Assembly (NCBI GenBank): GCA_048213135.1 | Contig: PS015010.1 | Coordinates: 1,302,001 to 1,366,000 of the forward strand | DNA: 64,000 nt | Reading direction: 5' to 3' | DNA from: Reclinomonas americana ATCC 50394 | Taxonomy: Eukaryota | Shown here: positions 1 to 64,000 of the stretch, piece after piece | Position numbering within the stretch: position 1 is the first letter of the stretch | Layout: every line of letters starts with the position of its first letter | Notes under the pieces: model-generated | Databases searched by the model: none | Seen by the model: only the letters and a program-made list of their open reading frames with translations | Told to the model about the DNA's origin: nothing | Program-made: the position numbers and the translations under genes

Positions 1-359
1 TTATGGCAGGTGGCGCACTGCAAGGCATCGATACCGATGGCGGACTCTGGTACGAGTACGACAGAACAGACAACAACTACAATTACGAAAAACACTGGTG
101 GCCGCAGGCGGAAGCCATGGTTGGCTTTTTCAATGCCTGGCAGGTAAGCGGTAATGAAGCCTGGCTCTGGTGTTCAAGACAAAGTTGGGATTTTATACAG
201 CGGTATATCCGCGACCAGGCAAACGGTGAATGGTTCTGGGGTATCGATGAAAAAGGCCAGCCCATGGAAAAAGAAAAAGCCGGGTTCTGGAAATGCCCTT
301 ACCACAACGGCAGGGCCTGCATCGAGATCAGCAAACGCATTTCAAATTTATTATCCTGA
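1..359 (+). CDS. AGE-family epimerase (cellobiose/N-acylglucosamine 2-epimerase), C-terminal part, truncated by window edge
   Basis: EKHWWPQAEAMVG, GEWFWG and WKCPYHNGRAC motifs typical of cellobiose 2-epimerase C-termini. Confidence 0.85.
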   Translation, partial: MAGGALQGIDTDGGLWYEYDRTDNNYNYEKHWWPQAEAMVGFFNAWQVSGNEAWLWCSRQSWDFIQRYIRDQANGEWFWGIDEKGQPMEKEKAGFWKCPYHNGRACIEISKRISNLLS

Positions 360-380
360 TCTGTAACATAAACTTTTCCG

Positions 381-1037
381 ATGAAAAAAATATCGCTATT
401 ATTATTGTTCGTTATGATCCTTACTGGTATGACTCCCGCGAAAAGAAAAAAAGTGATCTTCTTCGGTGACTCCATCACGCAGATGGGTGTTAACGCCGGG
501 GGCTATATCGACCAGGTACAAAAAGCATTGGAGAAAAATAACGACCAGCGATACGAACTGACCGGGGCTGGTATTGGCGGCAATAAAGTGTACGACCTCT
601 ACCTTAGATTAGAAGAGGATGTACTCGAAAAAAAGCCCGATATTGTTTTCATATACATCGGCATCAATGATGTGTGGCATAAGACCTCGGGCATTGGAAC
701 GGATATTGAAAAGTACGAACGTTTTTATGTCGCCATCATCAAAAAACTGCAGGCCAGTAAAGTGAAAGTGGTACTGTGTACACCTTCGGTGATCGGGGAA
801 AAGAAAAATGGCGCCAACCCGCAGGATAAGGACCTAGACGCCTATGCTGCCGTGATCCGCCGCCTCGCACAAACCTATACTTGTGCGCTGGCAGACCTGA
901 GAGCCGCTTTTATTGCGTACGAGAACGCGAATAACACCACCGACAGCGAATCGGGCATATTAACTACAGACAGGGTGCATCTTAATGAAAAAGGGAACGG
1001 GCTTGTGGCGGCAGAAGTATTGAAAGTGCTGCAATAA
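381..1037 (+). CDS. SGNH/GDSL-family esterase, secreted
   Basis: FFGDSIT, GIGG, GINDV and DRVH blocks; N-terminal signal peptide. Confidence 0.9.
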   Translation: MKKISLLLLFVMILTGMTPAKRKKVIFFGDSITQMGVNAGGYIDQVQKALEKNNDQRYELTGAGIGGNKVYDLYLRLEEDVLEKKPDIVFIYIGINDVWHKTSGIGTDIEKYERFYVAIIKKLQASKVKVVLCTPSVIGEKKNGANPQDKDLDAYAAVIRRLAQTYTCALADLRAAFIAYENANNTTDSESGILTTDRVHLNEKGNGLVAAEVLKVLQ

Positions 1038-1055
1038 TATCTATACGGGAAACTT

Positions 1056-2297
1056 ATGAAGTATCTGAAAGTACTGTACATACAGGTTTTGATCGGCATT
1101 GCGCTGGGCGCACTGGTGGGCTGGTTGTTCCCGGGATTCCATCCTACGGCTAAACTCATCAGCGAAACGTTCATTAATATGATCCGCATGGTGATCGCAC
1201 CGGTCATCTTTTTCACCATCGTTTCCGGTATAGCGGGAGCAGGCGATATGAAGAAGGTAGGCCGCGTTGGCGTAAAAGCGCTCATTTATTTTGAAGTGAT
1301 CACCACGCTGGCACTTATTATTGGACTGGTAACCGCCAATCTGGTAAAACCCGGTGCCGGCGTTTCTTTTACAGTCGCCACTGCCGATGCCAAAGTAACG
1401 GAAATCAGCAAACAGGCGCATGACTTCAACTGGGCGGAATTCTTCACCCATATTGTTCCCACCAACATCGTAGATGCATTTGCCAAAGGCGATATACTGC
1501 AAATCCTTTTTTTCAGTGTGCTGTTTGCTATTGGACTGAAGATGATGGGCGATACAGGCAAAAGTTTACTTGGCTCATTTGAAAAGATCAACCAGGTACT
1601 GTTCAACGTACTGAAGATGATCATGAAACTGAGCCCCATTGGCGCTTTCGGTGGTATGGCCTTTACCATCGGTAAATTCGGGTTCTCTACTTTTTATGTA
1701 CTGGGCAAACTATTATGTACATTCTACCTCACCGGTATACTATTCATTTTTGTTGTGCTGAACCTTGTGTGCAGGTATTACGGTATCAGCCTGTGGAAAC
1801 TGCTCGGTTATATCAGGGAAGAGATACTTGTGGTACTGGGCGCCAGCAGCAGCGAAGCCGTTCTTCCATCCGTTATGCAGAAACTTACGCATGCAGGTTG
1901 TGAAAAAGAAGTGGTAGGGCTGGTCATTCCTACCGGCTACAGTTTCAACCTCGACGGCACCACCATCTACCTCAGCATGAGTATTATCTTCCTGGCACAG
2001 GTATTCCATATCGACCTCTCTCTTGGCCAGCAATTGTCTATAATAGGCATTTTGTTGCTCACCAGTAAAGGGGCCGCGGGTGTTACCGGCAGTGGCTTTA
2101 TCGTGCTGGCCTCTACCCTTACCGCCATCAAAGTGATACCCGTGGAAGGACTGGCACTGCTCATTGGCGTGGATCGCTTCATGAGCGAAGGACGGGCCAT
2201 CATCAATTTCATCGGCAATACCGTTGCCACCGTGGTAATCGCCAAAAGTGAAAACGAGATTGATATGGAGCGGTATCGACAAGTAGTGGAAAAATAA
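1056..2297 (+). CDS. dctA: dicarboxylate/amino acid:cation symporter (DAACS, DctA/GltP-like)
   Basis: LYIQVLIGI, ASSSEAVLP, VIPTGYSFNLDGT, GVDRFMSEGRA motifs. Confidence 0.85.
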   Translation: MKYLKVLYIQVLIGIALGALVGWLFPGFHPTAKLISETFINMIRMVIAPVIFFTIVSGIAGAGDMKKVGRVGVKALIYFEVITTLALIIGLVTANLVKPGAGVSFTVATADAKVTEISKQAHDFNWAEFFTHIVPTNIVDAFAKGDILQILFFSVLFAIGLKMMGDTGKSLLGSFEKINQVLFNVLKMIMKLSPIGAFGGMAFTIGKFGFSTFYVLGKLLCTFYLTGILFIFVVLNLVCRYYGISLWKLLGYIREEILVVLGASSSEAVLPSVMQKLTHAGCEKEVVGLVIPTGYSFNLDGTTIYLSMSIIFLAQVFHIDLSLGQQLSIIGILLLTSKGAAGVTGSGFIVLASTLTAIKVIPVEGLALLIGVDRFMSEGRAIINFIGNTVATVVIAKSENEIDMERYRQVVEK

Positions 2298-2430
2298 TTA
2301 CAAATTACGAATGCCTTTGGTTGCAGAGAATCCCTTTCATCAGAATGTCTTCAATGATTTATGAATACGGTGAGATCAGGGCACGCATAGCTATAGCCCA
2401 CCCGTAATTCGTAATTTGTAATTCGTAATT
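2296..2430. repeat. AATTACG heptamer array, inverted arm pair
   Basis: aattacaaattacgaat (2296-2312) is the exact reverse complement of 2407-2423, inside cgtaatt-cgtaatt-tgtaatt-cgtaatt (2403-2430); left arm overlaps the dctA TAA. Confidence 0.9.
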
Positions 2431-2467
2431 AATCGAGAACTATTACTTTTACGGAAAACTCCCAGGC

Positions 2468-3151
2468 ATGGACGTAAAAATGGAAGCAACATGGAAAGAA
2501 GTGCTGAAAGATGAATTTTCCAAACCCTACTTCCAGCAGATCGTTACTTTTCTTAAAACGGAGAGAGCTGCGGGAAAGACAATTTATCCACCTGGTCCGC
2601 TCATCTTTAACGCTTTCAATCAAACCCCTTTTCCGAAAACCAAAGTGGTGATACTGGGACAGGACCCCTATCATGGTGCCGGGCAGGCACACGGACTCAG
2701 TTTTTCTGTACAGAACGGCGTAACGCCGCCTCCTTCATTAAAGAATATTTTTAAAGAGATACAATCCGATATCGGCATTGCTATGCCACAGGAATACGGC
2801 AACCTTACCAAATGGGCCGAACAGGGCGTACTGCTGCTGAACGCGGCCTTAACCGTAAGGGCCAACGAACCCTTCAGCCATGCCAAGATTGGCTGGGCGG
2901 AATTTACCGATGCGGTTATACAAAAAGTATCCGATGAAAAAGAAGGCGTGGTATTCCTGCTATGGGGTAAATTTGCACAGGACAAGCAACAGTTGATCGA
3001 CGAGACCAAACATACGGTACTGAAAGCCGCACACCCCTCTCCTTTTTCCGCCGACAAAGGTTTTTTCGGGTGCAAACATTTTTCAAAGACAAACGACATC
3101 CTTGTTAAACAGGGATCACAGCCGATCGACTGGAAACTGCTGACGCCTTAA
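2468..3151 (+). CDS. ung: uracil-DNA glycosylase
   Basis: GQDPYH, GVLLLN, HPSP motifs. Confidence 0.97.
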
Positions 3152-3158
3152 ACACAAC

Positions 3159-3893
3159 ATGAACCTGCTGAAAAACATATTCGCGAGGATATGGGCCTTC
3201 TGGGCCCTGGTCACTTTTATCATCACCTTCCTCATCTTCTTCCTGCCCTCTATGGCCACCCGTTTTTTTCGTGAACCCGAAGGACAGCGTTATTTCATCA
3301 ATATCTCACGGTGGTGGATGAATGTATGGCTCTTACTGGTGGGATGCCCGGTAAAAGTGATGGGACGTTCAAATTTTGCAAAAGGAGCAACCTATGTGGT
3401 GGTATTCAACCACAACGCGTTTATGGATGTGCCCCTCTCAGCCCCTTATGTGCCCGGCGCCAACAAAACCATCGCAAAAAAATCATTCACCAGTATCCCG
3501 CTCTTCGGTTTATTCTATGCTAAAGGTGCTGTGCTGGTAGACAGGAGTAATGACAAAAGCAGGGGTAAGAGTTTTGAGGATATGAAGAAAGTGCTGGCCA
3601 CGGGCATGCATATGTGCATCTACCCCGAAGGCACCCGCAACCGTACTTCCGAACCGCTGAAATCCTTTTACGACGGTGCTTTCAAGCTGGCTGTCGATTC
3701 AGGAAAATCCATTATTCCCTGCGTGATCTCCGGTACAAAGAAAGCCATGCCCATCACCAAAACCTTTTACCTGTTACCCACAAGGCTGAGGATGAATTTT
3801 ATGCCACCGGTATCTTCTGCCGGTAAAACAGTAGCGCAATTGAAAGACGAAGTATTTGTGCTGATGAGAGATTTTTATGTCAGGGAGAACTAA
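3159..3893 (+). CDS. lysophospholipid/1-acylglycerol-3-phosphate acyltransferase (PlsC family)
   Basis: NHxxxxD (NHNAFMD) and YPEGTR motifs. Confidence 0.9.
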   Translation: MNLLKNIFARIWAFWALVTFIITFLIFFLPSMATRFFREPEGQRYFINISRWWMNVWLLLVGCPVKVMGRSNFAKGATYVVVFNHNAFMDVPLSAPYVPGANKTIAKKSFTSIPLFGLFYAKGAVLVDRSNDKSRGKSFEDMKKVLATGMHMCIYPEGTRNRTSEPLKSFYDGAFKLAVDSGKSIIPCVISGTKKAMPITKTFYLLPTRLRMNFMPPVSSAGKTVAQLKDEVFVLMRDFYVREN

Positions 3894-3961
3894 AAATTTA
3901 CTATTGACAATTGACAGCGCACAACTGCAGCCGTTCCTGTTTTTAATTTTGGCTTTTGAAT

Positions 3962-6700
3962 TTACAAATCGTAGAAATATCGTGTCCGGTTCACTTTCAG
4001 GTCACGCAGCAGCCCTGATTTGGGACTGATGCTGATATTGAAGAAGCGGTATTTGCCCACCGGCGAAATATTGATGGCCATCTGCCAGCAGTGCATCTCG
4101 CGGCTCAGGTACATGCTCAGCGATCCCAGTTCCTTTGTGGTGATGTTATAATACGCGTTCATACCCAGCTGCCATTTGGGCGTAAGGTTCAGCGTACCGT
4201 TCCAGTTCACATTTTGCGAAATGAATGTCTCCATACCCGTATAATCATACTTCCGCTGTTTGGTGAGGGAAAGTGAATAGGAAAGACTGATACTCCACGG
4301 AATATTGAAGTTGGCAAACTCCCCGGGGTTATTGCGGATATAGGCGGCTTCCTGCTCGTATTCGTCAAGCGGCAAACCAGACACAGGGTTTACCTGGTTA
4401 AGTAGTTGCGAATTGGTGGCATTCTGTGGCAGTTTTTCTTTTTTGTCGCCTCCCTGGAACTGCGTTTGTACGGCAACGTTAGCACTTACCATACGCCCCA
4501 GTGAAATAGGTCTTTTGGAAGCCCATACCAGTTTATCTATCCGTTCTCCCCTGCTGTTGACGATATAGGGATCGAGAATGGCGCCAGCCGTAATGTTCAC
4601 TTTATCGAAAAGGTTGGTACGAGCCGCCACATTAAATACGCTCAGCTGGAAAGAGTCCGCCAGGAAATTATAACTGCCGTTAATACTCAGCCCATCCAGC
4701 AGTGTTATTTTTCTAATGGAGGCCTCGCCTGTATCCTTACGGCTGCGCACTTTCATCTGCAGGTTATTCTCCAGGCCAAAGCTGATACCGCCGAATTTGC
4801 CCTCGCCAAAACCTCCGTACACGCTGCCGTCGTAGTAAGAATAACGGGAAACTGTATTAAAAGTATCACTCTGGCTGCTGTACCAGCTCTTCCGGTTCAT
4901 ATCGGGCTTGTAACTAACGGAAACGGTTGGACGCAATTCATGGCGGATGGCCTGTACCTTATTGCGCTTATTAAAAGTGAACAAACCGAAGATGCGGGTG
5001 CTGATGCCTAAACCAAACTGCATTTCCCTGGCCGCGTAGAATCCTTTATTGACAACGGTGTCGAGTTTTTTATCCGCGGCATTCCAGCTGTAGCGGGTCT
5101 TTTTCTGGAACCAGCGTTCCTGGTAAGTAACGGTAGGCCCCAGCTGGAAATTACCCAGTTGCGGCAGGGAAAGTGTCAGCGGCACATTATGATTGGCGCC
5201 CCATTGGAATTTATCCGCCAGTTGATTAAAGAAATTGCCGGTGGTGTCATAAAAACTGGTGAGTCCGCGTACATTACTGTTGAGGGCAATACCCAGGTTC
5301 TCGTACCACTTGTATTCGCCTACTACCTCCTTGCGGCGGAAGGGATACAGCGTATTTACGTTAAAAGCGATATCGGGTAAATTGATATTGACCAGTTTGC
5401 TGTTCGTATTCTGGTTGTGGTTGGCACTGATGGTCACATTATAGGGCTTATCCTTCCATACCTTAGCCCAGGTAATAGACGAACTCATCTGGTTCTGGAA
5501 GTTACGGGCGGGGCTGTTGGGCACCTGCGAGTTGAAACGGCTGCTGCCGGCATTTACATTGGCATTAAAAGTAACCCCAGGCCTGGCCTTGGTATCGGCA
5601 GTATGCGACCACCGGAGATTAAAACTGCGGCTGCCCTGGTTATCCAGATCACGGAAATGCTGTATGTCGAAAGCAAGATTGCCCTGGTACCGGTATCGTT
5701 TAAAATACCGGGGGCTCACGCTGGCCGTCCATCCGCCGTAAGAGTAAAGGGTTCCGCGGAGGATTACATCCCAGCGATCGTTGATCACCTTATAATAACC
5801 CAGGCCTTCCAGCGCAAGCCCCAGTTGTTCATTCGCCGTAAAAGTGGGCGCCAGCAAACCGGAGTGCCGTCCTCTCTTCATCGGGTAAATGCCAAAGGGC
5901 AGGTAAATGGGAATGGGTACACCTTCCACTTCGGGGTGCACCGGCCCGGTATAGGCCATCTTCTGGTTAACGAATTTGATGCGTTTGCTTACAAAAGCAA
6001 AGTGAGGCGTATCCAGGTTACAGGTAGTGAAACGGCCACGCAGGGCGTAAAAAATATCCGGGTCTGTTTTCTTGATCCTTTCCGCGTAAATGAACAATTC
6101 ATCCTGCTGGGTATAGGTTCCCTTGGTAAGACCTTTACGCGTTTTCATATTGAACCGCATTTCATCACTCACCGTTTTCAGGTTTCCCTGTGTAAATGCC
6201 GGGAAGGCGATCACGTTGCCATTGCTGTCGCGGACCAGTGTGGCGCTCACGATGCTGGTCTTCTGATCAAACTCAATAAAGGGCGCTACCAGTTCATTGT
6301 CGTCAAATTTGACCATGGACTGTTTCCCGTATAACAATATTTTCTTTCCCGGTACGTCTAGTATCATGGAATCATCGGCATGATAAAAAACAGGGGATGT
6401 GAGTGAGTCTTTGGAAGCACGGTAGGTAAGCGTATCTACTTTCTTCACCGGCACCGTATCCCTGGCAACTTTAACGGTAGTAGTTACCGGCTGCCTTCTG
6501 ACGAGGCCGCTGTCTGTTTTAGGTTTACCGGCCGCAGCGGGTGGCACCGGGTTCACCGGAACCGTATCTGCCGTTAAAGAACTGTGAAAAAAGGGATGGT
6601 GGGAAACAGATGCATTACTATACAACGTTATAGCCAATATCAGTAACGTGCATACCCATACCGATATGTATTTTGCCTTACCTTTGTACAGTTGGTTCAT
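3962..6700 (-). CDS. lptD: putative LPS-assembly outer membrane protein, LptD-like (Bacteroidota type)
   Basis: ~910 aa, signal peptide, FTTC motif, aromatic-rich beta-barrel region, SREMHCWQM near C-terminus; divergent from amidase-mlaD. Confidence 0.75.
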   Translation of the reverse strand: MNQLYKGKAKYISVWVCTLLILAITLYSNASVSHHPFFHSSLTADTVPVNPVPPAAAGKPKTDSGLVRRQPVTTTVKVARDTVPVKKVDTLTYRASKDSLTSPVFYHADDSMILDVPGKKILLYGKQSMVKFDDNELVAPFIEFDQKTSIVSATLVRDSNGNVIAFPAFTQGNLKTVSDEMRFNMKTRKGLTKGTYTQQDELFIYAERIKKTDPDIFYALRGRFTTCNLDTPHFAFVSKRIKFVNQKMAYTGPVHPEVEGVPIPIYLPFGIYPMKRGRHSGLLAPTFTANEQLGLALEGLGYYKVINDRWDVILRGTLYSYGGWTASVSPRYFKRYRYQGNLAFDIQHFRDLDNQGSRSFNLRWSHTADTKARPGVTFNANVNAGSSRFNSQVPNSPARNFQNQMSSSITWAKVWKDKPYNVTISANHNQNTNSKLVNINLPDIAFNVNTLYPFRRKEVVGEYKWYENLGIALNSNVRGLTSFYDTTGNFFNQLADKFQWGANHNVPLTLSLPQLGNFQLGPTVTYQERWFQKKTRYSWNAADKKLDTVVNKGFYAAREMQFGLGISTRIFGLFTFNKRNKVQAIRHELRPTVSVSYKPDMNRKSWYSSQSDTFNTVSRYSYYDGSVYGGFGEGKFGGISFGLENNLQMKVRSRKDTGEASIRKITLLDGLSINGSYNFLADSFQLSVFNVAARTNLFDKVNITAGAILDPYIVNSRGERIDKLVWASKRPISLGRMVSANVAVQTQFQGGDKKEKLPQNATNSQLLNQVNPVSGLPLDEYEQEAAYIRNNPGEFANFNIPWSISLSYSLSLTKQRKYDYTGMETFISQNVNWNGTLNLTPKWQLGMNAYYNITTKELGSLSMYLSREMHCWQMAINISPVGKYRFFNISISPKSGLLRDLKVNRTRYFYDL

Positions 6701-6801
6701 AGTTGTGCATCGCAAAAATATGCCATTCATACCGATTAGTCATCGGCAGAATATTGTAAAAAATTGTTTAATTGCTAACCCCCGTTAAAGAAGATCAAAA
6801 T

Positions 6802-8172
6802 ATGCTGAAGAACAAAGTACTGTTTGTATTTCTTTTTGCTGCTTCGCATTTGTTAATGTTTTCTTCCGCTGCCGCCCAAACCCCAACCTCCAAAAGAATC
6901 AAAACGATCATTGTAGATGCCGGGCATGGTGGTTCAAAGGACCCGGGTGCTATTGGCCAGTACGAGAATTCCCTGCGTTCCAAAGAAAAGGATGTTACAC
7001 TCGCCATTTCGCTCAAACTGGTGGCCGAACTCAAGAAAAGACTCCCCGACATTAATATAGTCCCCACCCGTACGACGGATATTTACCAGTCACCCACCGA
7101 AAAAGCGAATATCGCCAACCAGAATAAAGGCGACCTTTTTCTTTGTATACATGCCGACAGCGGCCCGCTGAAACAGGGGCGCCGCCAGGTAGGCACTCGT
7201 ATGGTAACCCGGTATAAAGTGACCTATAAAGGCAAGGGTAAGAAAAAGAAAAAAATATCCACCCCATACGAGGTGGAGGAACCCGTATACGAATATTTCA
7301 AAATACCGCTCACCCGCAAGGGCACCAGTGTTTGGATATTCGCCCCGCACAAGACCAGCGCCAAACTGAAAGCTATTATGGATGGTGGTGAAGACTTTGA
7401 GATAGAGACCGGCGGAGTGGATTCCACCACCAACAATTTTGACTTTAACACCCCCGAGGGCAGGATCATTGCCAATATATATGCCCAGCGTTTTCAGCAG
7501 CGCAGCGATAAACTGGCCACCCTGGTGAACAATGAAGTGGAGACAACCGGCCGCCCCGCATTGGGTGTGAACCAGCGCCAGGTAGGCATATGGGTGCTGC
7601 AGGCCACCAACATGCCGGCCATACTGGTAGAGACGGGCTTCATCAACAACCCCGAAGATGAACGCTACCTCAACAGCGAGGACGGACAACAGGAACTGGC
7701 GGAAACCATCGCCAAAGCTGTTGTAAAATACCGCAACCAGATAGAACAGAATACCGGCGGCAATAACAACGCTGTACCTGCCGGGGGCGACAAAAACCGG
7801 GAAGAAAAATCCACACCCCCACCCGCTTATGAAAGCCGGGTAACCAAAGATGTAAAAACGCTGCAGGTACACAGTGATAAGATAAAAGTGGATATTTACG
7901 ACGACGGAGAGATCGACAATGACATGGTTACCGTATATTTCAATAAGAAATTACTGGTTGAAAAAAAGTCACTCACCGCTAAACCGGTCAGTTTGGCTTT
8001 AGATTTGATTGAGGGTAAAACGAATGAGCTGGTGCTGTTTGCCGATAACCTGGGTGATATTCCGCCTAATACGGCACTGATGGTGATCACCGATGGCACT
8101 ACCCGTCACGAAGTTCGCCTGTCAGCCGATATGAAGACGAACGCGTCCATTCGTTTCGAACTGAAAAAATAA
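6802..8172 (+). CDS. N-acetylmuramoyl-L-alanine amidase (Amidase_3) with basic insert and extra C-terminal domain
   Basis: IVDAGHGG, EKDVTL, CIHAD, ILVETGF zinc/catalytic motifs; signal peptide. Confidence 0.9.
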   Translation: MLKNKVLFVFLFAASHLLMFSSAAAQTPTSKRIKTIIVDAGHGGSKDPGAIGQYENSLRSKEKDVTLAISLKLVAELKKRLPDINIVPTRTTDIYQSPTEKANIANQNKGDLFLCIHADSGPLKQGRRQVGTRMVTRYKVTYKGKGKKKKKISTPYEVEEPVYEYFKIPLTRKGTSVWIFAPHKTSAKLKAIMDGGEDFEIETGGVDSTTNNFDFNTPEGRIIANIYAQRFQQRSDKLATLVNNEVETTGRPALGVNQRQVGIWVLQATNMPAILVETGFINNPEDERYLNSEDGQQELAETIAKAVVKYRNQIEQNTGGNNNAVPAGGDKNREEKSTPPPAYESRVTKDVKTLQVHSDKIKVDIYDDGEIDNDMVTVYFNKKLLVEKKSLTAKPVSLALDLIEGKTNELVLFADNLGDIPPNTALMVITDGTTRHEVRLSADMKTNASIRFELKK

Positions 8173-8238
8173 CCGATAAAACAAGACGGATCAACCCTTT
8201 GCTCTACCCGGCAACGGCCCACTGGTTCGCCCACCAAC

Positions 8239-9258
8239 ATGAAAATAGCTAACGAAACCAAAATTGGCATCATTGGAGTAGTAGCAGTAGCGATACTGAT
8301 ACTGGGCTTTAACTTTCTTAAAGGCAAATCCCTTTTCAGCAAAAGCCACAGTGTTTTCGCGAAATATCACAATGTGCAGGGGCTTGCCAACTCAAACCCC
8401 GTGCTCATTAACGGCATGCAGGTCGGCACGGTATACAGCATTACGCCTACAGACAAGAACATGAAAGAGATCCTGGTGAACATCAACCTCACCAAGGATG
8501 TGAACATACCCATCAATTCCGTTGCAGTGATCAAACCCAGCCTGCTTGGTACCACCAGCATCGATATCAAACTCGGCGACGCCCCCACTTATATCGGCAA
8601 GAACGACACCATTATGACCGACGCTTCACCCGGCGTATTCAATGAAGCGCTGGCTAAAGTAGATCCCGTGCTGTACCAGGTAACCAAAGCGGTAAAATCC
8701 ATCGATTCTGTACTGGTTGCTGTCAACAGCATTCTTGACCCCAACGCCAAGAACAACATCAGCCAGATGCTGGGCAATCTCAATAAAACCACCGCCAACC
8801 TGGTGGGTACTTCCGCCTCATTGCAGGAGCTGCTGAATACACAGACCGGCGCCCTGGCCAAAACATTGAATAACCTGAACGCGTTTACCACCAATCTGAA
8901 CGGCAATAACGAAAAGATCAACAGCATGCTGGGCAACCTCGATAAAACATCGGCCAACCTGGCGGCCCTTGACCTGAAAGCCACTCTGGCAAAAATAGAC
9001 GCGGCCATGAGCGACCTGAAAGGCATCGTAGGTAAAGTAAACAGCAATAATGGCACGCTGGGCCTGCTGCTCAACGATACCAAACTGTATAACAACCTTA
9101 CCGCCACTACCAATAAACTGAACCTCCTGATCGACGACCTGAAGACCAATCCCAAGCGGTACATCTCGCTGTCTATTTTCGGGAAAAAGAATACCAGCCC
9201 GGGTTTGAGCGTTCCATTACCAGATACGGTGAATGCGCCTTACCTGCCTAAAAAGTAA
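8239..9258 (+). CDS. MlaD/MCE-family protein
   Basis: N-terminal TM anchor, GLANSNPVLINGMQVG, SLLG motif, long helical tail ending DLKTNPKRYI. Confidence 0.9.
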   Translation: MKIANETKIGIIGVVAVAILILGFNFLKGKSLFSKSHSVFAKYHNVQGLANSNPVLINGMQVGTVYSITPTDKNMKEILVNINLTKDVNIPINSVAVIKPSLLGTTSIDIKLGDAPTYIGKNDTIMTDASPGVFNEALAKVDPVLYQVTKAVKSIDSVLVAVNSILDPNAKNNISQMLGNLNKTTANLVGTSASLQELLNTQTGALAKTLNNLNAFTTNLNGNNEKINSMLGNLDKTSANLAALDLKATLAKIDAAMSDLKGIVGKVNSNNGTLGLLLNDTKLYNNLTATTNKLNLLIDDLKTNPKRYISLSIFGKKNTSPGLSVPLPDTVNAPYLPKK

Positions 9259-9317
9259 TTTTACCATTCCGTTATAAAATAATTACGCAATTTGCAGCAA
9301 ATAAAAAACGACCGCTT

Positions 9318-10958
9318 TTGCGATTTACATTTACGATCCGCTTTTTTATCATCGCCTGTTTATTATTGCTGGGCCGCGATATGCACGCACAGCAACAGAT
9401 CGTAATTAACCGCTCCTCTCCTTCCGGCGACAGCATACGCACCATACAGATCATACAGGGACGAAGCCTGCGCCAGAAACAGGTGGACTCGCTTACGCTG
9501 ATTGAAACCATTGCCGGCAATGTGATCATCAAAGAAGGGCTCACCACATTTTACTGCGACAGTGCCGTGATCAACCGCAGGACGAATATTGTGGAGGCTT
9601 TCGGCAATATCCATATCAACGATAATGACAGCATTCACACCTATGCGCAATACCTGCGTTATGTGGGCAACGAACGGGTGGCCTACCTGCAGAAGAATGT
9701 AAAGCTGACCGATAAGAAAGGCGTATTATTGACCGATGAACTGGTGTATAACCTGCGCACGGGTATTGCCACGTACAAGAATGGCGGCAAAATAACCAAC
9801 GAAAAAACAGTACTCACCAGCGAAGAAGCACAGTACATCGCTGATACCAAAGACGTTTATTTTAAGAGGAACGTGCACCTGAAAGATCCTGACCGCGATA
9901 TCTGGACCGACAGCCTGTTGTATAATCTCAACACCGGCATCGCCACGTTTATCGCCCCCACACATATTGTGGGTAAAGACGGCAGCATTATCGATACCAA
10001 AAGCGGCACTTATAATATGAAGACCGGCGAAGCCATCTTCTATGACCGTACGGCTTTCAGTGACAGCACGCATTCCGGCATCGCTGATAAAGTAGCATAC
10101 GATAAAAATTCCGGCACTATACAAATGGAAGGCAATGCCAAACTGGTTGACAGCGCCAACCAGGTGATCGTGCTGGGTAACCAGATATTCCTCGACACCA
10201 AGCGCAACTCCTTCCTTGCCACCCGTAAACCTGTGATGATCATTTACCGTGATGGCGACAGTACCTATATCGCGGCGGACACCTTATTCTCCGGCCTGCG
10301 CAAATACGACAGCCTGGAACGTAAAGTGATCACGCAAACCGATACGTTGAACCGCCCGCTGGCCATCAATGCCAATAAATCGGCGGATACATCTATCCGC
10401 TATTTTATGGGCTTCCATCATGTCCGCATATTCAACGATTCCTTACAAGCCGTAAGTGATAGTCTCCACTACTCCACTTCAGATTCCACCTTCAAACTCT
10501 TCGGGCAGCCCATTGTATGGAATGGCAACAGCCAGGTAACCGGAGACACCTTATATATGTTTACCGAACGGCAGAAACCCAAACGATTGTATGTTTTTTA
10601 CAACAGCATCATCATCAATAAAACCACCGACGGATTATATAACCAGATCGGCGGAAGAACGCTGAACGCTTATTTTAAAGAGGGGCAGATAGATTATGTA
10701 AGAATAAAAGGGACGCCTGCGGAAAGTGTATTCTACCCGCAGGATGACGACAGCGCCTATATTGGCATGAACCGCACCAGTGGCGACCTGATCGATATTT
10801 ACTTCGTGAATAAGGAACTGAACAAAGTGAAGTTCATCAATAATGTCGACGGCGTACTGTATCCCATGCAGCAAACACCCGACGAACAAAAAACGCTGAA
10901 GAATTTTAAATGGTTAGAGGCGAAGAGACCGAAGAATAAGCTGGAACTGTTCGAATAA
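9318..10958 (+). CDS. OstA/LptA-like beta-jellyroll protein
   Basis: YCDSA, EAFGNIHI and repeated DSL/DTL jellyroll units; adjacent to lptD/mlaD. Confidence 0.8.
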   Translation: MRFTFTIRFFIIACLLLLGRDMHAQQQIVINRSSPSGDSIRTIQIIQGRSLRQKQVDSLTLIETIAGNVIIKEGLTTFYCDSAVINRRTNIVEAFGNIHINDNDSIHTYAQYLRYVGNERVAYLQKNVKLTDKKGVLLTDELVYNLRTGIATYKNGGKITNEKTVLTSEEAQYIADTKDVYFKRNVHLKDPDRDIWTDSLLYNLNTGIATFIAPTHIVGKDGSIIDTKSGTYNMKTGEAIFYDRTAFSDSTHSGIADKVAYDKNSGTIQMEGNAKLVDSANQVIVLGNQIFLDTKRNSFLATRKPVMIIYRDGDSTYIAADTLFSGLRKYDSLERKVITQTDTLNRPLAINANKSADTSIRYFMGFHHVRIFNDSLQAVSDSLHYSTSDSTFKLFGQPIVWNGNSQVTGDTLYMFTERQKPKRLYVFYNSIIINKTTDGLYNQIGGRTLNAYFKEGQIDYVRIKGTPAESVFYPQDDDSAYIGMNRTSGDLIDIYFVNKELNKVKFINNVDGVLYPMQQTPDEQKTLKNFKWLEAKRPKNKLELFE

Positions 10959-10972
10959 AAGCAGTTAAAAAT

Positions 10973-11141
10973 AATTACGAATTACGAATGATCAATTACG
11001 AATTTCTTCTACAGGCAGCCTATTATAATTCGTAATTTGAAATTCGATAATAAGCGAATTACTTAAACTGAATGCCTTTACTAATAAATCAGAAAGATTG
11101 CTACTTCACGATTCGTAATTCGTAATTAATAATTCGTAATT
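10973..11141. repeat. AATTACG heptamer arrays, inverted arm pair between convergent genes
   Basis: aattacg-aattacg-aatgatc-aattacg (10973-11000), an internal cgtaatt (11031-11037), and cgtaatt-cgtaatt-aataatt-cgtaatt (11114-11141) overlapping the aminotransferase stop. Confidence 0.9.
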
Positions 11142-12330
11142 ATTTCAATGCCTCAAGCGCACTCTTAATCTTCCCAAACCCCTTCTCAATATTAGCCATA
11201 CTGTTCGCGAAGGAGATCCTGATACAGTTTGGTTCGCCAAAAGCCTTACCGGTTACGGTAGATACATGTCCTTTATTGAGCAGGTACATGCAAAGATCAT
11301 CGGCATTTTCGATCACCGTATCACCGTCTTTCTTTCCAAAATAATCGCTTACGCGGGGAAAAACATAAAAAGCACCTTCGGGTTCACTGCACTCCACGCC
11401 GGGTATCTGCGACAATAATTCCATCACCCTTTTCCTGCGGGCTGTGAATTCCTGCAGCATATGTTCCGTTGGCTTCATGTCGCCGGTAAGCGCTGTAATG
11501 GCTGCTCTTTGTGTAATAGCCGTTGCCGCGCTGGTGAATTGTCCCTGGATTTTTTCGCAGGCACGGGCCACATCCGCATGGGCGGCTATATAACCCAGGC
11601 GCCAGCCTGTCATGGCAAAACCTTTACTGAGGCCGTTTACGATCACTACCCTGTCTTTTAAGAAATCAAATTGCGCAATGCTCTCATGATGACCCACGAA
11701 GTTGATGTACTCGTAGATCTCGTCACTCATGATAAAGACGTTAGGATATTTTTTGAACACTTCCGCCAGTGCGGCCAGCTCTTCGCGGGAGTATACCGCA
11801 CCTGAAGGATTGCAGGGGGAAGAGAACATGAACAACCTGGTTTTGGGTGTAATGGCGGCTTCCAGTTCCTCCGGGGTAATTTTATAGCCGTTGCTGAGGG
11901 AGGTATTCACAAATTTCACCTCACCCTGTCCCAGTCTCACAATCTCTGAATAGGTAACCCAGTAAGGCGTGGGAATAATCACTTCATCGCCGATGTCTAC
12001 AATGCTCAGCACGGCATTGGCGATACTCTGCTTGGCACCGGTGCTGATCACGATTTGTTCCGGCGTATAGTCGAGACCGTTATCACGCTTCAGTTTTTCA
12101 CAAACCGCCTGGCGCAGGTCGAGGTAACCCGCTACGGGTGTATAATGACTGTAGTTATCATCAATTGCTTTTTTCGCCGATGCTTTGATGTGCTCGGGTG
12201 TATCGAAATCGGGTTCACCCAGGCTCAGGTCGGTAATATCAATCCCCTGTGCCCGCAGTTCCCTGCCCAGTTTGGCCATCTTTAAAGTTTCGGGTTCATT
12301 AAAGCGAAGCAGTCTTGATGATAGTTGCAT
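11140..12330 (-). CDS. PLP-dependent aminotransferase class I/II (aspartate aminotransferase-like)
   Basis: GEPDFDTP, SPCNPSG, SDEIYE, SKGFAMTGWRLGY (PLP lysine). Confidence 0.93.
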   Translation of the reverse strand: MQLSSRLLRFNEPETLKMAKLGRELRAQGIDITDLSLGEPDFDTPEHIKASAKKAIDDNYSHYTPVAGYLDLRQAVCEKLKRDNGLDYTPEQIVISTGAKQSIANAVLSIVDIGDEVIIPTPYWVTYSEIVRLGQGEVKFVNTSLSNGYKITPEELEAAITPKTRLFMFSSPCNPSGAVYSREELAALAEVFKKYPNVFIMSDEIYEYINFVGHHESIAQFDFLKDRVVIVNGLSKGFAMTGWRLGYIAAHADVARACEKIQGQFTSAATAITQRAAITALTGDMKPTEHMLQEFTARRKRVMELLSQIPGVECSEPEGAFYVFPRVSDYFGKKDGDTVIENADDLCMYLLNKGHVSTVTGKAFGEPNCIRISFANSMANIEKGFGKIKSALEALK

Positions 12331-12352
12331 TATACGTTCGTTTATGATGCTG

Positions 12353-12360
12353 CAAAATTA
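12353..12360 (-). promoter_or_regulatory. Bacteroidota -7 promoter element (TAATTTTG)
   Basis: TAnnTTTG match 22 bp upstream of the aminotransferase ATG. Confidence 0.55.
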
Positions 12361-12361
12361 G

Positions 12362-13687
12362 TTATTTATCATAGTTAAACATGAAAGAAGACAGGTCCGG
12401 TTGAATTTTCTTTTCTCTTTTCAATTCATAATCATATATCACCTGCCCCAGGTTCTTCATAAATGGATAACCGATACTGTCGTAATCGTAACGGTCATCA
12501 TTGAGTATACCATCGCTGTTGCAGTAAATGACTGCCGACAGGAAGAATTCTGTTTTATTCTTAAAATCTACTATATAGGCCACGTCAAGCATGTGCCCGT
12601 AAGCATCGCCAGACTTGCTGAAGAGCCGTATGTTTTGCGGCGCGGGACCTTTACCACCACCCACCAGCAGGAATTTGGAATAGGCCGGCGGATAGGTTGC
12701 AGTATCTGCTGAATAAGGCGGAAACCTGCTCTCCGTTGGCCATTCGCTCAAATACTGTAACACAAAACGCCTGTCATCTTCGGTGATATTGAAACGTTGA
12801 GATGCAGGTACTTTATCCGGAAAGACTACGCTGATCATAATATTATGCAGGTCTTCGAGGCTGATGCGGTTCTTCGATGAAAAATCCATCGGCCCGTTTT
12901 TTAATACCCCGCCTTTATAATAACCTTTGCCCAGGCTGTCATTTCTTTTTAAATAGGTTGATTTATTGAACTGTCCATCCTGTCGGTACAGCAGTTCATT
13001 ATTCTTTCCCAGGAACTGCACCGGGTTGGTATGACGATTTTCCGTATCACTTAAAAAGATATTCAGCCGGTGCAGTACCTGCACATCGCGGTAGCCTTTC
13101 TTATGCAACTCCGCATTAATATAATCCTGGCCCAGGAACTCGTACAACCGGTTAAAAGCATCGTTATCACTAACCAGCAGTATTTTTTTAATGTAATGAG
13201 CAATGGCAGGCCTGCCATCGGGAGTAGTGGCATCGTTATATACAGCCGTCTGCCCTGAAAAATCCGTTTCTGTGATCATGGTACTGTTGCGGTCAATACC
13301 CCGGTCTTTCAGTTCGTTCAGTTTTTGCAGCGCCAGCAGAACAATGGGCAGTTTGATGGTGGATGCCGGGTAAAAATAGCGGGCCGGGTTGGTATTGAAA
13401 TGATGGGTCTTTAATTCAGGTACACCATTGGCGCCCCGGTTCACCTGCGTATACAGGATTTGTACGTTCCAGCCCTTCCGGTTGGCCAGTACCGCGTTAA
13501 AAAGTTGTGGATATTGCTGCAGGATGGCTTCCGGCAGTTTATCGGTACGGGTACTGTCGGCCGGCACGGCTTCTGTTACAACAGCCTTATTCTCATTCAT
13601 TTGAGTGGTTTGACGGGTGGCGGAACACGACAGCAGGAAGAGCAGCGCAGCCCCAACCCGTCCGCATACAGGATATTTATACAGCAT
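12362..13687 (-). CDS. serine hydrolase, class A beta-lactamase/DD-peptidase-like fold, probable lipoprotein
   Basis: SxxK (PASTIK), SDN and KSG motifs; lipobox-like LLSC. Confidence 0.8.
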   Translation of the reverse strand: MLYKYPVCGRVGAALLFLLSCSATRQTTQMNENKAVVTEAVPADSTRTDKLPEAILQQYPQLFNAVLANRKGWNVQILYTQVNRGANGVPELKTHHFNTNPARYFYPASTIKLPIVLLALQKLNELKDRGIDRNSTMITETDFSGQTAVYNDATTPDGRPAIAHYIKKILLVSDNDAFNRLYEFLGQDYINAELHKKGYRDVQVLHRLNIFLSDTENRHTNPVQFLGKNNELLYRQDGQFNKSTYLKRNDSLGKGYYKGGVLKNGPMDFSSKNRISLEDLHNIMISVVFPDKVPASQRFNITEDDRRFVLQYLSEWPTESRFPPYSADTATYPPAYSKFLLVGGGKGPAPQNIRLFSKSGDAYGHMLDVAYIVDFKNKTEFFLSAVIYCNSDGILNDDRYDYDSIGYPFMKNLGQVIYDYELKREKKIQPDLSSFMFNYDK

Positions 13688-13760
13688 AAGCTTGATTTAC
13701 AGTGCAAAATGAGTAAAATTTGAAAATTATCCCCGCTTTAGAATCAATCGCTTTTTCCCC

Positions 13761-13768
13761 TATCTTTG
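13761..13768 (+). promoter_or_regulatory. Bacteroidota -7 promoter element (TATCTTTG) upstream of secDF
   Basis: TAnnTTTG match in intergenic region ~70 bp before the ATG. Confidence 0.6.
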
Positions 13769-13839
13769 CACACTTCGAAAAATCGAAAGTCGATCCAGAT
13801 CGAAAATTTAGAAAAAGTAGCTACTAAAAGTAATTTATT

Positions 13840-16794
13840 ATGAGACTGAAAGGTTTAGTTTGGTTTTTTACGATTGCGCTAATCGTCATATCACTCTGGG
13901 AGTTATCCTACACCTGGGTGGTTCGCAGTCACGAAAGCAGCGTAAGAGCTAAGGCTGAGAAGATCATCAAAAACACACAACCTGGTCTGAAAGCAGGCAG
14001 CCCCGATTTTAAGGCCGCCGTTGAACGTAAGGCCCAGCGCATACTCGACAGCACCAAAGACCAAAGCATCTATCCCCTCCTGGGTACATCTTACCAGAAG
14101 TGTAAACAAAACGAACTGAACCTCGGCCTTGACCTCCAGGGCGGTATTAGTGTAACCCTCGACGTTAGTCTCGTAGACCTGATCAAATCACTGAGCAACG
14201 CTCCTACCGATCCCCAGCTCATAAAAGCCCTGCAAACCGCTTCCCAGCGTAAGGCAACCAGCAATACCGACTACATCACTTTATTCAGGGACGCGTTCAT
14301 TGAACAGAATGGTCCCAACAAAATGTGGCCATTATTCGCCGGACAGGGTAAAGACGTAAAAAGTAATGCTTCTGATGCCGACGTTATCACCAGCATCCGT
14401 AAGGTAGCCAGTGGCGCCATCAAAGAAACGTATAAAGTACTTGTTAAGCGTATCGATAAATTCGGTGTAGCTTCTCCCAATATCAACCTCGACGAAAACA
14501 AAGGCATCATCAACGTAGAACTGGCCGGCGTTAACGACGTGGAAAGGGAAAGGGTACGTAAACTGTTACAGGCTTCGGCTCACCTCCAGTTCTGGGAAGT
14601 ATACAACCTGGAAGAACTGGGCAACTCTATCCAGCTGGCCGACCAGTCGCTGCACAACTACCTTAATGGTGTTGCCAGTGACAGCGCTGCCGCTAAAGAC
14701 ACAACACTGAAAGCAAAAAATGCCAACCCGCTGCTGCGTTTGATCAATATCAACCAGCCTCAGCAGGACAAGACCGGCAAAGTATACTATCCTGCCGCTA
14801 TCGGTAATGTATTACTGAAAGACACCGCCCTGTATTTCGAATATATGAATACAGACGCCGTTAAAACCGCTTTCCCTGCCAATTGCAAATTCCTTTTCGG
14901 TGTAGAACAGAAAGGTGATAAAGGCGACAGGTTCTATCCATTATATGCCGTTAAAACACAACCCGGCACCGATAAAGCGCCGCTCGAAGGTGAAGGTGTG
15001 GAAGAAGCCCGCCAGGATTATGATGAGAAAGGAAGTCCTGCCATTAAAATGGTGATGACCCCAAGCGGCGCCCGTACCTGGGCCAGGCTCACCGGAAAGA
15101 ATGTAGGCAGGCCTATTGCTATCGCACTTGACGACATCGTATATTCTGCTCCTAATGTAAACGGACCTATCGAAGGTGGTAATTCCGAAATATCCGGCAG
15201 CTTCTCTGTAGAAGAAGCGCAGGATCTGGCCAATACCCTTAAATCAGGTAAAGTAAATGCTCCGGGCAAGATCGTTGCCGAGCAGGTGATCGGGCCAACC
15301 CTCGGTAAAGAAGCCGTAAGGGGTGGTGCTATGTCATTCATCATCGCATTCGTGATCATTTTCATACTCATGCTGTTATACTATAATACCGGTGGTTGGG
15401 TAGCGAATATCTCTTTAATACTGAACTTACTGTTCACCATCGGTGTACTGACGGCCCTGGGCTTTACGCTCACTGCTGCTGGTATCGCCGGCCTGGTACT
15501 GACCATTGGTATGGCCGTGGATACGAACGTTATCATCTTCGAACGTATCAAGGACGAGCTCACCAAGGGTAAAACGTACCAGCAGGCTGTGAACGACGGT
15601 TACAGGCGTTCTTTACCTCCTGTTATCGATGCGCACGTAACCACTTTGCTTACTGCCATCATCCTGGCCTACTTCGGCCTGGGTCCTGTACTGGGCTTCG
15701 CCACAACACAGATCATCGGTATCCTGCTGTCCCTGTTCTGCGGTATCCTCGTATCAAGGCTCATCTCCGATTTCTGGACCAACAAACAAAGGCACTTTAA
15801 CTACTTTACCGGTATTTCTAAAAAGATCTTCAAGCACGCCAGCTTCAAGTTCATTGAATACCGTAAAATAGCCTATATCATTTCCATCGTTGTACTGCTG
15901 CTGGGTGTGGCTTCCTTCTTCAATGGCTTCCACCAGGGTGTGGAATTCAAAGGTGGCCGCAGCTATACCGTTAAGTTCGACAGGGAAGTGAAAAATTCAG
16001 ATGTTCAGGACGACCTGAAAGCAGCGTTTGAAGGCGATTTCCCGCTGATTAAAACCGTTGGCGGACCTACTCAGCTCAACATCACCACCGCTTACCTGAA
16101 AGGTAACGAAGGCGCCGACAGCCTGGTGAGGAGGAAACTGTACGAAGGTTTGAAAAAGGTGTTACCTGCCAACCTGACTTACGAAGATTTTGAAAAGAAC
16201 AAATACATCCAGGGGTCATCTACCGTATTGCCCAGCATTTCGGAAGACCTGAAGGCCGGTGCCGTTAAAGCCACCATCTTCGCTATCCTGATCATCTTCC
16301 TGTACATCTTCATCCGTTTCCGCGACTGGAGGTATTCAGTAGGTACCATTGTAGCCCTGCTGCATGACGTGTTTGTAACACTGGCCGTGTTCTCGTTCTT
16401 CAAGAACATTGTACCGTTCCCGCTCGAGATCGACCAGCACTTTATCGCGGCCATCCTTACCGTTATCGGTTTCTCCATGAATGATACCGTTATCGTATTC
16501 GACAGGGTTCGTGAATACAGTGCCAACGACCGCACAGGCGATAAAAAATCGCTCATCAACAGGGCCATCAATGATACGCTGAGCCGTACCATTATGACAT
16601 CCCTCACGGTGTTCCTGACCCTGCTTATCCTCTTCATCTTCGGTGGTGAGGTAACAAGGGGCTTCGCTTTCGCGATGCTGATCGGTGTTATTACCGGTAC
16701 TTACTCCTCTATTTTCGTAGCCGCTCCTATCCTCGTCGACCTCGGCAAAGGCAAGGCGCTCTCCAAAGCAGAGGCGAAAGAAACCAAAGCTTAA
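13840..16794 (+). CDS. secDF: protein translocase subunit SecDF (fused)
   Basis: LGLDLQGG, GMAVDTNVIIFERI, GVEFKGG, GFSMNDTVIVFDR motifs. Confidence 0.97.
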   Translation: MRLKGLVWFFTIALIVISLWELSYTWVVRSHESSVRAKAEKIIKNTQPGLKAGSPDFKAAVERKAQRILDSTKDQSIYPLLGTSYQKCKQNELNLGLDLQGGISVTLDVSLVDLIKSLSNAPTDPQLIKALQTASQRKATSNTDYITLFRDAFIEQNGPNKMWPLFAGQGKDVKSNASDADVITSIRKVASGAIKETYKVLVKRIDKFGVASPNINLDENKGIINVELAGVNDVERERVRKLLQASAHLQFWEVYNLEELGNSIQLADQSLHNYLNGVASDSAAAKDTTLKAKNANPLLRLININQPQQDKTGKVYYPAAIGNVLLKDTALYFEYMNTDAVKTAFPANCKFLFGVEQKGDKGDRFYPLYAVKTQPGTDKAPLEGEGVEEARQDYDEKGSPAIKMVMTPSGARTWARLTGKNVGRPIAIALDDIVYSAPNVNGPIEGGNSEISGSFSVEEAQDLANTLKSGKVNAPGKIVAEQVIGPTLGKEAVRGGAMSFIIAFVIIFILMLLYYNTGGWVANISLILNLLFTIGVLTALGFTLTAAGIAGLVLTIGMAVDTNVIIFERIKDELTKGKTYQQAVNDGYRRSLPPVIDAHVTTLLTAIILAYFGLGPVLGFATTQIIGILLSLFCGILVSRLISDFWTNKQRHFNYFTGISKKIFKHASFKFIEYRKIAYIISIVVLLLGVASFFNGFHQGVEFKGGRSYTVKFDREVKNSDVQDDLKAAFEGDFPLIKTVGGPTQLNITTAYLKGNEGADSLVRRKLYEGLKKVLPANLTYEDFEKNKYIQGSSTVLPSISEDLKAGAVKATIFAILIIFLYIFIRFRDWRYSVGTIVALLHDVFVTLAVFSFFKNIVPFPLEIDQHFIAAILTVIGFSMNDTVIVFDRVREYSANDRTGDKKSLINRAINDTLSRTIMTSLTVFLTLLILFIFGGEVTRGFAFAMLIGVITGTYSSIFVAAPILVDLGKGKALSKAEAKETKA

Positions 16795-16813
16795 TCACCT
16801 CACTAACAAATAC

Positions 16814-16848
16814 AAAGAAGCCCGTTTTAAAAACGGGCTTCTTTTTTT
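16814..16848 (+). terminator. intrinsic terminator after secDF
   Basis: aaagaagcccgtttt/aaaacgggcttcttt hairpin followed by a T-run. Confidence 0.85.
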
Positions 16849-16916
16849 ATAATAATCTCCGATAAAATGAAAAGAAATAACTCCTACACCTGGCATTCTG
16901 TCTGTCCTGACAAAGG

Positions 16917-16951
16917 AATTACAAAATCAAAAACATTCGTAATTCGTAATT
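16917..16951. repeat. short AATTACG heptamer array
   Basis: aattaca at 16917 and cgtaatt-cgtaatt at 16938-16951, 2 bp past the IscA-like stop. Confidence 0.75.
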
Positions 16952-16953
16952 AT

Positions 16954-17301
16954 TTACACTGCAAAACTCGTCCCGCAACCGCAAGTCTTGCTTGCATTCG
17001 GGTTGTTAAAAGTGAACCCGCGTGAGTTCAGTCCGCCCTGCCAGTCAATCTCCATACCCATCAGGTAAATGCCATGCGATTTTTCCATGATGCAGGGGAT
17101 GCCTTCAATATCAAACTGCTCGTCTTTTTCTGTTGGCGTATCAAAACCCAGCACATAGGTCATGCCGCTGCAGCCGCCACCCTTTACTCCAATGCGGAGG
17201 CGATGGGTCGTATCGAACCCTTCCTGTTCCATCAGTCGTTTCAGTTCCTGCACCGCCGAAGCCGTAAGGCTCACCGAAGATGTTGCTGTACCTGTACTCA
17301 T
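16954..17301 (-). CDS. HesB/IscA-family Fe-S cluster carrier
   Basis: GGGCSG and CGCGTSF motifs; start reassigned to MSTG. Confidence 0.93.
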   Translation of the reverse strand: MSTGTATSSVSLTASAVQELKRLMEQEGFDTTHRLRIGVKGGGCSGMTYVLGFDTPTEKDEQFDIEGIPCIMEKSHGIYLMGMEIDWQGGLNSRGFTFNNPNASKTCGCGTSFAV

Positions 17302-17460
17302 AGTCTTCTTTTTTACAAAATTAGGTAATCCCGGCAAAATGGGTTTACGAGATGAGTAAAGTAGTACCCTGCCCCCTGTCTTGTATCCGGCATCCGCTAT
17401 CTTACACCCGGTATTCCTTCTCAACCTTTATACCTGTATCTTTGCTGCAAACTCATACTC

Positions 17461-17979
17461 ATGGAATTATCATCCGGCGCGGTTCAGAACATCATTTTAG
17501 GCGCCATCTTCGCTTTCTTCATCGCCATAGCCTGGCTGCTGGCCGAATTCAAAGGTATGAAGGATGAAATGCGGGAACGGTTCGGTATCAATAACGAGAC
17601 CATCAAACTCAAACTGCAGGCTTATGAGCGGCTGACGCTGTTCGCAGAAAGGGCTTCTCTTAAAAACCTGGTGTCCCGCACTCCTTACGCCGGACTGACT
17701 GTTGTGGGGCTGCAGATCGAGCTCATCGACGCCATCAAAAGCGAGTATGAATATAATGTGAGCCAGCAGATCTACTGTACTCCCGACATGTGGAAAGCCG
17801 TAGGCAACCTGCGTGACCAGAATATTTACATCATCAACCAGTTGGCCGCTATGCTGCCGCCACAGGCCGAGGGTATTGAACTGAGTAAAAGAATCCTGGA
17901 ATACGCCGCCAACAATAACGCCGATCTCAGTTCCGTGGTGCTCAGCGCCCTGCAGTTTGAAGCTAAAAAAGTACTGTAA
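17461..17979 (+). CDS. hypothetical membrane-anchored protein
   Basis: 172-aa ORF, N-terminal TM helix, LQAYERLTLF segment, TATCTTTG promoter element at 17437-17444. Confidence 0.7.
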   Translation: MELSSGAVQNIILGAIFAFFIAIAWLLAEFKGMKDEMRERFGINNETIKLKLQAYERLTLFAERASLKNLVSRTPYAGLTVVGLQIELIDAIKSEYEYNVSQQIYCTPDMWKAVGNLRDQNIYIINQLAAMLPPQAEGIELSKRILEYAANNNADLSSVVLSALQFEAKKVL

Positions 17980-17992
17980 GCCCGCTTACACC

Positions 17993-18036
17993 NNNNNNNN
18001 NNNNNNNNNNNNNNNNNNNNNNNNNNNNNNNNNNNN
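17993..18036. other. assembly gap
   Basis: run of N. Confidence 1.
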
Positions 18037-18060
18037 GATTGTTCATGCTAATTGTCACTT

Positions 18061-19614
18061 ATGTCTGCCGATAAAACCATTCTTACCGATTCCGGTATCG
18101 AAATAAAGCAACTCTATACACAGCCGCTTCCAATGGAGGAGCAGCCCGGCCAATACCCTTACACCCGGGGCGTACAGCCTGATATGTACCGCGGCAAACT
18201 CTGGACCATGCGCCAGTACGCCGGTTTTTCCACCGCGGAAGAAAGTAATAAACGCTATCACTACCTGCTGGGCCAGGGTGTAAGCGGACTCAGTGTGGCA
18301 TTCGACCTGCCCACGCAGATCGGTTACGACAGTGATCATCACCTGGCCGATGGCGAGGTAGGTAAAGTGGGTGTAGCCATCGACAGCCTTGAAGACATAG
18401 AAACACTTTTCAAAGGCATCCGCCTTGAGGAGGTGAGTACGTCCATGACCATTAATGCCAGCGGTTTTATTTTGCTGGCACTGTATGTGGCACTGGCCAA
18501 AAAACAGGGTGCCGACCTCAATAAGATCAGTGGTACCATACAGAACGATATTTTAAAAGAATACGCCGCAAGGGGTACTTATATTTATCCTCCCAAGGCG
18601 TCTATGCGCATCATTACCGATATTTTTGAATGGTGTGCCGCGGAAGTGCCCAAATGGAACACCATCTCCATCAGTGGTTACCATATCCGCGAAGCGGGCA
18701 GCACGGCCGTACAGGAGATCGCCTTTACCCTCAGTAATGGTAAGGCCTACGTAAAAGCCGCTCTCGAAAAAGGGCTCGACATCAATGTATTTGGCAAACG
18801 CCTCTCCTTCTTTTTCAATGCCCACAATAATTTATTTGAAGAAGTGGCCAAGTTCAGGGCCGCACGCCGCATGTGGGCGCAGATCATGAAAGAATTGGGC
18901 GCCACCGATCCCAAAGCCATGATGCTCCGCTTCCATACGCAAACAGGCGGCAGCACCCTTACCGCACAACAGCCCTTCAACAATATCTGCCGGGTAACCG
19001 TGCAAACCCTGGCCGCCGTATTGGGAGGTACCCAATCGCTGCACACCAATGGTTATGATGAAGCCCTGAGTCTGCCTACGGAAGAAGCCGCCCGTATTGC
19101 CCTGCGCACCCAGCAGATCGTAGCTTACGAAAGCGGCGCCCCCGAAACGGTTGACCCGCTTGCCGGCAGCTTTTTCGTGGAATCGCTAACCAATGAAGTG
19201 GAAACCGCCGCCTGGCAACTGGTACAGAAGATCGATGCTATGGGCGGAAGCGTGGCCGCCATTGAGGCCGGCTTCATGCAGGATGAGATCGCCCGCAGCG
19301 CTTACGAATACCAGCGGCATATCGAGACCGGTGAAAAGATCATTGTGGGCGTAAATAAATTCCAGGTGAATGAAGACCAGTCCATCCCTGTATTTAAAAT
19401 CGACGACAGCATACAAACCGTACAGACCAATAAACTGAAAGACCTCAGGTCACGCCGCGATAATACAAAAGCCAGCGCATCACTCCAATCGCTGAAGGAA
19501 CGTGCCCTGGATGGCCGCAACCTGATGCCCGCTGTGGTAGAAGCGGTAGAGAACTATTGTACATTGGGTGAAATAGCGGATGAGCTGAGGAAAGTGTTTG
19601 GGGAGTATAAGTAA
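18061..19614 (+). CDS. methylmalonyl-CoA mutase family, substrate-binding (large) subunit without B12-binding domain
   Basis: [44 protein letters not shown]; no DxHxxG domain. Confidence 0.92.
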
Positions 19615-19731
19615 TGAAGTTTATCGGTACAGATAAGTAATTGGCAGTTTGGCAAAATTTGTATCTTACGAGTGCACGGCCTATAGTTAAATACCGTGGT
19701 TACGATCATTGCTAACTAATACTTAACGATC

Positions 19732-20103
19732 ATGCAACTTGGCGCATTCTCCATTAGTCTCAGTGTAAAAGACATCCATGCTTCCAAAGCATTTTACGAA
19801 ACCCTGGGATTCACTACCCTTGGCGGTAATATAGAAAAGAACTGGCTGATCCTTAAGAACGGGCAAACGGTTATCGGGTTGTTCCAGGGCATGTTTCCCA
19901 ATAACATTTTAACTTTCAATCCCGGCTGGGATCAAAATGCCGCTAACATGGAATCATTCGATGATGTGCGCCAGATACAACAGCATCTCAAAAGTAACGG
20001 CATCACTTTAGTTTCAGAAGCCGATGAAAGCACAACCGGTCCTGCCAGTTTTATGGTGACCGACCCGGATGGTAATACCATTTTATTTGACCAGCACAGA
20101 TGA
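19732..20103 (+). CDS. VOC/glyoxalase-family protein
   Basis: VKDIHASKAFYETLGF and DPDGN motifs. Confidence 0.88.
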   Translation: MQLGAFSISLSVKDIHASKAFYETLGFTTLGGNIEKNWLILKNGQTVIGLFQGMFPNNILTFNPGWDQNAANMESFDDVRQIQQHLKSNGITLVSEADESTTGPASFMVTDPDGNTILFDQHR

Positions 20104-20111
20104 TCTTACCG

Positions 20112-20636
20112 ATGAAGAAGATCCTGTTTATTGCTATAGCGATGACAATGGCAGTTGTACATTCGCAGGCACAGGCTGATTCTGCCTTGTTGCCTCCTGT
20201 GCATTTTAAGTACTTAAGAAATATCTACAACCCGCAAACCCGCACCAGTAACATTTCTTACGACTATTCCGGAGAGTGGGATTTTGACGGAGATCACATC
20301 AATGACACCCTGCTCTTTATCGGTAACGGCGGTGCGCATGTTTATTTTTACCCGAAGATCGTCCTCAGTTCCAATAAGCGGACATGGAGTTTTCCTTCTT
20401 TCCAGTTGGATATGCCCTACATTTCCGGTACTATGGAGACGATAAAAAAAGGCCGTACCCAGGCTGCCGTACAACTGTTTGCCGGGGATTTTAATGGCGA
20501 CAGCATCACCGACATCTACCTAAATTTCGATAACCCTTTTGGCTCCATTCCTAAAGCCTGGAAACTTTCCGGCATTACACAAAGACGGGTGATCCTGAGT
20601 TTCAACCGTGGAAATATCAGCGTGAGTAATTACTAA
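20112..20636 (+). CDS. hypothetical secreted protein with two DxDGD-type motifs
   Basis: signal peptide; DFDGDHIND and GDFNGDSITD (FG-GAP-like). Confidence 0.65.
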   Translation: MKKILFIAIAMTMAVVHSQAQADSALLPPVHFKYLRNIYNPQTRTSNISYDYSGEWDFDGDHINDTLLFIGNGGAHVYFYPKIVLSSNKRTWSFPSFQLDMPYISGTMETIKKGRTQAAVQLFAGDFNGDSITDIYLNFDNPFGSIPKAWKLSGITQRRVILSFNRGNISVSNY

Positions 20637-20708
20637 AGTCCATTTCCAATACAAGTGCATTTTTAAAAATTAAGGCCTCTCATCTAAAATAATTTTCAGA
20701 AAAATTTG

Positions 20709-20752
20709 CGCAAGCAATTACTTGCGTTTATATTTGCAAGCAAACACTTGCA
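20709..20752. promoter_or_regulatory. tandem palindromic operators (GCAAG-N6-CTTGC x2) flanking a TATATTTG promoter element
   Basis: cgcaag-caatta-cttgcg (20709-20726) and tgcaag-caaaca-cttgca (20735-20752) directly upstream of the ArsR ATG. Confidence 0.75.
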
Positions 20753-20756
20753 CATT

Positions 20757-21113
20757 ATGGAAGCCCGAAGAGATGTTTTCCAGGCCATTGCCGACCCCAC
20801 CCGCAGGCAGATCATTGGCCTGCTGGTACAGCAACCCCTCAATGTAAACAGCATTGCCGATAAATTCAATGTAACCCGCCAGGCCGTTTCCCTGCATGTG
20901 AAGATCCTTACAGAATGCGGACTCATCATGATCCGGCAGCAGGGCCGCGAACGATATTGTGAAGCCCGGCTAGAAGGACTCGGCGAAGTTGCCGGATGGA
21001 TAGAACAATACCGCCAGTTCTTCGAGAACAAACTCGATGCATTGGAACTTTACCTCGATGATCTTCAAAAAAATAAAAAATATGCAAAACGAAACAAACA
21101 ACACCGCAGATAG
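20757..21113 (+). CDS. ArsR/SmtB-family transcriptional regulator
   Basis: DVFQAIADPTRRQII, TRQAVSLH helix-turn-helix, GRERY wing. Confidence 0.92.
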   Translation: MEARRDVFQAIADPTRRQIIGLLVQQPLNVNSIADKFNVTRQAVSLHVKILTECGLIMIRQQGRERYCEARLEGLGEVAGWIEQYRQFFENKLDALELYLDDLQKNKKYAKRNKQHRR

Positions 21114-21546
21114 GGAACTCAGGATATCCCGCCTCCTGAACGCCCCGGTAGAACTGGTTTGGGAAGTATGGACCAACCCGGAACATATTAAAAACTGGTG
21201 GGGCCCCAACGGTTTCAGCAATACCATCACCAAAATGGATATGGTTCCCGGCGGTGAATGGGACCTTATTATGCACGGTCCCGATGGGACGGATTATAAG
21301 AACAAAAGCGTGTTCAGGGAAGTGGTCAAATATAAGAGGATCGTGTATCAACACGTTACTGCCCCAAAATTCGTCACCACCATCGAGTTTGAAGAACGCG
21401 GTGATACCACTTTCCTCAGCTGGCATATGTTATTTGAAAGCAGGGAACAGTTCATCCAGGTCGTTAAAACATTCAAAGCCGATGAGGGACTTAAACAGAA
21501 CGTAGACAAACTGGTCGCCTATCTTGCTCAACGCGGCAATGGTTAA
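21082..21546 (+). CDS. SRPBCC/AHSA1-domain protein
   Basis: NAPVELVWEVWTNPEHIKNWWGP; typical partner of ArsR. Confidence 0.9.
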   Translation: MQNETNNTADRELRISRLLNAPVELVWEVWTNPEHIKNWWGPNGFSNTITKMDMVPGGEWDLIMHGPDGTDYKNKSVFREVVKYKRIVYQHVTAPKFVTTIEFEERGDTTFLSWHMLFESREQFIQVVKTFKADEGLKQNVDKLVAYLAQRGNG

Positions 21547-21556
21547 AACCAACGTA

Positions 21557-22435
21557 ATGAAAAATATCATCCTCCCGGTTACCACAGTCCTGGCAATAGC
21601 CATATGCTGTAACAACCCGGACAAAAAAGAAAACGATATGACAACGCACAACGATTCAGCTGTACATTTCAAAAGCGGCTACTCCAAAGTCAACGGTATT
21701 AATATGTACTACGAGATACACGGTGAAGGCCACCCGCTTGTACTCGTTCATGGCGGCGGCTCCACAATACAATCATCCTTTGGCAAGCTAATCCCTCAAC
21801 TATCAAAATCCCGGCAGATCATAGCAATGGAGCTCCAGGCACATGGCCGTACAGGCGACCGTGACGCTCCGGAGTCTTTCGAACAGGATGCAGACGATGT
21901 GGTAACACTCATCAGGAACCTGGGCCTGACTAAGGTTGACATTCTGGGTTACAGTAATGGCGGTAATACGGCCATGCAGGCAGCTATCCGTCATCCTGAA
22001 GCAGTGAACAAACTTATTGTTACTTCTTCCTTTTATAAGAGAGAAGGTTTACCGCCCGGCTTTTTTGAAATGATGGGAAACGCCACCCTTAAAGACATGC
22101 CTGAAACGCTTAAAAAAGCATTTTTTGATGTCAATTCCGATTCTAACCAGTTGCAGGTCATGTTCAACAAAGACAGGGAACGGATGCTTCATTTCAAAGA
22201 CTGGTCCGACGATATGCTTCGCTCGATCAAAGCCCCCACCCTTTTCATCAGCGGCGACCAGGATGTAGCTTCTGTAAGTCATACCGCCGCCATGGCTTCC
22301 CTGGTAAGCGGGTCAAGGGTCATGATCTTTCCCTGCGGGCACGGTTCCTTCATTGGCGTGGCGGAGAGTCCTGAACCGGGAAGCAACATCTTTGAAACAA
22401 CGGTTGCGGTGATCGATAACTTCCTGGGGCATTAA
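21557..22435 (+). CDS. alpha/beta-fold hydrolase, probable lipoprotein
   Basis: LVHGG, GHGRT, GYSNGG nucleophile elbow, GDQD, C-terminal GH. Confidence 0.9.
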   Translation: MKNIILPVTTVLAIAICCNNPDKKENDMTTHNDSAVHFKSGYSKVNGINMYYEIHGEGHPLVLVHGGGSTIQSSFGKLIPQLSKSRQIIAMELQAHGRTGDRDAPESFEQDADDVVTLIRNLGLTKVDILGYSNGGNTAMQAAIRHPEAVNKLIVTSSFYKREGLPPGFFEMMGNATLKDMPETLKKAFFDVNSDSNQLQVMFNKDRERMLHFKDWSDDMLRSIKAPTLFISGDQDVASVSHTAAMASLVSGSRVMIFPCGHGSFIGVAESPEPGSNIFETTVAVIDNFLGH

Positions 22436-22560
22436 GCACAGCGCTTAATTCTTTTTCCAGATCCCTGTTGTTATAATTATATAACAATCATTTTACCAGC
22501 ATAATCACAACCCTTTGCATTAACTCAGCGCTCTCTCCTTCTTCGCGGTTAACATAAACA

Positions 22561-22588
22561 AAAGGCCCCGGACGAATCCAGGGCCTTT
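22561..22588 (-). terminator. intrinsic terminator after the large T9SS gene
   Basis: aaaggccc...gggccttt hairpin with T-rich tail on the minus strand. Confidence 0.75.
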
Positions 22589-22610
22589 CTATTGACAAGC
22601 GATCGAGACA

Positions 22611-25600
22611 TTATTGAATCACCACTCTGCCTACCGCCAGGCGGTTACCATTCATGTCGCCGAGCTCAACCCAGTAAATACCTTTACTGAATTTACTCAT
22701 ATCAACATCCATACGTGCATAAGGAGCAGTGATACTGTTCTGCTGAACAAGCACCCTTTGTCCTTCGGAGTTATAAATGGTCAGACCACGAACCAGTGTG
22801 TTGGCATTTACACTGTAGTACCTTACCTGGAACCTTCCTGTAGTCGGGTTCGGGTAGATAAACAGTTTAGTGTTCACTGAATCGGAGATCAGTACAGAGT
22901 TAGAAACATTGGTACATCCGTTAACGTCTGTAACCAGTAAGCTGTACAGGCCAAGTCCGTCTACATTCACACCCAGTGTAGCAGCAGTTGCACCGGCAAC
23001 AACTACTCCATTCCTTCTCCAAGTGTAAGTAGCAGCAGCGTTAGGTGACACGCTTGAACTGAGCGTTGTAGTCAGACCAGGGAACAACCTGGTGTAAGGT
23101 GCAGCCGAGATCACGATCACTGGCAGCGGGTTCACCTTCAGTGTCCTTATTGCTGATGTAACAGATCCGCAAGGAGCAGCTCCGTTAACGATCACGCGGT
23201 ACTGGTAGTTGTTCATGGATACTGGCGGAGCGGTGATGGTGAGCGTTGCCGTAGTTGCACCGGTGTACACACCACCATTGGTGATGTTAGCCCATGTATT
23301 ACCGTTGTTGGTACTTACCTGCCATTGGTAGGCAGGTGCAGTACCTGTTGCCACAACCGTGAAGGTGGCCACTTTATCGGTACAGATGGTTTGATCTGCA
23401 GATACAGAAGTGATCGCAACCGGAACATTAACTGTAACCGGCACAGTGCGTGCAGGCGAGGTACAGGTACCGGAGCTTACTGTTACTGAGTAAGTAGTAG
23501 ATACAAGCGGACCGGCATAAACGGTTACAGCCTGCGTACCTGCTACATAAGGTATAGTGCCGGCGGCATCCAGGTACAGACCCGTAGCCGGGGTCCAGAT
23601 ACCACCTGCAGGTAAGCCGTAGGTGATGTCCAGTGACCAGGAATTGATTGTACCGCCATCGAGTGTGGCGAAGTCGCCCACTGCCAGCCTCCATGGACCG
23701 TTAGGTGTGGAAGTCAGACCATTCCAGTCCGGAACGTTTTGTTCGTAACCTGTTGGTCCGTAACCGGCACGTTTTTCAGCACCATAAGTACTGCTGCGTG
23801 GTGCAGGTGCACCGCTGATGGCAGCATTGCTCAGTGAGCTGATAATGGTATTGGTGAAATTATCCGTTCCGTTGGAACCGGTACCGCCATCAAGGCCGCC
23901 TACCAGGTTCAGACGGTTGCCGTTAGGTGCAACCAGGTTAATGTCCAGGTCACCAACCCATGTATGGGTGATGTTCAGGGTAACCTTGATCTCGGAGATC
24001 ACGGCAGCACCAGGTATACCGGCGATGTTTATTGTTGACAGTGCAGGATCACCTGTACCATCAGGAATAGCGATGTTCACTGTACCTGATGTGCCGCTCA
24101 CAGTTACAGGAGCCAGCGACGAAGTGATCGTCAGTGGTGTACGTGTACCCAGGCAAATGGTAGCAGATGCAGGGTTAACTGTAGGAGCATTTGGTGTATA
24201 GTTCACCAGTACAGTTCCTGTACCCACACAACCGGTAGTTGGGTTGGTAGCTGAAACCGTATAGGTTGTATTTACTGCAGGAGCTGCGTAAACAGTTGCT
24301 GTAGGCGTACCGGCCACATAGGCAATAGTAGCCGCAGCATTGGTGTACAGTCCGGTTGCAGGGCTCCAGGTGAAGTTGCCGCCTGTTGGACTGCTGGCTG
24401 TCAGCAGTACGCCATTGGTTCCGGCAACACCGCCGCAGACAGGTCCTGCAGGGCTGATGGTAACCACAGGAAGCGGGTTAACATTCAATACTGCGCCAAC
24501 TGAGTAGGCGGTTGGAGGACAGGTTCCGCTTACTGACAAACGATAACGGTAACCATTCATAGCGATGGTAACCGGGTTGATGGTCAGGGTACCTGTAGTT
24601 ACGTTGCTGTAAGGAGCAGCGTTGGTCAGGTTGGTCCATGTTCCACCTCCGTCGGTGCTAACCTGCCACAGCAGTGTAGCGCCTGTACCGGTACCGGCAG
24701 CTGTGAAGGTGGCTGTTCCACCGGCACAAACTGTAGTTGCAACTGGTTGAGAACTGATAGCAGGACGCTGGTTAACATTGATAGTAATGCTGGCCTGGCG
24801 TGAACAGCCCTGGGCTGTAGTTCCTGTAACGGTATAGGTTGTTGTAGTAGCAGGAGAAGCGGCAACCGGGTTGGTGGTGGTTGAGCTCAGACCTGCAGCA
24901 GGAGTCCACAGGAAAGTATAGCCTGTTGGCACACCTGCAGGTGCGCTGAATACGATATTGTAACCTCCGTTGATAGAGCCTACGTCACCACCACCATCAT
25001 CGGTGATGAACATTTTCCAGGTACCGTTGAAGTCACCTGTGAAAGTAGACAGCGGCAGTTGTGATCCGAATACACCGGGACCGGGAGCCGGCCAGTTATC
25101 AGGATCACTTGCAGGGAACAGGTAATCTGTCAGGTTGGTAGGCTTCCATGTGGTGCCGCTTGCCGGGGGATCGGTTCCACCCAGGGTATTGTTCAGGTTC
25201 AGCGGAGCCGCGTCATCAAATGTAAGGGTATGGTTCGCGAGATCGCCTCCCCTTCCGCAGTCAGCCATGATCACCACGTTCTGACCGGTTGGAGATTGCA
25301 GGAGGATATTCACGTCGCTCATCCACGTATGGCTGAGGCCCATTACAGTCACGCTTTTCACGGTAACACCGCTGGTAGGCAGACCACTTACACTAAGATT
25401 GATCGGGTAAACAGCTGCGGGTGCTGGAGCAGCGCTGCTGCCGGTACCCGTACCTGGTATGGCAATATTAGCCGGTGGAGCAGTAAAGGTTACCAGTCCT
25501 GTTCCTGTGATCACGGTCAGCAGCGTAGGATCGCCTGCGCACAATGTAGTGCCGGGATCAGCAACGATCGTTAATACAGGATTAGGATTCACTGTAATGG

Positions 25601-28600
25601 TGAATGATTTCGGAGTGCCGGAACATGTTCCCAGTACAGGCGTTACAGTAATGGTTGCAATAACCGGCGTAGTGCCGGTATTAACAGCTGTGAACGCTGC
25701 GATATTACCGGAACCACTTGCTGCTAGACCGATAGAAGGTGTGTTATTGGTCCAGTTGTATACAGTACCCGCCTGGCCACCGCTGAAAGTTACAGCAGCA
25801 GTTGAGGAACCGGCACATACTATCTGGTTCGCAATATTATTAACCGATGTTGTCGGGTTCACCGTAATGGTGAAGGTGGTTGGAGTACCGGTACAGGTAG
25901 CGCCTGCATTGGTATAAGAAGGCGTTACTGTGATGGTAGCCGTAACCGCTGTAGCACCTGCATTTTGTGCGGTGAATGAAGCGATGTTACCGCTTCCGCT
26001 TGCAGCCAGGCCAATAGACGGTGTGTTATTGGTCCAGTTGTAAACAGTACCCGCTACAGCGCCGCTGAAGTTAACAGCTGTAGTGGCAGCGCCTGCGCAA
26101 AGCGACTGGTTGGAAACTGCGTTAACTGTCGGGGTTGGGTTAACAGTGAGGTTAACCACAGCCGAAGGACGGCAAGCAGGATCTACCGGTGTTGGCGATA
26201 GGATCGCATAGATGAAGTAATTATTAGCGGCGGCAAATGTAGTGATTGTTGATGCTGCAGTTCCGCCGGAAGTCAGGCTTCCGTTGGGAACAGTCGCAAT
26301 CACCGTACCACCTGCATAAGGATCAGCCAGTGCTGAAGTTGATTGTTTGAACGTGATACCATAAGTAGTACCCATTGAAACAAGCCCTGTAGTAGAAATG
26401 GTCACATTGGAACCGATACAGGTACCCGGTGTTGGGTTGGTACTTACATTGGCAACAGTAGGACAAACAAAGCAACCTCCCGGACCTACCAGTGAGAAAG
26501 AACCGGTAGCCTGGCAGGTATTGGCAGCCGTTACGGTTACACCATAGTTACCAATGGTGAGACCGGTTTGGTTCTGCGCATTTACATTGACGCCGGGGCC
26601 AGTCCATACGAAACCGTAAGGACCCGGAGCACCACCCATAGTAAGGGTAATAGCACCATCGGCAGATGCACAGGTTGTTGGTTGTGTTAAAGTACCCGAC
26701 ACAGTTACACCCTGGTTGATGGTTACAACAACCGGGAGAACCATAGAGCAGGTACCATTAGAAGCTTTGATATAATAGGTGCCGGCAACGGATACTGCAT
26801 TGGGGTTAGCCAGTACAGCTGTAGCAGCGGCATCTGTGAAATATGTATAGGTTAAGCCTGCCATAGAACCTGATGTTACAGCGGCGGCGGTGAGGTCAAC
26901 AGTTGCCGGAGAACAAACCGCAGGCGGGTTGTTCACTACAAAACCTGTGGCAGTGAATTCATCTGCGCCCATATCCGGAGTTGTGGCAGACCTGGTATCG
27001 TTATCAATATCAACAGTTATTGAAGCTATTGGAGTAGCTGCGGCATTCAGACACCAGTTAACGCCATTGGCTGTTGACAGGTGCAGGTCGGTGGCAGATA
27101 CATAAACAGGCTGTATATTCTTCGAATTGGCATCGGCGCTTGTTGCGGCCTGGAATGCGGCAAGTGTGGTATAGTTGGTGGCACCTATTTTGCCAACCCA
27201 ATTACCGCCTGAACCGGTAGAAGCTACCCAGTAATCATTATAGTCAAGTCCAACAAACTGGGCTGCTGATGTAACGGCGCCAATACCTACAGCACCGGCA
27301 CCCGTTGTTCCCAAGCGTCCCAGGTTATTATGGATGATGTTATTCCTGACATTAGCTGTTACATTATTATCCAGCAGGATACCAAATGAATGCGCCGCTG
27401 CGGAGAAATTAAGCGTATTACCGCTCAGGAAGATGGTGTTGTAATATATATTCACACCACCCTGACCAGTACCAAAGGCGTAAACACCCACTGGAGAATA
27501 AGTACCGCCAAATGAGGTATAAGAATCAGCGTCTCCGGAGAGATTACGGATCATATTGTTGCTGACTGTAACGTTCGCGGCAGCGAGGCCGGTAGATACA
27601 GCAACACCGTGAGCTCCATATCCCGATGTTCCGGTGTAATTGATATCATGAATCAGGTTTTTCTCTACAACAGTATTGGAAGTACCCGTAGCCAGCCAGA
27701 TACCTTTTTTGGTTTCACCTGATGTTGATTCAAAGTTACCGATATCATTACCGGTAATAGTGGCACCATTGGCCCCCTGTACATACACACCTATAAAACG
27801 TATTTGGTTAGCGCCTGTGGTATTCAACAGGTTGGAAGCGATATTCATACCGGCGCCATTTCCTGCAACAACCGCACAGTTAATATACATACCAATATAG
27901 GCTTTCTGAATATTGTTATTTTGCACGGTGATGTTGGTAAAGTAGCCAGGATTACCTGGAGTTCCTCCATCAGTGATCACCATTGCACTGCTTGTATTTA
28001 TACCATTGATGATATTCGTGTTTTTCACAACATCATTTGTAGTGGTAGTAGTACCCGAAGAGGCAATAAGCAATACGGATGGTGTGGATGTGGACGTATT
28101 GGTGATGGTGAGGTCCCTGCTGGTACCGCCATTATTGGAACCATCGATAGTCACATTACTTGCGAATATCCTGATCAGTGCGTTACCGGCGAATGAACCC
28201 GTAAGGGTTGAAGTAACACCTGTATTGGGCTTGATCAGTAAGTTGTAAGGACCAGCGCAGCCATAAGCGATAGCGTTCAGGGCGTTGGCACCTGTTTCTG
28301 TAACCGATGCGTCGAGGATATTCACGGTCAGATTTCCGGAAAGACCTCCTGCGTTGATAGCGGCAAATAAACCACCTGCACCTGTAAGTGAGGTATATGT
28401 TCCTGCCGCACCTACAGTTACTGTTCCACTGAGTCCATTAATATTATAACTGTTAATCGTTCCGGTAATCGGGAAATTGCCTGCCGTCAGTGCCACGCTT
28501 GCCGGTGAACCGGTTGGCGTACCTGAATTGATAGTTACGTTAGGTATGGTGGCCAGATCCTGGGCTGCAACGAAGTACTGGATAACATCACCAGTTGCAA

Positions 28601-30602
28601 CACCGCCGAATACCAGGGAATGATCTATTGTAAAGGTGAAAGGACTTACCGTGTTGGTAGCTTCGGCATATTTCCAGCCATCCGTAGTATTGGTATTGGT
28701 ACCTGGCAATACGTTAGCATTGGTCAATTTTTTGAACCATACTCGGGGTTTGGTTCCTGCAGCCACATTGATACCGGCGGCATCACTGATATTGGCCGTC
28801 AATGTCCTGTTGGCGATACATACAATATTGCCAAGTGCTGTATAACTCACAGCAGGAGGAATATTATCGAGGAAAATACCAGCGAACTCATCCGCACCCA
28901 TGTCAGGCGTGGTAGCATTGCGGGTATCGCCGTCAATATCAAGCGTTACGCCTGCAGCAGAACCGGCAGACTCCAGCGGTGTTGATGTACCACCGGGAAT
29001 ATGCAGATCGGTAGCTGATACAAACGGAGGAGCAGTAGCTAATCCGTAAGAAGCATTATCGCTGTTTACCACACCGAGTGAGCTTGTATAGGTCCTTAAG
29101 TTAGAAGCACCAGTTGTTGCAGTTGAATTGAAGTTCGAAGCCAGGTAAAGATTAGCAGCTGACGCCGTCGTACCTACCTGTGCGATACCGCTGTAAGCCA
29201 GGCCGCTTTGATAATAGGCATTATTATTAATAGTTAATGCCATAGCACTTGTAGCACCGGAGGGCAGGTAAATGGAACTGAATACTGTATTATACAGCGT
29301 AGTGTTACCGCCTGTCGCTTTATTGGAGAAGATATTGTTCCTTACATCCATACCGGTTGAAGAAGCAGACACAATACCGAAACAGGTTACCAGGTCAGTG
29401 CTGGTTGAACCTGGAACAGCGCCTGTAAAATGTACAGAGTTATGATATACTTTATGTCCCGTACCTCCGCCAATGCGGATACCGAAAGCACCAAAAGTAG
29501 TGCTGAATGAACCCGTACCAGTAGTCTGGTTGTTCAAACAGTTACCCACAAAGTTGTTCATGATCACATGGTTACTACCACCGGTAATATCAATACCAAA
29601 AGCGGTGTACGTATTGGGGGAATTGTTGATCATGCGTTCCACCCTGTTCCTCTCGATAAAAACATTGGCGAGGCCCGTGGTACTTACCATACCTACGTTA
29701 ATAGCCCTGTTAGGAGTAGAGGATTCGATATAACCTTCCACACGTACGGTATTGCCCCTTACAAAGGCATTGGTAGTACCCTGTACAGTAATACCCACGG
29801 CAGTAACCTGGTCGGCTGCACCCTGTGTGGCATTACCCACAATATTATTGGAAACATAAAGACCCGGGAAAACTGTTCCCGAACTGCCGTTGATAGAAAT
29901 ACCACGGGCAACGGTCTGGATATTGTTGTTATCCACAGAAAGATTGGACATAGTCTGCCCACTTGCGCTCGTGTTCGTTGCTGAAGTCAGCGCAGAAGGA
30001 GCATTGGTAACGGCTGACGTGGAGGCGCCTGCGGCAGCAATAACGCCCCAGGTGGTAACCTCAGTCGTATTACCCGCAGCATTTTTACCTGTACCACTTC
30101 CGATAAGGTTACAGTTCTTTACGGTGATATTATCGCAACTTGTTATCAGCGTAGACGTGGCCAGGCGCACACACGAAGTGAACGTGATGGCATTGGTGGC
30201 CGTGTTCGTGATAGTAAGGTTGCGGTTCGTACCTGCAGTGTTGGGGTTATCACCGTCGATGGTCACATTGTCTGCACCATTCAATTCGATAATACCCCGC
30301 CCCGTAGCGGTAGCGAAAGAAATGTTCACTGCATCCGCAGTGGGTCGGATCAACATGGACGTGTAGCTTGCCGAACCCGCGCCACTGCTGTTCAGTACAG
30401 CAATACCGGCTTCAGTAAAACTTGCGGAGATGTCGATGGTAATGATACCCTGGTGGGTGCCTGCATTGATAGCTGTGAATGCAGAACTTAGATTCGTGTA
30501 CGCTGTTGGCCCGGGTGTACCAGCTGTTGCGGTAACACTGACCTGCGCTTTTGTGATTGCTGAAAACAAGAATGCCAACAGCAATAGTAGAACTCTGTTC
30601 AT
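22611..30602 (-). CDS. 2663-aa T9SS-secreted surface protein (two beta-helix-like modules, PKD/Ig-like repeats, two proprotein-convertase P-like domains, type A CTD)
   Basis: signal peptide; two TPDMGADEF-ending modules; HTWMSDV and HTWVGDL P-domain motifs; C-terminal IYPNP...KGIYWV. Confidence 0.88.
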   Translation of the reverse strand: MNRVLLLLLAFLFSAITKAQVSVTATAGTPGPTAYTNLSSAFTAINAGTHQGIITIDISASFTEAGIAVLNSSGAGSASYTSMLIRPTADAVNISFATATGRGIIELNGADNVTIDGDNPNTAGTNRNLTITNTATNAITFTSCVRLATSTLITSCDNITVKNCNLIGSGTGKNAAGNTTEVTTWGVIAAAGASTSAVTNAPSALTSATNTSASGQTMSNLSVDNNNIQTVARGISINGSSGTVFPGLYVSNNIVGNATQGAADQVTAVGITVQGTTNAFVRGNTVRVEGYIESSTPNRAINVGMVSTTGLANVFIERNRVERMINNSPNTYTAFGIDITGGSNHVIMNNFVGNCLNNQTTGTGSFSTTFGAFGIRIGGGTGHKVYHNSVHFTGAVPGSTSTDLVTCFGIVSASSTGMDVRNNIFSNKATGGNTTLYNTVFSSIYLPSGATSAMALTINNNAYYQSGLAYSGIAQVGTTASAANLYLASNFNSTATTGASNLRTYTSSLGVVNSDNASYGLATAPPFVSATDLHIPGGTSTPLESAGSAAGVTLDIDGDTRNATTPDMGADEFAGIFLDNIPPAVSYTALGNIVCIANRTLTANISDAAGINVAAGTKPRVWFKKLTNANVLPGTNTNTTDGWKYAEATNTVSPFTFTIDHSLVFGGVATGDVIQYFVAAQDLATIPNVTINSGTPTGSPASVALTAGNFPITGTINSYNINGLSGTVTVGAAGTYTSLTGAGGLFAAINAGGLSGNLTVNILDASVTETGANALNAIAYGCAGPYNLLIKPNTGVTSTLTGSFAGNALIRIFASNVTIDGSNNGGTSRDLTITNTSTSTPSVLLIASSGTTTTTNDVVKNTNIINGINTSSAMVITDGGTPGNPGYFTNITVQNNNIQKAYIGMYINCAVVAGNGAGMNIASNLLNTTGANQIRFIGVYVQGANGATITGNDIGNFESTSGETKKGIWLATGTSNTVVEKNLIHDINYTGTSGYGAHGVAVSTGLAAANVTVSNNMIRNLSGDADSYTSFGGTYSPVGVYAFGTGQGGVNIYYNTIFLSGNTLNFSAAAHSFGILLDNNVTANVRNNIIHNNLGRLGTTGAGAVGIGAVTSAAQFVGLDYNDYWVASTGSGGNWVGKIGATNYTTLAAFQAATSADANSKNIQPVYVSATDLHLSTANGVNWCLNAAATPIASITVDIDNDTRSATTPDMGADEFTATGFVVNNPPAVCSPATVDLTAAAVTSGSMAGLTYTYFTDAAATAVLANPNAVSVAGTYYIKASNGTCSMVLPVVVTINQGVTVSGTLTQPTTCASADGAITLTMGGAPGPYGFVWTGPGVNVNAQNQTGLTIGNYGVTVTAANTCQATGSFSLVGPGGCFVCPTVANVSTNPTPGTCIGSNVTISTTGLVSMGTTYGITFKQSTSALADPYAGGTVIATVPNGSLTSGGTAASTITTFAAANNYFIYAILSPTPVDPACRPSAVVNLTVNPTPTVNAVSNQSLCAGAATTAVNFSGAVAGTVYNWTNNTPSIGLAASGSGNIASFTAQNAGATAVTATITVTPSYTNAGATCTGTPTTFTITVNPTTSVNNIANQIVCAGSSTAAVTFSGGQAGTVYNWTNNTPSIGLAASGSGNIAAFTAVNTGTTPVIATITVTPVLGTCSGTPKSFTITVNPNPVLTIVADPGTTLCAGDPTLLTVITGTGLVTFTAPPANIAIPGTGTGSSAAPAPAAVYPINLSVSGLPTSGVTVKSVTVMGLSHTWMSDVNILLQSPTGQNVVIMADCGRGGDLANHTLTFDDAAPLNLNNTLGGTDPPASGTTWKPTNLTDYLFPASDPDNWPAPGPGVFGSQLPLSTFTGDFNGTWKMFITDDGGGDVGSINGGYNIVFSAPAGVPTGYTFLWTPAAGLSSTTTNPVAASPATTTTYTVTGTTAQGCSRQASITINVNQRPAISSQPVATTVCAGGTATFTAAGTGTGATLLWQVSTDGGGTWTNLTNAAPYSNVTTGTLTINPVTIAMNGYRYRLSVSGTCPPTAYSVGAVLNVNPLPVVTISPAGPVCGGVAGTNGVLLTASSPTGGNFTWSPATGLYTNAAATIAYVAGTPTATVYAAPAVNTTYTVSATNPTTGCVGTGTVLVNYTPNAPTVNPASATICLGTRTPLTITSSLAPVTVSGTSGTVNIAIPDGTGDPALSTINIAGIPGAAVISEIKVTLNITHTWVGDLDINLVAPNGNRLNLVGGLDGGTGSNGTDNFTNTIISSLSNAAISGAPAPRSSTYGAEKRAGYGPTGYEQNVPDWNGLTSTPNGPWRLAVGDFATLDGGTINSWSLDITYGLPAGGIWTPATGLYLDAAGTIPYVAGTQAVTVYAGPLVSTTYSVTVSSGTCTSPARTVPVTVNVPVAITSVSADQTICTDKVATFTVVATGTAPAYQWQVSTNNGNTWANITNGGVYTGATTATLTITAPPVSMNNYQYRVIVNGAAPCGSVTSAIRTLKVNPLPVIVISAAPYTRLFPGLTTTLSSSVSPNAAATYTWRRNGVVVAGATAATLGVNVDGLGLYSLLVTDVNGCTNVSNSVLISDSVNTKLFIYPNPTTGRFQVRYYSVNANTLVRGLTIYNSEGQRVLVQQNSITAPYARMDVDMSKFSKGIYWVELGDMNGNRLAVGRVVIQ

Positions 30603-30815
30603 ACGCTAGTTTTGGTTAATATTGGGTTGATCTTATGGCGATCAGCAGATGAAGGTATTATATTTTTATTATCATCCAAATTTAGTTTCATAAATGTGGT
30701 CAAATTTTCTTATATCTTTCAACACCTATTTATACTGGCCTTGCCTTTAACGGGATTTCCACATTCCTTCTCCGCTGCTTGTTTTATTTTGTGCTATATT
30801 GTAGGGTAAAAAAGC

Positions 30816-32105
30816 ATGCTCCGTTCTCATATCTTTCTTCTCTTTACCGGCATTTTCCTCATTCACTTTACTAATGCGCAGAATATCAGCAGCAAAGCCC
30901 AATCTATCCAGCCCAAACTGGAAGAATGGAGACGTCATCTTCACCAGAATCCCGAACTGAGTAACCGGGAATACAGGACCTCGGCCTATGTGGCGGATAA
31001 ACTCAGGCAAATGGGATTGGAAGTCCGGACAGGCATTGCCCGTACTGGTGTGGTAGCCCTTTTAAAGGGAGGTAAACCCGGGCCGGTGATAGCCCTGCGG
31101 GCAGATATGGACGCACTGCCCGTAAAAGAAAGAGTGCTTCTCCCCTATGCTTCAAAGGACAGCGCCGATTACCTCGGTCAGAAAGTGCCCGTGATGCATG
31201 CCTGCGGACACGATGCCCACGTGGCCATGCTGCTGGGAGCCGCGGAGGTACTGTCATCTATGAAAAAAGATATTGCCGGCACCATCAAATTTATCTTTCA
31301 GCCTGCTGAGGAAGGCGCACCCGGAACAGAAGAAGGCGGCGCCCCGCTGATGGTGAAAGAAGGTGTGATGGATAACCCGAAAGTGGATGCCATATTTGGA
31401 ATGCACATCGAATCGTGGATACCCGCAGGCGATATACAATATAAAAGCGGAGCCTTTATGGCATCGGCCGACTGGTTCACCATAAAAGTAAAAGGAAAAT
31501 CCTCGCATGGCTCACAACCCTGGCTGGGTGTGGATCCCATATCAGTATCAGCACAGATCATTGAGGCGCTGCAGCATATTGTAAGCCGGCAGACTGATCT
31601 CACAAAAGCGCCTGTGGTGATCACCGTAGGAAAAATACACAGCGGCGTTCGCAACAATATTATACCGGAAGAATGTGTAATGGACGGTACCATCCGCACA
31701 CTGGACAATGACATGCAAAAAGAAATACACCGCCGCATCCGCCATACCGCGGAGAAGATCGCGGAGGCCAGCAACGCACAGGCGGAAGTGAGCTTCGATA
31801 CCCGTACACTTGTCACCTATAACACCCCCGAACTGGTTAAGCAAATGATCCCTTCGTTGCAGACAGCAGCCGGCAGTGACCACGTACGGGAAATGGAATG
31901 GGTAACCGGCGGGGAAGATTTCAGTTATTATGGCACCAAAGCCCCGGCCTTCTTTTTTTATATCGGCGGCATGCCGCGTGGCAATAACCCCGCCAAAGCG
32001 CCACCCCACCATACGCCTGATTTTATGATCGACGACAGCCAGTTGTATGTAGGTGTAAAAGCCTTTTGCCAGTTGGCACTCGACTATGCCCGGCTACACC
32101 CCTGA
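30816..32105 (+). CDS. M20 amidohydrolase
   Basis: HQNPELS, LRADMDALP, MHACGHDAH, FQPAEEG, GEDF motifs; signal peptide. Confidence 0.93.
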   Translation: MLRSHIFLLFTGIFLIHFTNAQNISSKAQSIQPKLEEWRRHLHQNPELSNREYRTSAYVADKLRQMGLEVRTGIARTGVVALLKGGKPGPVIALRADMDALPVKERVLLPYASKDSADYLGQKVPVMHACGHDAHVAMLLGAAEVLSSMKKDIAGTIKFIFQPAEEGAPGTEEGGAPLMVKEGVMDNPKVDAIFGMHIESWIPAGDIQYKSGAFMASADWFTIKVKGKSSHGSQPWLGVDPISVSAQIIEALQHIVSRQTDLTKAPVVITVGKIHSGVRNNIIPEECVMDGTIRTLDNDMQKEIHRRIRHTAEKIAEASNAQAEVSFDTRTLVTYNTPELVKQMIPSLQTAAGSDHVREMEWVTGGEDFSYYGTKAPAFFFYIGGMPRGNNPAKAPPHHTPDFMIDDSQLYVGVKAFCQLALDYARLHP

Positions 32106-32240
32106 TTGGCACCGTCATATATAAACTGTATATCAGGCATATACGCCGTTCATACATTAAGTCCCCCCTTCCAATAGAGAGAAGGCTGGTAATTTCGTAT
32201 TTTTATCGGCCTTATTTCAGATTAAAACGCTCCTTACTGC

Positions 32241-33098
32241 ATGCAAAAACAACCCGGCCGGTTTTTTTTCTCACCGGTACCAGTGATGTTCATTATCCTG
32301 GCCTGTTTTACCTTGTCCACACAGGCACAACCCCTTGTACGCGGCAGGGTCATTTTCAAGCGTGATAATAAGCCTGCCGTGTCTGCTACGGTAAGCCTCA
32401 CCGGCCATAACAACTCCATGCACCTGACCGACAAACTGGGCAATTTCTCTATCCCGGCAAAGGAGATTAGAACCATGGACAGTCTTCTTATATCACTGGT
32501 GGGTTATTACAGCATCAGGATACCCGTATCTCAGGCCATGGAGTTCCGCTCTTACGAACTGGTTGAAAATCCCAGGAGCCTGGAGCCGGTAAAAGTATTC
32601 AGCTCACAGGGCATGGTAGGTGATACTAAAGAATCGGTAGGTTATTACATCAGCTGGAGTGCCGACAAAAGAGGCAATGAAGTGGGCCGTGCCGTTCACT
32701 TTCCCTACGACGAATACAAGATCGACAAAATACGCTTTAAGGTTAACAACCGCTGCGACAGCGCCATCATCCGCCTGCACATACGTGACCTCGTTTACGG
32801 AAGACCCGGCCAGGAGATCTTCAGGGACTCTATCACAGTAATGGTAAAGAAAAATGCCACCCTCGATGACCGGGCTACAGAATTCGATCTGTCAGAAAAA
32901 AATATCATCCTCAAAAAGAAAGACGTGTTTATTGGTCTCGAAGTATTGAGCACTAAAAACCAGGACGGCAAATACTGTTCTTTCGCCTTTGCCGGAACAG
33001 AAAAAGGAGAATACAGTTTTAAACCTTCATTCTGGGAAGACTGGGAAGCAGGCCACGCCGAGTATACGATCTTTTTGCGGGCGAGTATCAGGTATTAA
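32241..33098 (+). CDS. secreted protein with carboxypeptidase-regulatory-like N-terminal domain
   Basis: signal peptide; GRVI...ATV...TDKLGNFSI...ISLVGY pattern. Confidence 0.7.
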   Translation: MQKQPGRFFFSPVPVMFIILACFTLSTQAQPLVRGRVIFKRDNKPAVSATVSLTGHNNSMHLTDKLGNFSIPAKEIRTMDSLLISLVGYYSIRIPVSQAMEFRSYELVENPRSLEPVKVFSSQGMVGDTKESVGYYISWSADKRGNEVGRAVHFPYDEYKIDKIRFKVNNRCDSAIIRLHIRDLVYGRPGQEIFRDSITVMVKKNATLDDRATEFDLSEKNIILKKKDVFIGLEVLSTKNQDGKYCSFAFAGTEKGEYSFKPSFWEDWEAGHAEYTIFLRASIRY

Positions 33099-33218
33099 GT
33101 AAAGTACTTAGTAGTGAGTATTAAGTATTGAGTAAATACAGAGAACTTAACTGCTGCCAATTGCGTGGCTCACTCATCAATTAAGCCATTGCTAATTCGT
33201 AATTGATAATTCGTAATT
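33084..33218. repeat. two different heptamer arrays between convergent genes (AGTAnnn; AATTACG)
   Basis: agtatca-ggtatta-agtaa-agtactt-agtagtg-agtatta-agtattg-agtaaat (33084-33137) and cgtaatt-gataatt-cgtaatt (33198-33218). Confidence 0.8.
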
Positions 33219-33221
33219 ATT

Positions 33222-34520
33222 TTAATGGTGTGCAAAGTCCTCTTCAAAATTACCTTTGATCCTTTCCATTGACGGGTTAAAGTAACCGAATTTCAATTGC
33301 GGAAACTCCTCGCGGATCAGTTCCATCATCTGTTTAACGCCCATGCACTCCCCTGTTTCGGCAACACCAATCTTACCCAGGTACCAGTCGGGGTCGATAT
33401 TGAAGTTGCGCCATTGTATCATGCAGAGGTCTGTATCGCGTATCAGTTTACGCAGGGCTTCATACTCTTCCACACTGTCAGTCATACCCGGGAATACGAA
33501 GTAGTTGATGCTGGTCCACCCGCCGAAACTCCGCACCACTTTTAAGCTTTCGATGATATCGGCAAATTCATAATTATTCGGGCGGTAATAAGGCAGGTAA
33601 ATATGTTCGCGTGCCGAGTTGGTGCTTACGCGGATGCTGTTGAGCCCGGCTTCGCACAACGCTCTTACCGCATCTGGCTTGCTGCCGTTGGTATTGATGT
33701 TGATGCTGCCTTTTGATGTATGTTTCCTGATCTCAATAATGCTTTCCCTGATGGTTTCCCACATCAGCAACGGTTCACCTTCGCAACCCTGCCCGAAACT
33801 GATGAGCGGGTAAGGCGCTGTTTCCAGGTGGGGTACGGTAAACTCCACGATCTCTTCGGCTGTGGGTTTGAACGTAAGCCGGTCCTGTGTACTGATGATG
33901 GTTTCTTCTTCGGGCTGGAAAGAAATACATCCCACGCAGTTGGCGTTGCAGGCAGGCGATGCAGGTACGGGACACTCCCACCGGCCGATGGCAAAGTTGC
34001 GGGCTGCCGGGCAGGTATAGGTCATGCAGCAGTTCTGCATCAGGTGTTTGACAAGGCGGTTGTGCGGGTAGGCTTCCAGCAGGCGGTTGGCACCCGCTTC
34101 TATCTGTTCATCATCATAACCTTCCGCTTCCTGGCGGATATCGTTCTCGATGCGTACGGCAGGCACATAAAATTTATCGTCGAGCCAGCCGGCAGCGGTA
34201 TAACAGAATAAGGGAAGTGTGGGTGCATCCGGCGCGGTTTCATAGGCCGACATATACAGGCCGGTATGAGCAGGAGGAATAAAGGCAGCTACAGCCCAGC
34301 CCTTTTCGCAGAGCCGCATATCGCCGGTCTCCACATCTATTCCAATACCTCTCCGGCCGGGCAGCTCGTAAAGGTTGCCGCCGTGGGGAAGTTCGATCCA
34401 TTCATCAACAGGAATGGGAATAGCATCCCAGCCGCTGCGGCCCACCACATAAAGGGAAGTATCTTCGAAGATATTTCCTTCACCATCGGAATATAATAAG
34501 AACGGAGACGATTCAATCAT
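33222..34520 (-). CDS. radical SAM protein, function unknown
   Basis: CNANCVGC (CxxxCxxC), FGQGCEGEP, NTNG motifs. Confidence 0.88.
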   Translation of the reverse strand: MIESSPFLLYSDGEGNIFEDTSLYVVGRSGWDAIPIPVDEWIELPHGGNLYELPGRRGIGIDVETGDMRLCEKGWAVAAFIPPAHTGLYMSAYETAPDAPTLPLFCYTAAGWLDDKFYVPAVRIENDIRQEAEGYDDEQIEAGANRLLEAYPHNRLVKHLMQNCCMTYTCPAARNFAIGRWECPVPASPACNANCVGCISFQPEEETIISTQDRLTFKPTAEEIVEFTVPHLETAPYPLISFGQGCEGEPLLMWETIRESIIEIRKHTSKGSININTNGSKPDAVRALCEAGLNSIRVSTNSAREHIYLPYYRPNNYEFADIIESLKVVRSFGGWTSINYFVFPGMTDSVEEYEALRKLIRDTDLCMIQWRNFNIDPDWYLGKIGVAETGECMGVKQMMELIREEFPQLKFGYFNPSMERIKGNFEEDFAHH

Positions 34521-34561
34521 GCTTTACTGCTTTGAGCTCCGTTCACTTGCGTAACCGGGGC

Positions 34562-35161
34562 TTATCCTAAATATTGCCTGCAAAAATCGTCAATTTGCTC
34601 CAGTTCGTCAATTTTTAAATTCCGGCGGAAAGGCAGCTCTATTTTGCGTTTGGTAAAGGTTTCAATGCTGATGCCGTGGTAGCGGGGCACTACACTGCGG
34701 ATCTCGTTCCAGCCCAGTTCCATATCCACCAGCAGGCTGGGCAGGGTAATCCCTGTAGGTTTGATGTTGATGTTCTCCGATCGCATAACCCTGGCCTCAC
34801 GGTGCATGAGCAGGAAATAACCCACGGAAGCCACAAAATGCAGCAGTGCAAACCAGCCGTGTCCTTCCACGGCCAGGCTTATGCCCAATCCGAACAATAC
34901 CAGCGATTCGATCAGGCGGAAAATGATGTTCATCCGCGGAGCATCGGTAAGCAGGTCACGGGTAAACAGCAGCAGGATAAAGATATCCGCGGCAATGATC
35001 ATCTGTGTAATGCTTAATACCACACTGCCATCCGACATGGGCCACGACAGCCACGCGTTAAAAAAGATAGCCGCTGCTGCTGCAAAGTGAAGGAAACGGG
35101 CAGAACGTTTCAGCAGTTCAAAAGCGGGATGAACAACGGGGAGGGAATATTGGGTGTACAT
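34562..35161 (-). CDS. hypothetical membrane protein (4 TM plus soluble C-terminal domain)
   Basis: hydrophobic helices; co-oriented in a minus-strand gene run. Confidence 0.65.
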   Translation of the reverse strand: MYTQYSLPVVHPAFELLKRSARFLHFAAAAAIFFNAWLSWPMSDGSVVLSITQMIIAADIFILLLFTRDLLTDAPRMNIIFRLIESLVLFGLGISLAVEGHGWFALLHFVASVGYFLLMHREARVMRSENINIKPTGITLPSLLVDMELGWNEIRSVVPRYHGISIETFTKRKIELPFRRNLKIDELEQIDDFCRQYLG

Positions 35162-35209
35162 AAGCAAGGGTTTCGTACGATGATGCAAGTCTTTGAGGAT
35201 TCCATAAAG

Positions 35210-35350
35210 AATTATGAATTATCAATTACGAATGCGGGGGTAATTACGAATGATCAATTACGAATTACGAATAGTTTAGTACATGTATGTCTAAATGATA
35301 ACAGATAGTATACAGGCCCAATCGTAATTCGTCATTCGTAATTCGTAATT
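35210..35350. repeat. AATTACG heptamer arrays, inverted arm pair, right arm inside a CDS 3' end
   Basis: aattatg-aattatc-aattacg (35210-35230), aattacg-aatgatc-aattacg-aattacg (35242-35269), cgtaatt-cgtcatt-cgtaatt-cgtaatt (35323-35350). Confidence 0.9.
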
Positions 35351-35895
35351 CTCTGCTTATTGCAAAACGCATTAAACTCCTCCTCTTCTACCCCATAACT
35401 CTCCGGGGATATTTCATTCTGGAGTACATGATTGTTTTTAAGATCGATGGTGAGGAGGTGATCTTTGAGGATGAGGTTGTCAACCTGGAGCCAGGTATAT
35501 TTTCTTTTGCTGATGGCGGCTGTTATAAGTACGCCTTCTTCATTAATGACAACACGGTTGCGGGAAGCCTGCAGAAAAAAAGTAAATGTGAGTATGACCA
35601 TACAGATGACCGCAGCCAGTATACCCGCTTCCAGGAACCAGAACAACGCATACACCGCCAGCAATACCACGTTGTTATTTTCCAGCGCCCACCTTTTTTT
35701 GCGGAGAAGAAAATAAAAAAGAAGAAAAAGAATATAAATGATAAAACAGGTGAGTGCTGAATTAACCGCTTTCCTGTCATCATTGAAAGCGATAACGATT
35801 GCCGCGGCTGTTACCTGCAAAAAGAACAGGAACCAGAAGAAACGCCGGAGCGGCCGCTGGTTATCACTCTTCAGTTGCAGTTCGTATGCCGGCAT
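35332..35895 (-). CDS. hypothetical membrane protein
   Basis: 4 TM helices then LILKDHLLTIDLKNN domain; start 4 bp after the agmatinase stop. Confidence 0.7.
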   Translation of the reverse strand: MPAYELQLKSDNQRPLRRFFWFLFFLQVTAAAIVIAFNDDRKAVNSALTCFIIYILFLLFYFLLRKKRWALENNNVVLLAVYALFWFLEAGILAAVICMVILTFTFFLQASRNRVVINEEGVLITAAISKRKYTWLQVDNLILKDHLLTIDLKNNHVLQNEISPESYGVEEEEFNAFCNKQRITNYE

Positions 35896-35899
35896 GATA

Positions 35900-36943
35900 T
35901 CAGGGATTGGAAGCGACCAATAAGTTACACAATTTGAACAGGCAGCGGGCACCCACATTTTCATCCCATTCATCGCGGCTGATGCCCACTTCGTTCAGGT
36001 CGAAGCCGATGAGTTTACGTCCGCTCTGCAATACTTTTTTGAACAGATAGAATACCTGTTCGGTTTCAAACCCGCCCTGTACGGGTGTTCCGGTATGCGG
36101 ACAAAGTTTGGGATCCAGCCCGTCGATATCAAAACTGATGAACACTTTTTCAGGAAGATGATTCACCATCTCTTCCACGATACGCTGCCAGGTCACGCCT
36201 TCGTACTGGCGTTCCTTAATGTCTTTATCAAAATAGGTGATCACACGCTGGTTGCTGTTCACCATGTAATCAAATTCTTCTTCGCAATAATCGCGAATGC
36301 CTACCTGCACCAGTTTTTTCAAAGCAGGTATTTCTTCCAGTGCATTGTACATGATGGAAGCGTGTGAATATTTAAATCCTTCGTAAGCTACACGAAGGTC
36401 GCAGTGAGCGTCAATTTGCAGGATGCCAAAATCACCATGTTTATCGGCAATGGCTTTAAAGAAACCCAGCGGTGTGCTGTGGTCGCCTCCGAGCAAGGCA
36501 ACAAGTTTGTCCTTGTCGAGCAGTTCTTTGGTTTGCTCATACACCCAGTTATTAAGAAAGTTGCTGCCTTCATTAATATCCTTCAGCGATTTGCACATGA
36601 ATTTATTGTCAGACACCTGTTCGCCCTGCGAAATATAGTTGATGTAGAGTTCCGCTTCCTTACGCAGGTAATCACTTTTCATCAGTACTTTCTTGTCGCT
36701 GCTGCGCATATAAAAACCCTGCTTCCATCCGTCCTTTACATCCGGATCAAACAGGTCTACCTGCAGACTGGAATTGAAAATATGTTCCGGGGCCCTTGCC
36801 GTTCCGGCGCTGTAACTTACTGTTACTTCCCAGGGTACAGGAACAATGATGAGTCTTGCATCATCTTCCGAAAAGGGTAATCCAAAAATGTTGTTGTTGG
36901 GGTTGCCAACCGAGTTGGGATCAAAATTTGACAGATCAGCCAT
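35900..36943 (-). CDS. agmatinase/arginase (ureohydrolase) family protein
   Basis: GGDHS, DAHCD, SFDIDGLDP...TGTP motifs. Confidence 0.92.
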   Translation of the reverse strand: MADLSNFDPNSVGNPNNNIFGLPFSEDDARLIIVPVPWEVTVSYSAGTARAPEHIFNSSLQVDLFDPDVKDGWKQGFYMRSSDKKVLMKSDYLRKEAELYINYISQGEQVSDNKFMCKSLKDINEGSNFLNNWVYEQTKELLDKDKLVALLGGDHSTPLGFFKAIADKHGDFGILQIDAHCDLRVAYEGFKYSHASIMYNALEEIPALKKLVQVGIRDYCEEEFDYMVNSNQRVITYFDKDIKERQYEGVTWQRIVEEMVNHLPEKVFISFDIDGLDPKLCPHTGTPVQGGFETEQVFYLFKKVLQSGRKLIGFDLNEVGISRDEWDENVGARCLFKLCNLLVASNP

Positions 36944-37742
36944 CGCTTTTAATTGATTGATAGTACGCCGCCCATTTATGCCAGGGCAAAAACGGTGCAA
37001 AGATAAGAGACTGTTCTGCAAAAGATATGCCCAGCAGTATAAAATTTGCGGTATGAAAACATAGCAGCGCCAGCAGCAGCCACCGGTCGAAACGGCGGGT
37101 AAAAAAGCCAATTATCAGCGACAGGTCAGCCAAAGTGGCAACCCGGTACAGCCATTGGGCCGATGAAGGATGCGTGGCCACGTATTCCCGGAGGCGGTAC
37201 AGCCACCCATCGTGGTGAAAAACAAACCAGTCGGCGTCGGTCTGCCACAGCAATTCACTCATGGCACCGCTATCGCCAAAACCGCCGTAATATATTTTGT
37301 ACAACCCGGCCGACACGTACAGGAAGCATACCCAGTAGCGCAGCAGGTTCCAGAGTATATCGAAACGGTTGGGGCTGAGTGCCAGGAAAGGCAGGGGCGC
37401 CAGCAGGTACCCGATCTGCGCATAATATTTTCCCGCGGCCGAGGAATAACAGATGTAAAGGATCCATACGCCAATCACACATATCCAGGTGGCGATGCGC
37501 TGGTGCGGCAGTATGATGCAGACAATGCACGAGCAGGTAAGCAGCATATCGAAACAGAGCGCCAGGGGTTTGTACCGGAACAACAGGTCAGGAATGCTAA
37601 GCAGGTGAACCAGCCAGGAAGTATTGTCGCTGCCGGGGTATACCAGCGCAGGGCCATGCAATTGCGATAACAGGCTGTGGTTGATAAAAAAATAAACGAG
37701 AATGATGAATAGCCAGGCAAAGACAACTCTTGCCATGAACAT
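36936..37742 (-). CDS. polytopic membrane protein (HTTM-like)
   Basis: multiple TM helices; FLYVSAGLYK and FH motifs resembling HTTM domains. Confidence 0.6.
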   Translation of the reverse strand: MFMARVVFAWLFIILVYFFINHSLLSQLHGPALVYPGSDNTSWLVHLLSIPDLLFRYKPLALCFDMLLTCSCIVCIILPHQRIATWICVIGVWILYICYSSAAGKYYAQIGYLLAPLPFLALSPNRFDILWNLLRYWVCFLYVSAGLYKIYYGGFGDSGAMSELLWQTDADWFVFHHDGWLYRLREYVATHPSSAQWLYRVATLADLSLIIGFFTRRFDRWLLLALLCFHTANFILLGISFAEQSLIFAPFLPWHKWAAYYQSIKSDG

Positions 37743-37772
37743 CCTGGGATAATATGTTGAGGTTTGATTCAG

Positions 37773-38303
37773 TTATTTTAGTTTAACAGTGAACAGCGCC
37801 GAATCGGTAGCTGATTTATGGAATGGGGCCTGGCGGTATACATAGGATTTTACCACGGTAACGGAATCAAAACGGTCGCCTTCGAGTTCTTTGAAATAGC
37901 GGCCCCACCAGGCAGGAAACTTATCCATGCGGGCTGCACCATTGCACAGCATATGAACAGCATAATTACAGAACCATTCCGGCAGGCGGCCTTTGAAACG
38001 ACCGGTCACCGATTGTTCCGTACCATCACCATCCCTGCGCAGGTTATCATAATACCCGATGGAATTCATCAGCATTTCCTGCTCCCGCCCGCTGAGTTGT
38101 TTGTGGTTAAAATATCCCCCCGGTGTTTTGACCAGGTAAACGGCAATAGAGTCTTTAGGCGGGTGATCGCGGCTGTACATATTGTACAAAATGAACGGCA
38201 GGTTCTGTATGCCTTTGGCCATGAAGAAAGCCTGCGCTGCCAGAAGCAGCAACAGCAGCCAGAAGAAAGGACGCCATTCCCGGTATATGCGATTAAAAAA
38301 CAA
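37773..38303 (-). CDS. hypothetical protein with N-terminal TM helix
   Basis: 176-aa ORF, PFILYNMYS segment, upstream of the HTTM-like gene. Confidence 0.6.
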   Translation of the reverse strand: MFFNRIYREWRPFFWLLLLLLAAQAFFMAKGIQNLPFILYNMYSRDHPPKDSIAVYLVKTPGGYFNHKQLSGREQEMLMNSIGYYDNLRRDGDGTEQSVTGRFKGRLPEWFCNYAVHMLCNGAARMDKFPAWWGRYFKELEGDRFDSVTVVKSYVYRQAPFHKSATDSALFTVKLK

Positions 38304-38380
38304 TACAGCAGCTATTTTGCTGTAAAATACGACCTCTTTAAATAAATAAACAAATACACCCGTAAAAAGCCGATTTGTGT

Positions 38381-38388
38381 TACCTTTG
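38381..38388 (+). promoter_or_regulatory. Bacteroidota -7 promoter element (TACCTTTG) upstream of ccmE
   Basis: TAnnTTTG match. Confidence 0.55.
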
Positions 38389-38452
38389 CGGAGTAATTCT
38401 AAGCTGTGAAAGCGCCCTTTGATCTGTCCTTATACAAAAAACTAAAACACGC

Positions 38453-38860
38453 ATGAAAAGATCCCACATCATCATCCTTGTTGGCATTGCTGCACTCATC
38501 GTTGGCCTTATTGTTTTTTCGGCAGGAGACTTCTCTACTTATGACACCATCAACTCCGCGAAAGAGAAAAAAGGTAAATATGTGCACCTTATCGCCAAAC
38601 TCGATCTGAACCAGCCGCTGGAATACGATCCCATTAAAAATCCCAATTACCTGTCGTTTTACGCAACGGATAGTTTGGGTGGTTCCACCAAAGTGGTGTA
38701 CCATAACAGCAAGCCCGGCGATCTGGAAAAAAGCGAACGCATTGTGCTGAAAGGTAAAATGCAGGACGGCCATTTCGAATGCGACGACATCCTGCTCAAA
38801 TGCCCGAGCAAATACAAAGACGACAAGAAGCAGCTGGAAAAAACCGTGACTGCACAATAA
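38453..38860 (+). CDS. ccmE: cytochrome c maturation heme chaperone CcmE (Cys-type)
   Basis: N-terminal TM anchor, ILLKCPSKY motif, directly upstream of ccmF. Confidence 0.88.
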   Translation: MKRSHIIILVGIAALIVGLIVFSAGDFSTYDTINSAKEKKGKYVHLIAKLDLNQPLEYDPIKNPNYLSFYATDSLGGSTKVVYHNSKPGDLEKSERIVLKGKMQDGHFECDDILLKCPSKYKDDKKQLEKTVTAQ

Positions 38861-38894
38861 CCCCCACCCGGGCGGATAAACCAAGCCAAGCACT

Positions 38895-41414
38895 ATGCCA
38901 TTTGAAGGAGAACATTTATTACCCGGCCAGGCAGGACATTTTTTCCTCATCCTCGCCTTTGTCGCTTCCATCATTTCAACCCTGTCCTATTTCACTGCCG
39001 GAAGGGTAAAACTACCGGAAGAAAAAACCTCGTGGCTGCGTTTTGCCCGTGGCGCTTTCATTCTGCAACTGGCATCCGTCCTCATCGTATTTGGTATCAT
39101 TTTCTATATCTGCTCCAATCATTATTTCGAATACATGTATGCGTACAAGCATGCATCCAAAGAGTTGGAATCGCGGTACCTGCTGGCCTGTATCTGGGAA
39201 GGACAGGAAGGCAGTTTCCTGCTGTGGATCATCTGGCACAGCATACTGGGCTTTTTCATCATCTGGAAAAGCAAGGAATGGGAAACGCCGGTAATGACGG
39301 TGATCAGCCTGGCGCAATTCTTCATGCTGCTGATGCTGCTGGGTATCTATATTGGTGATGTACGGATCGGCAGCAGTCCTTTTTCGCTTACCCGCAACGA
39401 GATCAACGGCCCCATATTCAGTCAGCCCAATTACCTCAACTTCATCCGCGATGGTGTTGGCCTTAATGTGCTGCTGCGCAATTACTGGATGGTGATTCAC
39501 CCGCCGGTGCTGTTCCTTGGCTTCGCTTCCACCATTATACCTTTTGCTTATGCCTACGCCGGCATTACCACCAAGCGTTACGGCGAATGGATAACCCCTG
39601 CCCTGCCCTGGGCCCTGTTCAGCGCCTGTGTGCTGGGGGTGGGTATTATGATGGGTGGAAAATGGGCCTACGAATCGCTGTCATTCGGCGGTTACTGGGC
39701 CTGGGATCCTGTAGAAAATGCTTCACTGGTGCCCTGGCTCATACTGGTAGCCGGACTGCATACCATGGTCATTTATAAAGCCACCGGCCACTCACTCCGG
39801 GCGAGTTATTTATTCTGCATACTCACTTTTGTTTTCATCCTGTACTCCACCTTCCTTACCAAAACCGGTATTCTTGGTGATACTTCCGTACATGCGTTCA
39901 CCGATCCGGGGAAGGCCATCAATATCATGATCGGCATTTTTGTAGGTGTATTCGCGCTGCCATCGCTGGTGCTGTTCTTCTCCAATATGAAAAAGATGCC
40001 GGCAGAGCACAGCGAGGAAAGGACCGACTCCCGAGAGTTCTGGATGTTCATCGGCTCACTGGTATTCTTCCTGGCAGCCATGTTCATTATCGCTAAAACA
40101 TCGGTACCGGTAATCAATAAATTCTTTGGAACAAAGATCGCTCCACCGGAAAATGTGGAACACTCGTATAATAAAGTCGTGATCATGGTGGCCATTATTA
40201 TCGGCCTGCTTACCGCCGTGGCGCAGTACTTCAAATACAAACAAACCGGCAAGGGTTATTTCTGGAAGAAGATAATTGTTCCCACTGTCATTACTTTACT
40301 GATTTGCGCAGCCATTTATTTCTGGTATCCCATCAACTATTATAAACAGGGCATCGGTTTTTTGGTTGCCATTTATATCGCTTTGTTCAGTTCCATTTAT
40401 GCCGTTATTTCGAATGCCTCTTACATCTGGCTGGGGCTGAACGGCAAACTGAAAGGAGCCGGAGGTTCCGTATCGCATGTGGGTTTTGCGCTGATGCTGG
40501 CGGGCATGCTGATCTCATCAAGCAACAAAAGCATCATCAGCAGTAGCAGGGTCAATGGCATCAACCTGAATGTAGGTAAAGACCCCATGACGAAGCAGCA
40601 GGACAATCCTGAAGAGAACCTCACCCTCATCCGCCAGGTGCCTGCCACCATGGGGCCATACCAGGTTACTTACCTGAAGGATTCTTTCGGACATGAAAAA
40701 GGCCGCCGCTTTTACGAACTCAATTTTGAAAGAAAAGACCCGGCTACCGGTAAGGTAACCGAGAACTTCATCCTGAAACCAGACGTATACCTGATGAAGG
40801 ATAACAACATGAGCAGCAATCCCGATACCAAGGCTTACCTGGGTAAGGATGTGTTCACGTATATTTCTTATGCCATCAGCGACAACAAGCAGGAAGACAC
40901 TGCCCAGTTCAAGATACACGAGATGCATGAAGGCGATACGGCGTTTTACGGTAACGGGTATGTTATTCTCAACAAAGTGGTGAAGAATCCTTCCAATGAA
41001 CGTTATCATTACACCCCCGCCGATGCCGCACTGATGGCCGATGTTACGATTGTAAGCAAAGACAGCAGCCGTTATAAAGCCATGCCCGTTGTGGAAGTGG
41101 ACCAGCAGGCCGGGCTGATGAACTATATTGACGATACCGTATATGCCCAGAACCTATTTATGCGTTTTGAAGGTGTGGGCAAGGATAATGCCCTGAAGAT
41201 AGGTGTAAAGGAATCCGATAAATTCATTGACTTTGTCACCCTCAAAGCTTATGTGTTCCCCTGGATCAACCTGGTATGGGCAGGGCTGATCATTATGGCT
41301 TTTGGCCTCATGATGAGTTCCATCCGAAGAGCAAAATTATCTACCGTAATGACCGTGCTGGCTTTGTCGGCTTTAACGATCGGGTTATTCTATATGTTTC
41401 TGCTAGCCAGCTAG
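38895..41414 (+). CDS. ccmF: cytochrome c biogenesis heme lyase CcmF
   Basis: WEGQEGSFLLW, HPPVLFLG, GGYWAWDPVENAS (WWD domain), SVHAF. Confidence 0.93.
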   Translation: MPFEGEHLLPGQAGHFFLILAFVASIISTLSYFTAGRVKLPEEKTSWLRFARGAFILQLASVLIVFGIIFYICSNHYFEYMYAYKHASKELESRYLLACIWEGQEGSFLLWIIWHSILGFFIIWKSKEWETPVMTVISLAQFFMLLMLLGIYIGDVRIGSSPFSLTRNEINGPIFSQPNYLNFIRDGVGLNVLLRNYWMVIHPPVLFLGFASTIIPFAYAYAGITTKRYGEWITPALPWALFSACVLGVGIMMGGKWAYESLSFGGYWAWDPVENASLVPWLILVAGLHTMVIYKATGHSLRASYLFCILTFVFILYSTFLTKTGILGDTSVHAFTDPGKAINIMIGIFVGVFALPSLVLFFSNMKKMPAEHSEERTDSREFWMFIGSLVFFLAAMFIIAKTSVPVINKFFGTKIAPPENVEHSYNKVVIMVAIIIGLLTAVAQYFKYKQTGKGYFWKKIIVPTVITLLICAAIYFWYPINYYKQGIGFLVAIYIALFSSIYAVISNASYIWLGLNGKLKGAGGSVSHVGFALMLAGMLISSSNKSIISSSRVNGINLNVGKDPMTKQQDNPEENLTLIRQVPATMGPYQVTYLKDSFGHEKGRRFYELNFERKDPATGKVTENFILKPDVYLMKDNNMSSNPDTKAYLGKDVFTYISYAISDNKQEDTAQFKIHEMHEGDTAFYGNGYVILNKVVKNPSNERYHYTPADAALMADVTIVSKDSSRYKAMPVVEVDQQAGLMNYIDDTVYAQNLFMRFEGVGKDNALKIGVKESDKFIDFVTLKAYVFPWINLVWAGLIIMAFGLMMSSIRRAKLSTVMTVLALSALTIGLFYMFLLAS

Positions 41415-41739
41415 CCCGGCAATCCTCCTGCAGCCGGCGGATCACTTTTTCCGCTTTTTTATTCGTGTCGCTGTACAGCGTTATGCTGTCGAATATTGTC
41501 TTATACAGGGTACTGTCGCCTTTTACCAGCGCCCTGGCCACCAGTGGCACCTGGTTTTTCAATATGGAATCACAGTAAGGTTTCAGTTCCGCGTAAACGC
41601 TGTCGATGCGGGCTTCCGTAGCTGAATCGGTATGCGACTGGGCCGCGGCAGACAGGTCTGCTTCCCCGGTCTTGCGGGGCTGGCAGGATAGAACCGCCAG
41701 GCAAAATATAACGTTAATATACCGGGTTACTTTATCCAT
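41341..41739 (-). CDS. hypothetical lipoprotein
   Basis: lipobox-like VLSC; fills the gap between ccmF and the next gene; 3' end overlaps ccmF. Confidence 0.55.
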   Translation of the reverse strand: MDKVTRYINVIFCLAVLSCQPRKTGEADLSAAAQSHTDSATEARIDSVYAELKPYCDSILKNQVPLVARALVKGDSTLYKTIFDSITLYSDTNKKAEKVIRRLQEDCRASWLAETYRITRSLKPTKPARSLR

Positions 41740-41796
41740 TTTAACGTATTCATATTCAAATCGGTTGTAAATTTATACCATACCGGGATTAATATA

Positions 41797-42426
41797 ATGA
41801 GTATTCCAAAACCGCGTTTTTTTATCCGTTGTCTGCTACTGGCTGTTACAGGCCTGTTGGTTGCTGCCTGTACGCAGGCCCAAACCGGCCACGGTGTGAA
41901 CGATACCATAATGACCGGCGCGGTGATCTACAACGGCGATACCATTGAAGCGAAAACACTGTACAATGTGGATGTATACGGCAAACTGAGCCGTGCCCAG
42001 TTAACTGCCCGCGAAAAATGGACCCGTCTTCGCAATGCCGTATATGTAACTTATCCTTATGCCATGCGTGCCGGCGCCGTAATGAACGATATTAACGCCA
42101 AACTGGAAAAGATCCCGCAGTCTGCAGCCCGTAAGGATTACATCAAATCACGCGAAAAGGAACTGAAGAAAGAATTCACCGACCCGCTCACCAACCTCTC
42201 CGTTTACCAGGGCAGGGTGCTCATGAAACTCATCAACCGCGAAACGGGCAACAACTGCTACGAGATCATCAAGGAATATAAAGGCGGCCTCACCGCCAGG
42301 TTTTACCAAACGGTAGCCTTCTTTTTCAACAGCAACCTCAAGCAGCCTTACAATGCCATGGGCGACGACGCCGAGATCGAAAAAATCGTGCTGGAGGTGC
42401 GCCGGATGTATGGCTATAAAAGCTAG
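41797..42426 (+). CDS. DUF4294-like Bacteroidota protein
   Basis: VTYPYA, QGRVLMKLINRETG, FYQTVAFFF pattern. Confidence 0.75.
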   Translation: MSIPKPRFFIRCLLLAVTGLLVAACTQAQTGHGVNDTIMTGAVIYNGDTIEAKTLYNVDVYGKLSRAQLTAREKWTRLRNAVYVTYPYAMRAGAVMNDINAKLEKIPQSAARKDYIKSREKELKKEFTDPLTNLSVYQGRVLMKLINRETGNNCYEIIKEYKGGLTARFYQTVAFFFNSNLKQPYNAMGDDAEIEKIVLEVRRMYGYKS

Positions 42427-42615
42427 CGCCTGCCCTGCCCGGGAATTGTCGCTTTCCCGTCATTTCTCCACTTTAGGCCAGTTTCCTGTTAATAAGTGTA
42501 CAAATCGAAGTATTACTACAACTTCCGGTTTTAAAAAATTGTAACTTGCATCACTGTTCCCACCAGAAATGGCTGGTAACCAAAGTAAAACATAAAAATA
42601 CCGGTATATCAATTT

Positions 42616-43344
42616 ATGAAATTAGACCTGCTCGCTTTCGGCGTTCACCCCGATGATATTGAACTGAGCTGTGCGGGTGCGCTATTGGTAGAGAAGAAAA
42701 GAGGGCGGCATACCGGCATTATAGATCTTACACAAGGCGAACTGGGGACCCGGGGTTCGGCTGAAATACGTTTGCGGGAAGCCGCGGCGGCAGCTGGGAT
42801 ACTGGGCGTTGACATTCGTGAGAACCTGGGCATGGCCGATGGTTTTTTCAGTAATGATGAAGCACACCAGCGTCAGGTGATCGCCGCCATCAGGACTTAC
42901 CGCCCGGAGATTATCCTCTGTAATGCTCCGGCCGACCGCCATCCCGATCATGGCCGTTCCGCCAAACTGGTTTCGGACGCCGCGTTTTTATCAGGATTGA
43001 AAAAGATAGCCACCGAAAAAGATGGTGCAGCACAGGAAGCCTGGCGTCCAAAATATGTACTGCATTATGTGCAGGACAGGCTGCTGCAACCTGATTTTGT
43101 TGTAGATATTACCGATGTGTTTGAACAGAAACTGGAAGCCATCAAAGCATATGGCACCCAGTTTCACAATGAAGCGCTGAACGAACCTCAAACCTATATT
43201 TCCACACCCGATTTTTTAGAAAGCGTTATCTACCGCCATAAATGGTTTGGCAAGATGATTGGTGTGAAATATGCGGAAGGGTTTATTTCTGACAAGATGA
43301 TCGGCATCAGCAGTTTTGAAGCACTGGTACAAAAAGACACGTAA
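42616..43344 (+). CDS. bshB1: bacillithiol biosynthesis deacetylase BshB1 (PIG-L family)
   Basis: HPDDIEL, DLTQGELGTRG, DRHPDH, YAEGF motifs. Confidence 0.88.
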   Translation: MKLDLLAFGVHPDDIELSCAGALLVEKKRGRHTGIIDLTQGELGTRGSAEIRLREAAAAAGILGVDIRENLGMADGFFSNDEAHQRQVIAAIRTYRPEIILCNAPADRHPDHGRSAKLVSDAAFLSGLKKIATEKDGAAQEAWRPKYVLHYVQDRLLQPDFVVDITDVFEQKLEAIKAYGTQFHNEALNEPQTYISTPDFLESVIYRHKWFGKMIGVKYAEGFISDKMIGISSFEALVQKDT

Positions 43345-43367
43345 ACTAATTTAAAATATTTTTGAGC

Positions 43368-44435
43368 ATGACAACTCCAAAATTCTTAAACGTAAAAGGA
43401 TCCACCTTTCACCAGGAACTGAAAAGAAGGGTAAGCAATTACTTCTCTGAGAACAAGAAAGACGCTACCGGCAATTTCGGTCTTTACTTTAAAGCGATTC
43501 TTTTCTGGACATTGTATGTCGCCCTTTATGTTCATGTGGTGTTCTTTACGCCTTCGGCCTGGATCGCTATCCTGGAATGCTTCCTGATGGGCGGATTAAC
43601 GGCGGCGATCGGTTTCAATGTAATGCACGACGGCGGACACGGCAGTTTCAGCAACAGTAAATTCTGGAATAAAGTAGCAGCGTTTTCCGTGAACGCACTT
43701 GGTGCCAGCGGCATCATGTGGAACAACAAACACAACATCATTCACCACACCTACACCAACCTCGATGGTGTGGACGATGATATCGAGATCAAACCTATGC
43801 TGCGTATGTGCCCCACGCAGAAGAAATATTTTATTCACCGGTTCCAGCACATCTATGTATGGTTCCTCTATACATTGCTGCTGCTGGTTTGGGTATTCCA
43901 ATCCGACTACAGGAAATATTTCAGCAAAAAAGTAGGCATCGTTCCCATTAAAAAGATGAGTACATTCGAACACGTTGCCTTCTGGATTGCCAAGGCCGGT
44001 TATGCCTTTGGTATGATCGCGGTGCCCATCTGGTTTGTGGGTTTCCTGCCCTGGCTCATCGGTTTTCTTTGCCTGGCTATGTTTGCCGGGTTCGTACTCA
44101 GTATTGTATTCCAGCTGGCGCATACCGTTGAACATACCCACTTCCCTGTTCCCGACGATTCCAACAAGATCGAGAACGAATGGGCCATTCACCAGATACA
44201 GACCACAGCCAACTTTGCCACCCGCAACAAACTCATTTCCTGGCTGGTGGGCGGTCTTAATTTCCAGATCGAACATCACCTTTTCCCTAAAATATCGCAT
44301 ATCCACTATCCTGCCATCAGCAAGATCATTAAACAGACCTGCGAAGAATATGGTATCCGTTACATTGAATACAGGAGGATGCGCCACGCCATCGTTTCGC
44401 ATGCCGTGCACCTGAAAAAGATGGGAAGGGCATAA
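43368..44435 (+). CDS. membrane fatty acid (acyl-CoA) desaturase
   Basis: three His boxes HDGGH, HNIIHH, QIEHH. Confidence 0.93.
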   Translation: MTTPKFLNVKGSTFHQELKRRVSNYFSENKKDATGNFGLYFKAILFWTLYVALYVHVVFFTPSAWIAILECFLMGGLTAAIGFNVMHDGGHGSFSNSKFWNKVAAFSVNALGASGIMWNNKHNIIHHTYTNLDGVDDDIEIKPMLRMCPTQKKYFIHRFQHIYVWFLYTLLLLVWVFQSDYRKYFSKKVGIVPIKKMSTFEHVAFWIAKAGYAFGMIAVPIWFVGFLPWLIGFLCLAMFAGFVLSIVFQLAHTVEHTHFPVPDDSNKIENEWAIHQIQTTANFATRNKLISWLVGGLNFQIEHHLFPKISHIHYPAISKIIKQTCEEYGIRYIEYRRMRHAIVSHAVHLKKMGRA

Positions 44436-44564
44436 CTCATTTGCCAATATGAAATAAACGGTGTGCCAATACCTTGTATAAAAAGGGTTGGCACATTTTG
44501 TATCTGGCAGGTCCGGTACATTTTATTGGGTGTTTTCTTAATTTTAGGATCAAACTATTCATAC

Positions 44565-44981
44565 ATGGAAAAGATTACCTGGCACCAGAAGCACACCAAA
44601 AACTATACAAGAGGACAACGCATTGCCGATGCTGTGGCCAGGGGTATGGGTTCGTGGAATTTCATCATCTGGCAAACCATCGTGGTACTCGTCTGGATGG
44701 CCCTCAACGTAGTAGGCTTTATCCGCCATTGGGATGCTTATCCTTTTATCCTGCTCAACCTCATCTTTTCCACCCAGGCAGCGTATGCCGCCCCTATTAT
44801 TATGATGTCGCAGAACAGGCAAAGCGAACGCGACCGGATACAGGCACAGGAAGATTACCAGACCAACCTGGAAGCGAAAAAAGAAATTGAAGCGCTGCAA
44901 CTGCACCTGAGCAAGATAGAGACGGATAAACTGGATAAGATCATAGAGATGTTGCAGGAAATGAAGAAGAGTAATCAGTAA
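44565..44981 (+). CDS. DUF1003 membrane protein
   Basis: GSWNF, YPFILLNL, AAYAAPIIMMSQNRQ motifs. Confidence 0.9.
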   Translation: MEKITWHQKHTKNYTRGQRIADAVARGMGSWNFIIWQTIVVLVWMALNVVGFIRHWDAYPFILLNLIFSTQAAYAAPIIMMSQNRQSERDRIQAQEDYQTNLEAKKEIEALQLHLSKIETDKLDKIIEMLQEMKKSNQ

Positions 44982-44982
44982 T

Positions 44983-45072
44983 TTAATTACTAATGACCAA
45001 TTACCGGTTTTATAAAACATGAAGCCGGAGAAAATAGCCATTAGTAATTCGTAATTGGTCATTCGTAATTAA
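44983..45072. repeat. AATTACG-family heptamer arrays, inverted arm pair
   Basis: tt-aattact-aatgacc-aattacc (44983-45005) opposite agtaatt-cgtaatt-ggtcatt-cgtaatt-aa (45043-45072). Confidence 0.88.
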
Positions 45073-45102
45073 TCTGTCGTAAATTCGCATCTTAACCCGA
45101 AA

Positions 45103-46764
45103 ATGATGAGCGAAGAAAAAAGCCTCAATTTTATTGAAGAGATCATTGAAGCCGACCTGGCCGCAGGAAAATATACCAGTATCGTTACCCGCTTTCCGCC
45201 GGAACCCAATGGTTACCTGCACATGGGCCATGCCACCAGCATCTGCCTCAATTTCGGGCTCACCAGCAAATACCCCGGCTATACCAATCTCCGCTTCGAT
45301 GATACCAACCCGGTTACCGAAGACACCGAATACGTGGAAAGCATCAAAGCCGACATCCGCTGGCTGGGCTTTGAATGGAAACACGAATTATATGCTTCCG
45401 ATTATTTTGAAGAGTTATACCAATATGCCGTAAAGCTGATCCGGAAAGACCTTGCCTATGTGGATGACCTCAGTTCTGACGAGATCGCCGCGGGCAAAGG
45501 CACCCCTACCGAACCCGGTACCAACAGTCCTTACCGCAGCCGCAGCATAGCCGAAAACCTGGAATTGTTTGAAAAGATGAAGAACGGCGAATTTGCCGAT
45601 GGCAGCCGTACCCTACGGGCAAAGATCGACATGGCGCATACCAATATGCTCATGCGTGACCCGCTGCTGTACCGCATCAAACATGCGCACCACCACCGTA
45701 CCGGCGACAACTGGTGTATTTATCCCATGTACGATTTCGCACACGGACAAAGCGATTCCATCGAAAATATTACCCATTCCATTTGCACGCTGGAATTTAT
45801 TCCGCACCGCGAACTGTACGACTGGCTGATCGAAAAACTGGAGATCTTCCCCTCCCATCAATACGAATTTGCCCGCCGCAACCTGTCCTATACGGTCATG
45901 AGTAAACGCAAATTGCTGCAACTGGTGAATGAGAAACATGTGGCCGGATGGGACGATCCCCGCATGCCTACCATCAGCGGTATGCGCCGCCGTGGTTTTA
46001 CACCTGCGAGCATCCGCACGTTCTGCGATAAAGTAGGCATTGCCAAAAGAGAGAATGTGATCGACTTCAGCCTGCTGGAATTTTGCCTGCGTGACGACCT
46101 GAACAATACCGCTTTAAGGGCGATGGCCGTACTTGACCCGGTAAAACTCGTCATCACCAATTACGAAGCCGGTAAAACAGAAGACCTGCCCAGTGAGAAT
46201 GGCCCCGACGAAAGCAGCGGCATCCGCAGCGTTCCTTTTAGCCGTGAATTGTGGATAGAACGTGAAGACTTTATGGAAGAGCCTGCCAAAAAATGGTTCA
46301 GGCTGGCCCCCGGCGCCAGTGTTCGCCTCAAAAGCGCTTATATCATTACCTGCGATAGTTTTGTGAAAGATGATGCCGGCAACATTACAGAGATACACTG
46401 TACTTACCATCCCGATAGTAAGAGCGGCAGCGACACCAGCGGCATCGCGGTTAAAGGCACCATCCACTGGGTATCAGCGGCACATGCCACACCTGCAGAG
46501 ATACGCTTGTACGACCGTCTTTTTAAAGTGGAGAACCCCTCCAGCGAGGAGGGCGACTTCAAGGATTATATCAACCCCGATTCCCTGCATATTGTACAGG
46601 GTTTCATTGAGCCGTCGCTTATGTCTGCCACACCCGAACAACGGTACCAGTTTCTGCGTAAAGGCTATTTCTGTCTGGATAAGGACAGTACCCCGGAACA
46701 CCTGGTATTCAACCGGACCGTTACACTGAAAGACGCCTGGGCCAAAGAAGTCAAAAAGGCTTAA
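45103..46764 (+). CDS. glnS: glutamine--tRNA ligase
   Basis: [38 protein letters not shown] motifs. Confidence 0.97.
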
Positions 46765-46892
46765 AAACCTCATGTTAATTTTACCCGGCGGGCAACGCCG
46801 GGCAGGTTTCTCCCGTCTAGTGGTAAACCGGGCATGTATTGCTTGTGGAAAAGGTATGCCCACCCATGAGGTCACTAACCCTTAACACCGGT

Positions 46893-49800
46893 ATGAAAAG
46901 AATTTTATTAGCTGTTCTGGTCCTGTTGCTGGCATCCCGCGGTTTTTCACAATTGAACAACAGTTGGATCGATTACAGCAAGACCTACTATAAATTCAAA
47001 CTGGCCAAAGACACGCTTTGCCGCATTCCGCAATCCACGCTGGCCGCTATTCCCGGGCTGAATAATATTCCCGCCGAGCAGTTCCAGCTCTGGCGCAATG
47101 GTCAGCAGGTACGCCTCTACACTTCTGTAGTCTCCGGCCCGCTGGGCTCCTCCGATTACATCGAGTTCTGGGGTGAGATGAATGACGGCAAGCCCGATAA
47201 AACCCTTTACCGCGATCCGGATTACCAGTTGTCTGCCAAGTACAGCCTGGAGACCGACACCGCTGCTTATTACCTTACCGTAAACCCTGCCGGTGGTAAC
47301 CTTCGCTACACGCAAAGTACCAACACCATTACCGGCACCGTTACTGCTGATGCGTATTTCATGCGCCGTATTGAAGTACACTTCAGGAATATGATCAACA
47401 GGGGGTATTGTGAGAACTCCGGGGAAAACCTTTACTCCTCTTCCTATGATTACGGTGAAGGCTGGACAAGTAATGAAGTGTTCCCCTGCTGTGCGCTGGG
47501 TACACAATTGACCAACCTTAACGCTTATGCCGCAGGTCCGGCCAACAGCATCACTTTTACGATAGGCGCCTCGGGTAATGCCCTCTATGCACGTGACCTG
47601 GTGGTAAAGTTCTTCAACAATACCATTACGCCACCTATCAACCCGATGCCTTATTTCAATTACAAAAAAGACACCATCCGGAATTTATCTTTATCTCACG
47701 TAACAGGGCCAAACGGGTTACTCGTGTCCATCAATGGCAACTCCACCAATGCGAATGACCGTATTGTGGTGAGCAACTTCACCGTTACTTACCCTTCTAC
47801 CTTTAACTTCAACAACGAGAAGAACTTTTATTTTGAGCTGCAACCCAAGGCTGGTCCCAACTACCTGGTGATCACCAATTTTAATAACAATGGTATTGCA
47901 CCTATCCTTTACGACATCAACAACGGTCGCCGTTACCTGGGCGATATCAGTGTGGCGGGGCAAGTGCGGTTCGAGATACCCGGTTCCACCGACCCTGTGC
48001 GTAAATTTAATTTGATGAGCCAGGATGCCAATAACGTGTCCATCCCTTCTTCAGCATTTACCAGCCGCAGTTTTGTGAATGTGAACAACAGCGCCAACCA
48101 GGGCGATTACATGATCATCAGTCACCCGGCTTTGTACAACAACGGTTCGGGCGTTAATAATGTGGACCTGTACCGCCAGTACCGTTCATCGGTTACCGGT
48201 GGCGGTTACAATGCAAAAATATATGGCATCGATGAACTCAACGACCAGTTTGGTTTTGGTATCACCCGTCATCCCGCGGCGATCCGCGATTTTATCCGTT
48301 TTGCCAAAAGCAGCTTCAGCGTAGCGCCTAAATACACGTTCATCATCGGGCACGGAATAACGTATTCGGATTATTACGCCAACCAGGCCAATCCTGTTGC
48401 TGACCAGGTTGATCTCGTGCAACCCTTTGGCTGGCCGGCATCTGACATATTGCTTACCTGTGACCCCGGCAGCATTATGCCGCTGATACCGATTGGCAGA
48501 CTGGGTGCGGTTAATGGCAATGAAGTGGGCATCTATCTTGATAAAATAAAACAGTATGAGCAGGCGCAGGCTTCAACGGAGCAGACCGTGAACACGAAAG
48601 CCTGGATGAAAAACGTGATCCATGCGCTTGGCCCGGCAACAGAAGATGAGGCACAACGGTTCAGCATATATATGGACGGTTATCAAGCCATGCAGGCCGA
48701 CACGTTCTTCGGCGCCCATATAGAAAGGTTCATGAAAACAAGTGTTGCCGCTATTGAGCAGCAACAGAGTCAGCGCATTACTGAGCTGTTCAGCGAAGGA
48801 CTCGGTTATGTAAAATATTTTGGTCACTCTTCCGCCAATGAACTGGCGATTAACCTCAACTATCCCGAGAGTTATAACAACAACGGCAAGTATCCTTTCA
48901 TACACGTGAGCGGTTGTACGGTAGGTAATTTTTATACGTTTAATGTGAACCGCCCGGCGGGTTATAATGGCATGTCCTTATCGGAGAAGTACCTTTTCCT
49001 GCCGCAGAAAGGCGCCATTGGTTTTTTAGGCAGCACCCATTGGGGACTTGAAGACAGGCTGAACAAGTATAATTATCCTTTGATCAGGCACATGTGTACC
49101 GACATGTATGGCAACACCATCGGCAACCAGTTGCTCACCAACCTGCAGGAACAGGCCAGCGCCCCTGTTATCGACTTTTATTTCCGCCTGCACATGGAAC
49201 AGATCAACCTTCATGGAGATCCCGCGCTAAAGATCAACAACTTCCTGAAGCCCGATTATGCTATCGAAGATCAACTGGTGAAGTTCACGCCCAGCATCAT
49301 TTCTGTAGCGGACAACAGTTTTAAGATCGATATCAAAATGGCGAACCTGGGCAAGGCCATCAACGACTCAATCTTCGTTACGGTCAAACAACAACTTCCT
49401 TCGGGCACCATCAATACGTTGTTCAATAAAAAGATACACGGCATACTCAATATGGATACTTTACATCTTGATGTTGCCATTAGCCCGCTTACGGATAAGG
49501 GCTTGAATAAATTAATGATAACATTGGATGATGGTAACCTTGTAGATGAGCTTTCCGAGATGAACAACACACTCACTAAAGAGTTTTACATTTTTGAAGA
49601 TGAGCTTCGTCCCATCTCCCCTTATAACTTCTCCATCGTTAACCAGCAGAACATCGGTTACTATGCCAGTACAGCCAACCCGCTCAACAGCCAGCGCCAG
49701 TATGTGATGGAGGTGGATACCACAGAGCTGTTCAACTCCGCTTTCAAAAAATCCTATACCGTTACCGGCGCCGGAGGTATTGTGCAGTTCAACCCTGCCA

Positions 49801-50045
49801 ACATCACTTTCACTGAAGGCACGGTATACTACTGGAGAACTGCCACCGTTCCTTCGGGCACAGGCAGCTATATCTGGAACAACTCTTCCTTCATTTACCT
49901 GTCTGCAGGCGGTAGCGGGTTCAACCAGTCGCATTACTACCAGCACCTTAAATCCACCACCACCGATATCAGTTATGCCAGCGACCGCAGCTGGAAGTTC
50001 AAAAGCTCACTGGCCTCGGTGAAGATGAAAAACGGTGTATACCCC
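46893..50045 (+). CDS. C25-family (gingipain/PorU-like) T9SS protein, N-terminal part up to gap
   Basis: signal peptide, IPIGRL, YFGHS (His), VSGC (Cys), LHGDPAL; frame runs into N-gap. Confidence 0.85.
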
Positions 50046-50065
50046 NNNNNNNNNNNNNNNNNNNN

Positions 50066-51300
50066 ACCCCGTCGAAGGTCACATCCAGCAGCGGGTTGTA
50101 TACATCGGCCCGTACAAAGAAGTCCTTGTACAGGATGTTGTTGAAGTGGTATTCTTCCAGCTGGTCATTGTCAGGGTTCACCTCTACGAACAGCGTGTTG
50201 TTGCCCGGCAGGTTGCGGGTATCGATCTGGTAGCTCACCACCAGGGTATCGGGGCTCACCTGCAGTTTCCTGCCCTTGGGAAGGGTCACAGGGTGAGGCA
50301 CATTGTTGCGGTCGGTGACCACCAGCCTGAGCTTCATCATACTGTCAAAGGCCGTGGGACTGATATTTTTAAAGGCCAGTTTAAAGTCGATCTTATCCCC
50401 CTGGTCCACCGTATCCCGCATCTGGAACAGCAGGTTGGGCGATACCGCTCCCTCGGGCAGCGGGGCATAGTTGATCCTCCAGTAGTCCAGCTGGTAAGGT
50501 GTACCCAGTACTTTATCCTGGTTGTACATCTTCAGCCTCAGTTTGGGATAGGTATTGGCATCAATGGCCGAGATGTCAAAATCCTTGGTCGAAGAGTCCA
50601 CCGTATACAGGGTGGTCTCTGTGCCTGATGGCTCAATACCGATCACTTCAAAAGAGAGGGTGTCGGCGCCACCGGTGGCCTCACTGCGCCTGCCCCTCCA
50701 GTGGAACTGGCTCCAGGTTTTGGCAGGGCCAAAGGCGGGTGATACGATCGAGCCTTCACCTTTAGTGGTAGGACAGCTTACCGTAAGGTCGATCTTATCG
50801 GTAGTACCGTCGGAGAACTTCCAGGCGGGAGCAAAGGTGCCGTTGTCGTTCTTTTTACAGATGAAGTTGAAGGCCCTGGGTTTATAGAAGGAATCGATAT
50901 CGGCAAAGCCCACTTCCTTAAGGGCATGGTATAAAGTATTGGTACCCGTGGGGTCATCGGCCTTCCAGTCGGCCACATAAGTGTTGTTGGCCGCGTTGGC
51001 ATGGGCGAAGTTCATCACCACCAGGTAATAACCATTGGCCGTTACATTACGGATAAAATCACGTGCAGCGGCCCGTTTGGCGGGTGTGGACAGGGTATAG
51101 GCAAAACTGTAACGCCGGGTAGGGTCACACACCGCATCACTGCCGTACTGGCCCGGGCCGCTGTTGGCGTTGAGTACCGGTTCAAAATCGATGGGATTAA
51201 AAATACTCATGATCAGCACATTGGACACCACGCACACACTCTGCACCACGTTACCCCCATCCACATTGATCTCAAAATCCTGTGCCTGGTTGGCCGCTGT
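50066..51300 (-). CDS. C25-family protein, middle part, on an inverted contig between two gaps
   Basis: open frame from TAANQAQ to NPLLDVTFDG across the whole contig; joins both neighbours in frame when flipped. Confidence 0.85.
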
Positions 51301-51505
51301 NNNNNNNNNNNNNNNNNNNNNNNNNNNNNNNNNNNNNNNNNNNNNNNNNNNNNNNNNNNNNNNNNNNNNNNNNNNNNNNNNNNNNNNNNNNNNNNNNNNN
51401 NNNNNNNNNNNNNNNNNNNNNNNNNNNNNNNNNNNNNNNNNNNNNNNNNNNNNNNNNNNNNNNNNNNNNNNNNNNNNNNNNNNNNNNNNNNNNNNNNNNN
51501 NNNNN

Positions 51506-52193
51506 GCATATCCTCAACAAGGACATTGTATCTGCCAAACCGCATATCCTGGTGAACCTGAAGGATGAGAGCCGCTTCCTGGCCCTGGAAGACACGGCGC
51601 TGATCAGGGTGCAGGTACGCTATCCCGATGGCAGCCTGCACAGCTATAACTTTGGTGATACGATGCGCTTCACCCCGGCCAACCTGTCTACAGGCCAGAA
51701 CAGCGCCACCATCGACTTTTTGCCTTACTTCCCTGAAGAGGGTGAGTATGAACTGATCGTATCGGGCAAAGATGTGATGGGCAATACGGCAGGTAAACTG
51801 GATTACCATGTGATCTTTACGGTGATCTCCAAACCGATGATCTCCAACCTGCTGAACTACCCCAACCCGTTCACCACGTCCACAGCCTTTGTGTTCACGA
51901 TCACGGGCAGTGAGGTACCGCAGAACATCCGCATACAGGTGCTGACCATCACGGGTAAGATCGTGCGGGAGATCACCAAGGATGAGCTGGGACCACTGCA
52001 TGTGGGCCGCAACATCACGGAGTTCAAATGGGATGGCACTGATATGTATGGTCAGAAACTGGCCAACGGGGTGTACCTGTACCGGGTGCTGACCAACCTC
52101 AACGGCAGGTCACTGGACAAGTACAAAGCTACGGGTGACAATACCGACAAGTACTTCAACAAAGGTTATGGAAAAATGGTGATCATACGTTAG
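51506..52193 (+). CDS. C25-family protein, C-terminal part with T9SS CTD
   Basis: HILNKDIVS...NYPNPF...WDG...LANGVYLY. Confidence 0.85.
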
Positions 52194-52602
52194 CAGGTAT
52201 GTCACCTGCTTTACGCCCCATGGAAAGATTGGGGAAGATCGCCGCCGCCAGCATGATCACGGAGGAGATCAGCATGAGAAAAATGCCCAGCCGTTTTTCA
52301 GGACAATAAGCATTATAGCAGGACGTAAACAACACATAGGTTTTGATCGTATAACCCACGCCCAGCGCTGTAAGGAACAGGTTGATCCTTTTGCCCCATA
52401 CTTTGGGCAGCAGCATGAACACCAGCGTTACAACACCGATAAATACCAGGAATTTACCCGGTTTTCCGTATTCATTTTTATAACTGTAAAAACCGTTGAA
52501 GGTTTGTTGTATATCGGCATAATAAGCCCAGGGAATAAAACAGGAGATGATCAGCAGAACACAGGCTGCAACGCCTGCCCAATGTAATATTTTCAGGAAC
52601 AT
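52183..52602 (-). CDS. hypothetical membrane protein
   Basis: 4 TM helices, CYNAYCP loop; TAACTTTG promoter element at 52607-52614. Confidence 0.7.
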   Translation of the reverse strand: MFLKILHWAGVAACVLLIISCFIPWAYYADIQQTFNGFYSYKNEYGKPGKFLVFIGVVTLVFMLLPKVWGKRINLFLTALGVGYTIKTYVLFTSCYNAYCPEKRLGIFLMLISSVIMLAAAIFPNLSMGRKAGDIPANV

Positions 52603-52692
52603 GCGGCAAAGTTAAGCAATTCCTTTTGCAGTAGCGGAAAACAACCATGGCAGCTGTACAGCGGGAGCACAACAGCCATGTATACTATACTT

Positions 52693-54540
52693 CTAATGGA
52701 ATATGATCTTTTCTGTAACGGCCGTATTGCCATATTCTACTTTCAGGAGGTAAAGCGTCTGCACATCAAAATAAGATGGCAGTTTCAGGCGGATGCTTCT
52801 GTTACCCTGGGGATTCAGCTGGTTGTAATACAGTTTCTCACCAAGTGTTCCGAAAATAGTGATGGATACATTTTCCTTTACTACCGAAAGGAATTCGATA
52901 TTAATAATGTGATCGGTTACGGGGTTGGGATACACCCTTATCTCCTGCCTGTCGCTGTTCTTCAGTCTAGCCAGGTTGGAATAATCAATCTCCCCTTGTT
53001 TGGTAATGCCTTTAATGCGGTAGAATACGTCCGGTGCATTGATCCGGTCATCCTGGTGGGTATAACGCTGCTGGTTGTTGTTACTGGTATTCGTCATCGA
53101 TTGTACCGGTTGAAAATCGGCTGCATTCACAGAACGTTCCACTATAAATGAATCATACCTGTCGTTGCCATTCACCGTAAAATCAAGTTTGGCATAGTTG
53201 CCGTTCCATACCGCGGCGAGTTTAATATCATCTGCCGCCAGTACCGCGGGGTTAAAGATGGGAATAGTGCTGTAAGTGCCATTGAGCACCGTCTGCGATT
53301 GTGATTCATCCATACATAACCACTTCTGCATAACGGTGGCGTATAGCTGCCGGAAATCGTATTGCAGGGGCACCTGTGTACTGGATGTAGGACTGGCAGG
53401 CAACACAGGAGAAGTACCGCTGACACCACCCAGTATGCCTGCACCAAAAAAGATAACCGGTGCGCCGGAACCATGATCTGTTCCGCTGCTGGTATTGGCA
53501 ATAACACGACGACCGAATTCACTGAACGTCATCCCCGTTACCTTATTGGCCTTGCCCATTTTAGTGATGTCGTCCTGGAAGGCGGCAATGGCTACCGAAA
53601 GTTTGGATAATATATTGGCATGATAACCTGTAGCTGTATTACCGGCTACGACCTGGTCAACATGGGTGTCAAAACTATCAGGATGGTTAACTACATATAC
53701 AGGTGTTTTCAAACCACCACCGATCAGCCTGGCTACAATTTTCAGCTGGTCTGATAAGGTGTTTCCCGATGCCGCGTACATAGTGGATTGGGTGGCTTGT
53801 GCATTATATGCCGCGGTGATCCGCGATGTATAGGCATTGCTCTGGTCCTTCATCATACGCAGGAAGGTGAGTTCCGTTCCGTAATCACTCACCGGTGCCG
53901 GCGCGGGTGTTGCCGTGGCTACATTGATGAGCGCCGCGGGATTGGGCGCATTATATCCCATGTTGATGTTGGGGCCCTGTAACGATAAAGGCAATGCCCC
54001 TCCTATCTGGATAGCCAGCGGATCCGTGTCAGTAGCATTGGGATAACCAGTCGGGAAACCCGGGTAAGCCAGGTCAAGATCGCGTCCCAACCAGCCGGTA
54101 TCGGGAGTTGGCAATGTATTGGATGCGGTGAACCAGATATCCTGCGCCTGAAAGTGACTGTAATTCGGGTTGGGATAGGTTACGCCCTGTACCAGGTTAA
54201 CTTTGCCTTCATTGAACAGGTCGCGTAAACCTGTCATGGACGGGTGCAGACCTGTTGTGGTAGTTCCGTTAAGCGCCAATACCGATGCAGACGGAACCAG
54301 GAGATTCGGGCGTGCGTTGTTAAGTTCGGTATACCTGTCGAGCGGTATCACCATATTCAATCCATCGTTACCGCCATTCATCTGTATCACCACCAGTATC
54401 TTTCCGCAGGTATTGGCAGGTGCGGCCAGTGCCTGTAAAAAGGGATGCAGTACACCGTCGCCGGCAAATACCGGTATCCCCTTGAGCAGCATGGGTGCTG
54501 AGAACAATGCTGTATTACCTAAAAATGCTCTGCGATTCAT
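52693..54540 (-). CDS. DUF1501-family protein with Tat-like signal and T9SS CTD
   Basis: MNRRAFL; GGNDGLN, FDTH, FSEFGRR, GTDHG; C-terminal VYPNP...LYLLKV. Confidence 0.88.
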   Translation of the reverse strand: MNRRAFLGNTALFSAPMLLKGIPVFAGDGVLHPFLQALAAPANTCGKILVVIQMNGGNDGLNMVIPLDRYTELNNARPNLLVPSASVLALNGTTTTGLHPSMTGLRDLFNEGKVNLVQGVTYPNPNYSHFQAQDIWFTASNTLPTPDTGWLGRDLDLAYPGFPTGYPNATDTDPLAIQIGGALPLSLQGPNINMGYNAPNPAALINVATATPAPAPVSDYGTELTFLRMMKDQSNAYTSRITAAYNAQATQSTMYAASGNTLSDQLKIVARLIGGGLKTPVYVVNHPDSFDTHVDQVVAGNTATGYHANILSKLSVAIAAFQDDITKMGKANKVTGMTFSEFGRRVIANTSSGTDHGSGAPVIFFGAGILGGVSGTSPVLPASPTSSTQVPLQYDFRQLYATVMQKWLCMDESQSQTVLNGTYSTIPIFNPAVLAADDIKLAAVWNGNYAKLDFTVNGNDRYDSFIVERSVNAADFQPVQSMTNTSNNNQQRYTHQDDRINAPDVFYRIKGITKQGEIDYSNLARLKNSDRQEIRVYPNPVTDHIINIEFLSVVKENVSITIFGTLGEKLYYNQLNPQGNRSIRLKLPSYFDVQTLYLLKVEYGNTAVTEKIIFH

Positions 54541-54555
54541 AATAATAAATGAGGG

Positions 54556-56439
54556 TTACATTAATTGGAATTCGGCCAGCTGCAGGAATGTCGTGAACAA
54601 TGAATTCAGCCTGCTTTTTACGGTGTTGATATACGATGTGTTGGTTGGAGCTCCCGTATAATTATTCCAGGCGGTTGTCCAGTAACTGTTAGTCACCTGT
54701 CCGTTGAGCAGTGTCTGAATTTTGGTATCACTCTTATATGATGCCGGCAGATCTACCGTAAGCAGGTAAGGTATTACGGCTTCAATCAGCAGGTCCGGGT
54801 CCTGTATAGTGGCATTGGGAAACTGCTGCACAAAGGCAATAGGATCAAATTTGATCTGGATATTTCCGGTACTTGGCGTAAACCCGCTGACAAAGGCTGT
54901 GAGCAGGCTGGACCTTCTTTGAATACTGTTGGAATTGATCCAGTTCTGATAATAGGCAGGTTCCTGGTAGTAGGCTTTCCATCCTGATACATTGGGCACG
55001 AGCCCTATTCCCTGTTCTAAATAATTGTTTCCGAAATTCTGAAAGTAATTCCAGATGGCATACTGGTACACCACCTGGTTGGCTCCCGTTGCCGCGGTAG
55101 TGGGCATATTGAGCGTACGTAAAGTGCCTGCCATAAGATCGAGCGGACTTTTGATCATCACACCTTTATTGGCCACATCATAAAAATGTTCGCTTTTGAA
55201 AAGCGTTTTCACTACCGGTGCCATTTCCCAGTTGCTGCTCACCAGCAGATTGGCCAGCGGAACGATCACATTGGTCTCAATATTCGCATCAATATCATAA
55301 TAAATAAAATAGCGGTACAACCTGCGGCAAACATACCTGGCAACAGTGGTTTGCTGCTGGGTAAACAACATATCGAAAAAGATGTCGAACTCATTGGCGC
55401 CGTTTGCTCCTGACTGGTTGGTAATGGTAGTATTGCCGAAATTGGCAGAGAATACTTTGTTGCCCTGGTTATGATAGGCTGAATTGAAACCCGGCGCGAA
55501 AGGATAAGCGGATACAAAACCACCCGAAGGTACCCTCCATCCTGAAAACACTTTAGAAGCGGCGATGATATCGCTTTCCGTATAATTCTGTGTGGGCACT
55601 TTACCCATCGTGAATAATTCCATCAGTTCCCTTCCAAAATTCTCATTGGGAACAGATGCTGTACTCGACTGCCCGCCGAGGTAAACCAGCATGGCAGGCG
55701 TCTTCGCTATCGCTTTAATGAGTGTTTTAAAATTGCCCAGGGCATTGTTGCGGAGCAGGGTCATATAGTCGTTACCCATAGTGGCCCCATTACCCTGCAG
55801 ATCGGAGATATCGGAAAAATTTACCGGTATGAAGTGATACCAGAAATGGGTCATCTTTTCCCTTATGGAAGTGCCTTCATTGATACATAAACCCCAGCTC
55901 CATCCGGCAAGACTTTGCAAGCGGTAACTATTATTGCTGCCATCATTTGAATTCACATAGGTGAGGTTATTGGATGTCCAGCTGTTTCCCAATGTTATCC
56001 CTCCGCTGTCCGGCAGTGTATTCTGGTAATGATTAAGGGGTGTTGGTGATGGTGATGAAGGTGGACTCAAAGTAAAGAGATTGTCTACGGCATCAGACAT
56101 GGTCATGGCCAGCAATGCTTCCAGGTCGGCCTTTTTCACGCCGAAGCCCGCCCTGCGCAGTAGGTGTGCGGCCTGCCATTTGTCCCAGGTGCCGGTATAA
56201 GCAGCCAGTCCGCTGGTAACATTACCCACGCGGTTGAGTTCTGTACCCGTTCCGGGAACAGCGACGACCTCGCTGTATTGCCGGGCCGGCAGTGATTTCC
56301 GGGCATATTTCTCAAACAGGGGGTCGGGCCCTTCCTCACATTTTCCCTCTTCCAGGGTTCCGGGTTCAACCATTTCTTTCGATGGAATACCAATGATCTT
56401 TTTGAAAAGATCCCTGCGTTTGATTGATTCACTTCCCAT
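54556..56439 (-). CDS. DUF1800-family protein
   Basis: AAHLLRRAGFG, EKMTHFW, PNENFGRELMELFTMG, KSP, EFQL motifs; paired with DUF1501. Confidence 0.9.
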   Translation of the reverse strand: MGSESIKRRDLFKKIIGIPSKEMVEPGTLEEGKCEEGPDPLFEKYARKSLPARQYSEVVAVPGTGTELNRVGNVTSGLAAYTGTWDKWQAAHLLRRAGFGVKKADLEALLAMTMSDAVDNLFTLSPPSSPSPTPLNHYQNTLPDSGGITLGNSWTSNNLTYVNSNDGSNNSYRLQSLAGWSWGLCINEGTSIREKMTHFWYHFIPVNFSDISDLQGNGATMGNDYMTLLRNNALGNFKTLIKAIAKTPAMLVYLGGQSSTASVPNENFGRELMELFTMGKVPTQNYTESDIIAASKVFSGWRVPSGGFVSAYPFAPGFNSAYHNQGNKVFSANFGNTTITNQSGANGANEFDIFFDMLFTQQQTTVARYVCRRLYRYFIYYDIDANIETNVIVPLANLLVSSNWEMAPVVKTLFKSEHFYDVANKGVMIKSPLDLMAGTLRTLNMPTTAATGANQVVYQYAIWNYFQNFGNNYLEQGIGLVPNVSGWKAYYQEPAYYQNWINSNSIQRRSSLLTAFVSGFTPSTGNIQIKFDPIAFVQQFPNATIQDPDLLIEAVIPYLLTVDLPASYKSDTKIQTLLNGQVTNSYWTTAWNNYTGAPTNTSYINTVKSRLNSLFTTFLQLAEFQLM

Positions 56440-56641
56440 AGTACGTAGCAGTTTTAGCTGGTATAATAACATCCAGCTGGTTACCAGGTTAAAATAAAGG
56501 GTAAGTGTATGTTTTCAGGAACAGGTAGTAAAAAACTATGATCAGGCAGGTACAGATTACATCAGTACAAAACGAATATAATGTACTTTTTACACATATG
56601 CAATATAAAAATTCCGCGGTTGTGTTACAGTTTCATTTGGG

Positions 56642-56706
56642 GTCATTCCCACGTGAGGAAGAATCTCTTTCCTGTGACAAAAGATACCTCGTTACCTCGG
56701 TATGAC
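56642..56706. repeat. REP-like imperfect inverted repeat (GTCAT...ATCT / AGAT...ATGAC)
   Basis: 25-bp arms 56642-56666 and 56682-56706 match at 18/25 positions as reverse complements. Confidence 0.55.
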
Positions 56707-56739
56707 ACTAGGGGCAGGATTCAAACTGATGTCCGGCCG

Positions 56740-57723
56740 TCATTCCGGGATCTCTACAACCGTCCAGTTCTTGCTCCTTCTGCTGTAGAGGATATGATAA
56801 TCCTTTCCGTGCATGAGTTTATAAGTACGGTAGCCGTTGTAATAAGGCAGTTTAAGCCAGCCGTAATTGTAGATTTCAAATTTGAACACAAAGGCCTGTC
56901 CTGCTTTGATCTCTGCGGGTTGGAATTTTCTCCCGTCATCACTCAGTTGTACCGTTTCATCGCGGTTGCTCTGAATGGTGAGTGCGATCCAGGAAGGGTC
57001 ATTATCGGGTGTTGTCTGCGGAGTATTGGGATTGGGGTTGCCGGGGTTGGCAGGATAAGGATTGGGATTTGTAGGATATGGATTCGGGTTGGTTGGAGTT
57101 GGTGTCGGCGTTGCAGTGCCTGTATTACTGCCGGAATTCGCTGTACCGGGATTGTTGCTGGTTCTGGCCGCATTCCATCCACGTGTAATGGCCGCCAGCC
57201 TGTCGCTTTTCGCAGGATGTGTGTTACTCGCCCTGTCGCTGCCCACAGCACGCATGGCCGCCAGTGCCTGGTCAAGCGTGGCTCCCATCCTGTTCATCAT
57301 ATAACCGGAAAATGCGTCGGCCTCTATTTCTGAAGGAATGGTACTGCCCTGCCCGCTTACTACGTGGTTATAATAGTGATGTCCCATTTCATGCGCCATG
57401 ATGCTGAGACTGGCCCATTTGGTCTTGGCGTACTCATCTATATCTTCCAGGAAATTATTATCATACACGATCCAGCGGCGACCGCCCATAATAGTAGCGT
57501 AGGCATTCTGTATACCGTTCTGTTCACGCAGGTTAAAATTTTCTTTCCACTTGATGGTATCCAGCATATGGTTCACGATTTCCTTTGCCTCATAAACCGA
57601 CTGGAATTTGGTGGTAAGCGACCGGGGCGGAATGATATAGCCACAGGGCGTCAGTTTTTGCGCCGCTGCAAACTGCAGCAGTAAAAAAGTTCCGGCGATT
57701 GAAAAAAGTAAGCGTTTCATCAT
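56740..57723 (-). CDS. secreted HExxH metallopeptidase (M48-like) with Pro/Asn-rich linker
   Basis: signal peptide, QNAYA, AHEMGH, EIEADAF, THP...R; (NPNPYP)n linker. Confidence 0.8.
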   Translation of the reverse strand: MMKRLLFSIAGTFLLLQFAAAQKLTPCGYIIPPRSLTTKFQSVYEAKEIVNHMLDTIKWKENFNLREQNGIQNAYATIMGGRRWIVYDNNFLEDIDEYAKTKWASLSIMAHEMGHHYYNHVVSGQGSTIPSEIEADAFSGYMMNRMGATLDQALAAMRAVGSDRASNTHPAKSDRLAAITRGWNAARTSNNPGTANSGSNTGTATPTPTPTNPNPYPTNPNPYPANPGNPNPNTPQTTPDNDPSWIALTIQSNRDETVQLSDDGRKFQPAEIKAGQAFVFKFEIYNYGWLKLPYYNGYRTYKLMHGKDYHILYSRRSKNWTVVEIPE

Positions 57724-57812
57724 ATCCCATATTTGCTGACAATGTACAAAACGGCTTTGAACCCGTCAAAGTTTTGGGCAGTGGATTTGTACACGGTACA
57801 CAGATTACCGGC

Positions 57813-58859
57813 TTATGCCACTTCTGCCAGTTTATTGAACAGCGTATCCATTTCATTGTCGAGGTAAGACTGGACCAGGTTCACATACCGGTAAAAGGAC
57901 TTGCTGTCGCTGGCATGACCGGATATTTTTTTCACCACATGCTCTTTCATGCCCAGCATCAGCATGGTGGTTATGGCCGTACGGCGCATGGTATGAGAAG
58001 AGATCATATCACAAAAGCGGGTTGGGTCTGCCGGCGCCTGTACACCTACTCCCCTCCTCGACCTTTGCCTTGTTATGGCCTGTGTCCAGCCCGCCAGGCA
58101 GGCTATCTCTTTGAGTTGTGCATTGAAACGGCTAAGCGGTATAGGCGGGAAGATCGCTTTTCTCCGCTTCGCTGTTTCCCTGAACCGCCGGATGATCTCC
58201 ATGCAATAGGCTGGCAATTTAATACGTACCGCAGCCGAAGTTTTGATACTGGTAACAGGCAGATAATGCTGCCCTCCTACTTCTTCGATGTCGGAGAATT
58301 TAATGGCAAACAGGTCCGATACCCGCAGGGCTACCGTACATCCGAATACGAAGATGTCTTTGGTTTTACGTAATGACCGGCTCAGCGATGCGTCAAATTC
58401 GTGGTTATTGATGAGAAATTGTAACTGTTCCGGCATCAGTGTTACAATTGGAACTTCCTCCTTGCGTACATAAAATGATTTATGGAAGTTACCCGCAGGA
58501 ATGCCGAGGTCCTTTTCAATAAAGTTGAAAAAGATGCGGACGACCTTGATCACGGCGCCGGTATAATTATCGTAGCATTGTTTTTCCTGGTAGAGATAGG
58601 CGGTAAAATCGAGGTAGAATTTTTTCCAGTAATTGCGCTCTGCAGTTATCAGCCGTTTATTGGTATTGCCTGCGGGCTTTATCCGGATAATGGCGCCCGT
58701 CTTCAGTTCATACGCTTTAAGGTAGCTTAAAACATACCTGTAATTAACCACCGTTTGCGGGCGGATGCGGCCGCCATCGGGTTTTAGTCTTTTACCATTA
58801 AGGCTGTAGCGGATGAACTTTTCGAAGAGGGGAATAAGCGGGTATTCTTTTGTAGGCAT
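57813..58859 (-). CDS. tyrosine recombinase (site-specific integrase/invertase)
   Basis: intact catalytic set: ALRVSDL (R), IKT (K), SHTMRR (HxxR), SGH, FYRY (Y). Confidence 0.93.
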   Translation of the reverse strand: MPTKEYPLIPLFEKFIRYSLNGKRLKPDGGRIRPQTVVNYRYVLSYLKAYELKTGAIIRIKPAGNTNKRLITAERNYWKKFYLDFTAYLYQEKQCYDNYTGAVIKVVRIFFNFIEKDLGIPAGNFHKSFYVRKEEVPIVTLMPEQLQFLINNHEFDASLSRSLRKTKDIFVFGCTVALRVSDLFAIKFSDIEEVGGQHYLPVTSIKTSAAVRIKLPAYCMEIIRRFRETAKRRKAIFPPIPLSRFNAQLKEIACLAGWTQAITRQRSRRGVGVQAPADPTRFCDMISSHTMRRTAITTMLMLGMKEHVVKKISGHASDSKSFYRYVNLVQSYLDNEMDTLFNKLAEVA

Positions 58860-58970
58860 AAGATGGATTTTTGAGATTGAAAAATATTCACTTTTAGAGC
58901 GATTATGTTAAATTACAACAGAACCGGCTCTTTGAAAAGCAAACCTGCAAAGGACTTGAGCAGAATGATC

Positions 58971-58997
58971 ATTATCCCTTTGGGATGATGATGCCGG
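58971..58997 (+). repeat. left inverted repeat (27 bp), candidate recombination site
   Basis: attatccctttgggatgatgatgccgg, exact reverse complement of 62385-62411. Confidence 0.92.
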
Positions 58998-59953
58998 GGA
59001 GGGTGGCCAGTATCAGCGGTATTGATTATAAATTCACGGTTAATGGACAGGAAAAGGAAACTGACCTCAACAAAAATATCACTTCTGCTCCGTACTGGAT
59101 GTATGACAGCAGGGTGGCAAAGAGGTGGAATGTAGATCCGAGGCCAAATGTGTCGATAAGCCCTTATAATTGTTTCGCTGCAAATCCCATATGGTTTTCT
59201 GATATCAAAGGAGATACGATCAGGGGAGAGAACGGCTTCGATAAAGCAGCTTACAGGGCTGCATTGGTAGAACAGGTCGCTCTATTGGAACAATACAAAA
59301 AGGATGGCTTACCGGGTGGAATGGCAGGGAATAATAAAAATCTTAACTTGAAGTTAAATGAAATGAAGGCGGCATTGAAAACATATGATGCGCTGGAAGC
59401 AAGAAAAGATATCATTGTAGTCAGGAAAGGAGATCCGGCAACAAATGCGAATGAAGCCTGGACTAATTTCAATGTTGCACAGAATGCGCCGCGGATTGAT
59501 ATTGGAACAAGCGTTAAGGATGGGGATTATTTTTTAATTTCACATGAAATGCAGCACGTGGAAGATTATTATGAAGGACGATTCTCATTTGCTGCAGATG
59601 GATCAGGAGGCATCCTGGTTGACATATATGATGAGGTAGGCCCCAACAACAGGCAGGAAATTATTTCATCGGGTATTGTTGCGGCATCCCCTAATCCAAC
59701 GACCTGGACCGCGACAACTTTACCAAACAAAGTGTTTGGAGACGGCACAACACCCTATAACACACTTCCTAAGGATAAGCGGGTATTGTCTGATGCGAAA
59801 TGGTCAACTTTGTTAAAAGCAGAAACAGTAAAAAGTGTTAATGAGAATAAACCACAACCTCACTATTATGTAGGGTGGGAAAAAGACCGGGCTGAAGCCG
59901 AAGCGGCAAAAAAAGCGGCAGATGAAAAAGCAAAGGCTGAAGGTCCCAAGTAA
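58985..59953 (+). CDS. orphan Rhs C-terminal cassette (core end plus HExxH metallopeptidase-like toxin)
   Basis: reads (NDHYPFG)MMMPGR...NGQEKE...YDSRVAKRWNVDP...NPIWFSDIKGD, then a domain with SHEMQH; no Rhs body upstream (in-frame TAG at 58895-58897). Confidence 0.85.
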   Translation: MMMPGRVASISGIDYKFTVNGQEKETDLNKNITSAPYWMYDSRVAKRWNVDPRPNVSISPYNCFAANPIWFSDIKGDTIRGENGFDKAAYRAALVEQVALLEQYKKDGLPGGMAGNNKNLNLKLNEMKAALKTYDALEARKDIIVVRKGDPATNANEAWTNFNVAQNAPRIDIGTSVKDGDYFLISHEMQHVEDYYEGRFSFAADGSGGILVDIYDEVGPNNRQEIISSGIVAASPNPTTWTATTLPNKVFGDGTTPYNTLPKDKRVLSDAKWSTLLKAETVKSVNENKPQPHYYVGWEKDRAEAEAAKKAADEKAKAEGPK

Positions 59954-59962
59954 CAGCTCAAT

Positions 59963-60538
59963 ATGAAAAGAAATATAGTATTCATCGTGTACTGGTTGCT
60001 TATACCCGTACTTGTACAGTCCCAGGTAAAGGAAGGTCTTTACCTGGGTGAGAATAGCAGCGGAAGGTTACTGGTCAAAGCCGACAATACTGCGGAATTT
60101 TTTATGAGATATGAAACATCGGTATCTTTTAAATTCAAATGCAGGATAATAACGACAACGGACTCGTCTTTCCAGCTTGAGAACATAGGCGAGGTTAAAG
60201 ACAAAATTACCCAGCGTAAGAAAAAGAACAGAAGCAATGAAGTGTCAGTTAACTTCTACGCAATAGATATCGCAGGTCAAAGTTCGCCGGTTTCTGTAAA
60301 TTATGAGTTGATGTCCTGTTCGGATCAAGGAAGCGGAAGCAAAACATGCATCTGTTTTTTTTATAACAACAGGCTTTATTGCCATATTGTGAATACCAGG
60401 CAAAACGACATTTCGATATATATAGATGCAGCCAATTCTTTCCTGATAAAAAGCTGGAAGATAAGCGGAGACAGGCTGATACCTTATATAAATGGCAGAA
60501 TGACCGACAAGTGGATACTCAGGCGGCAGCATAATTAA
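59963..60538 (+). CDS. putative immunity protein for the orphan cassette, secreted
   Basis: starts 9 bp after the toxin stop, signal peptide, AT-rich; role inferred from position. Confidence 0.6.
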   Translation: MKRNIVFIVYWLLIPVLVQSQVKEGLYLGENSSGRLLVKADNTAEFFMRYETSVSFKFKCRIITTTDSSFQLENIGEVKDKITQRKKKNRSNEVSVNFYAIDIAGQSSPVSVNYELMSCSDQGSGSKTCICFFYNNRLYCHIVNTRQNDISIYIDAANSFLIKSWKISGDRLIPYINGRMTDKWILRRQHN

Positions 60539-60607
60539 AGTGACTTAAATCATGTATCTAACCCTGGATTTTTCGTTGTAAACAGATTGCCTTATTGATC
60601 AGCCAAC

Positions 60608-61324
60608 TCATTTCAGTTTTATAAGTGTTCCAGCCCGTTGCCTTTTTCTTTTGTCGCAGGGTTTGGAAGGCGCTTCAAATAAATCAATGTTCCTGCTATT
60701 GTTTTTTACAAAAGTGAAGTCATATTTCTTGCCTTCAATCTCCAGTACTATGCCGTTATAATATTTCCCGCAATCAATAAATGTGTAAATATGTTTTTGA
60801 CCGATAATATTATTATCTTTTATTAATGTACCACTATTACTTAAAAGTACACTTGAATACGACTTGAACCCTTTTTCTTCAAGAAGCCTGATATCAAAAA
60901 TCCCAGACAGGCATAATTTATTGATAGAATCAACTATTACCTGGGCGTCGCCAGAAGAGGAATGGGTTATGATAAAAGATATTGGTTCTGCTTTGCCAGA
61001 AGCTCCCGTTCTTTTTATCGACAAAAAAGCAGGATCAGAACCAGGCAGAATTTTTCCTTCACATTTCTTTAAAACCTCATCAGCATAAAAACATTTTTTT
61101 GCTGCATCCAGGAAAAAAGTCTGGTACTCAATCTGAACTGCGCTATAAGCATTAAACTGGTTATCGTCTGTAAATTCAAGAAGGATAAACTCTCCTTTAT
61201 ATGAAGAAGGGAATCCTCCCTTCTTCATATACCTGATATAATCGGTGTTTAAATAGTAGGTATTTGCCCGGACAATATATATGTTCAGTACAAACAACAG
61301 CAACAACAAACGCTTCTTTCGCAT
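60608..61324 (-). CDS. putative immunity protein for the attached Rhs toxin, secreted
   Basis: directly downstream of the Rhs gene, signal peptide MRKKRLLLLLFV, AT-rich; role inferred from position. Confidence 0.6.
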   Translation of the reverse strand: MRKKRLLLLLFVLNIYIVRANTYYLNTDYIRYMKKGGFPSSYKGEFILLEFTDDNQFNAYSAVQIEYQTFFLDAAKKCFYADEVLKKCEGKILPGSDPAFLSIKRTGASGKAEPISFIITHSSSGDAQVIVDSINKLCLSGIFDIRLLEEKGFKSYSSVLLSNSGTLIKDNNIIGQKHIYTFIDCGKYYNGIVLEIEGKKYDFTFVKNNSRNIDLFEAPSKPCDKRKRQRAGTLIKLK

Positions 61325-61347
61325 GGGTACATTTTATTCTTTACTTG

Positions 61348-64000
61348 TTACGGCCCACCTGAAGGAGGTACCGGGGTTGCGGGTGCTGTAGATGCCGGGG
61401 CCGGTGGCGTTGGTTTTTTAACATTTTTCCTTACCTCGGTTACCCGGTATTCTGTTATGTCGGCATAACTCATAGGCACATTTGTATCGTCGGATAACTT
61501 GTCCGGAGAATAATAGAACTTATTTTCTGTCAGGTTATCGCCATCAGCACCAGGCTCTCCCGGATCATGATATGAAACCGCATTGTCAAGATAAGAAAAA
61601 TAATTACCATTAGCGTCAGTTCCCATTCCTACTATCACAACAAAGTGCTGAGTTTTAACATTGTAGTTTTTAAATTTTGAAGTCAACACGCCACCATCCG
61701 GCTCAGCAGCGGTTACTTCAGTTAGTCCAACCATTATGGGCTCACCATTCTGGAGCGATTCTTTGATAGCAAGTATGCCTTTTACATATTCTTCTTTCAA
61801 GTTGGGTTTCTTATACCGTTTCTGAAGTACATTATCGGCGTGCATGGTTATTTGCTGACTTGGCCCCACAGCTGCAACACCGGCATCTTTCAATTGTGTA
61901 TCTGCTGCTTTCTTGCAATTTCTTCCGCAAGCTGCGTAGGTACGTAATGCGGCGCCTCCTGTAACATCAGGCACATCTGTCCATGCGTCTGACAATGCAT
62001 AACTATTGGTATTAATATCGTCAACGGTACCCGCAGAAATGTTGGTCTGCACAGCTTTAAGTGTTTGGGTCTTAACAAAATCATCACTTACAATCCGTTG
62101 TTCATTACTTGTGCCGTATTTTCCAATCAATGTTCCGTTTGTGGTATAATACTCCTCAAGCCCATCAAGATCTACACACCATATGGGTTTATTACCCGCA
62201 AACTGGTAAGGGGTGTACCAGGGATATGACTGAGTCAGCGGATCAACGCTCAGGAACTTGCCCAGGCGGGGATCGTACATCCGCATACCATAATCCTGAA
62301 CATTTCCGTTCCCTTTCAGTTCATTGTCGTTTTCTTTACCATTAAATCCATACCTGTACTGATTTGAGGCTGCAAATTTCCTTTCCGGCATCATCATCCC
62401 AAAGGGATAATAGTCATTTGCGTTAATAACATCTGCCGTATAATAGTCAGCTATGCCATCAGGAGTATTGCTCACTTTTACATAAATAGGATCGCATTGT
62501 GGTGGCGGACCTCCCGGTGGCGGTGGCGCACATGGCGGATATACCCAGGTATATTCTCCATCATCTACCTGGAATTTCCTGTCAGATACGGTTACCAGTA
62601 CATTGCTCAAATGATTAGTGAGCTCAAAGAACTTCTTCCCTCTTTCAAAAACAGTCAATCCTGAACCGGCTGGCGGATTCTGCACATCGCGGTTCACATT
62701 GAACACGCCTATACGCGTACTGCCATATAGGTGTACCTCACTCTGGGTAAGGTGTCCGCTATTGAGGTTTGACCGCTTCTCATATACTGCCATTATATTC
62801 CCGCTCGCATCTTTTACATACCAGGTAGTCAGTCCGTCTACTGTTTTACTTATACGGTTGCCGGCGGCATCATAGGTATAACTGATAACGTACCCTACAC
62901 TTCCCGATCCTTTATTCAGGGACTTTATTTTACCATAAACGGTCCAGGTTATGCCGCTTATATCCTCCTTATCATCCTTGGTCATGTTGCCAATCGCGTC
63001 ATATCCATAGTTATCATCCGGCTGATTGTCGACGTCATCAGCACTGTAGGTACTGCTTACGGCATCCTTAACATGACGCAGGCGGTTGTTGACCAGTTTA
63101 CCCGATTGTATGTTATAGCCGTAAGTAAGGTTATCCATAAGATTACCATCAGCACCGTTACGTTTATAGGTTTTGATATTGCCGTTGGCATCGTAAGTGA
63201 TATCCTCCCTGTAAGCATTGGTAGCCGATACGTTCCAACTGTTTGTGGCAATATTTAAACCCTTATACGTACTCATCTTGGTCAGGCGGTTCAGCTGATC
63301 ATAACGATAAGTGTACAGCAAGGCCCCTTCCTGTGCACTGGTGGTGGTAAACTTGCCGATATTGACACTCATTGCCGAGATATTACCATTATAAAGTCCT
63401 ACGAAACCAAATCCCGCAGCGGCAGGGTTAGCAAAAGGCTTAACGGAATTATCAATTGGTTTATAGTCGAATTGCCCCTGGGTTTCATTCTGGAAATAGT
63501 GCAGCGCATAACCAAATGCGTCCCTGGCCACATAGCCATTGACACCGCCCGGTATACCATCTGCCCCCATGTCATGCAAACCATCGCCGATGGCAGAGGT
63601 ATTTACCCCTTTAATCCACCCCTGCAGGGTATAACTGTAATCCAGCCCCTGCACCTGCTGTTGTCCAAGTACAATACGCGACAAAGGACCGTGCCGGTAA
63701 TAGGCATAACTGGCATCCCGTTCCCAAACCAGGCTATCATGGCTGGTGTATACGTCTGTAAGCTTATTCTCCGCATCGTACGCATAGCGATGGTAGAACT
63801 GGTCGGCCGGACTTACCCAGGCCTGTGCGGAAGAACTGTAATAACCGGGCTGGTAAGTTACCATGTTCACTTTACCACTGATAAGATCATAGTTGTAAGC
63901 TATTTTCTTATACCTGTTATCGCTGGTGTTCATGATATTGCTGTAATACTGGCTGCTGCCATAGTCCTGCAACAATGTATCCACATTACCATGTATATCA
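61348..64000 (-). CDS. Rhs/YD-repeat polymorphic toxin with papain-like (C39-like) C-terminal domain; 5' part outside window
   Basis: YD repeats (YDQLNRL, YDANGNI, YDAAGNR), DYYPFG, YGFNGKE, YDPRLGKFLSVDP, NKPIWCVDLDGL, then NC...HFVVIVG...D; frame open to window edge. Confidence 0.93.
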   Translation of the reverse strand, partial: DIHGNVDTLLQDYGSSQYYSNIMNTSDNRYKKIAYNYDLISGKVNMVTYQPGYYSSSAQAWVSPADQFYHRYAYDAENKLTDVYTSHDSLVWERDASYAYYRHGPLSRIVLGQQQVQGLDYSYTLQGWIKGVNTSAIGDGLHDMGADGIPGGVNGYVARDAFGYALHYFQNETQGQFDYKPIDNSVKPFANPAAAGFGFVGLYNGNISAMSVNIGKFTTTSAQEGALLYTYRYDQLNRLTKMSTYKGLNIATNSWNVSATNAYREDITYDANGNIKTYKRNGADGNLMDNLTYGYNIQSGKLVNNRLRHVKDAVSSTYSADDVDNQPDDNYGYDAIGNMTKDDKEDISGITWTVYGKIKSLNKGSGSVGYVISYTYDAAGNRISKTVDGLTTWYVKDASGNIMAVYEKRSNLNSGHLTQSEVHLYGSTRIGVFNVNRDVQNPPAGSGLTVFERGKKFFELTNHLSNVLVTVSDRKFQVDDGEYTWVYPPCAPPPPGGPPPQCDPIYVKVSNTPDGIADYYTADVINANDYYPFGMMMPERKFAASNQYRYGFNGKENDNELKGNGNVQDYGMRMYDPRLGKFLSVDPLTQSYPWYTPYQFAGNKPIWCVDLDGLEEYYTTNGTLIGKYGTSNEQRIVSDDFVKTQTLKAVQTNISAGTVDDINTNSYALSDAWTDVPDVTGGAALRTYAACGRNCKKAADTQLKDAGVAAVGPSQQITMHADNVLQKRYKKPNLKEEYVKGILAIKESLQNGEPIMVGLTEVTAAEPDGGVLTSKFKNYNVKTQHFVVIVGMGTDANGNYFSYLDNAVSYHDPGEPGADGDNLTENKFYYSPDKLSDDTNVPMSYADITEYRVTEVRKNVKKPTPPAPASTAPATPVPPSGGP
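62385..62411 (-). repeat. right inverted repeat (27 bp) inside the Rhs gene, candidate recombination site
   Basis: plus strand ccggcatcatcatcccaaagggataat; encodes YPFGMMMP on the minus strand. Confidence 0.92.

Follow-up and report, generated by a model that had tools for sequence, protein, structure and literature searches.

The window is a 64-kb stretch of DNA, and at its right end an Rhs gene, a second Rhs tip in the opposite orientation, and a tyrosine recombinase gene lie side by side. The features, in the order of their coordinates, are as follows.

57813..58859, minus strand: tyrosine recombinase of 348 aa (Pfam PF00589), beyond the putatively invertible segment, running in the same direction as the Rhs gene
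58928..58935, plus strand: leader motif CTCTTTGA (family consensus TTCTTTGA), 45 nt ahead of the Tyr codon of the orphan-side site
58964..59002, plus strand: left repeat arm, heading the orphan; core 58971-58997; encodes NDHYPFGMMMPGR
58985..59953, plus strand: tip A, the parked orphan; remaining Rhs core, then a putative toxin domain with an HEMQH motif
59963..60538, plus strand: candidate immunity gene A, 191 aa, so called from its position straight after tip A
60608..61324, minus strand: candidate immunity gene B, 238 aa, so called from its position straight after tip B
61348..62384, minus strand: tip B, fused to the body at present; remaining Rhs core with ...VDLDGLEE, then a putative toxin domain
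62380..62418, minus strand: right repeat arm, within the Rhs gene; core 62385-62411; encodes NDYYPFGMMMPER; proposed crossover site
62419..64000, minus strand: Rhs body, its 3' end (the constant portion of the gene); the ORF leaves the window

In the ORF list, the Rhs ORF (61348-63999, minus strand) is open at its 5' end, at the end of the window. The list reproduced the gene order of an earlier note on this DNA, which ran Rhs body(-), inverted repeat, tip B(-), immunity B(-), immunity A(+), tip A(+), inverted repeat, recombinase(-). The start codon of the recombinase (58859) is 112 nt from the left core (58971), as that note had placed it. Orphan tip A is inverted relative to the Rhs gene, and is not a direct copy downstream of the main gene as in enterobacterial arrays.

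The repeat and its reading frame were also as the earlier note had described them. A perfect 27-nt core (58971-58997 and 62385-62411) bounds a segment of 3441 nt (58971-62411), and the extended arms (58964-59002 and 62380-62418) are 39 nt long and complementary at 35 of 39 positions (90%). A 23-nt part of the core has exactly two occurrences in the window, one per strand, and none of 100 dinucleotide-preserving shuffles gave a match to this part with up to three mismatches allowed. When each arm was read out in frame, YPFGMMMP appeared in both, with the codons in the same phase: TGA(58958-60)-Q-N-D-H-Y-P-F-G-M-M-M-P-G-R-V for the left arm and N-D-Y-Y-P-F-G-M-M-M-P-E-R-K-F for the right. In either arm the core begins with the second base of a codon, so that an exchange inside the core preserves the frame, and this is consistent with the claim that inversion would join the Rhs body to tip A in frame. 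The ORF of tip A begins at Met codons within the repeat, and the TGA at 58958-60 closes its frame. In a profile search, TIGR03696 (Rhs_assc_core) matched residues 530-614 of the Rhs ORF (48.3 bits, cut-off 32.5). This match starts at residue 530, which puts the start of the RHS-associated core domain right at the repeat. The coding sequence that holds the repeat is conserved, a point that counts against a switch.

The recombinase matched Pfam Phage_integrase (PF00589) over residues 170-327 (E 2.3e-10; 41 bits, cut-off 27.1). Its AlphaFold model has a pLDDT of 74.6 and is poor near the C-terminal Tyr, with values below 50 from residue 327 onward. A Foldseek search with this model returned XerA (5hxy) as the top match (E 4.6e-8), along with Cre, Tn1549 Int, XerH, lambda Int, and IntI (2a3v); the TM-scores were 0.4-0.55, and IntI was one among many fold matches. 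The model has a two-domain fold of the Xer/Cre/lambda-Int type. Among 23 recombinase homologues, R179, K206, H289, H315, and Y325 were invariant, and R292 and Y323 were at least 90% conserved; by the known motifs of such enzymes, the R-K-H-R-H-Y catalytic roles would fall to residues of this set. None of the solved recombinases aligned to the protein by sequence. A search of NCBIfam gave no match to any Rci model, and the matches were all to Xer-type models, weak and far below their cut-offs. An integron integrase of the IntI type was considered as well, but NF040815 (XerA / integron integrase) scored 38.6 bits against a cut-off of 220. The recombinase would be the enzyme that catalyses the exchange.

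Tips A and B are alike over their first 87 residues only (39% identity, E 2e-14) and unrelated beyond. The diverged copy of this 87-residue core in tip A fell below the threshold of the TIGR03696 HMM, and neither the tips nor the two small ORFs matched a curated family among the Pfam and NCBIfam profiles. Tip B gave a weak papain-like signal below threshold (Peptidase_C1, E 0.039), which serves as a lead only. Tip A, with its HEMQH motif, may be metallopeptidase-like, and the leads from a protein atlas were clusters of Peptidase_M91 and Tox-MPTase2; its best representative relatives (72% and 58% identity) are C-termini of longer Rhs fragments. Both immunity candidates have a hydrophobic N-terminus. 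The GC content is 0.396 for immunity gene A, 0.354 for immunity gene B, 43-44% for the toxin parts, 47.7% for the recombinase gene, and 0.476 for the window. PF05593 (RHS_repeat) matched the body weakly (18.2 bits, cut-off 22), with only the last 530 body residues inside the window; in homologous loci, the Rhs bodies upstream of the same site are 1441 to 2551+ aa long.

The recombinase family was followed through 85 loci (the window, 79 genome loci, and 5 metagenome loci), whose hosts belong to Chitinophagaceae, Flavobacteriales, and relatives and whose recombinases are 38-97% identical. In 57 of the 85 loci the recombinase has an Rhs site next to it, at a fixed distance. In 31 of these 57, the site is about 88-139 nt upstream of the recombinase and divergent, as in the window, while in 26 it is about 100-200 nt past the recombinase stop and co-directional (D-type); the cassettes of D-type relatives are co-directional and follow the recombinase. 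With a stricter motif, sites were found in 60 of the 85 loci and always on one side (87 in 322 kb vs. none in 415 kb on the other side). Twenty loci extend at least 6 kb beyond the site, and of these 16 have an inverted partner, one has a direct partner only, and three have none. Thirteen of the 16 inverted partners sit within an ORF that reaches at least 300 aa upstream, i.e., a long Rhs body. The earlier note had expected recombinase homologues beside inverted Rhs tips, and these counts bear it out.

All arm pairs examined are at the same Rhs position, with the variants DYYPGGM, DYYAFGS, DYYPFGS, DYAPFGM, and DYYSGGM. The 15-nt core is identical in 17 of 22 within-locus pairs vs. 17 of 462 between-locus comparisons, and the two arms co-vary at synonymous positions; five of the 22 pairs differ inside the 15-nt core. 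In the window and in six other loci (L003, L013, L030, L063, L066, and L078) the perfect identity of the arms is 22-29 nt, a length at or under what RecA uses efficiently. Some relatives have arms of 77-300 nt (300 nt in L016), sufficient for homologous recombination. The leader TTCTTTGA, with up to one mismatch, was upstream of 49 of 78 orphan stubs vs. one of 19 Rhs bodies, at a modal distance of 45-47 nt. Among three pairs of closely related loci, none was flipped relative to each other.

Direct orphan arrays also lie beside the recombinase (three orphans in L033; also L060, L008, L065, and L068). Direct arrays such as those in L033, L060, L008, and L020 count against inversion, as an indiscriminate recombinase would delete them. 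Between loci L024 and L025 (99.5% identity) the difference is exactly one cassette, flanked by two direct sites, with the crossover within a 22-nt stretch of the core. Related loci (86-91% identity) lose their homology at the site, so the turnover of cassettes is fast.

Both junctions of one body were found in the assembly of an isolate, Ferruginibacter sp. HRS2-29, whose locus is of the co-directional type and whose recombinase is only about 48-50% identical to that of the window. Contig C78 consists of 926 nt of the body, then the repeat, then a tip (X); on C38 this tip comes after the recombinase, with 1020/1020 nt identical. On C80 and C36 the same body (489/489 and 926/926 nt) is joined to another tip (Y), and the recombinase contig C37 ends one base ahead of the first difference between X and Y. 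Exact duplicates of the body and the tips could in principle mimic two states in this genome. The recombinase family is present at two HRS2-29 loci only, and inverted tips are at those two only; the Rhs arrays that have no recombinase, on C6 (four tips) and C19 (two tips), are all direct. Another contig, C141, carries six tips.

Other assemblies contain pieces of the window locus itself. On one JGI/IMG contig, 16,638 nt long, tip B is called as a stand-alone protein of 347 aa (P0123); it is 100% identical and has the third Met in the repeat as its start. The exact recombinase, immunity gene A, and immunity gene B of the window are likewise on record, the longest contig being 16,638 nt. Going by the gene calls, one 16.6-kb contig probably carries the identical recombinase and both immunity genes along with a stand-alone tip B, which is what the flipped state predicts. 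Together with the two body junctions of HRS2-29, it agrees with the flipped relatives that the earlier note had foreseen. A stand-alone tip A, sought in eight possible forms, was absent from the protein collection that holds P0123; this is weak evidence, because the tip A encoded by a Logan contig of run X1 (58968-60202) is also missing from it. Contigs of run X1 start or stop exactly at both cores (58511-58997 next to 58968-60202, and 60185-62411 next to 62382-64000), but these breaks are not independent because X1 may be the source sample. A contig in runs X6 and X7 spans the left arm in the orientation of the window. One joint among the run contigs, with its parts on opposite strands, was considered as a flipped form, but it belongs to a third, paralogous tip. 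Of 49 downstream contig ends among the loci, 12 are 100-200 nt after the recombinase, and two further MAGs each have a recombinase contig and an Rhs-body contig that stop at the same base inside the repeat.

Most likely, the neighbouring recombinase flips the 3.4-kb segment, which carries two alternative tips, with their candidate antidote genes, of one giant Rhs toxin. We put at roughly 70% the probability that the locus is a programmed inversion switch of a polymorphic Rhs toxin, with the recombinase acting on the pair of inverted cores (about 27 bp each). The recombinase beside the orphan-side site would recombine these cores, which lie in the (D)YYPFGM codons, where the RHS-associated core domain starts, and the crossover probably falls within the 22-27 nt that every arm pair has in common. 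Inversion of the 3.44-kb segment would free tip B and immunity gene B from the Rhs body and park both by the recombinase. The same event would fuse tip A to the body in frame, with immunity gene A directly behind it, and both immunity genes would be retained in the genome in either state. The immunity gene of the parked cassette may still be expressed, possibly from the conserved TTCTTTGA leader. In relatives, the recombinase family may also delete or insert cassettes between direct sites.

In the shufflon of R64/IncI1 plasmids, C-terminal segments of pilV are inverted at sfx sites by the tyrosine recombinase Rci. The resemblance that the earlier note had seen holds in layout and is kept in relatives: both systems have a constant N-terminal part, inverted alternative C-termini, in-frame repeats, and a tyrosine recombinase just outside, and both may have several segments per locus (six tips on C141 of HRS2-29). 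The comparison is one of analogy. R64 varies a pilus adhesin, whereas the window locus would vary a secreted polymorphic toxin, and each segment in the window brings a second gene, putatively for immunity, that must move along. Unlike R64, the window locus is chromosomal, in Bacteroidota, and has relatives with direct arrays. To our knowledge, the site sequence in the window is unrelated to that of R64. The earlier note had also called the switch two-state. This fits the window, but since relatives carry up to six tips and direct arrays, the family is not confined to flipping between two states.

The recombinase might instead serve an integron-like platform, which mainly captures and excises cassettes of a tip and its immunity gene, with the inverted Rhs gene as a by-product and swapping as an occasional event. 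Several features of the family point this way: direct orphan arrays adjoin the recombinase (L033, L060, L008, L065, and L068), L024 and L025 differ by one cassette with the crossover in the 22-nt core stretch, homology of related loci (86-91%) ends at the site, the conserved leader precedes 49 of 78 orphans, and the cassette genes are low in GC. A further parallel is rAID-1, which has a XerD-like recombinase with integron-like repeats (10.1101/471110, available text). On the other hand, 16 inverted partners in 20 loci, 13 of them in a full Rhs body, are unexpected for a mere storage array. In HRS2-29 the two junctions of one body both occur in one culture, and inverted tips are confined to the loci with the recombinase. 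We regard this explanation as unlikely; it is compatible with the inversion switch and does not exclude it.

In the available text of Ross et al., rAID-1 clusters are recombinase-associated acquired interbacterial defence clusters of Bacteroidales, and the mechanism by which the arrays form is stated as unknown (10.1101/471110; PMC12247911). They are described as confined to Bacteroidales and are recognised by a recombinase at least 44% identical to BF9343_RS08045 (10.1101/471110). Of the rAID-1 criteria in that text, we applied at least two co-directional short genes downstream of the recombinase and a cassette GC of at most 41%. Downstream of the window recombinase, the co-directional ORF encodes an M48-like peptidase, and the tip cassettes are instead upstream and divergent. 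Immunity genes A (39.6%) and B (35.4%) are under the GC limit of that text, and the toxin parts (43-44%) are over it. As far as that text describes them, rAID-1 clusters share with the window a tyrosine recombinase of Bacteroidota beside arrays of polymorphic-toxin genes, low in GC in rAID-1, with conserved motifs between cassettes, and share with D-type relatives the recombinase-then-cassettes order. They hold, by the same text, orphan immunity genes only, co-oriented and without a full toxin gene or an inverted partner. In contrast, the window locus has complete tips paired with an intact Rhs gene and inverted, and its family is found in Chitinophagaceae, Flavobacteriales, and relatives.

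Homologous recombination by RecA between the coding repeats might also swap the tips, with the recombinase employed otherwise (e.g., in island mobility) or inactive, but we consider this quite improbable. In its favour, the repeat encodes a conserved protein motif and the arms of L016 reach 300 nt. Yet 57 of the 85 loci, over a span of 38-97% protein identity, keep a fixed distance between recombinase and site, and do so in two conserved geometries. Seven loci have just 22-29 nt of perfect identity, homology breaks off sharply at its outer edge, always at the same codons, and the recombinase-less Rhs arrays of HRS2-29 are all direct. The precedent is enterobacterial. In the consulted parts of the Salmonella literature, orphan modules of an Rhs-CT and its immunity gene are silent spare tips by a full Rhs gene (PMC3967940; PMC3150448), and their tips are exchanged by homologous recombination (PMC3967940). 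As described there, a brief common core stretch lets tips swap onto the body, as at the window locus, and the orphans are direct and become active through RecA-type recombination, in which DNA is deleted or duplicated (PMC3967940). In contrast to the orphans so described, the spare tip in the window is inverted and beside a dedicated recombinase, and exchange would lose nothing.

That the arrangement is static, with the repeat left by common descent of two convergent Rhs tips and no present-day recombination, is very improbable: the X6/X7 contig does cross the left arm in the orientation of the window, but arm co-variation at synonymous sites (17/22 vs. 17/462), both junctions in the HRS2-29 assembly, P0123 as a stand-alone tip B gene, and the accumulation of contig ends at the site all argue against it.

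The inversion switch, in turn, has counterparts among other genes. Programmed inversions that alter genes, as reviewed in the main text of Milman et al. 2023, include those of hsdS in type I R-M systems, phage tail fibres (Gin/Cin; the Rin shufflon), and SusC/SusD (PMC9881135). In the cases presented there, as at the window locus, inverted repeats inside coding sequence and a nearby recombinase yield alternative C-terminal alleles. The words Rhs, YD repeat, toxin, and polymorphic have no occurrence in that main text (PMC9881135). Among the matches listed from the inversion and inverton literature, none that mentions inversions or invertons also mentions Rhs, and a prior description of a tip switch for Rhs toxins was not found in the literature searched. 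The tip-switch design recurs across the phylum Bacteroidota, and a shufflon-type switch acting on Rhs toxins would be a kind of switch seemingly undescribed for such toxins.

The coordinates and counts that the earlier note gave for the Rhs locus (gene order, repeat arms and reading frame) were all reproduced on re-computation, and the features are as follows.

Features of the Rhs locus (window coordinates)
61348-63999, minus strand: long Rhs ORF, with its 5' end open at the end of the window
60608-61324, minus strand: 238-aa ORF (immB), directly after the Rhs ORF
59963-60538, plus strand: 191-aa ORF (immA), behind the 322-aa ORF
58985-59953, plus strand: 322-aa ORF (tip A), an orphan with its start inside the repeat
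57813-58859, minus strand: 348-aa ORF, tyrosine recombinase
58964-59002 and 62380-62418: inverted repeat of 39 nt, 35/39 complementary
58971-58997 and 62385-62411: perfect 27-nt core of the repeat

Both arms of the repeat encode YPFGMMMP, and the core starts at the second codon base in each. A 23-nt part of the core occurs at two places only in the 64 kb, namely the two arms, and a match to it was found in 0 of 100 shuffles with up to 3 mismatches allowed. The frame upstream of the left arm is shut by a TGA at 58958-60, and thus the plus-strand ORF is an orphan that starts within the repeat. In the Rhs ORF, the match to TIGR03696 (RHS repeat-associated core) runs from residue 530, which is the exact position of the repeat. 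Tip A, the parked toxin tip, and tip B, the tip now fused to the constant part of the Rhs gene (the body), are homologous over 87 residues (39% identity, E = 2e-14) and unrelated beyond them; the homologous part runs through a ...DP...PY...NP(I/V)W..D..G motif. We propose, with a probability of about 0.7, that the recombinase would exchange strands inside the 22-27 bp shared by every arm pair and would thereby invert 58971-62411. The inversion is predicted to swap about 350 C-terminal residues of the Rhs protein along with the adjacent immunity gene, and both immunity genes would be retained.

The 348-aa protein matched PF00589 with 41 bits (cut-off 27.1) and gave only weak Xer-type matches in NCBIfam. 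Its predicted model has an Xer/Cre/lambda-Int fold. Across 23 homologues, the Arg, Lys, His, Arg, His, and Tyr residues expected of such an enzyme are conserved, and they are assigned putative catalytic roles from known motifs. Searching the sequences of solved structures with the recombinase, and also with a profile of the 23 sequences, gave no matches. At E ≤0.001 there were 2071 homologues, and the named ones in the top 120 were chiefly from Ferruginibacter/Chitinophagaceae. The ORF directly downstream of the recombinase (56740-57723, minus strand) is Peptidase_M48-like (E = 5.1e-8); it has a Pro/Asn-rich linker as well as an HEMGHH motif and apparently plays no part in the switch. The window also contains runs of N at 17993-18036, 50046-50065, and 51301-51505, and around 50-51.5 kb these break up ORFs.

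Pfam and NCBIfam gave nothing above threshold for the tips or the two small ORFs. Tip A carries an HEMQH motif and, in the protein atlas, is near clusters with Peptidase_M91 or Tox-MPTase2 (leads only), and tip B has a weak papain-like signal below threshold (E = 0.039). The small ORFs have hydrophobic, signal-like N-termini and a GC content of 0.35-0.40, compared with 0.476 for the window; we call them immunity genes because of their position. Among the 149 representative proteins matched by tip A (P0250-P0398), 84 have the Met of YPFGM, in register, as their first residue, and 71 of the 84 are 250-450 aa long. Stand-alone orphan tips starting exactly at the YPFGM site are thus very common and widespread. 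Tip A itself had no 100% match among 1.84 billion representatives (50% clusters), the best being 72%, and a search for tip A fused to a body, limited to proteins of 565-2000 aa, returned two partial matches with a coverage of 24-40%.

We compared 85 loci of the recombinase family, comprising the window, 79 loci from a scan of one genome per species, and five from a metagenome scan with the recombinase, the best of which was 73% identical. An Rhs site lies beside the recombinase in 57 of the 85 loci, and of the 28 site-less loci, many have near-zero flank on the relevant side. The sites fall into two fixed geometries. In the U-type (31 loci, including the window), the site is ~88-139 nt upstream of the recombinase start codon and divergent, and in the D-type (26 loci) it is ~100-200 nt past the stop codon and co-directional. 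A stricter motif gave sites in 60/85 loci, in none of them on both sides of the recombinase; one side held 87 sites in 322 kb and the other 0 in 415 kb. The earlier note had proposed a search for recombinase homologues next to inverted Rhs tips, and such loci were found: among the 20 loci whose sequence extends 6 kb or more past the site, 16 have an inverted partner site 2.8-8.7 kb off, one has a direct partner only, and three have no partner. Thirteen of the 16 inverted partners are inside an ORF extending at least 300 aa upstream, and bodies in the family reach 2364 and 2551 aa. Furthermore, the recombinase-adjacent inverted pairs from an independent nucleotide repeat search all encode the same Rhs position, with the variants DYYPGGM, DYYAFGS, DYYPFGS, DYAPFGM, and DYYSGGM. 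In L013, which comes from the chromosome of a long-read MAG, the orphan beside the recombinase has another orphan rather than an Rhs body as its inverted partner (5793 and 9892), and no body lies within 10 kb.

Direct-orientation orphan arrays also occur in relatives (three orphans in L033; also L060, L008, and L020). The L024 and L025 contigs, at 99.5% identity, are distinguished by a single tip-plus-immunity cassette, which lies between two direct sites (L024:6061-8118 vs L025:6061). In L025, the leader comes from one site and the tip behind it from the other, the crossover being confined to a 22-nt window of the core. Thus, cassettes are also lost or gained at the Rhs site. The direct arrays speak for a rival reading, an integron-like cassette platform with inversion as a by-product; we consider this reading unlikely, and it is compatible with the inversion proposed here. 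L024 and L025 are filed under Synechococcus and Methylophilus MAGs, probably through mis-binning of Bacteroidota DNA, and L053 (Akkermansia) and L062 (Hydrocarboniphaga) look like similar cases. A conserved non-coding leader, TTCTTTGA, is located 45-47 nt before the Tyr codon on stubs, the orphan-side sites, and was found in 49/78 stubs vs 1/19 Rhs bodies. The window copy is CTCTTTGA (58928-58935). This leader may be a promoter keeping the immunity gene of the parked cassette expressed, or an accessory recombinase site. The promoter consensus of Bacteroidota is TAnnTTTG, which the leader does not fit.

The wobble positions of TAT-CCN-TTY-GGN-ATG vary freely between genomes, and the arms agree within one genome. 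The 15-nt core was identical in 17 of 22 within-locus pairs, as against 17 of 462 comparisons between loci. In every locus the homology has a sharp outer limit, no more than a few bases from the DYY codons, and in related loci (86-91% identity) the homology spans the recombinase gene and the stub and ends at the site. The stretch of perfect arm identity is shortest in L063 (22 nt) and longest in L016 (300 nt), and it is at most 29 nt in seven loci, including the window. Exchange driven by RecA, with the recombinase unrelated to it, is in our view decidedly unlikely.

The isolate Ferruginibacter sp. HRS2-29 has 18 TIGR03696 matches, and the recombinase family is present at two loci only, which are the only places in this genome with tips on both strands. 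Its recombinase-less arrays on contigs C6 (four tips) and C19 (two tips) are all direct. One of the recombinase loci is D-type. On C38 the order is the 3' part of the recombinase, the repeat, tip X, further sequence, tip Y (inverted), and the repeat again, while C37, which carries the recombinase and the repeat, ends 57 nt into the repeat, one base short of the first difference between X and Y. In C78 (1946 nt), 926 nt of Rhs body are joined to tip X, which is identical to the C38 copy (1020/1020 nt). In C80 (1924 nt) and C36, tip Y is joined to the body of C78, with identities of 489/489 and 926/926 nt for the body and 1435/1435 and 474/474 nt for tip Y, respectively. Therefore, a single body end has junctions to both tips, and tip X follows the recombinase on one contig and the body on another. 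These junctions are exactly what would be expected of an HRS2-29 culture holding both orientations. Exact duplicates of the body and both tips could mimic two states, which would be a less economical explanation. The other locus (L099, G001:C141:49001-69000) has the recombinase followed by tips in the orientations + + + - - -, the last fused to an Rhs body of at least 2551 aa. It is a multi-cassette version of the layout of the window in an isolate.

Contig ends in other assemblies also cluster near the site. Over all loci, 12 of 49 downstream contig ends are 100-200 nt past the recombinase, and neighbouring 100-nt bins have 0-1. In two more MAGs, the recombinase contig shares its terminal base with an Rhs-body contig, both stopping 55-59 nt into the repeat, a repeat length that alone can break some assemblers. 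For the window locus, tip B, taken as query from its first Met, matched P0123, a public 347-aa protein that is 100% identical to tip B, begins at the third Met of YPFGMMMP, and is encoded by a stand-alone gene on one 16,638-nt JGI/IMG contig. The exact recombinase, immA, and immB of the window are also in JGI/IMG, the longest contig being 16,638 nt for each; the 16.6-kb contig was not among the five metagenome-scan loci. The protein collection contained none of eight possible stand-alone forms of tip A and none of five other forms of tip B, and the absence of tip A is weak evidence, since the collection also lacks the orphan tip A necessarily encoded by a Logan contig of X1, one of the public sequencing runs. 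From these gene records, a stand-alone tip B near the recombinase, immA, and immB without a stand-alone tip A is what the flipped state would predict.

The window locus was also compared with Logan contigs of the runs X1, X2, X6, and X7; uncovered stretches in X2, X6, and X7 (e.g. 62057-62707) carry no information. In X1, which is possibly the source sample and hence not independent, contig boundaries coincide exactly with both cores, and the contigs overlap there by 30 nt. By reasoning on a 31-mer graph, one extra path (recombinase-side flank, core, tip B) would yield the two breaks; the X1 contigs lacked the breaks that the reciprocal junction would give. An X1 joint on opposite strands (59001/62229) was considered as a flipped junction and rejected, as it belongs to a third, paralogous tip. 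This tip touches 58967-59001 and 62179-62229, has the same core preceded by ...DVVSAQDH, reaches a ...DLDGLEE motif, and points to a further Rhs locus or a strain sharing the site. Against recombination, one contig common to X6 and X7 spans the left arm in the orientation of the window, and all-against-all BLAST of the 85 loci gave three close pairs only, none of them flipped. A static arrangement is, in our view, very improbable beside the HRS2-29 junctions.

By analogy, the layout of the window locus is the same as that of the R64 shufflon. The rAID-1 clusters of gut Bacteroidales likewise have a tyrosine recombinase, low-GC cassettes, and repeated motifs, but unlike the window locus they hold orphan immunity genes only, co-oriented, and the papers describe their mechanism as unknown (10.1101/471110; PMC12247911). 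The latter paper calls the role of recombinases beside Bacteroidota toxin/immunity arrays open (PMC12247911), and Zhang et al. 2012 note that XerC/D-type recombinases adjoin polyimmunity loci (PMC3482391). In contrast, Enterobacterial orphan Rhs tips are reported to be direct and swapped by homologous recombination (PMC3967940). No description of the inversion of Rhs or other polymorphic-toxin tips was found in full-text searches outside subscription journals and supplementary tables. The main text of a survey of gene-altering inversions has no mention of Rhs, YD repeat, toxin, or polymorphic (PMC9881135), and among the matches listed for the inversion and inverton literature, the only paper mentioning both inversions or invertons and 'Rhs' was one on an unrelated prophage inversion. 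We read the locus as a probable case of shufflon-type programmed inversion, in which the target class is new and the recombinase subfamily has not been characterised before.

The switch would offer a concrete, testable mechanism for the open question on recombinases beside toxin/immunity arrays in Bacteroidota. The module, a recombinase and a ~27 bp site in a protein-coding motif, is compact enough for a reporter assay, and Ferruginibacter sp. HRS2-29, apparently a switching isolate, is already cultured. More tentatively, a dedicated phylum-wide family of tyrosine recombinases might use the DYYPFGM codons at the start of the Rhs core as its site, with inverted sites giving a reversible tip switch, direct sites giving excision or insertion of tip-plus-immunity cassettes, and the rAID immunity arrays of gut Bacteroidales being a toxin-less derivative. 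If this is true, Bacteroidota Rhs loci would combine shufflon and integron. The prevailing view is that polymorphic toxins diversify by homologous recombination with silent spare tips, a slow and lossy process. A dedicated tip-flipping enzyme would make toxin identity a fast, reversible, and heritable population trait. Every cell would remain immune to both toxins, a clone would show two weapons, or up to six in relatives, and models of kin discrimination and arms races for soil, water, and sludge communities would need changing.

Follow-up and report, generated by a model that had tools for sequence, protein, structure and literature searches.

The 64-kb stretch of DNA analysed here (the window) contains an Rhs gene, a silent copy of the 3' part of such a gene and a tyrosine recombinase gene, and the two Rhs sequences share a short inverted repeat that encodes the residues YPFGMMMP. 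This locus raises the question of whether a conserved protein-coding motif can double as the crossover site of a neighbouring recombinase. From the anatomy of the locus and its comparison with related loci, we conclude, with a probability of roughly 80%, that the two repeat copies are the recombination cores of a shufflon acting on an Rhs toxin, that is, a site of recombinase-driven inversion.

The Rhs gene lies on the minus strand, and its frame is open from the window end at 64000 down to a stop at 61348 (883 amino acids). The constant Rhs body with its YD repeats (62410..64000, minus strand) is open to the window end, and its 5' part lies beyond. Using NCBIfam, we found the Rhs-associated core domain TIGR03696 at residues 530-614 of this frame (48.3 bits against a cut-off of 32.5, E=1.1e-12), ahead of a variable C-terminal domain; the N-terminal part of the gene lies outside the window, and the RHS_repeat profile of Pfam stayed below its cut-off (18.2 vs 22). 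Counted from the motif, the C-terminal cassette currently attached to the gene has 353 codons (61348..62409, minus strand); a sub-threshold papain-family match to it (E=0.039, below the cut-off) was set aside. An ORF of 238 amino acids (60608..61324, minus strand) follows directly 3' of the expressed Rhs gene. On the plus strand, a silent (orphan) C-terminal cassette composed of an Rhs core end and a toxin domain extends over 326 codons from the motif (58973..59953), with a stop in its frame 25 codons upstream of the motif, and is directly followed by an ORF of 191 amino acids (59963..60538, plus strand). By position only, the two ORFs are putative cognate immunity genes. No Pfam or NCBIfam family above cut-off was found for either toxin domain or either putative immunity protein. 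The recombinase gene (57813..58859, minus strand, 348 amino acids) is divergent from the silent cassette, and its start is 114 nt from the silent repeat copy. All of these parts, the recombinase gene, the two cassettes and the ORF behind each of them, are intact in the window.

The inverted repeat is 39 nt long and 90% complementary, with an exact core of 27 nt. A repeat search placed its left copy at 58964..59002 (plus strand, exact core 58971-58997), where it encodes the YPFGMMMP of the silent cassette, and its right copy at 62380..62418 (minus strand, exact core 62385-62411), within the part of the expressed gene that encodes the Rhs-associated core domain. The 64-kb window has exactly two copies of the 24-mer TAT CCC TTT GGG ATG ATG ATG CCG, at 58973-58996 (+) and 62386-62409 (-), with no further copy there at up to 3 mismatches and a chance expectation of 0 in 100 shuffles. 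The reading frame is the same in both copies (NDHYPFGMMMPGR and NDYYPFGMMMPER), one in the minus-strand Rhs gene and the other in the plus-strand silent cassette. Since both are in frame as YPFGMMMP, the segment between them consists of two tail-to-tail units, each made up of a toxin tip and the ORF that follows it. As in a shufflon, in-frame inverted repeats within coding sequence bracket alternative 3' gene parts, and, judged from the frames, a flip of the segment would attach the silent tip to the Rhs body in frame.

The initial annotation had claimed that the two copies are identical at all five degenerate codons (Y, P, F, G and P) and that a recent duplication of the whole cassette is unlikely, and both statements were borne out. 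The copies share frame and letters. Over the Rhs core end the two cassettes are identical at 32 of 84 residues, 8 of which are the motif itself, and beyond it nothing significant was found. At the DNA level, the copies are identical at 23/23 positions of the core, and the adjoining 120 nt have identities of 0.48 on the upstream and 0.57 on the downstream side. Because the flanks are at background, the core is an island of identity and not part of a recent whole-cassette duplicate.

The recombinase carries the catalytic domain PF00589 (41 bits against a cut-off of 27.1, E=2.3e-10). In an alignment of 41 homologues, conservation is at least 98% at R179, K206, H289, R292, H315 and Y325, which from the order of the motif we take to be the catalytic R-K-H-R-H/W-Y. 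Searches with NCBIfam gave only weak Xer-type matches, all below cut-off; the archaeal XerA / integron-integrase model likewise matched weakly (38.6 bits, cut-off 220), and no sequence relative was found in PDB at E<=0.001. Scanning genome contigs with this single recombinase retrieved one locus, L001, from a metagenome-assembled genome (MAG), in which the recombinase is 63% identical and the gene order is that of the window. An inverted repeat of 87 nt (97%) starts there at the same place, and its codons differ (TAT CCT TTC GGA ATG AGT ATG). Of 401 genomes representing the family of the L001 MAG, 35 had a homologue at E<=1e-40; a phylum-wide sample of 401 genomes gave 9 positives, 5 of which were also part of the family sample. 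We then compared 39 wide regions around homologues, later in longer views, together with 20 control regions.

The results showed that the 114-nt association seen in the window is kept in most recombinase loci: in 29 of 41 the distance between the recombinase gene and a (Y/H)PFG site is 93-281 nt, and in 3 more it is 1.6-1.8 kb. These proximal sites are either divergent from the recombinase start, as in the window, or placed just after the recombinase stop. The other 9 of the 41 loci, several of them at contig ends, have no (Y/H)PFG site within 2 kb, so the recombinase family may have other targets as well. Nine metagenome contigs carry an exact match to the 27-nt core of the window, and a recombinase homologue adjoins it wherever the contig is long enough (L102, L103, L107 and L110/L111, with L106 being the reverse view of L107); 4 of the 9 are too short for the linkage to be judged. 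Contig L110/L111 shows a main site, an inverted orphan site and a recombinase that is 46% identical. One locus, L035, has kept a lone remnant site.

The homology between expressed and silent copies had a sharp edge. Eight linked loci with a long Rhs frame gave 19 main-orphan pairs, and in 18 of them the shared sequence extends no more than 0-10 nt upstream of the Tyr codon (TAT); the lone exception, at 116 nt, comes from L076 (G082), a decayed locus whose four cassettes all stop after 12-25 codons. A second, more distant clade of the recombinase (33-42% identity), associated with Rhs genes of the YPFGL type, has an edge of 0-6 nt at its recombinase-proximal sites. In 14 recombinase-less arrays, all 30 of 30 pairs share 15-400 nt of homology upstream, and all of them are direct repeats. 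Orientation follows the same division. By eye, and among the matches listed, all 7 same-contig clusters of mixed orientation belong to recombinase-positive genomes, and 14 of 15 direct-only clusters belong to recombinase-negative ones (Fisher p=4.7e-5).

These data bear on the alternative that RecA-dependent homologous recombination or gene conversion between Rhs core ends made the two copies alike, the recombinase gene being an unrelated neighbour. Such a route has a precedent: orphan Rhs/CDI cassettes of Salmonella are described as being used, and orphan Rhs tips activated, through recombination between homologous core sequences (PMC3967940). The recombinase-less control arrays of the L001 MAG's family are of this very type, with long upstream homology in direct orientation. 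Against it, the identity spans only 27 nt and in many loci has the same codon as its starting point, the recombinase gene is close to the site in 29 of 41 loci, and the inverted arrangement goes with the presence of the recombinase. We therefore regard general recombination as very unlikely here.

The codons of the core differed between loci and were largely shared by the copies within a linked locus. A degenerate DNA pattern for YPFGMxMP was found in 83 of 401 genomes (reversed control, 0); among the matches listed, the synonymous positions of the motif differ freely between genomes, and the exact 23-mer of the window is absent. Within loci, by comparison, we aligned the 23-nt core of 51 pairs from nine linked loci and found 37 at 23/23, 13 at 22/23 and 1 at 20/23, numbers in which pairs of the same locus do not count as independent and common ancestry of linked loci may play a part. 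These island counts exclude sites followed by fewer than 100 open codons and sites too close to the end of a contig. The flanks of the same linked pairs had a mean identity of 0.58 upstream and 0.74 downstream. Only 4 of 18 control pairs were identical over the 23-nt core, and all four are long recent duplicates with an upstream identity of at least 0.94.

The initial annotation had asked whether the codon string is equally common in Rhs genes that lack a recombinase, and the answer was mixed. Loci vary in their use of CCC/CCT/CCG, TTT/TTC and GGG/GGA/GGC, and CCCTTTGGG also occurs in the recombinase-less genomes G178 and G078; therefore, the exact string is not a hallmark of recombinase-linked genes, and it is identity of the string within a locus that is one. 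The wide distribution of the YPFGMxMP pattern, the presence of CCCTTTGGG in G178 and G078 and the decay of L076 would also fit another account, according to which the identity reflects protein conservation and codon bias only, or the locus is a dead relic. We hold this account to be highly improbable: codons vary between loci and are identical within linked loci despite background flanks, and the recombinase, cassettes and downstream ORFs of the window are intact. The central claim of the initial annotation, that the YPFGM coding motif doubles as a recombination site, is supported by four lines of comparison, namely the linkage in 29 of 41 loci, the edge at the Tyr codon, the homogenisation within loci and the association of orientation with the recombinase. 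The similar arrangements in L001 and L110/L111, as a case of independent recurrence, and the conserved catalytic residues point the same way. These comparisons suggest that the motif is very probably the recombination site of the neighbouring recombinase.

Loci with many sites extend this picture. The sites of L072 are oriented +,+,+,-,- and those of L074 +,-,-,-,-. L073 has seven sites, and a 294-nt spacer that separates back-to-back sites is present there twice, its copies being joined to four different cassettes. As far as their arrangement tells, such multi-site loci look like shufflons after several inversions. An alternative is that the main activity of the recombinase is to capture toxin-immunity cassettes, excise them and reinsert them as circles, using the YPFG core in the manner of an integron or a rAID, and that inversion is a side product. 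In its favour, some sharp-edged orphans are directly oriented, and we counted 6 in L082, 3 in L096, 2 in L072 and 2 in L075. Two of these loci are exceptions to the linkage with the recombinase: L082 (G003), at a contig start, is a sharp-edged array of 7 direct sites, and no recombinase homologue was found in its assembly at E<=1e-8; for the sharp-edged locus L096 (G376), the recombinase is on a different contig. L073, with its 7 sites, has no long Rhs frame within 20 kb. A comparable combination is described for the rAID systems of Bacteroidales, in which a tyrosine recombinase occurs together with orphan immunity genes in arrays and with conserved intergenic motifs (PMC12247911). We nevertheless consider capture unlikely as the main mode. 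The window has two sites only, and these are inverted; mixed orientations are the expected product of successive inversions in a multi-site shufflon; and neither a circular nor an empty-site form was seen. The two modes are not mutually exclusive.

The core also has an internal dyad symmetry, described in the initial annotation as 11-nt arms around TTT. We found that the arms of the left copy match at 10 of 11 positions, as claimed, and those of the right copy at 8 of 11 (5 contiguous), slightly more than stated there. Of the accompanying interpretation as a tyrosine recombinase site, the motif as recombination site was upheld, and the dyad as a pair of binding arms was not established. Tyrosine recombinases cut at positions 6-8 bp apart, so the 3-nt TTT cannot be the spacer. 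When all axes were scanned with spacers of 6-8, the strongest dyad had the same axis, with 8-nt arms around a 7-nt CNTTYGG, and matched at 4.64 of 8 positions in linked loci vs 3.63 in controls. Calculated per genome, the symmetry of the 8-nt arms was 4.63 in linked genomes (n=16) vs 3.53 in controls (n=17; one-sided p=0.0036); after leaving out the window and the two loci that its own core had retrieved, it was 4.43 (n=13) vs 3.53 (n=17; one-sided p=0.017). The outer 5 positions pair at 2.52 within loci vs 2.29 in permuted pairings (p=0.016). Across 50 sites the 11-nt dyad score ranged from 4 to 10; the left copy of the window and the expressed copy of L074 both score 10, the latter with different arm letters, and L001 scores 5.

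It is conceivable from these values that the dyad itself is the recognition element, with two recombinase monomers on inverted 8-9-bp arms around the 7-bp CNTTYGG. An unbiased scan ranks this axis first, linked genomes modestly exceed controls, outer positions pair within loci, and L074 reaches 10/11 with other letters. On the other side, the codons of D-Y-Y-P-F-G-M-x-M force part of the matches by themselves (A-T/T-A from TAT/ATG and GAT/ATG, and C-G from CCN/GGN) and fix one mismatch, as the dyad pair T0-G14 never matches. Arm symmetry ranges from 2.5 to 6 of 8 among linked genomes, and it is only 3/8 in the closest relative, L001, and 2.5 in G026. The left-arm bases of most silent sites are neither conserved nor within the shared repeat. 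The gain in symmetry came from GGG being commoner and from x being Met/Val codons that mirror the preceding Tyr/His codon, and it may reflect shared ancestry, as a lineage sharing these codons could explain the effect. Recognition through the dyad is thus doubtful in our judgement. The mirror symmetry comes mostly from the amino-acid code and is weakly supported as a recognition feature; in our reading the site would work asymmetrically, from the Tyr codon rightwards, and the symmetry would be at most a helpful bias. Even so, the quasi-palindrome imposed by the D-Y-Y-P-F-G-M-x-M codons may have made the motif usable as a recombinase site.

A second element was found upstream of the silent sites. 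In the window, the box TCTTTGA lies at 58929..58935 (plus strand), 44 nt ahead of the silent site's Tyr codon. Of 75 orphan sites, 56 have the box in the 70 nt upstream, at a background of 0.18 per kb per strand. Counted from the alignment, it is positioned 44-47 nt upstream in most of the 29 recombinase-proximal sites, in both recombinase clades. As for the box being part of a Bacteroidetes promoter, no matching -7 element was found by eye. The box AAGTTCTTTGAA, about 45 bp upstream of silent sites, may be an accessory element.

We also searched for the flipped form. In the runs that hold the stretch (four, all contigs, depth about 3-7), no joint corresponding to the flipped junction was listed. 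In run X1 (share 0.93, depth ~6.5), possibly from the source sample, the contigs end within the cores, as 58511-58997 / 58968-60202 on the left and 60185-62411 / 62382-64000 on the right. Both breaks have 30-nt overlaps, made up of the 27-nt core and 3 nt of flank; the only other overlapping break of X1 (18 nt) falls at a place without a repeat, and one X1 record fits two places. If the Logan assembly graph is built with k=31, a 27-nt repeat cannot branch it, and the X1 branch would imply a word that joins the left flank of the orphan via the core to the present cassette. The two-place record matches the behaviour of a 33-nt junction piece, which is suggestive. Inversion should give two recombinant junctions, and the break pattern implies just one. 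In organism C, a contig (X12/X13) spans the left site in the arrangement of the window, and the right site has no cover there. In relatives, assemblies end less than 50 nt from the recombinase-proximal core in L041, L044, L052 and L069 and at both ends of the 4.9-kb contig L077. The 48-nt string of orphan flank plus core gave 0 metagenome matches, and none of the 9 metagenome contigs with the 27-nt core has a recombinant combination of flanks. Breaks at the cores are suggestive only as a trace of both orientations, no flipped junction having been seen directly; that inversion takes place in the present day is our inference.

Our preferred explanation, inversion at a coding core, can be formulated as follows. 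Strand exchange would take place within the ~22-27-bp core coding for Y-P-F-G-M-x-M-P and would be carried out by the recombinase whose gene starts 114 nt from the silent copy; we infer that this enzyme acts on this core and that the cuts fall inside it. The exchange would invert the 3.4-kb segment with its two tail-to-tail toxin-plus-immunity cassettes. Because both cores share the same frame, each orientation would give an intact Rhs protein with a different C-terminal toxin, and both putative immunity genes would stay in the cell. The core occupies nearly invariant codons of the Rhs-associated core domain, where selection on the protein would fix codon positions 1 and 2, and the need for identical crossover regions would homogenise the synonymous positions within a locus. 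The site appears asymmetric, its conserved and shared part running from the Tyr codon rightwards and its left flank being free in silent copies.

A broader proposal, to which we lean slightly, is that Chitinophagaceae-type Bacteroidota possess a dedicated family of tyrosine recombinases that uses the YPFG-codon core as a universal docking point. Toxin-immunity cassettes would be shuffled there by inversion, and perhaps also excised and captured, so that a single Rhs gene would have a switchable arsenal; the roles suggested above for the AAGTTCTTTGAA box and the quasi-palindrome are part of this proposal. The current view of Rhs and related polymorphic toxins is that they diversify slowly, through general recombination with silent cassettes. 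If our reading is true, a reversible recombinase switch would let clonal populations pre-generate differently armed cells, as bet-hedging in bacterial warfare, and a major toxin class would join the short list of proteins altered by programmed inversion. A recombination core guarded by selection at the protein level would also be an example of dual coding. With two sites, one enzyme and about 3.4 kb, the system is directly testable.

Among known systems, the shufflon of R64 / IncI1 uses the tyrosine recombinase Rci and sfx sites in pilV, which are asymmetric and conserved on one side. The present loci have in common with it a dedicated tyrosine recombinase beside the array, in-gene repeats whose inversion would swap C-terminal segments in frame, several sites in both orientations, which would allow multiple inversions, and asymmetric-looking sites. 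They differ in that the target is an Rhs polymorphic toxin with an immunity gene rather than a pilus adhesin and that the core lies in a widely conserved motif. The likeness to Rci is functional and by description, the NCBIfam matches of the present recombinase being weak and Xer-type. The G segment of phage Mu, the C segment of P1 and the P segment of e14 are inverted by the serine invertases Gin, Cin and Pin with an enhancer and Fis. They share with the reading proposed for our locus an invertible segment of two tail-to-tail C-terminal parts, each with an accessory gene, and an in-gene crossover, whereas the enzyme here is a tyrosine recombinase.

Orphans of the Salmonella Rhs/CDI type, as described in the source cited above, have direct repeats, long upstream homology and general recombination, whereas here the copies are inverted, the edge is sharp to one codon and a recombinase is attached; the general-recombination type is also present in the bacterial family of the L001 MAG, as the recombinase-less controls. 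An rAID is defined as a rAID-type recombinase upstream of at least 2 co-oriented, short, low-GC orphan immunity genes (PMC12247911). The rAID of gut Bacteroidales (Ross et al. 2019, via PMC12247911) has in common with our loci the phylum, the tyrosine recombinase with arrays of interbacterial-toxin cassettes and the conserved motifs. Compared by description, those arrays are defensive, with co-oriented immunity genes and no resident Rhs gene, and the passages on them describe no in-gene inversion; the layout of the window, with inverted cassettes beside an Rhs gene, does not fit such a co-oriented array. Gene-altering programmed inversions (Milman et al. 2023, PMC9881135) and intragenic invertons (PMC10028968) form a class in which, as would be the case here, inverted repeats overlapping coding sequence produce alternative alleles; the terms Rhs, toxin and YD repeat have 0 occurrences in the main texts of both papers. 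Full-text literature searches did not turn up any Rhs gene reported to change by recombinase-mediated inversion. By functional type, the locus would be best compared to a shufflon of the R64/Rci or Mu G-segment kind applied to an Rhs toxin.

Upstream of the silent copies of the YPFG-coding core, the proposed crossover site, we found a conserved box with a consensus of approximately AAGTTCTTTGAA, both in the window (TCTTTGA at 58929-58935, 5' of the silent site) and at the orphan sites of the fetched loci L001 and L033-L110, which head unexpressed toxin cassettes. Of 75 orphan sites, 56 had TCTTTGA no more than 70 nt away, whereas its background frequency is 0.18 per kb; in both recombinase clades it stood 44-47 nt 5' of most recombinase-proximal sites. 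The spacing between box and site shifts by one or two bases from site to site, indicating that the box is not a codon-level constraint. The box is also a small dyad in itself (TTC-TTT-GAA). Possible roles are as an additional site for the recombinase or as part of a promoter.

A string matching the orphan-site box, AAG NTC TTT GA, occurs within the expressed Rhs genes of linked loci and recombinase-less control loci, 114-225 nt 5' of the YPFG site; in the window it is located at about 62623-62634 on the minus strand. Among the rows listed for Rhs genes of the related-MAG family, the K-x-F-E preceding L-(S/T)-N-H was always written with these codons (9/9 linked and 11/11 control). Because the codon choice is identical whether or not a genome has the recombinase, some constraint at the DNA or RNA level seems likely to act here.

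Downstream of the window recombinase lies a minus-strand gene (56740-57723) whose product looks secreted; its N-terminal part resembles M48 peptidases, and it has a linker rich in Pro, Asn and Thr. In contigs of organism C, this linker contains 21 additional nucleotides, inserted at 57078.

Four recombinase paralogues, with 41-42% identity to the window recombinase, lie in both orientations inside 18 kb of one genome (L047/L068; G296:C1:3549530-3567945). No (Y/H)PFG site was found within 2 kb of any of the four, the nearest being 3.5 kb from one paralogue, and these enzymes may have another target.

Two loci are decayed versions. In L076 (G082:C2), all four cassettes run into a stop 12-25 codons past the motif; in addition, 116 nt of the Rhs body are present twice, the duplicate being inverted. 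L035 (G212:C1) retains a single remnant site next to the recombinase. In genome G377, an entire contig of 4890 nt (L077, C13) has a core at each end, the two being inverted, and looks like the invertible segment, isolated by the assembler; L041, the contig of G377 that carries the recombinase, stops 16 nt into a core.

At L073 (G364:C1:4000-23900), the recombinase is flanked by a group of seven sites, some in one orientation and some in the other, and no long Rhs frame was found within 20 kb. Either this locus is an orphan-only array or its expressed Rhs gene lies elsewhere; if the former, it recalls the rAID immunity islands.
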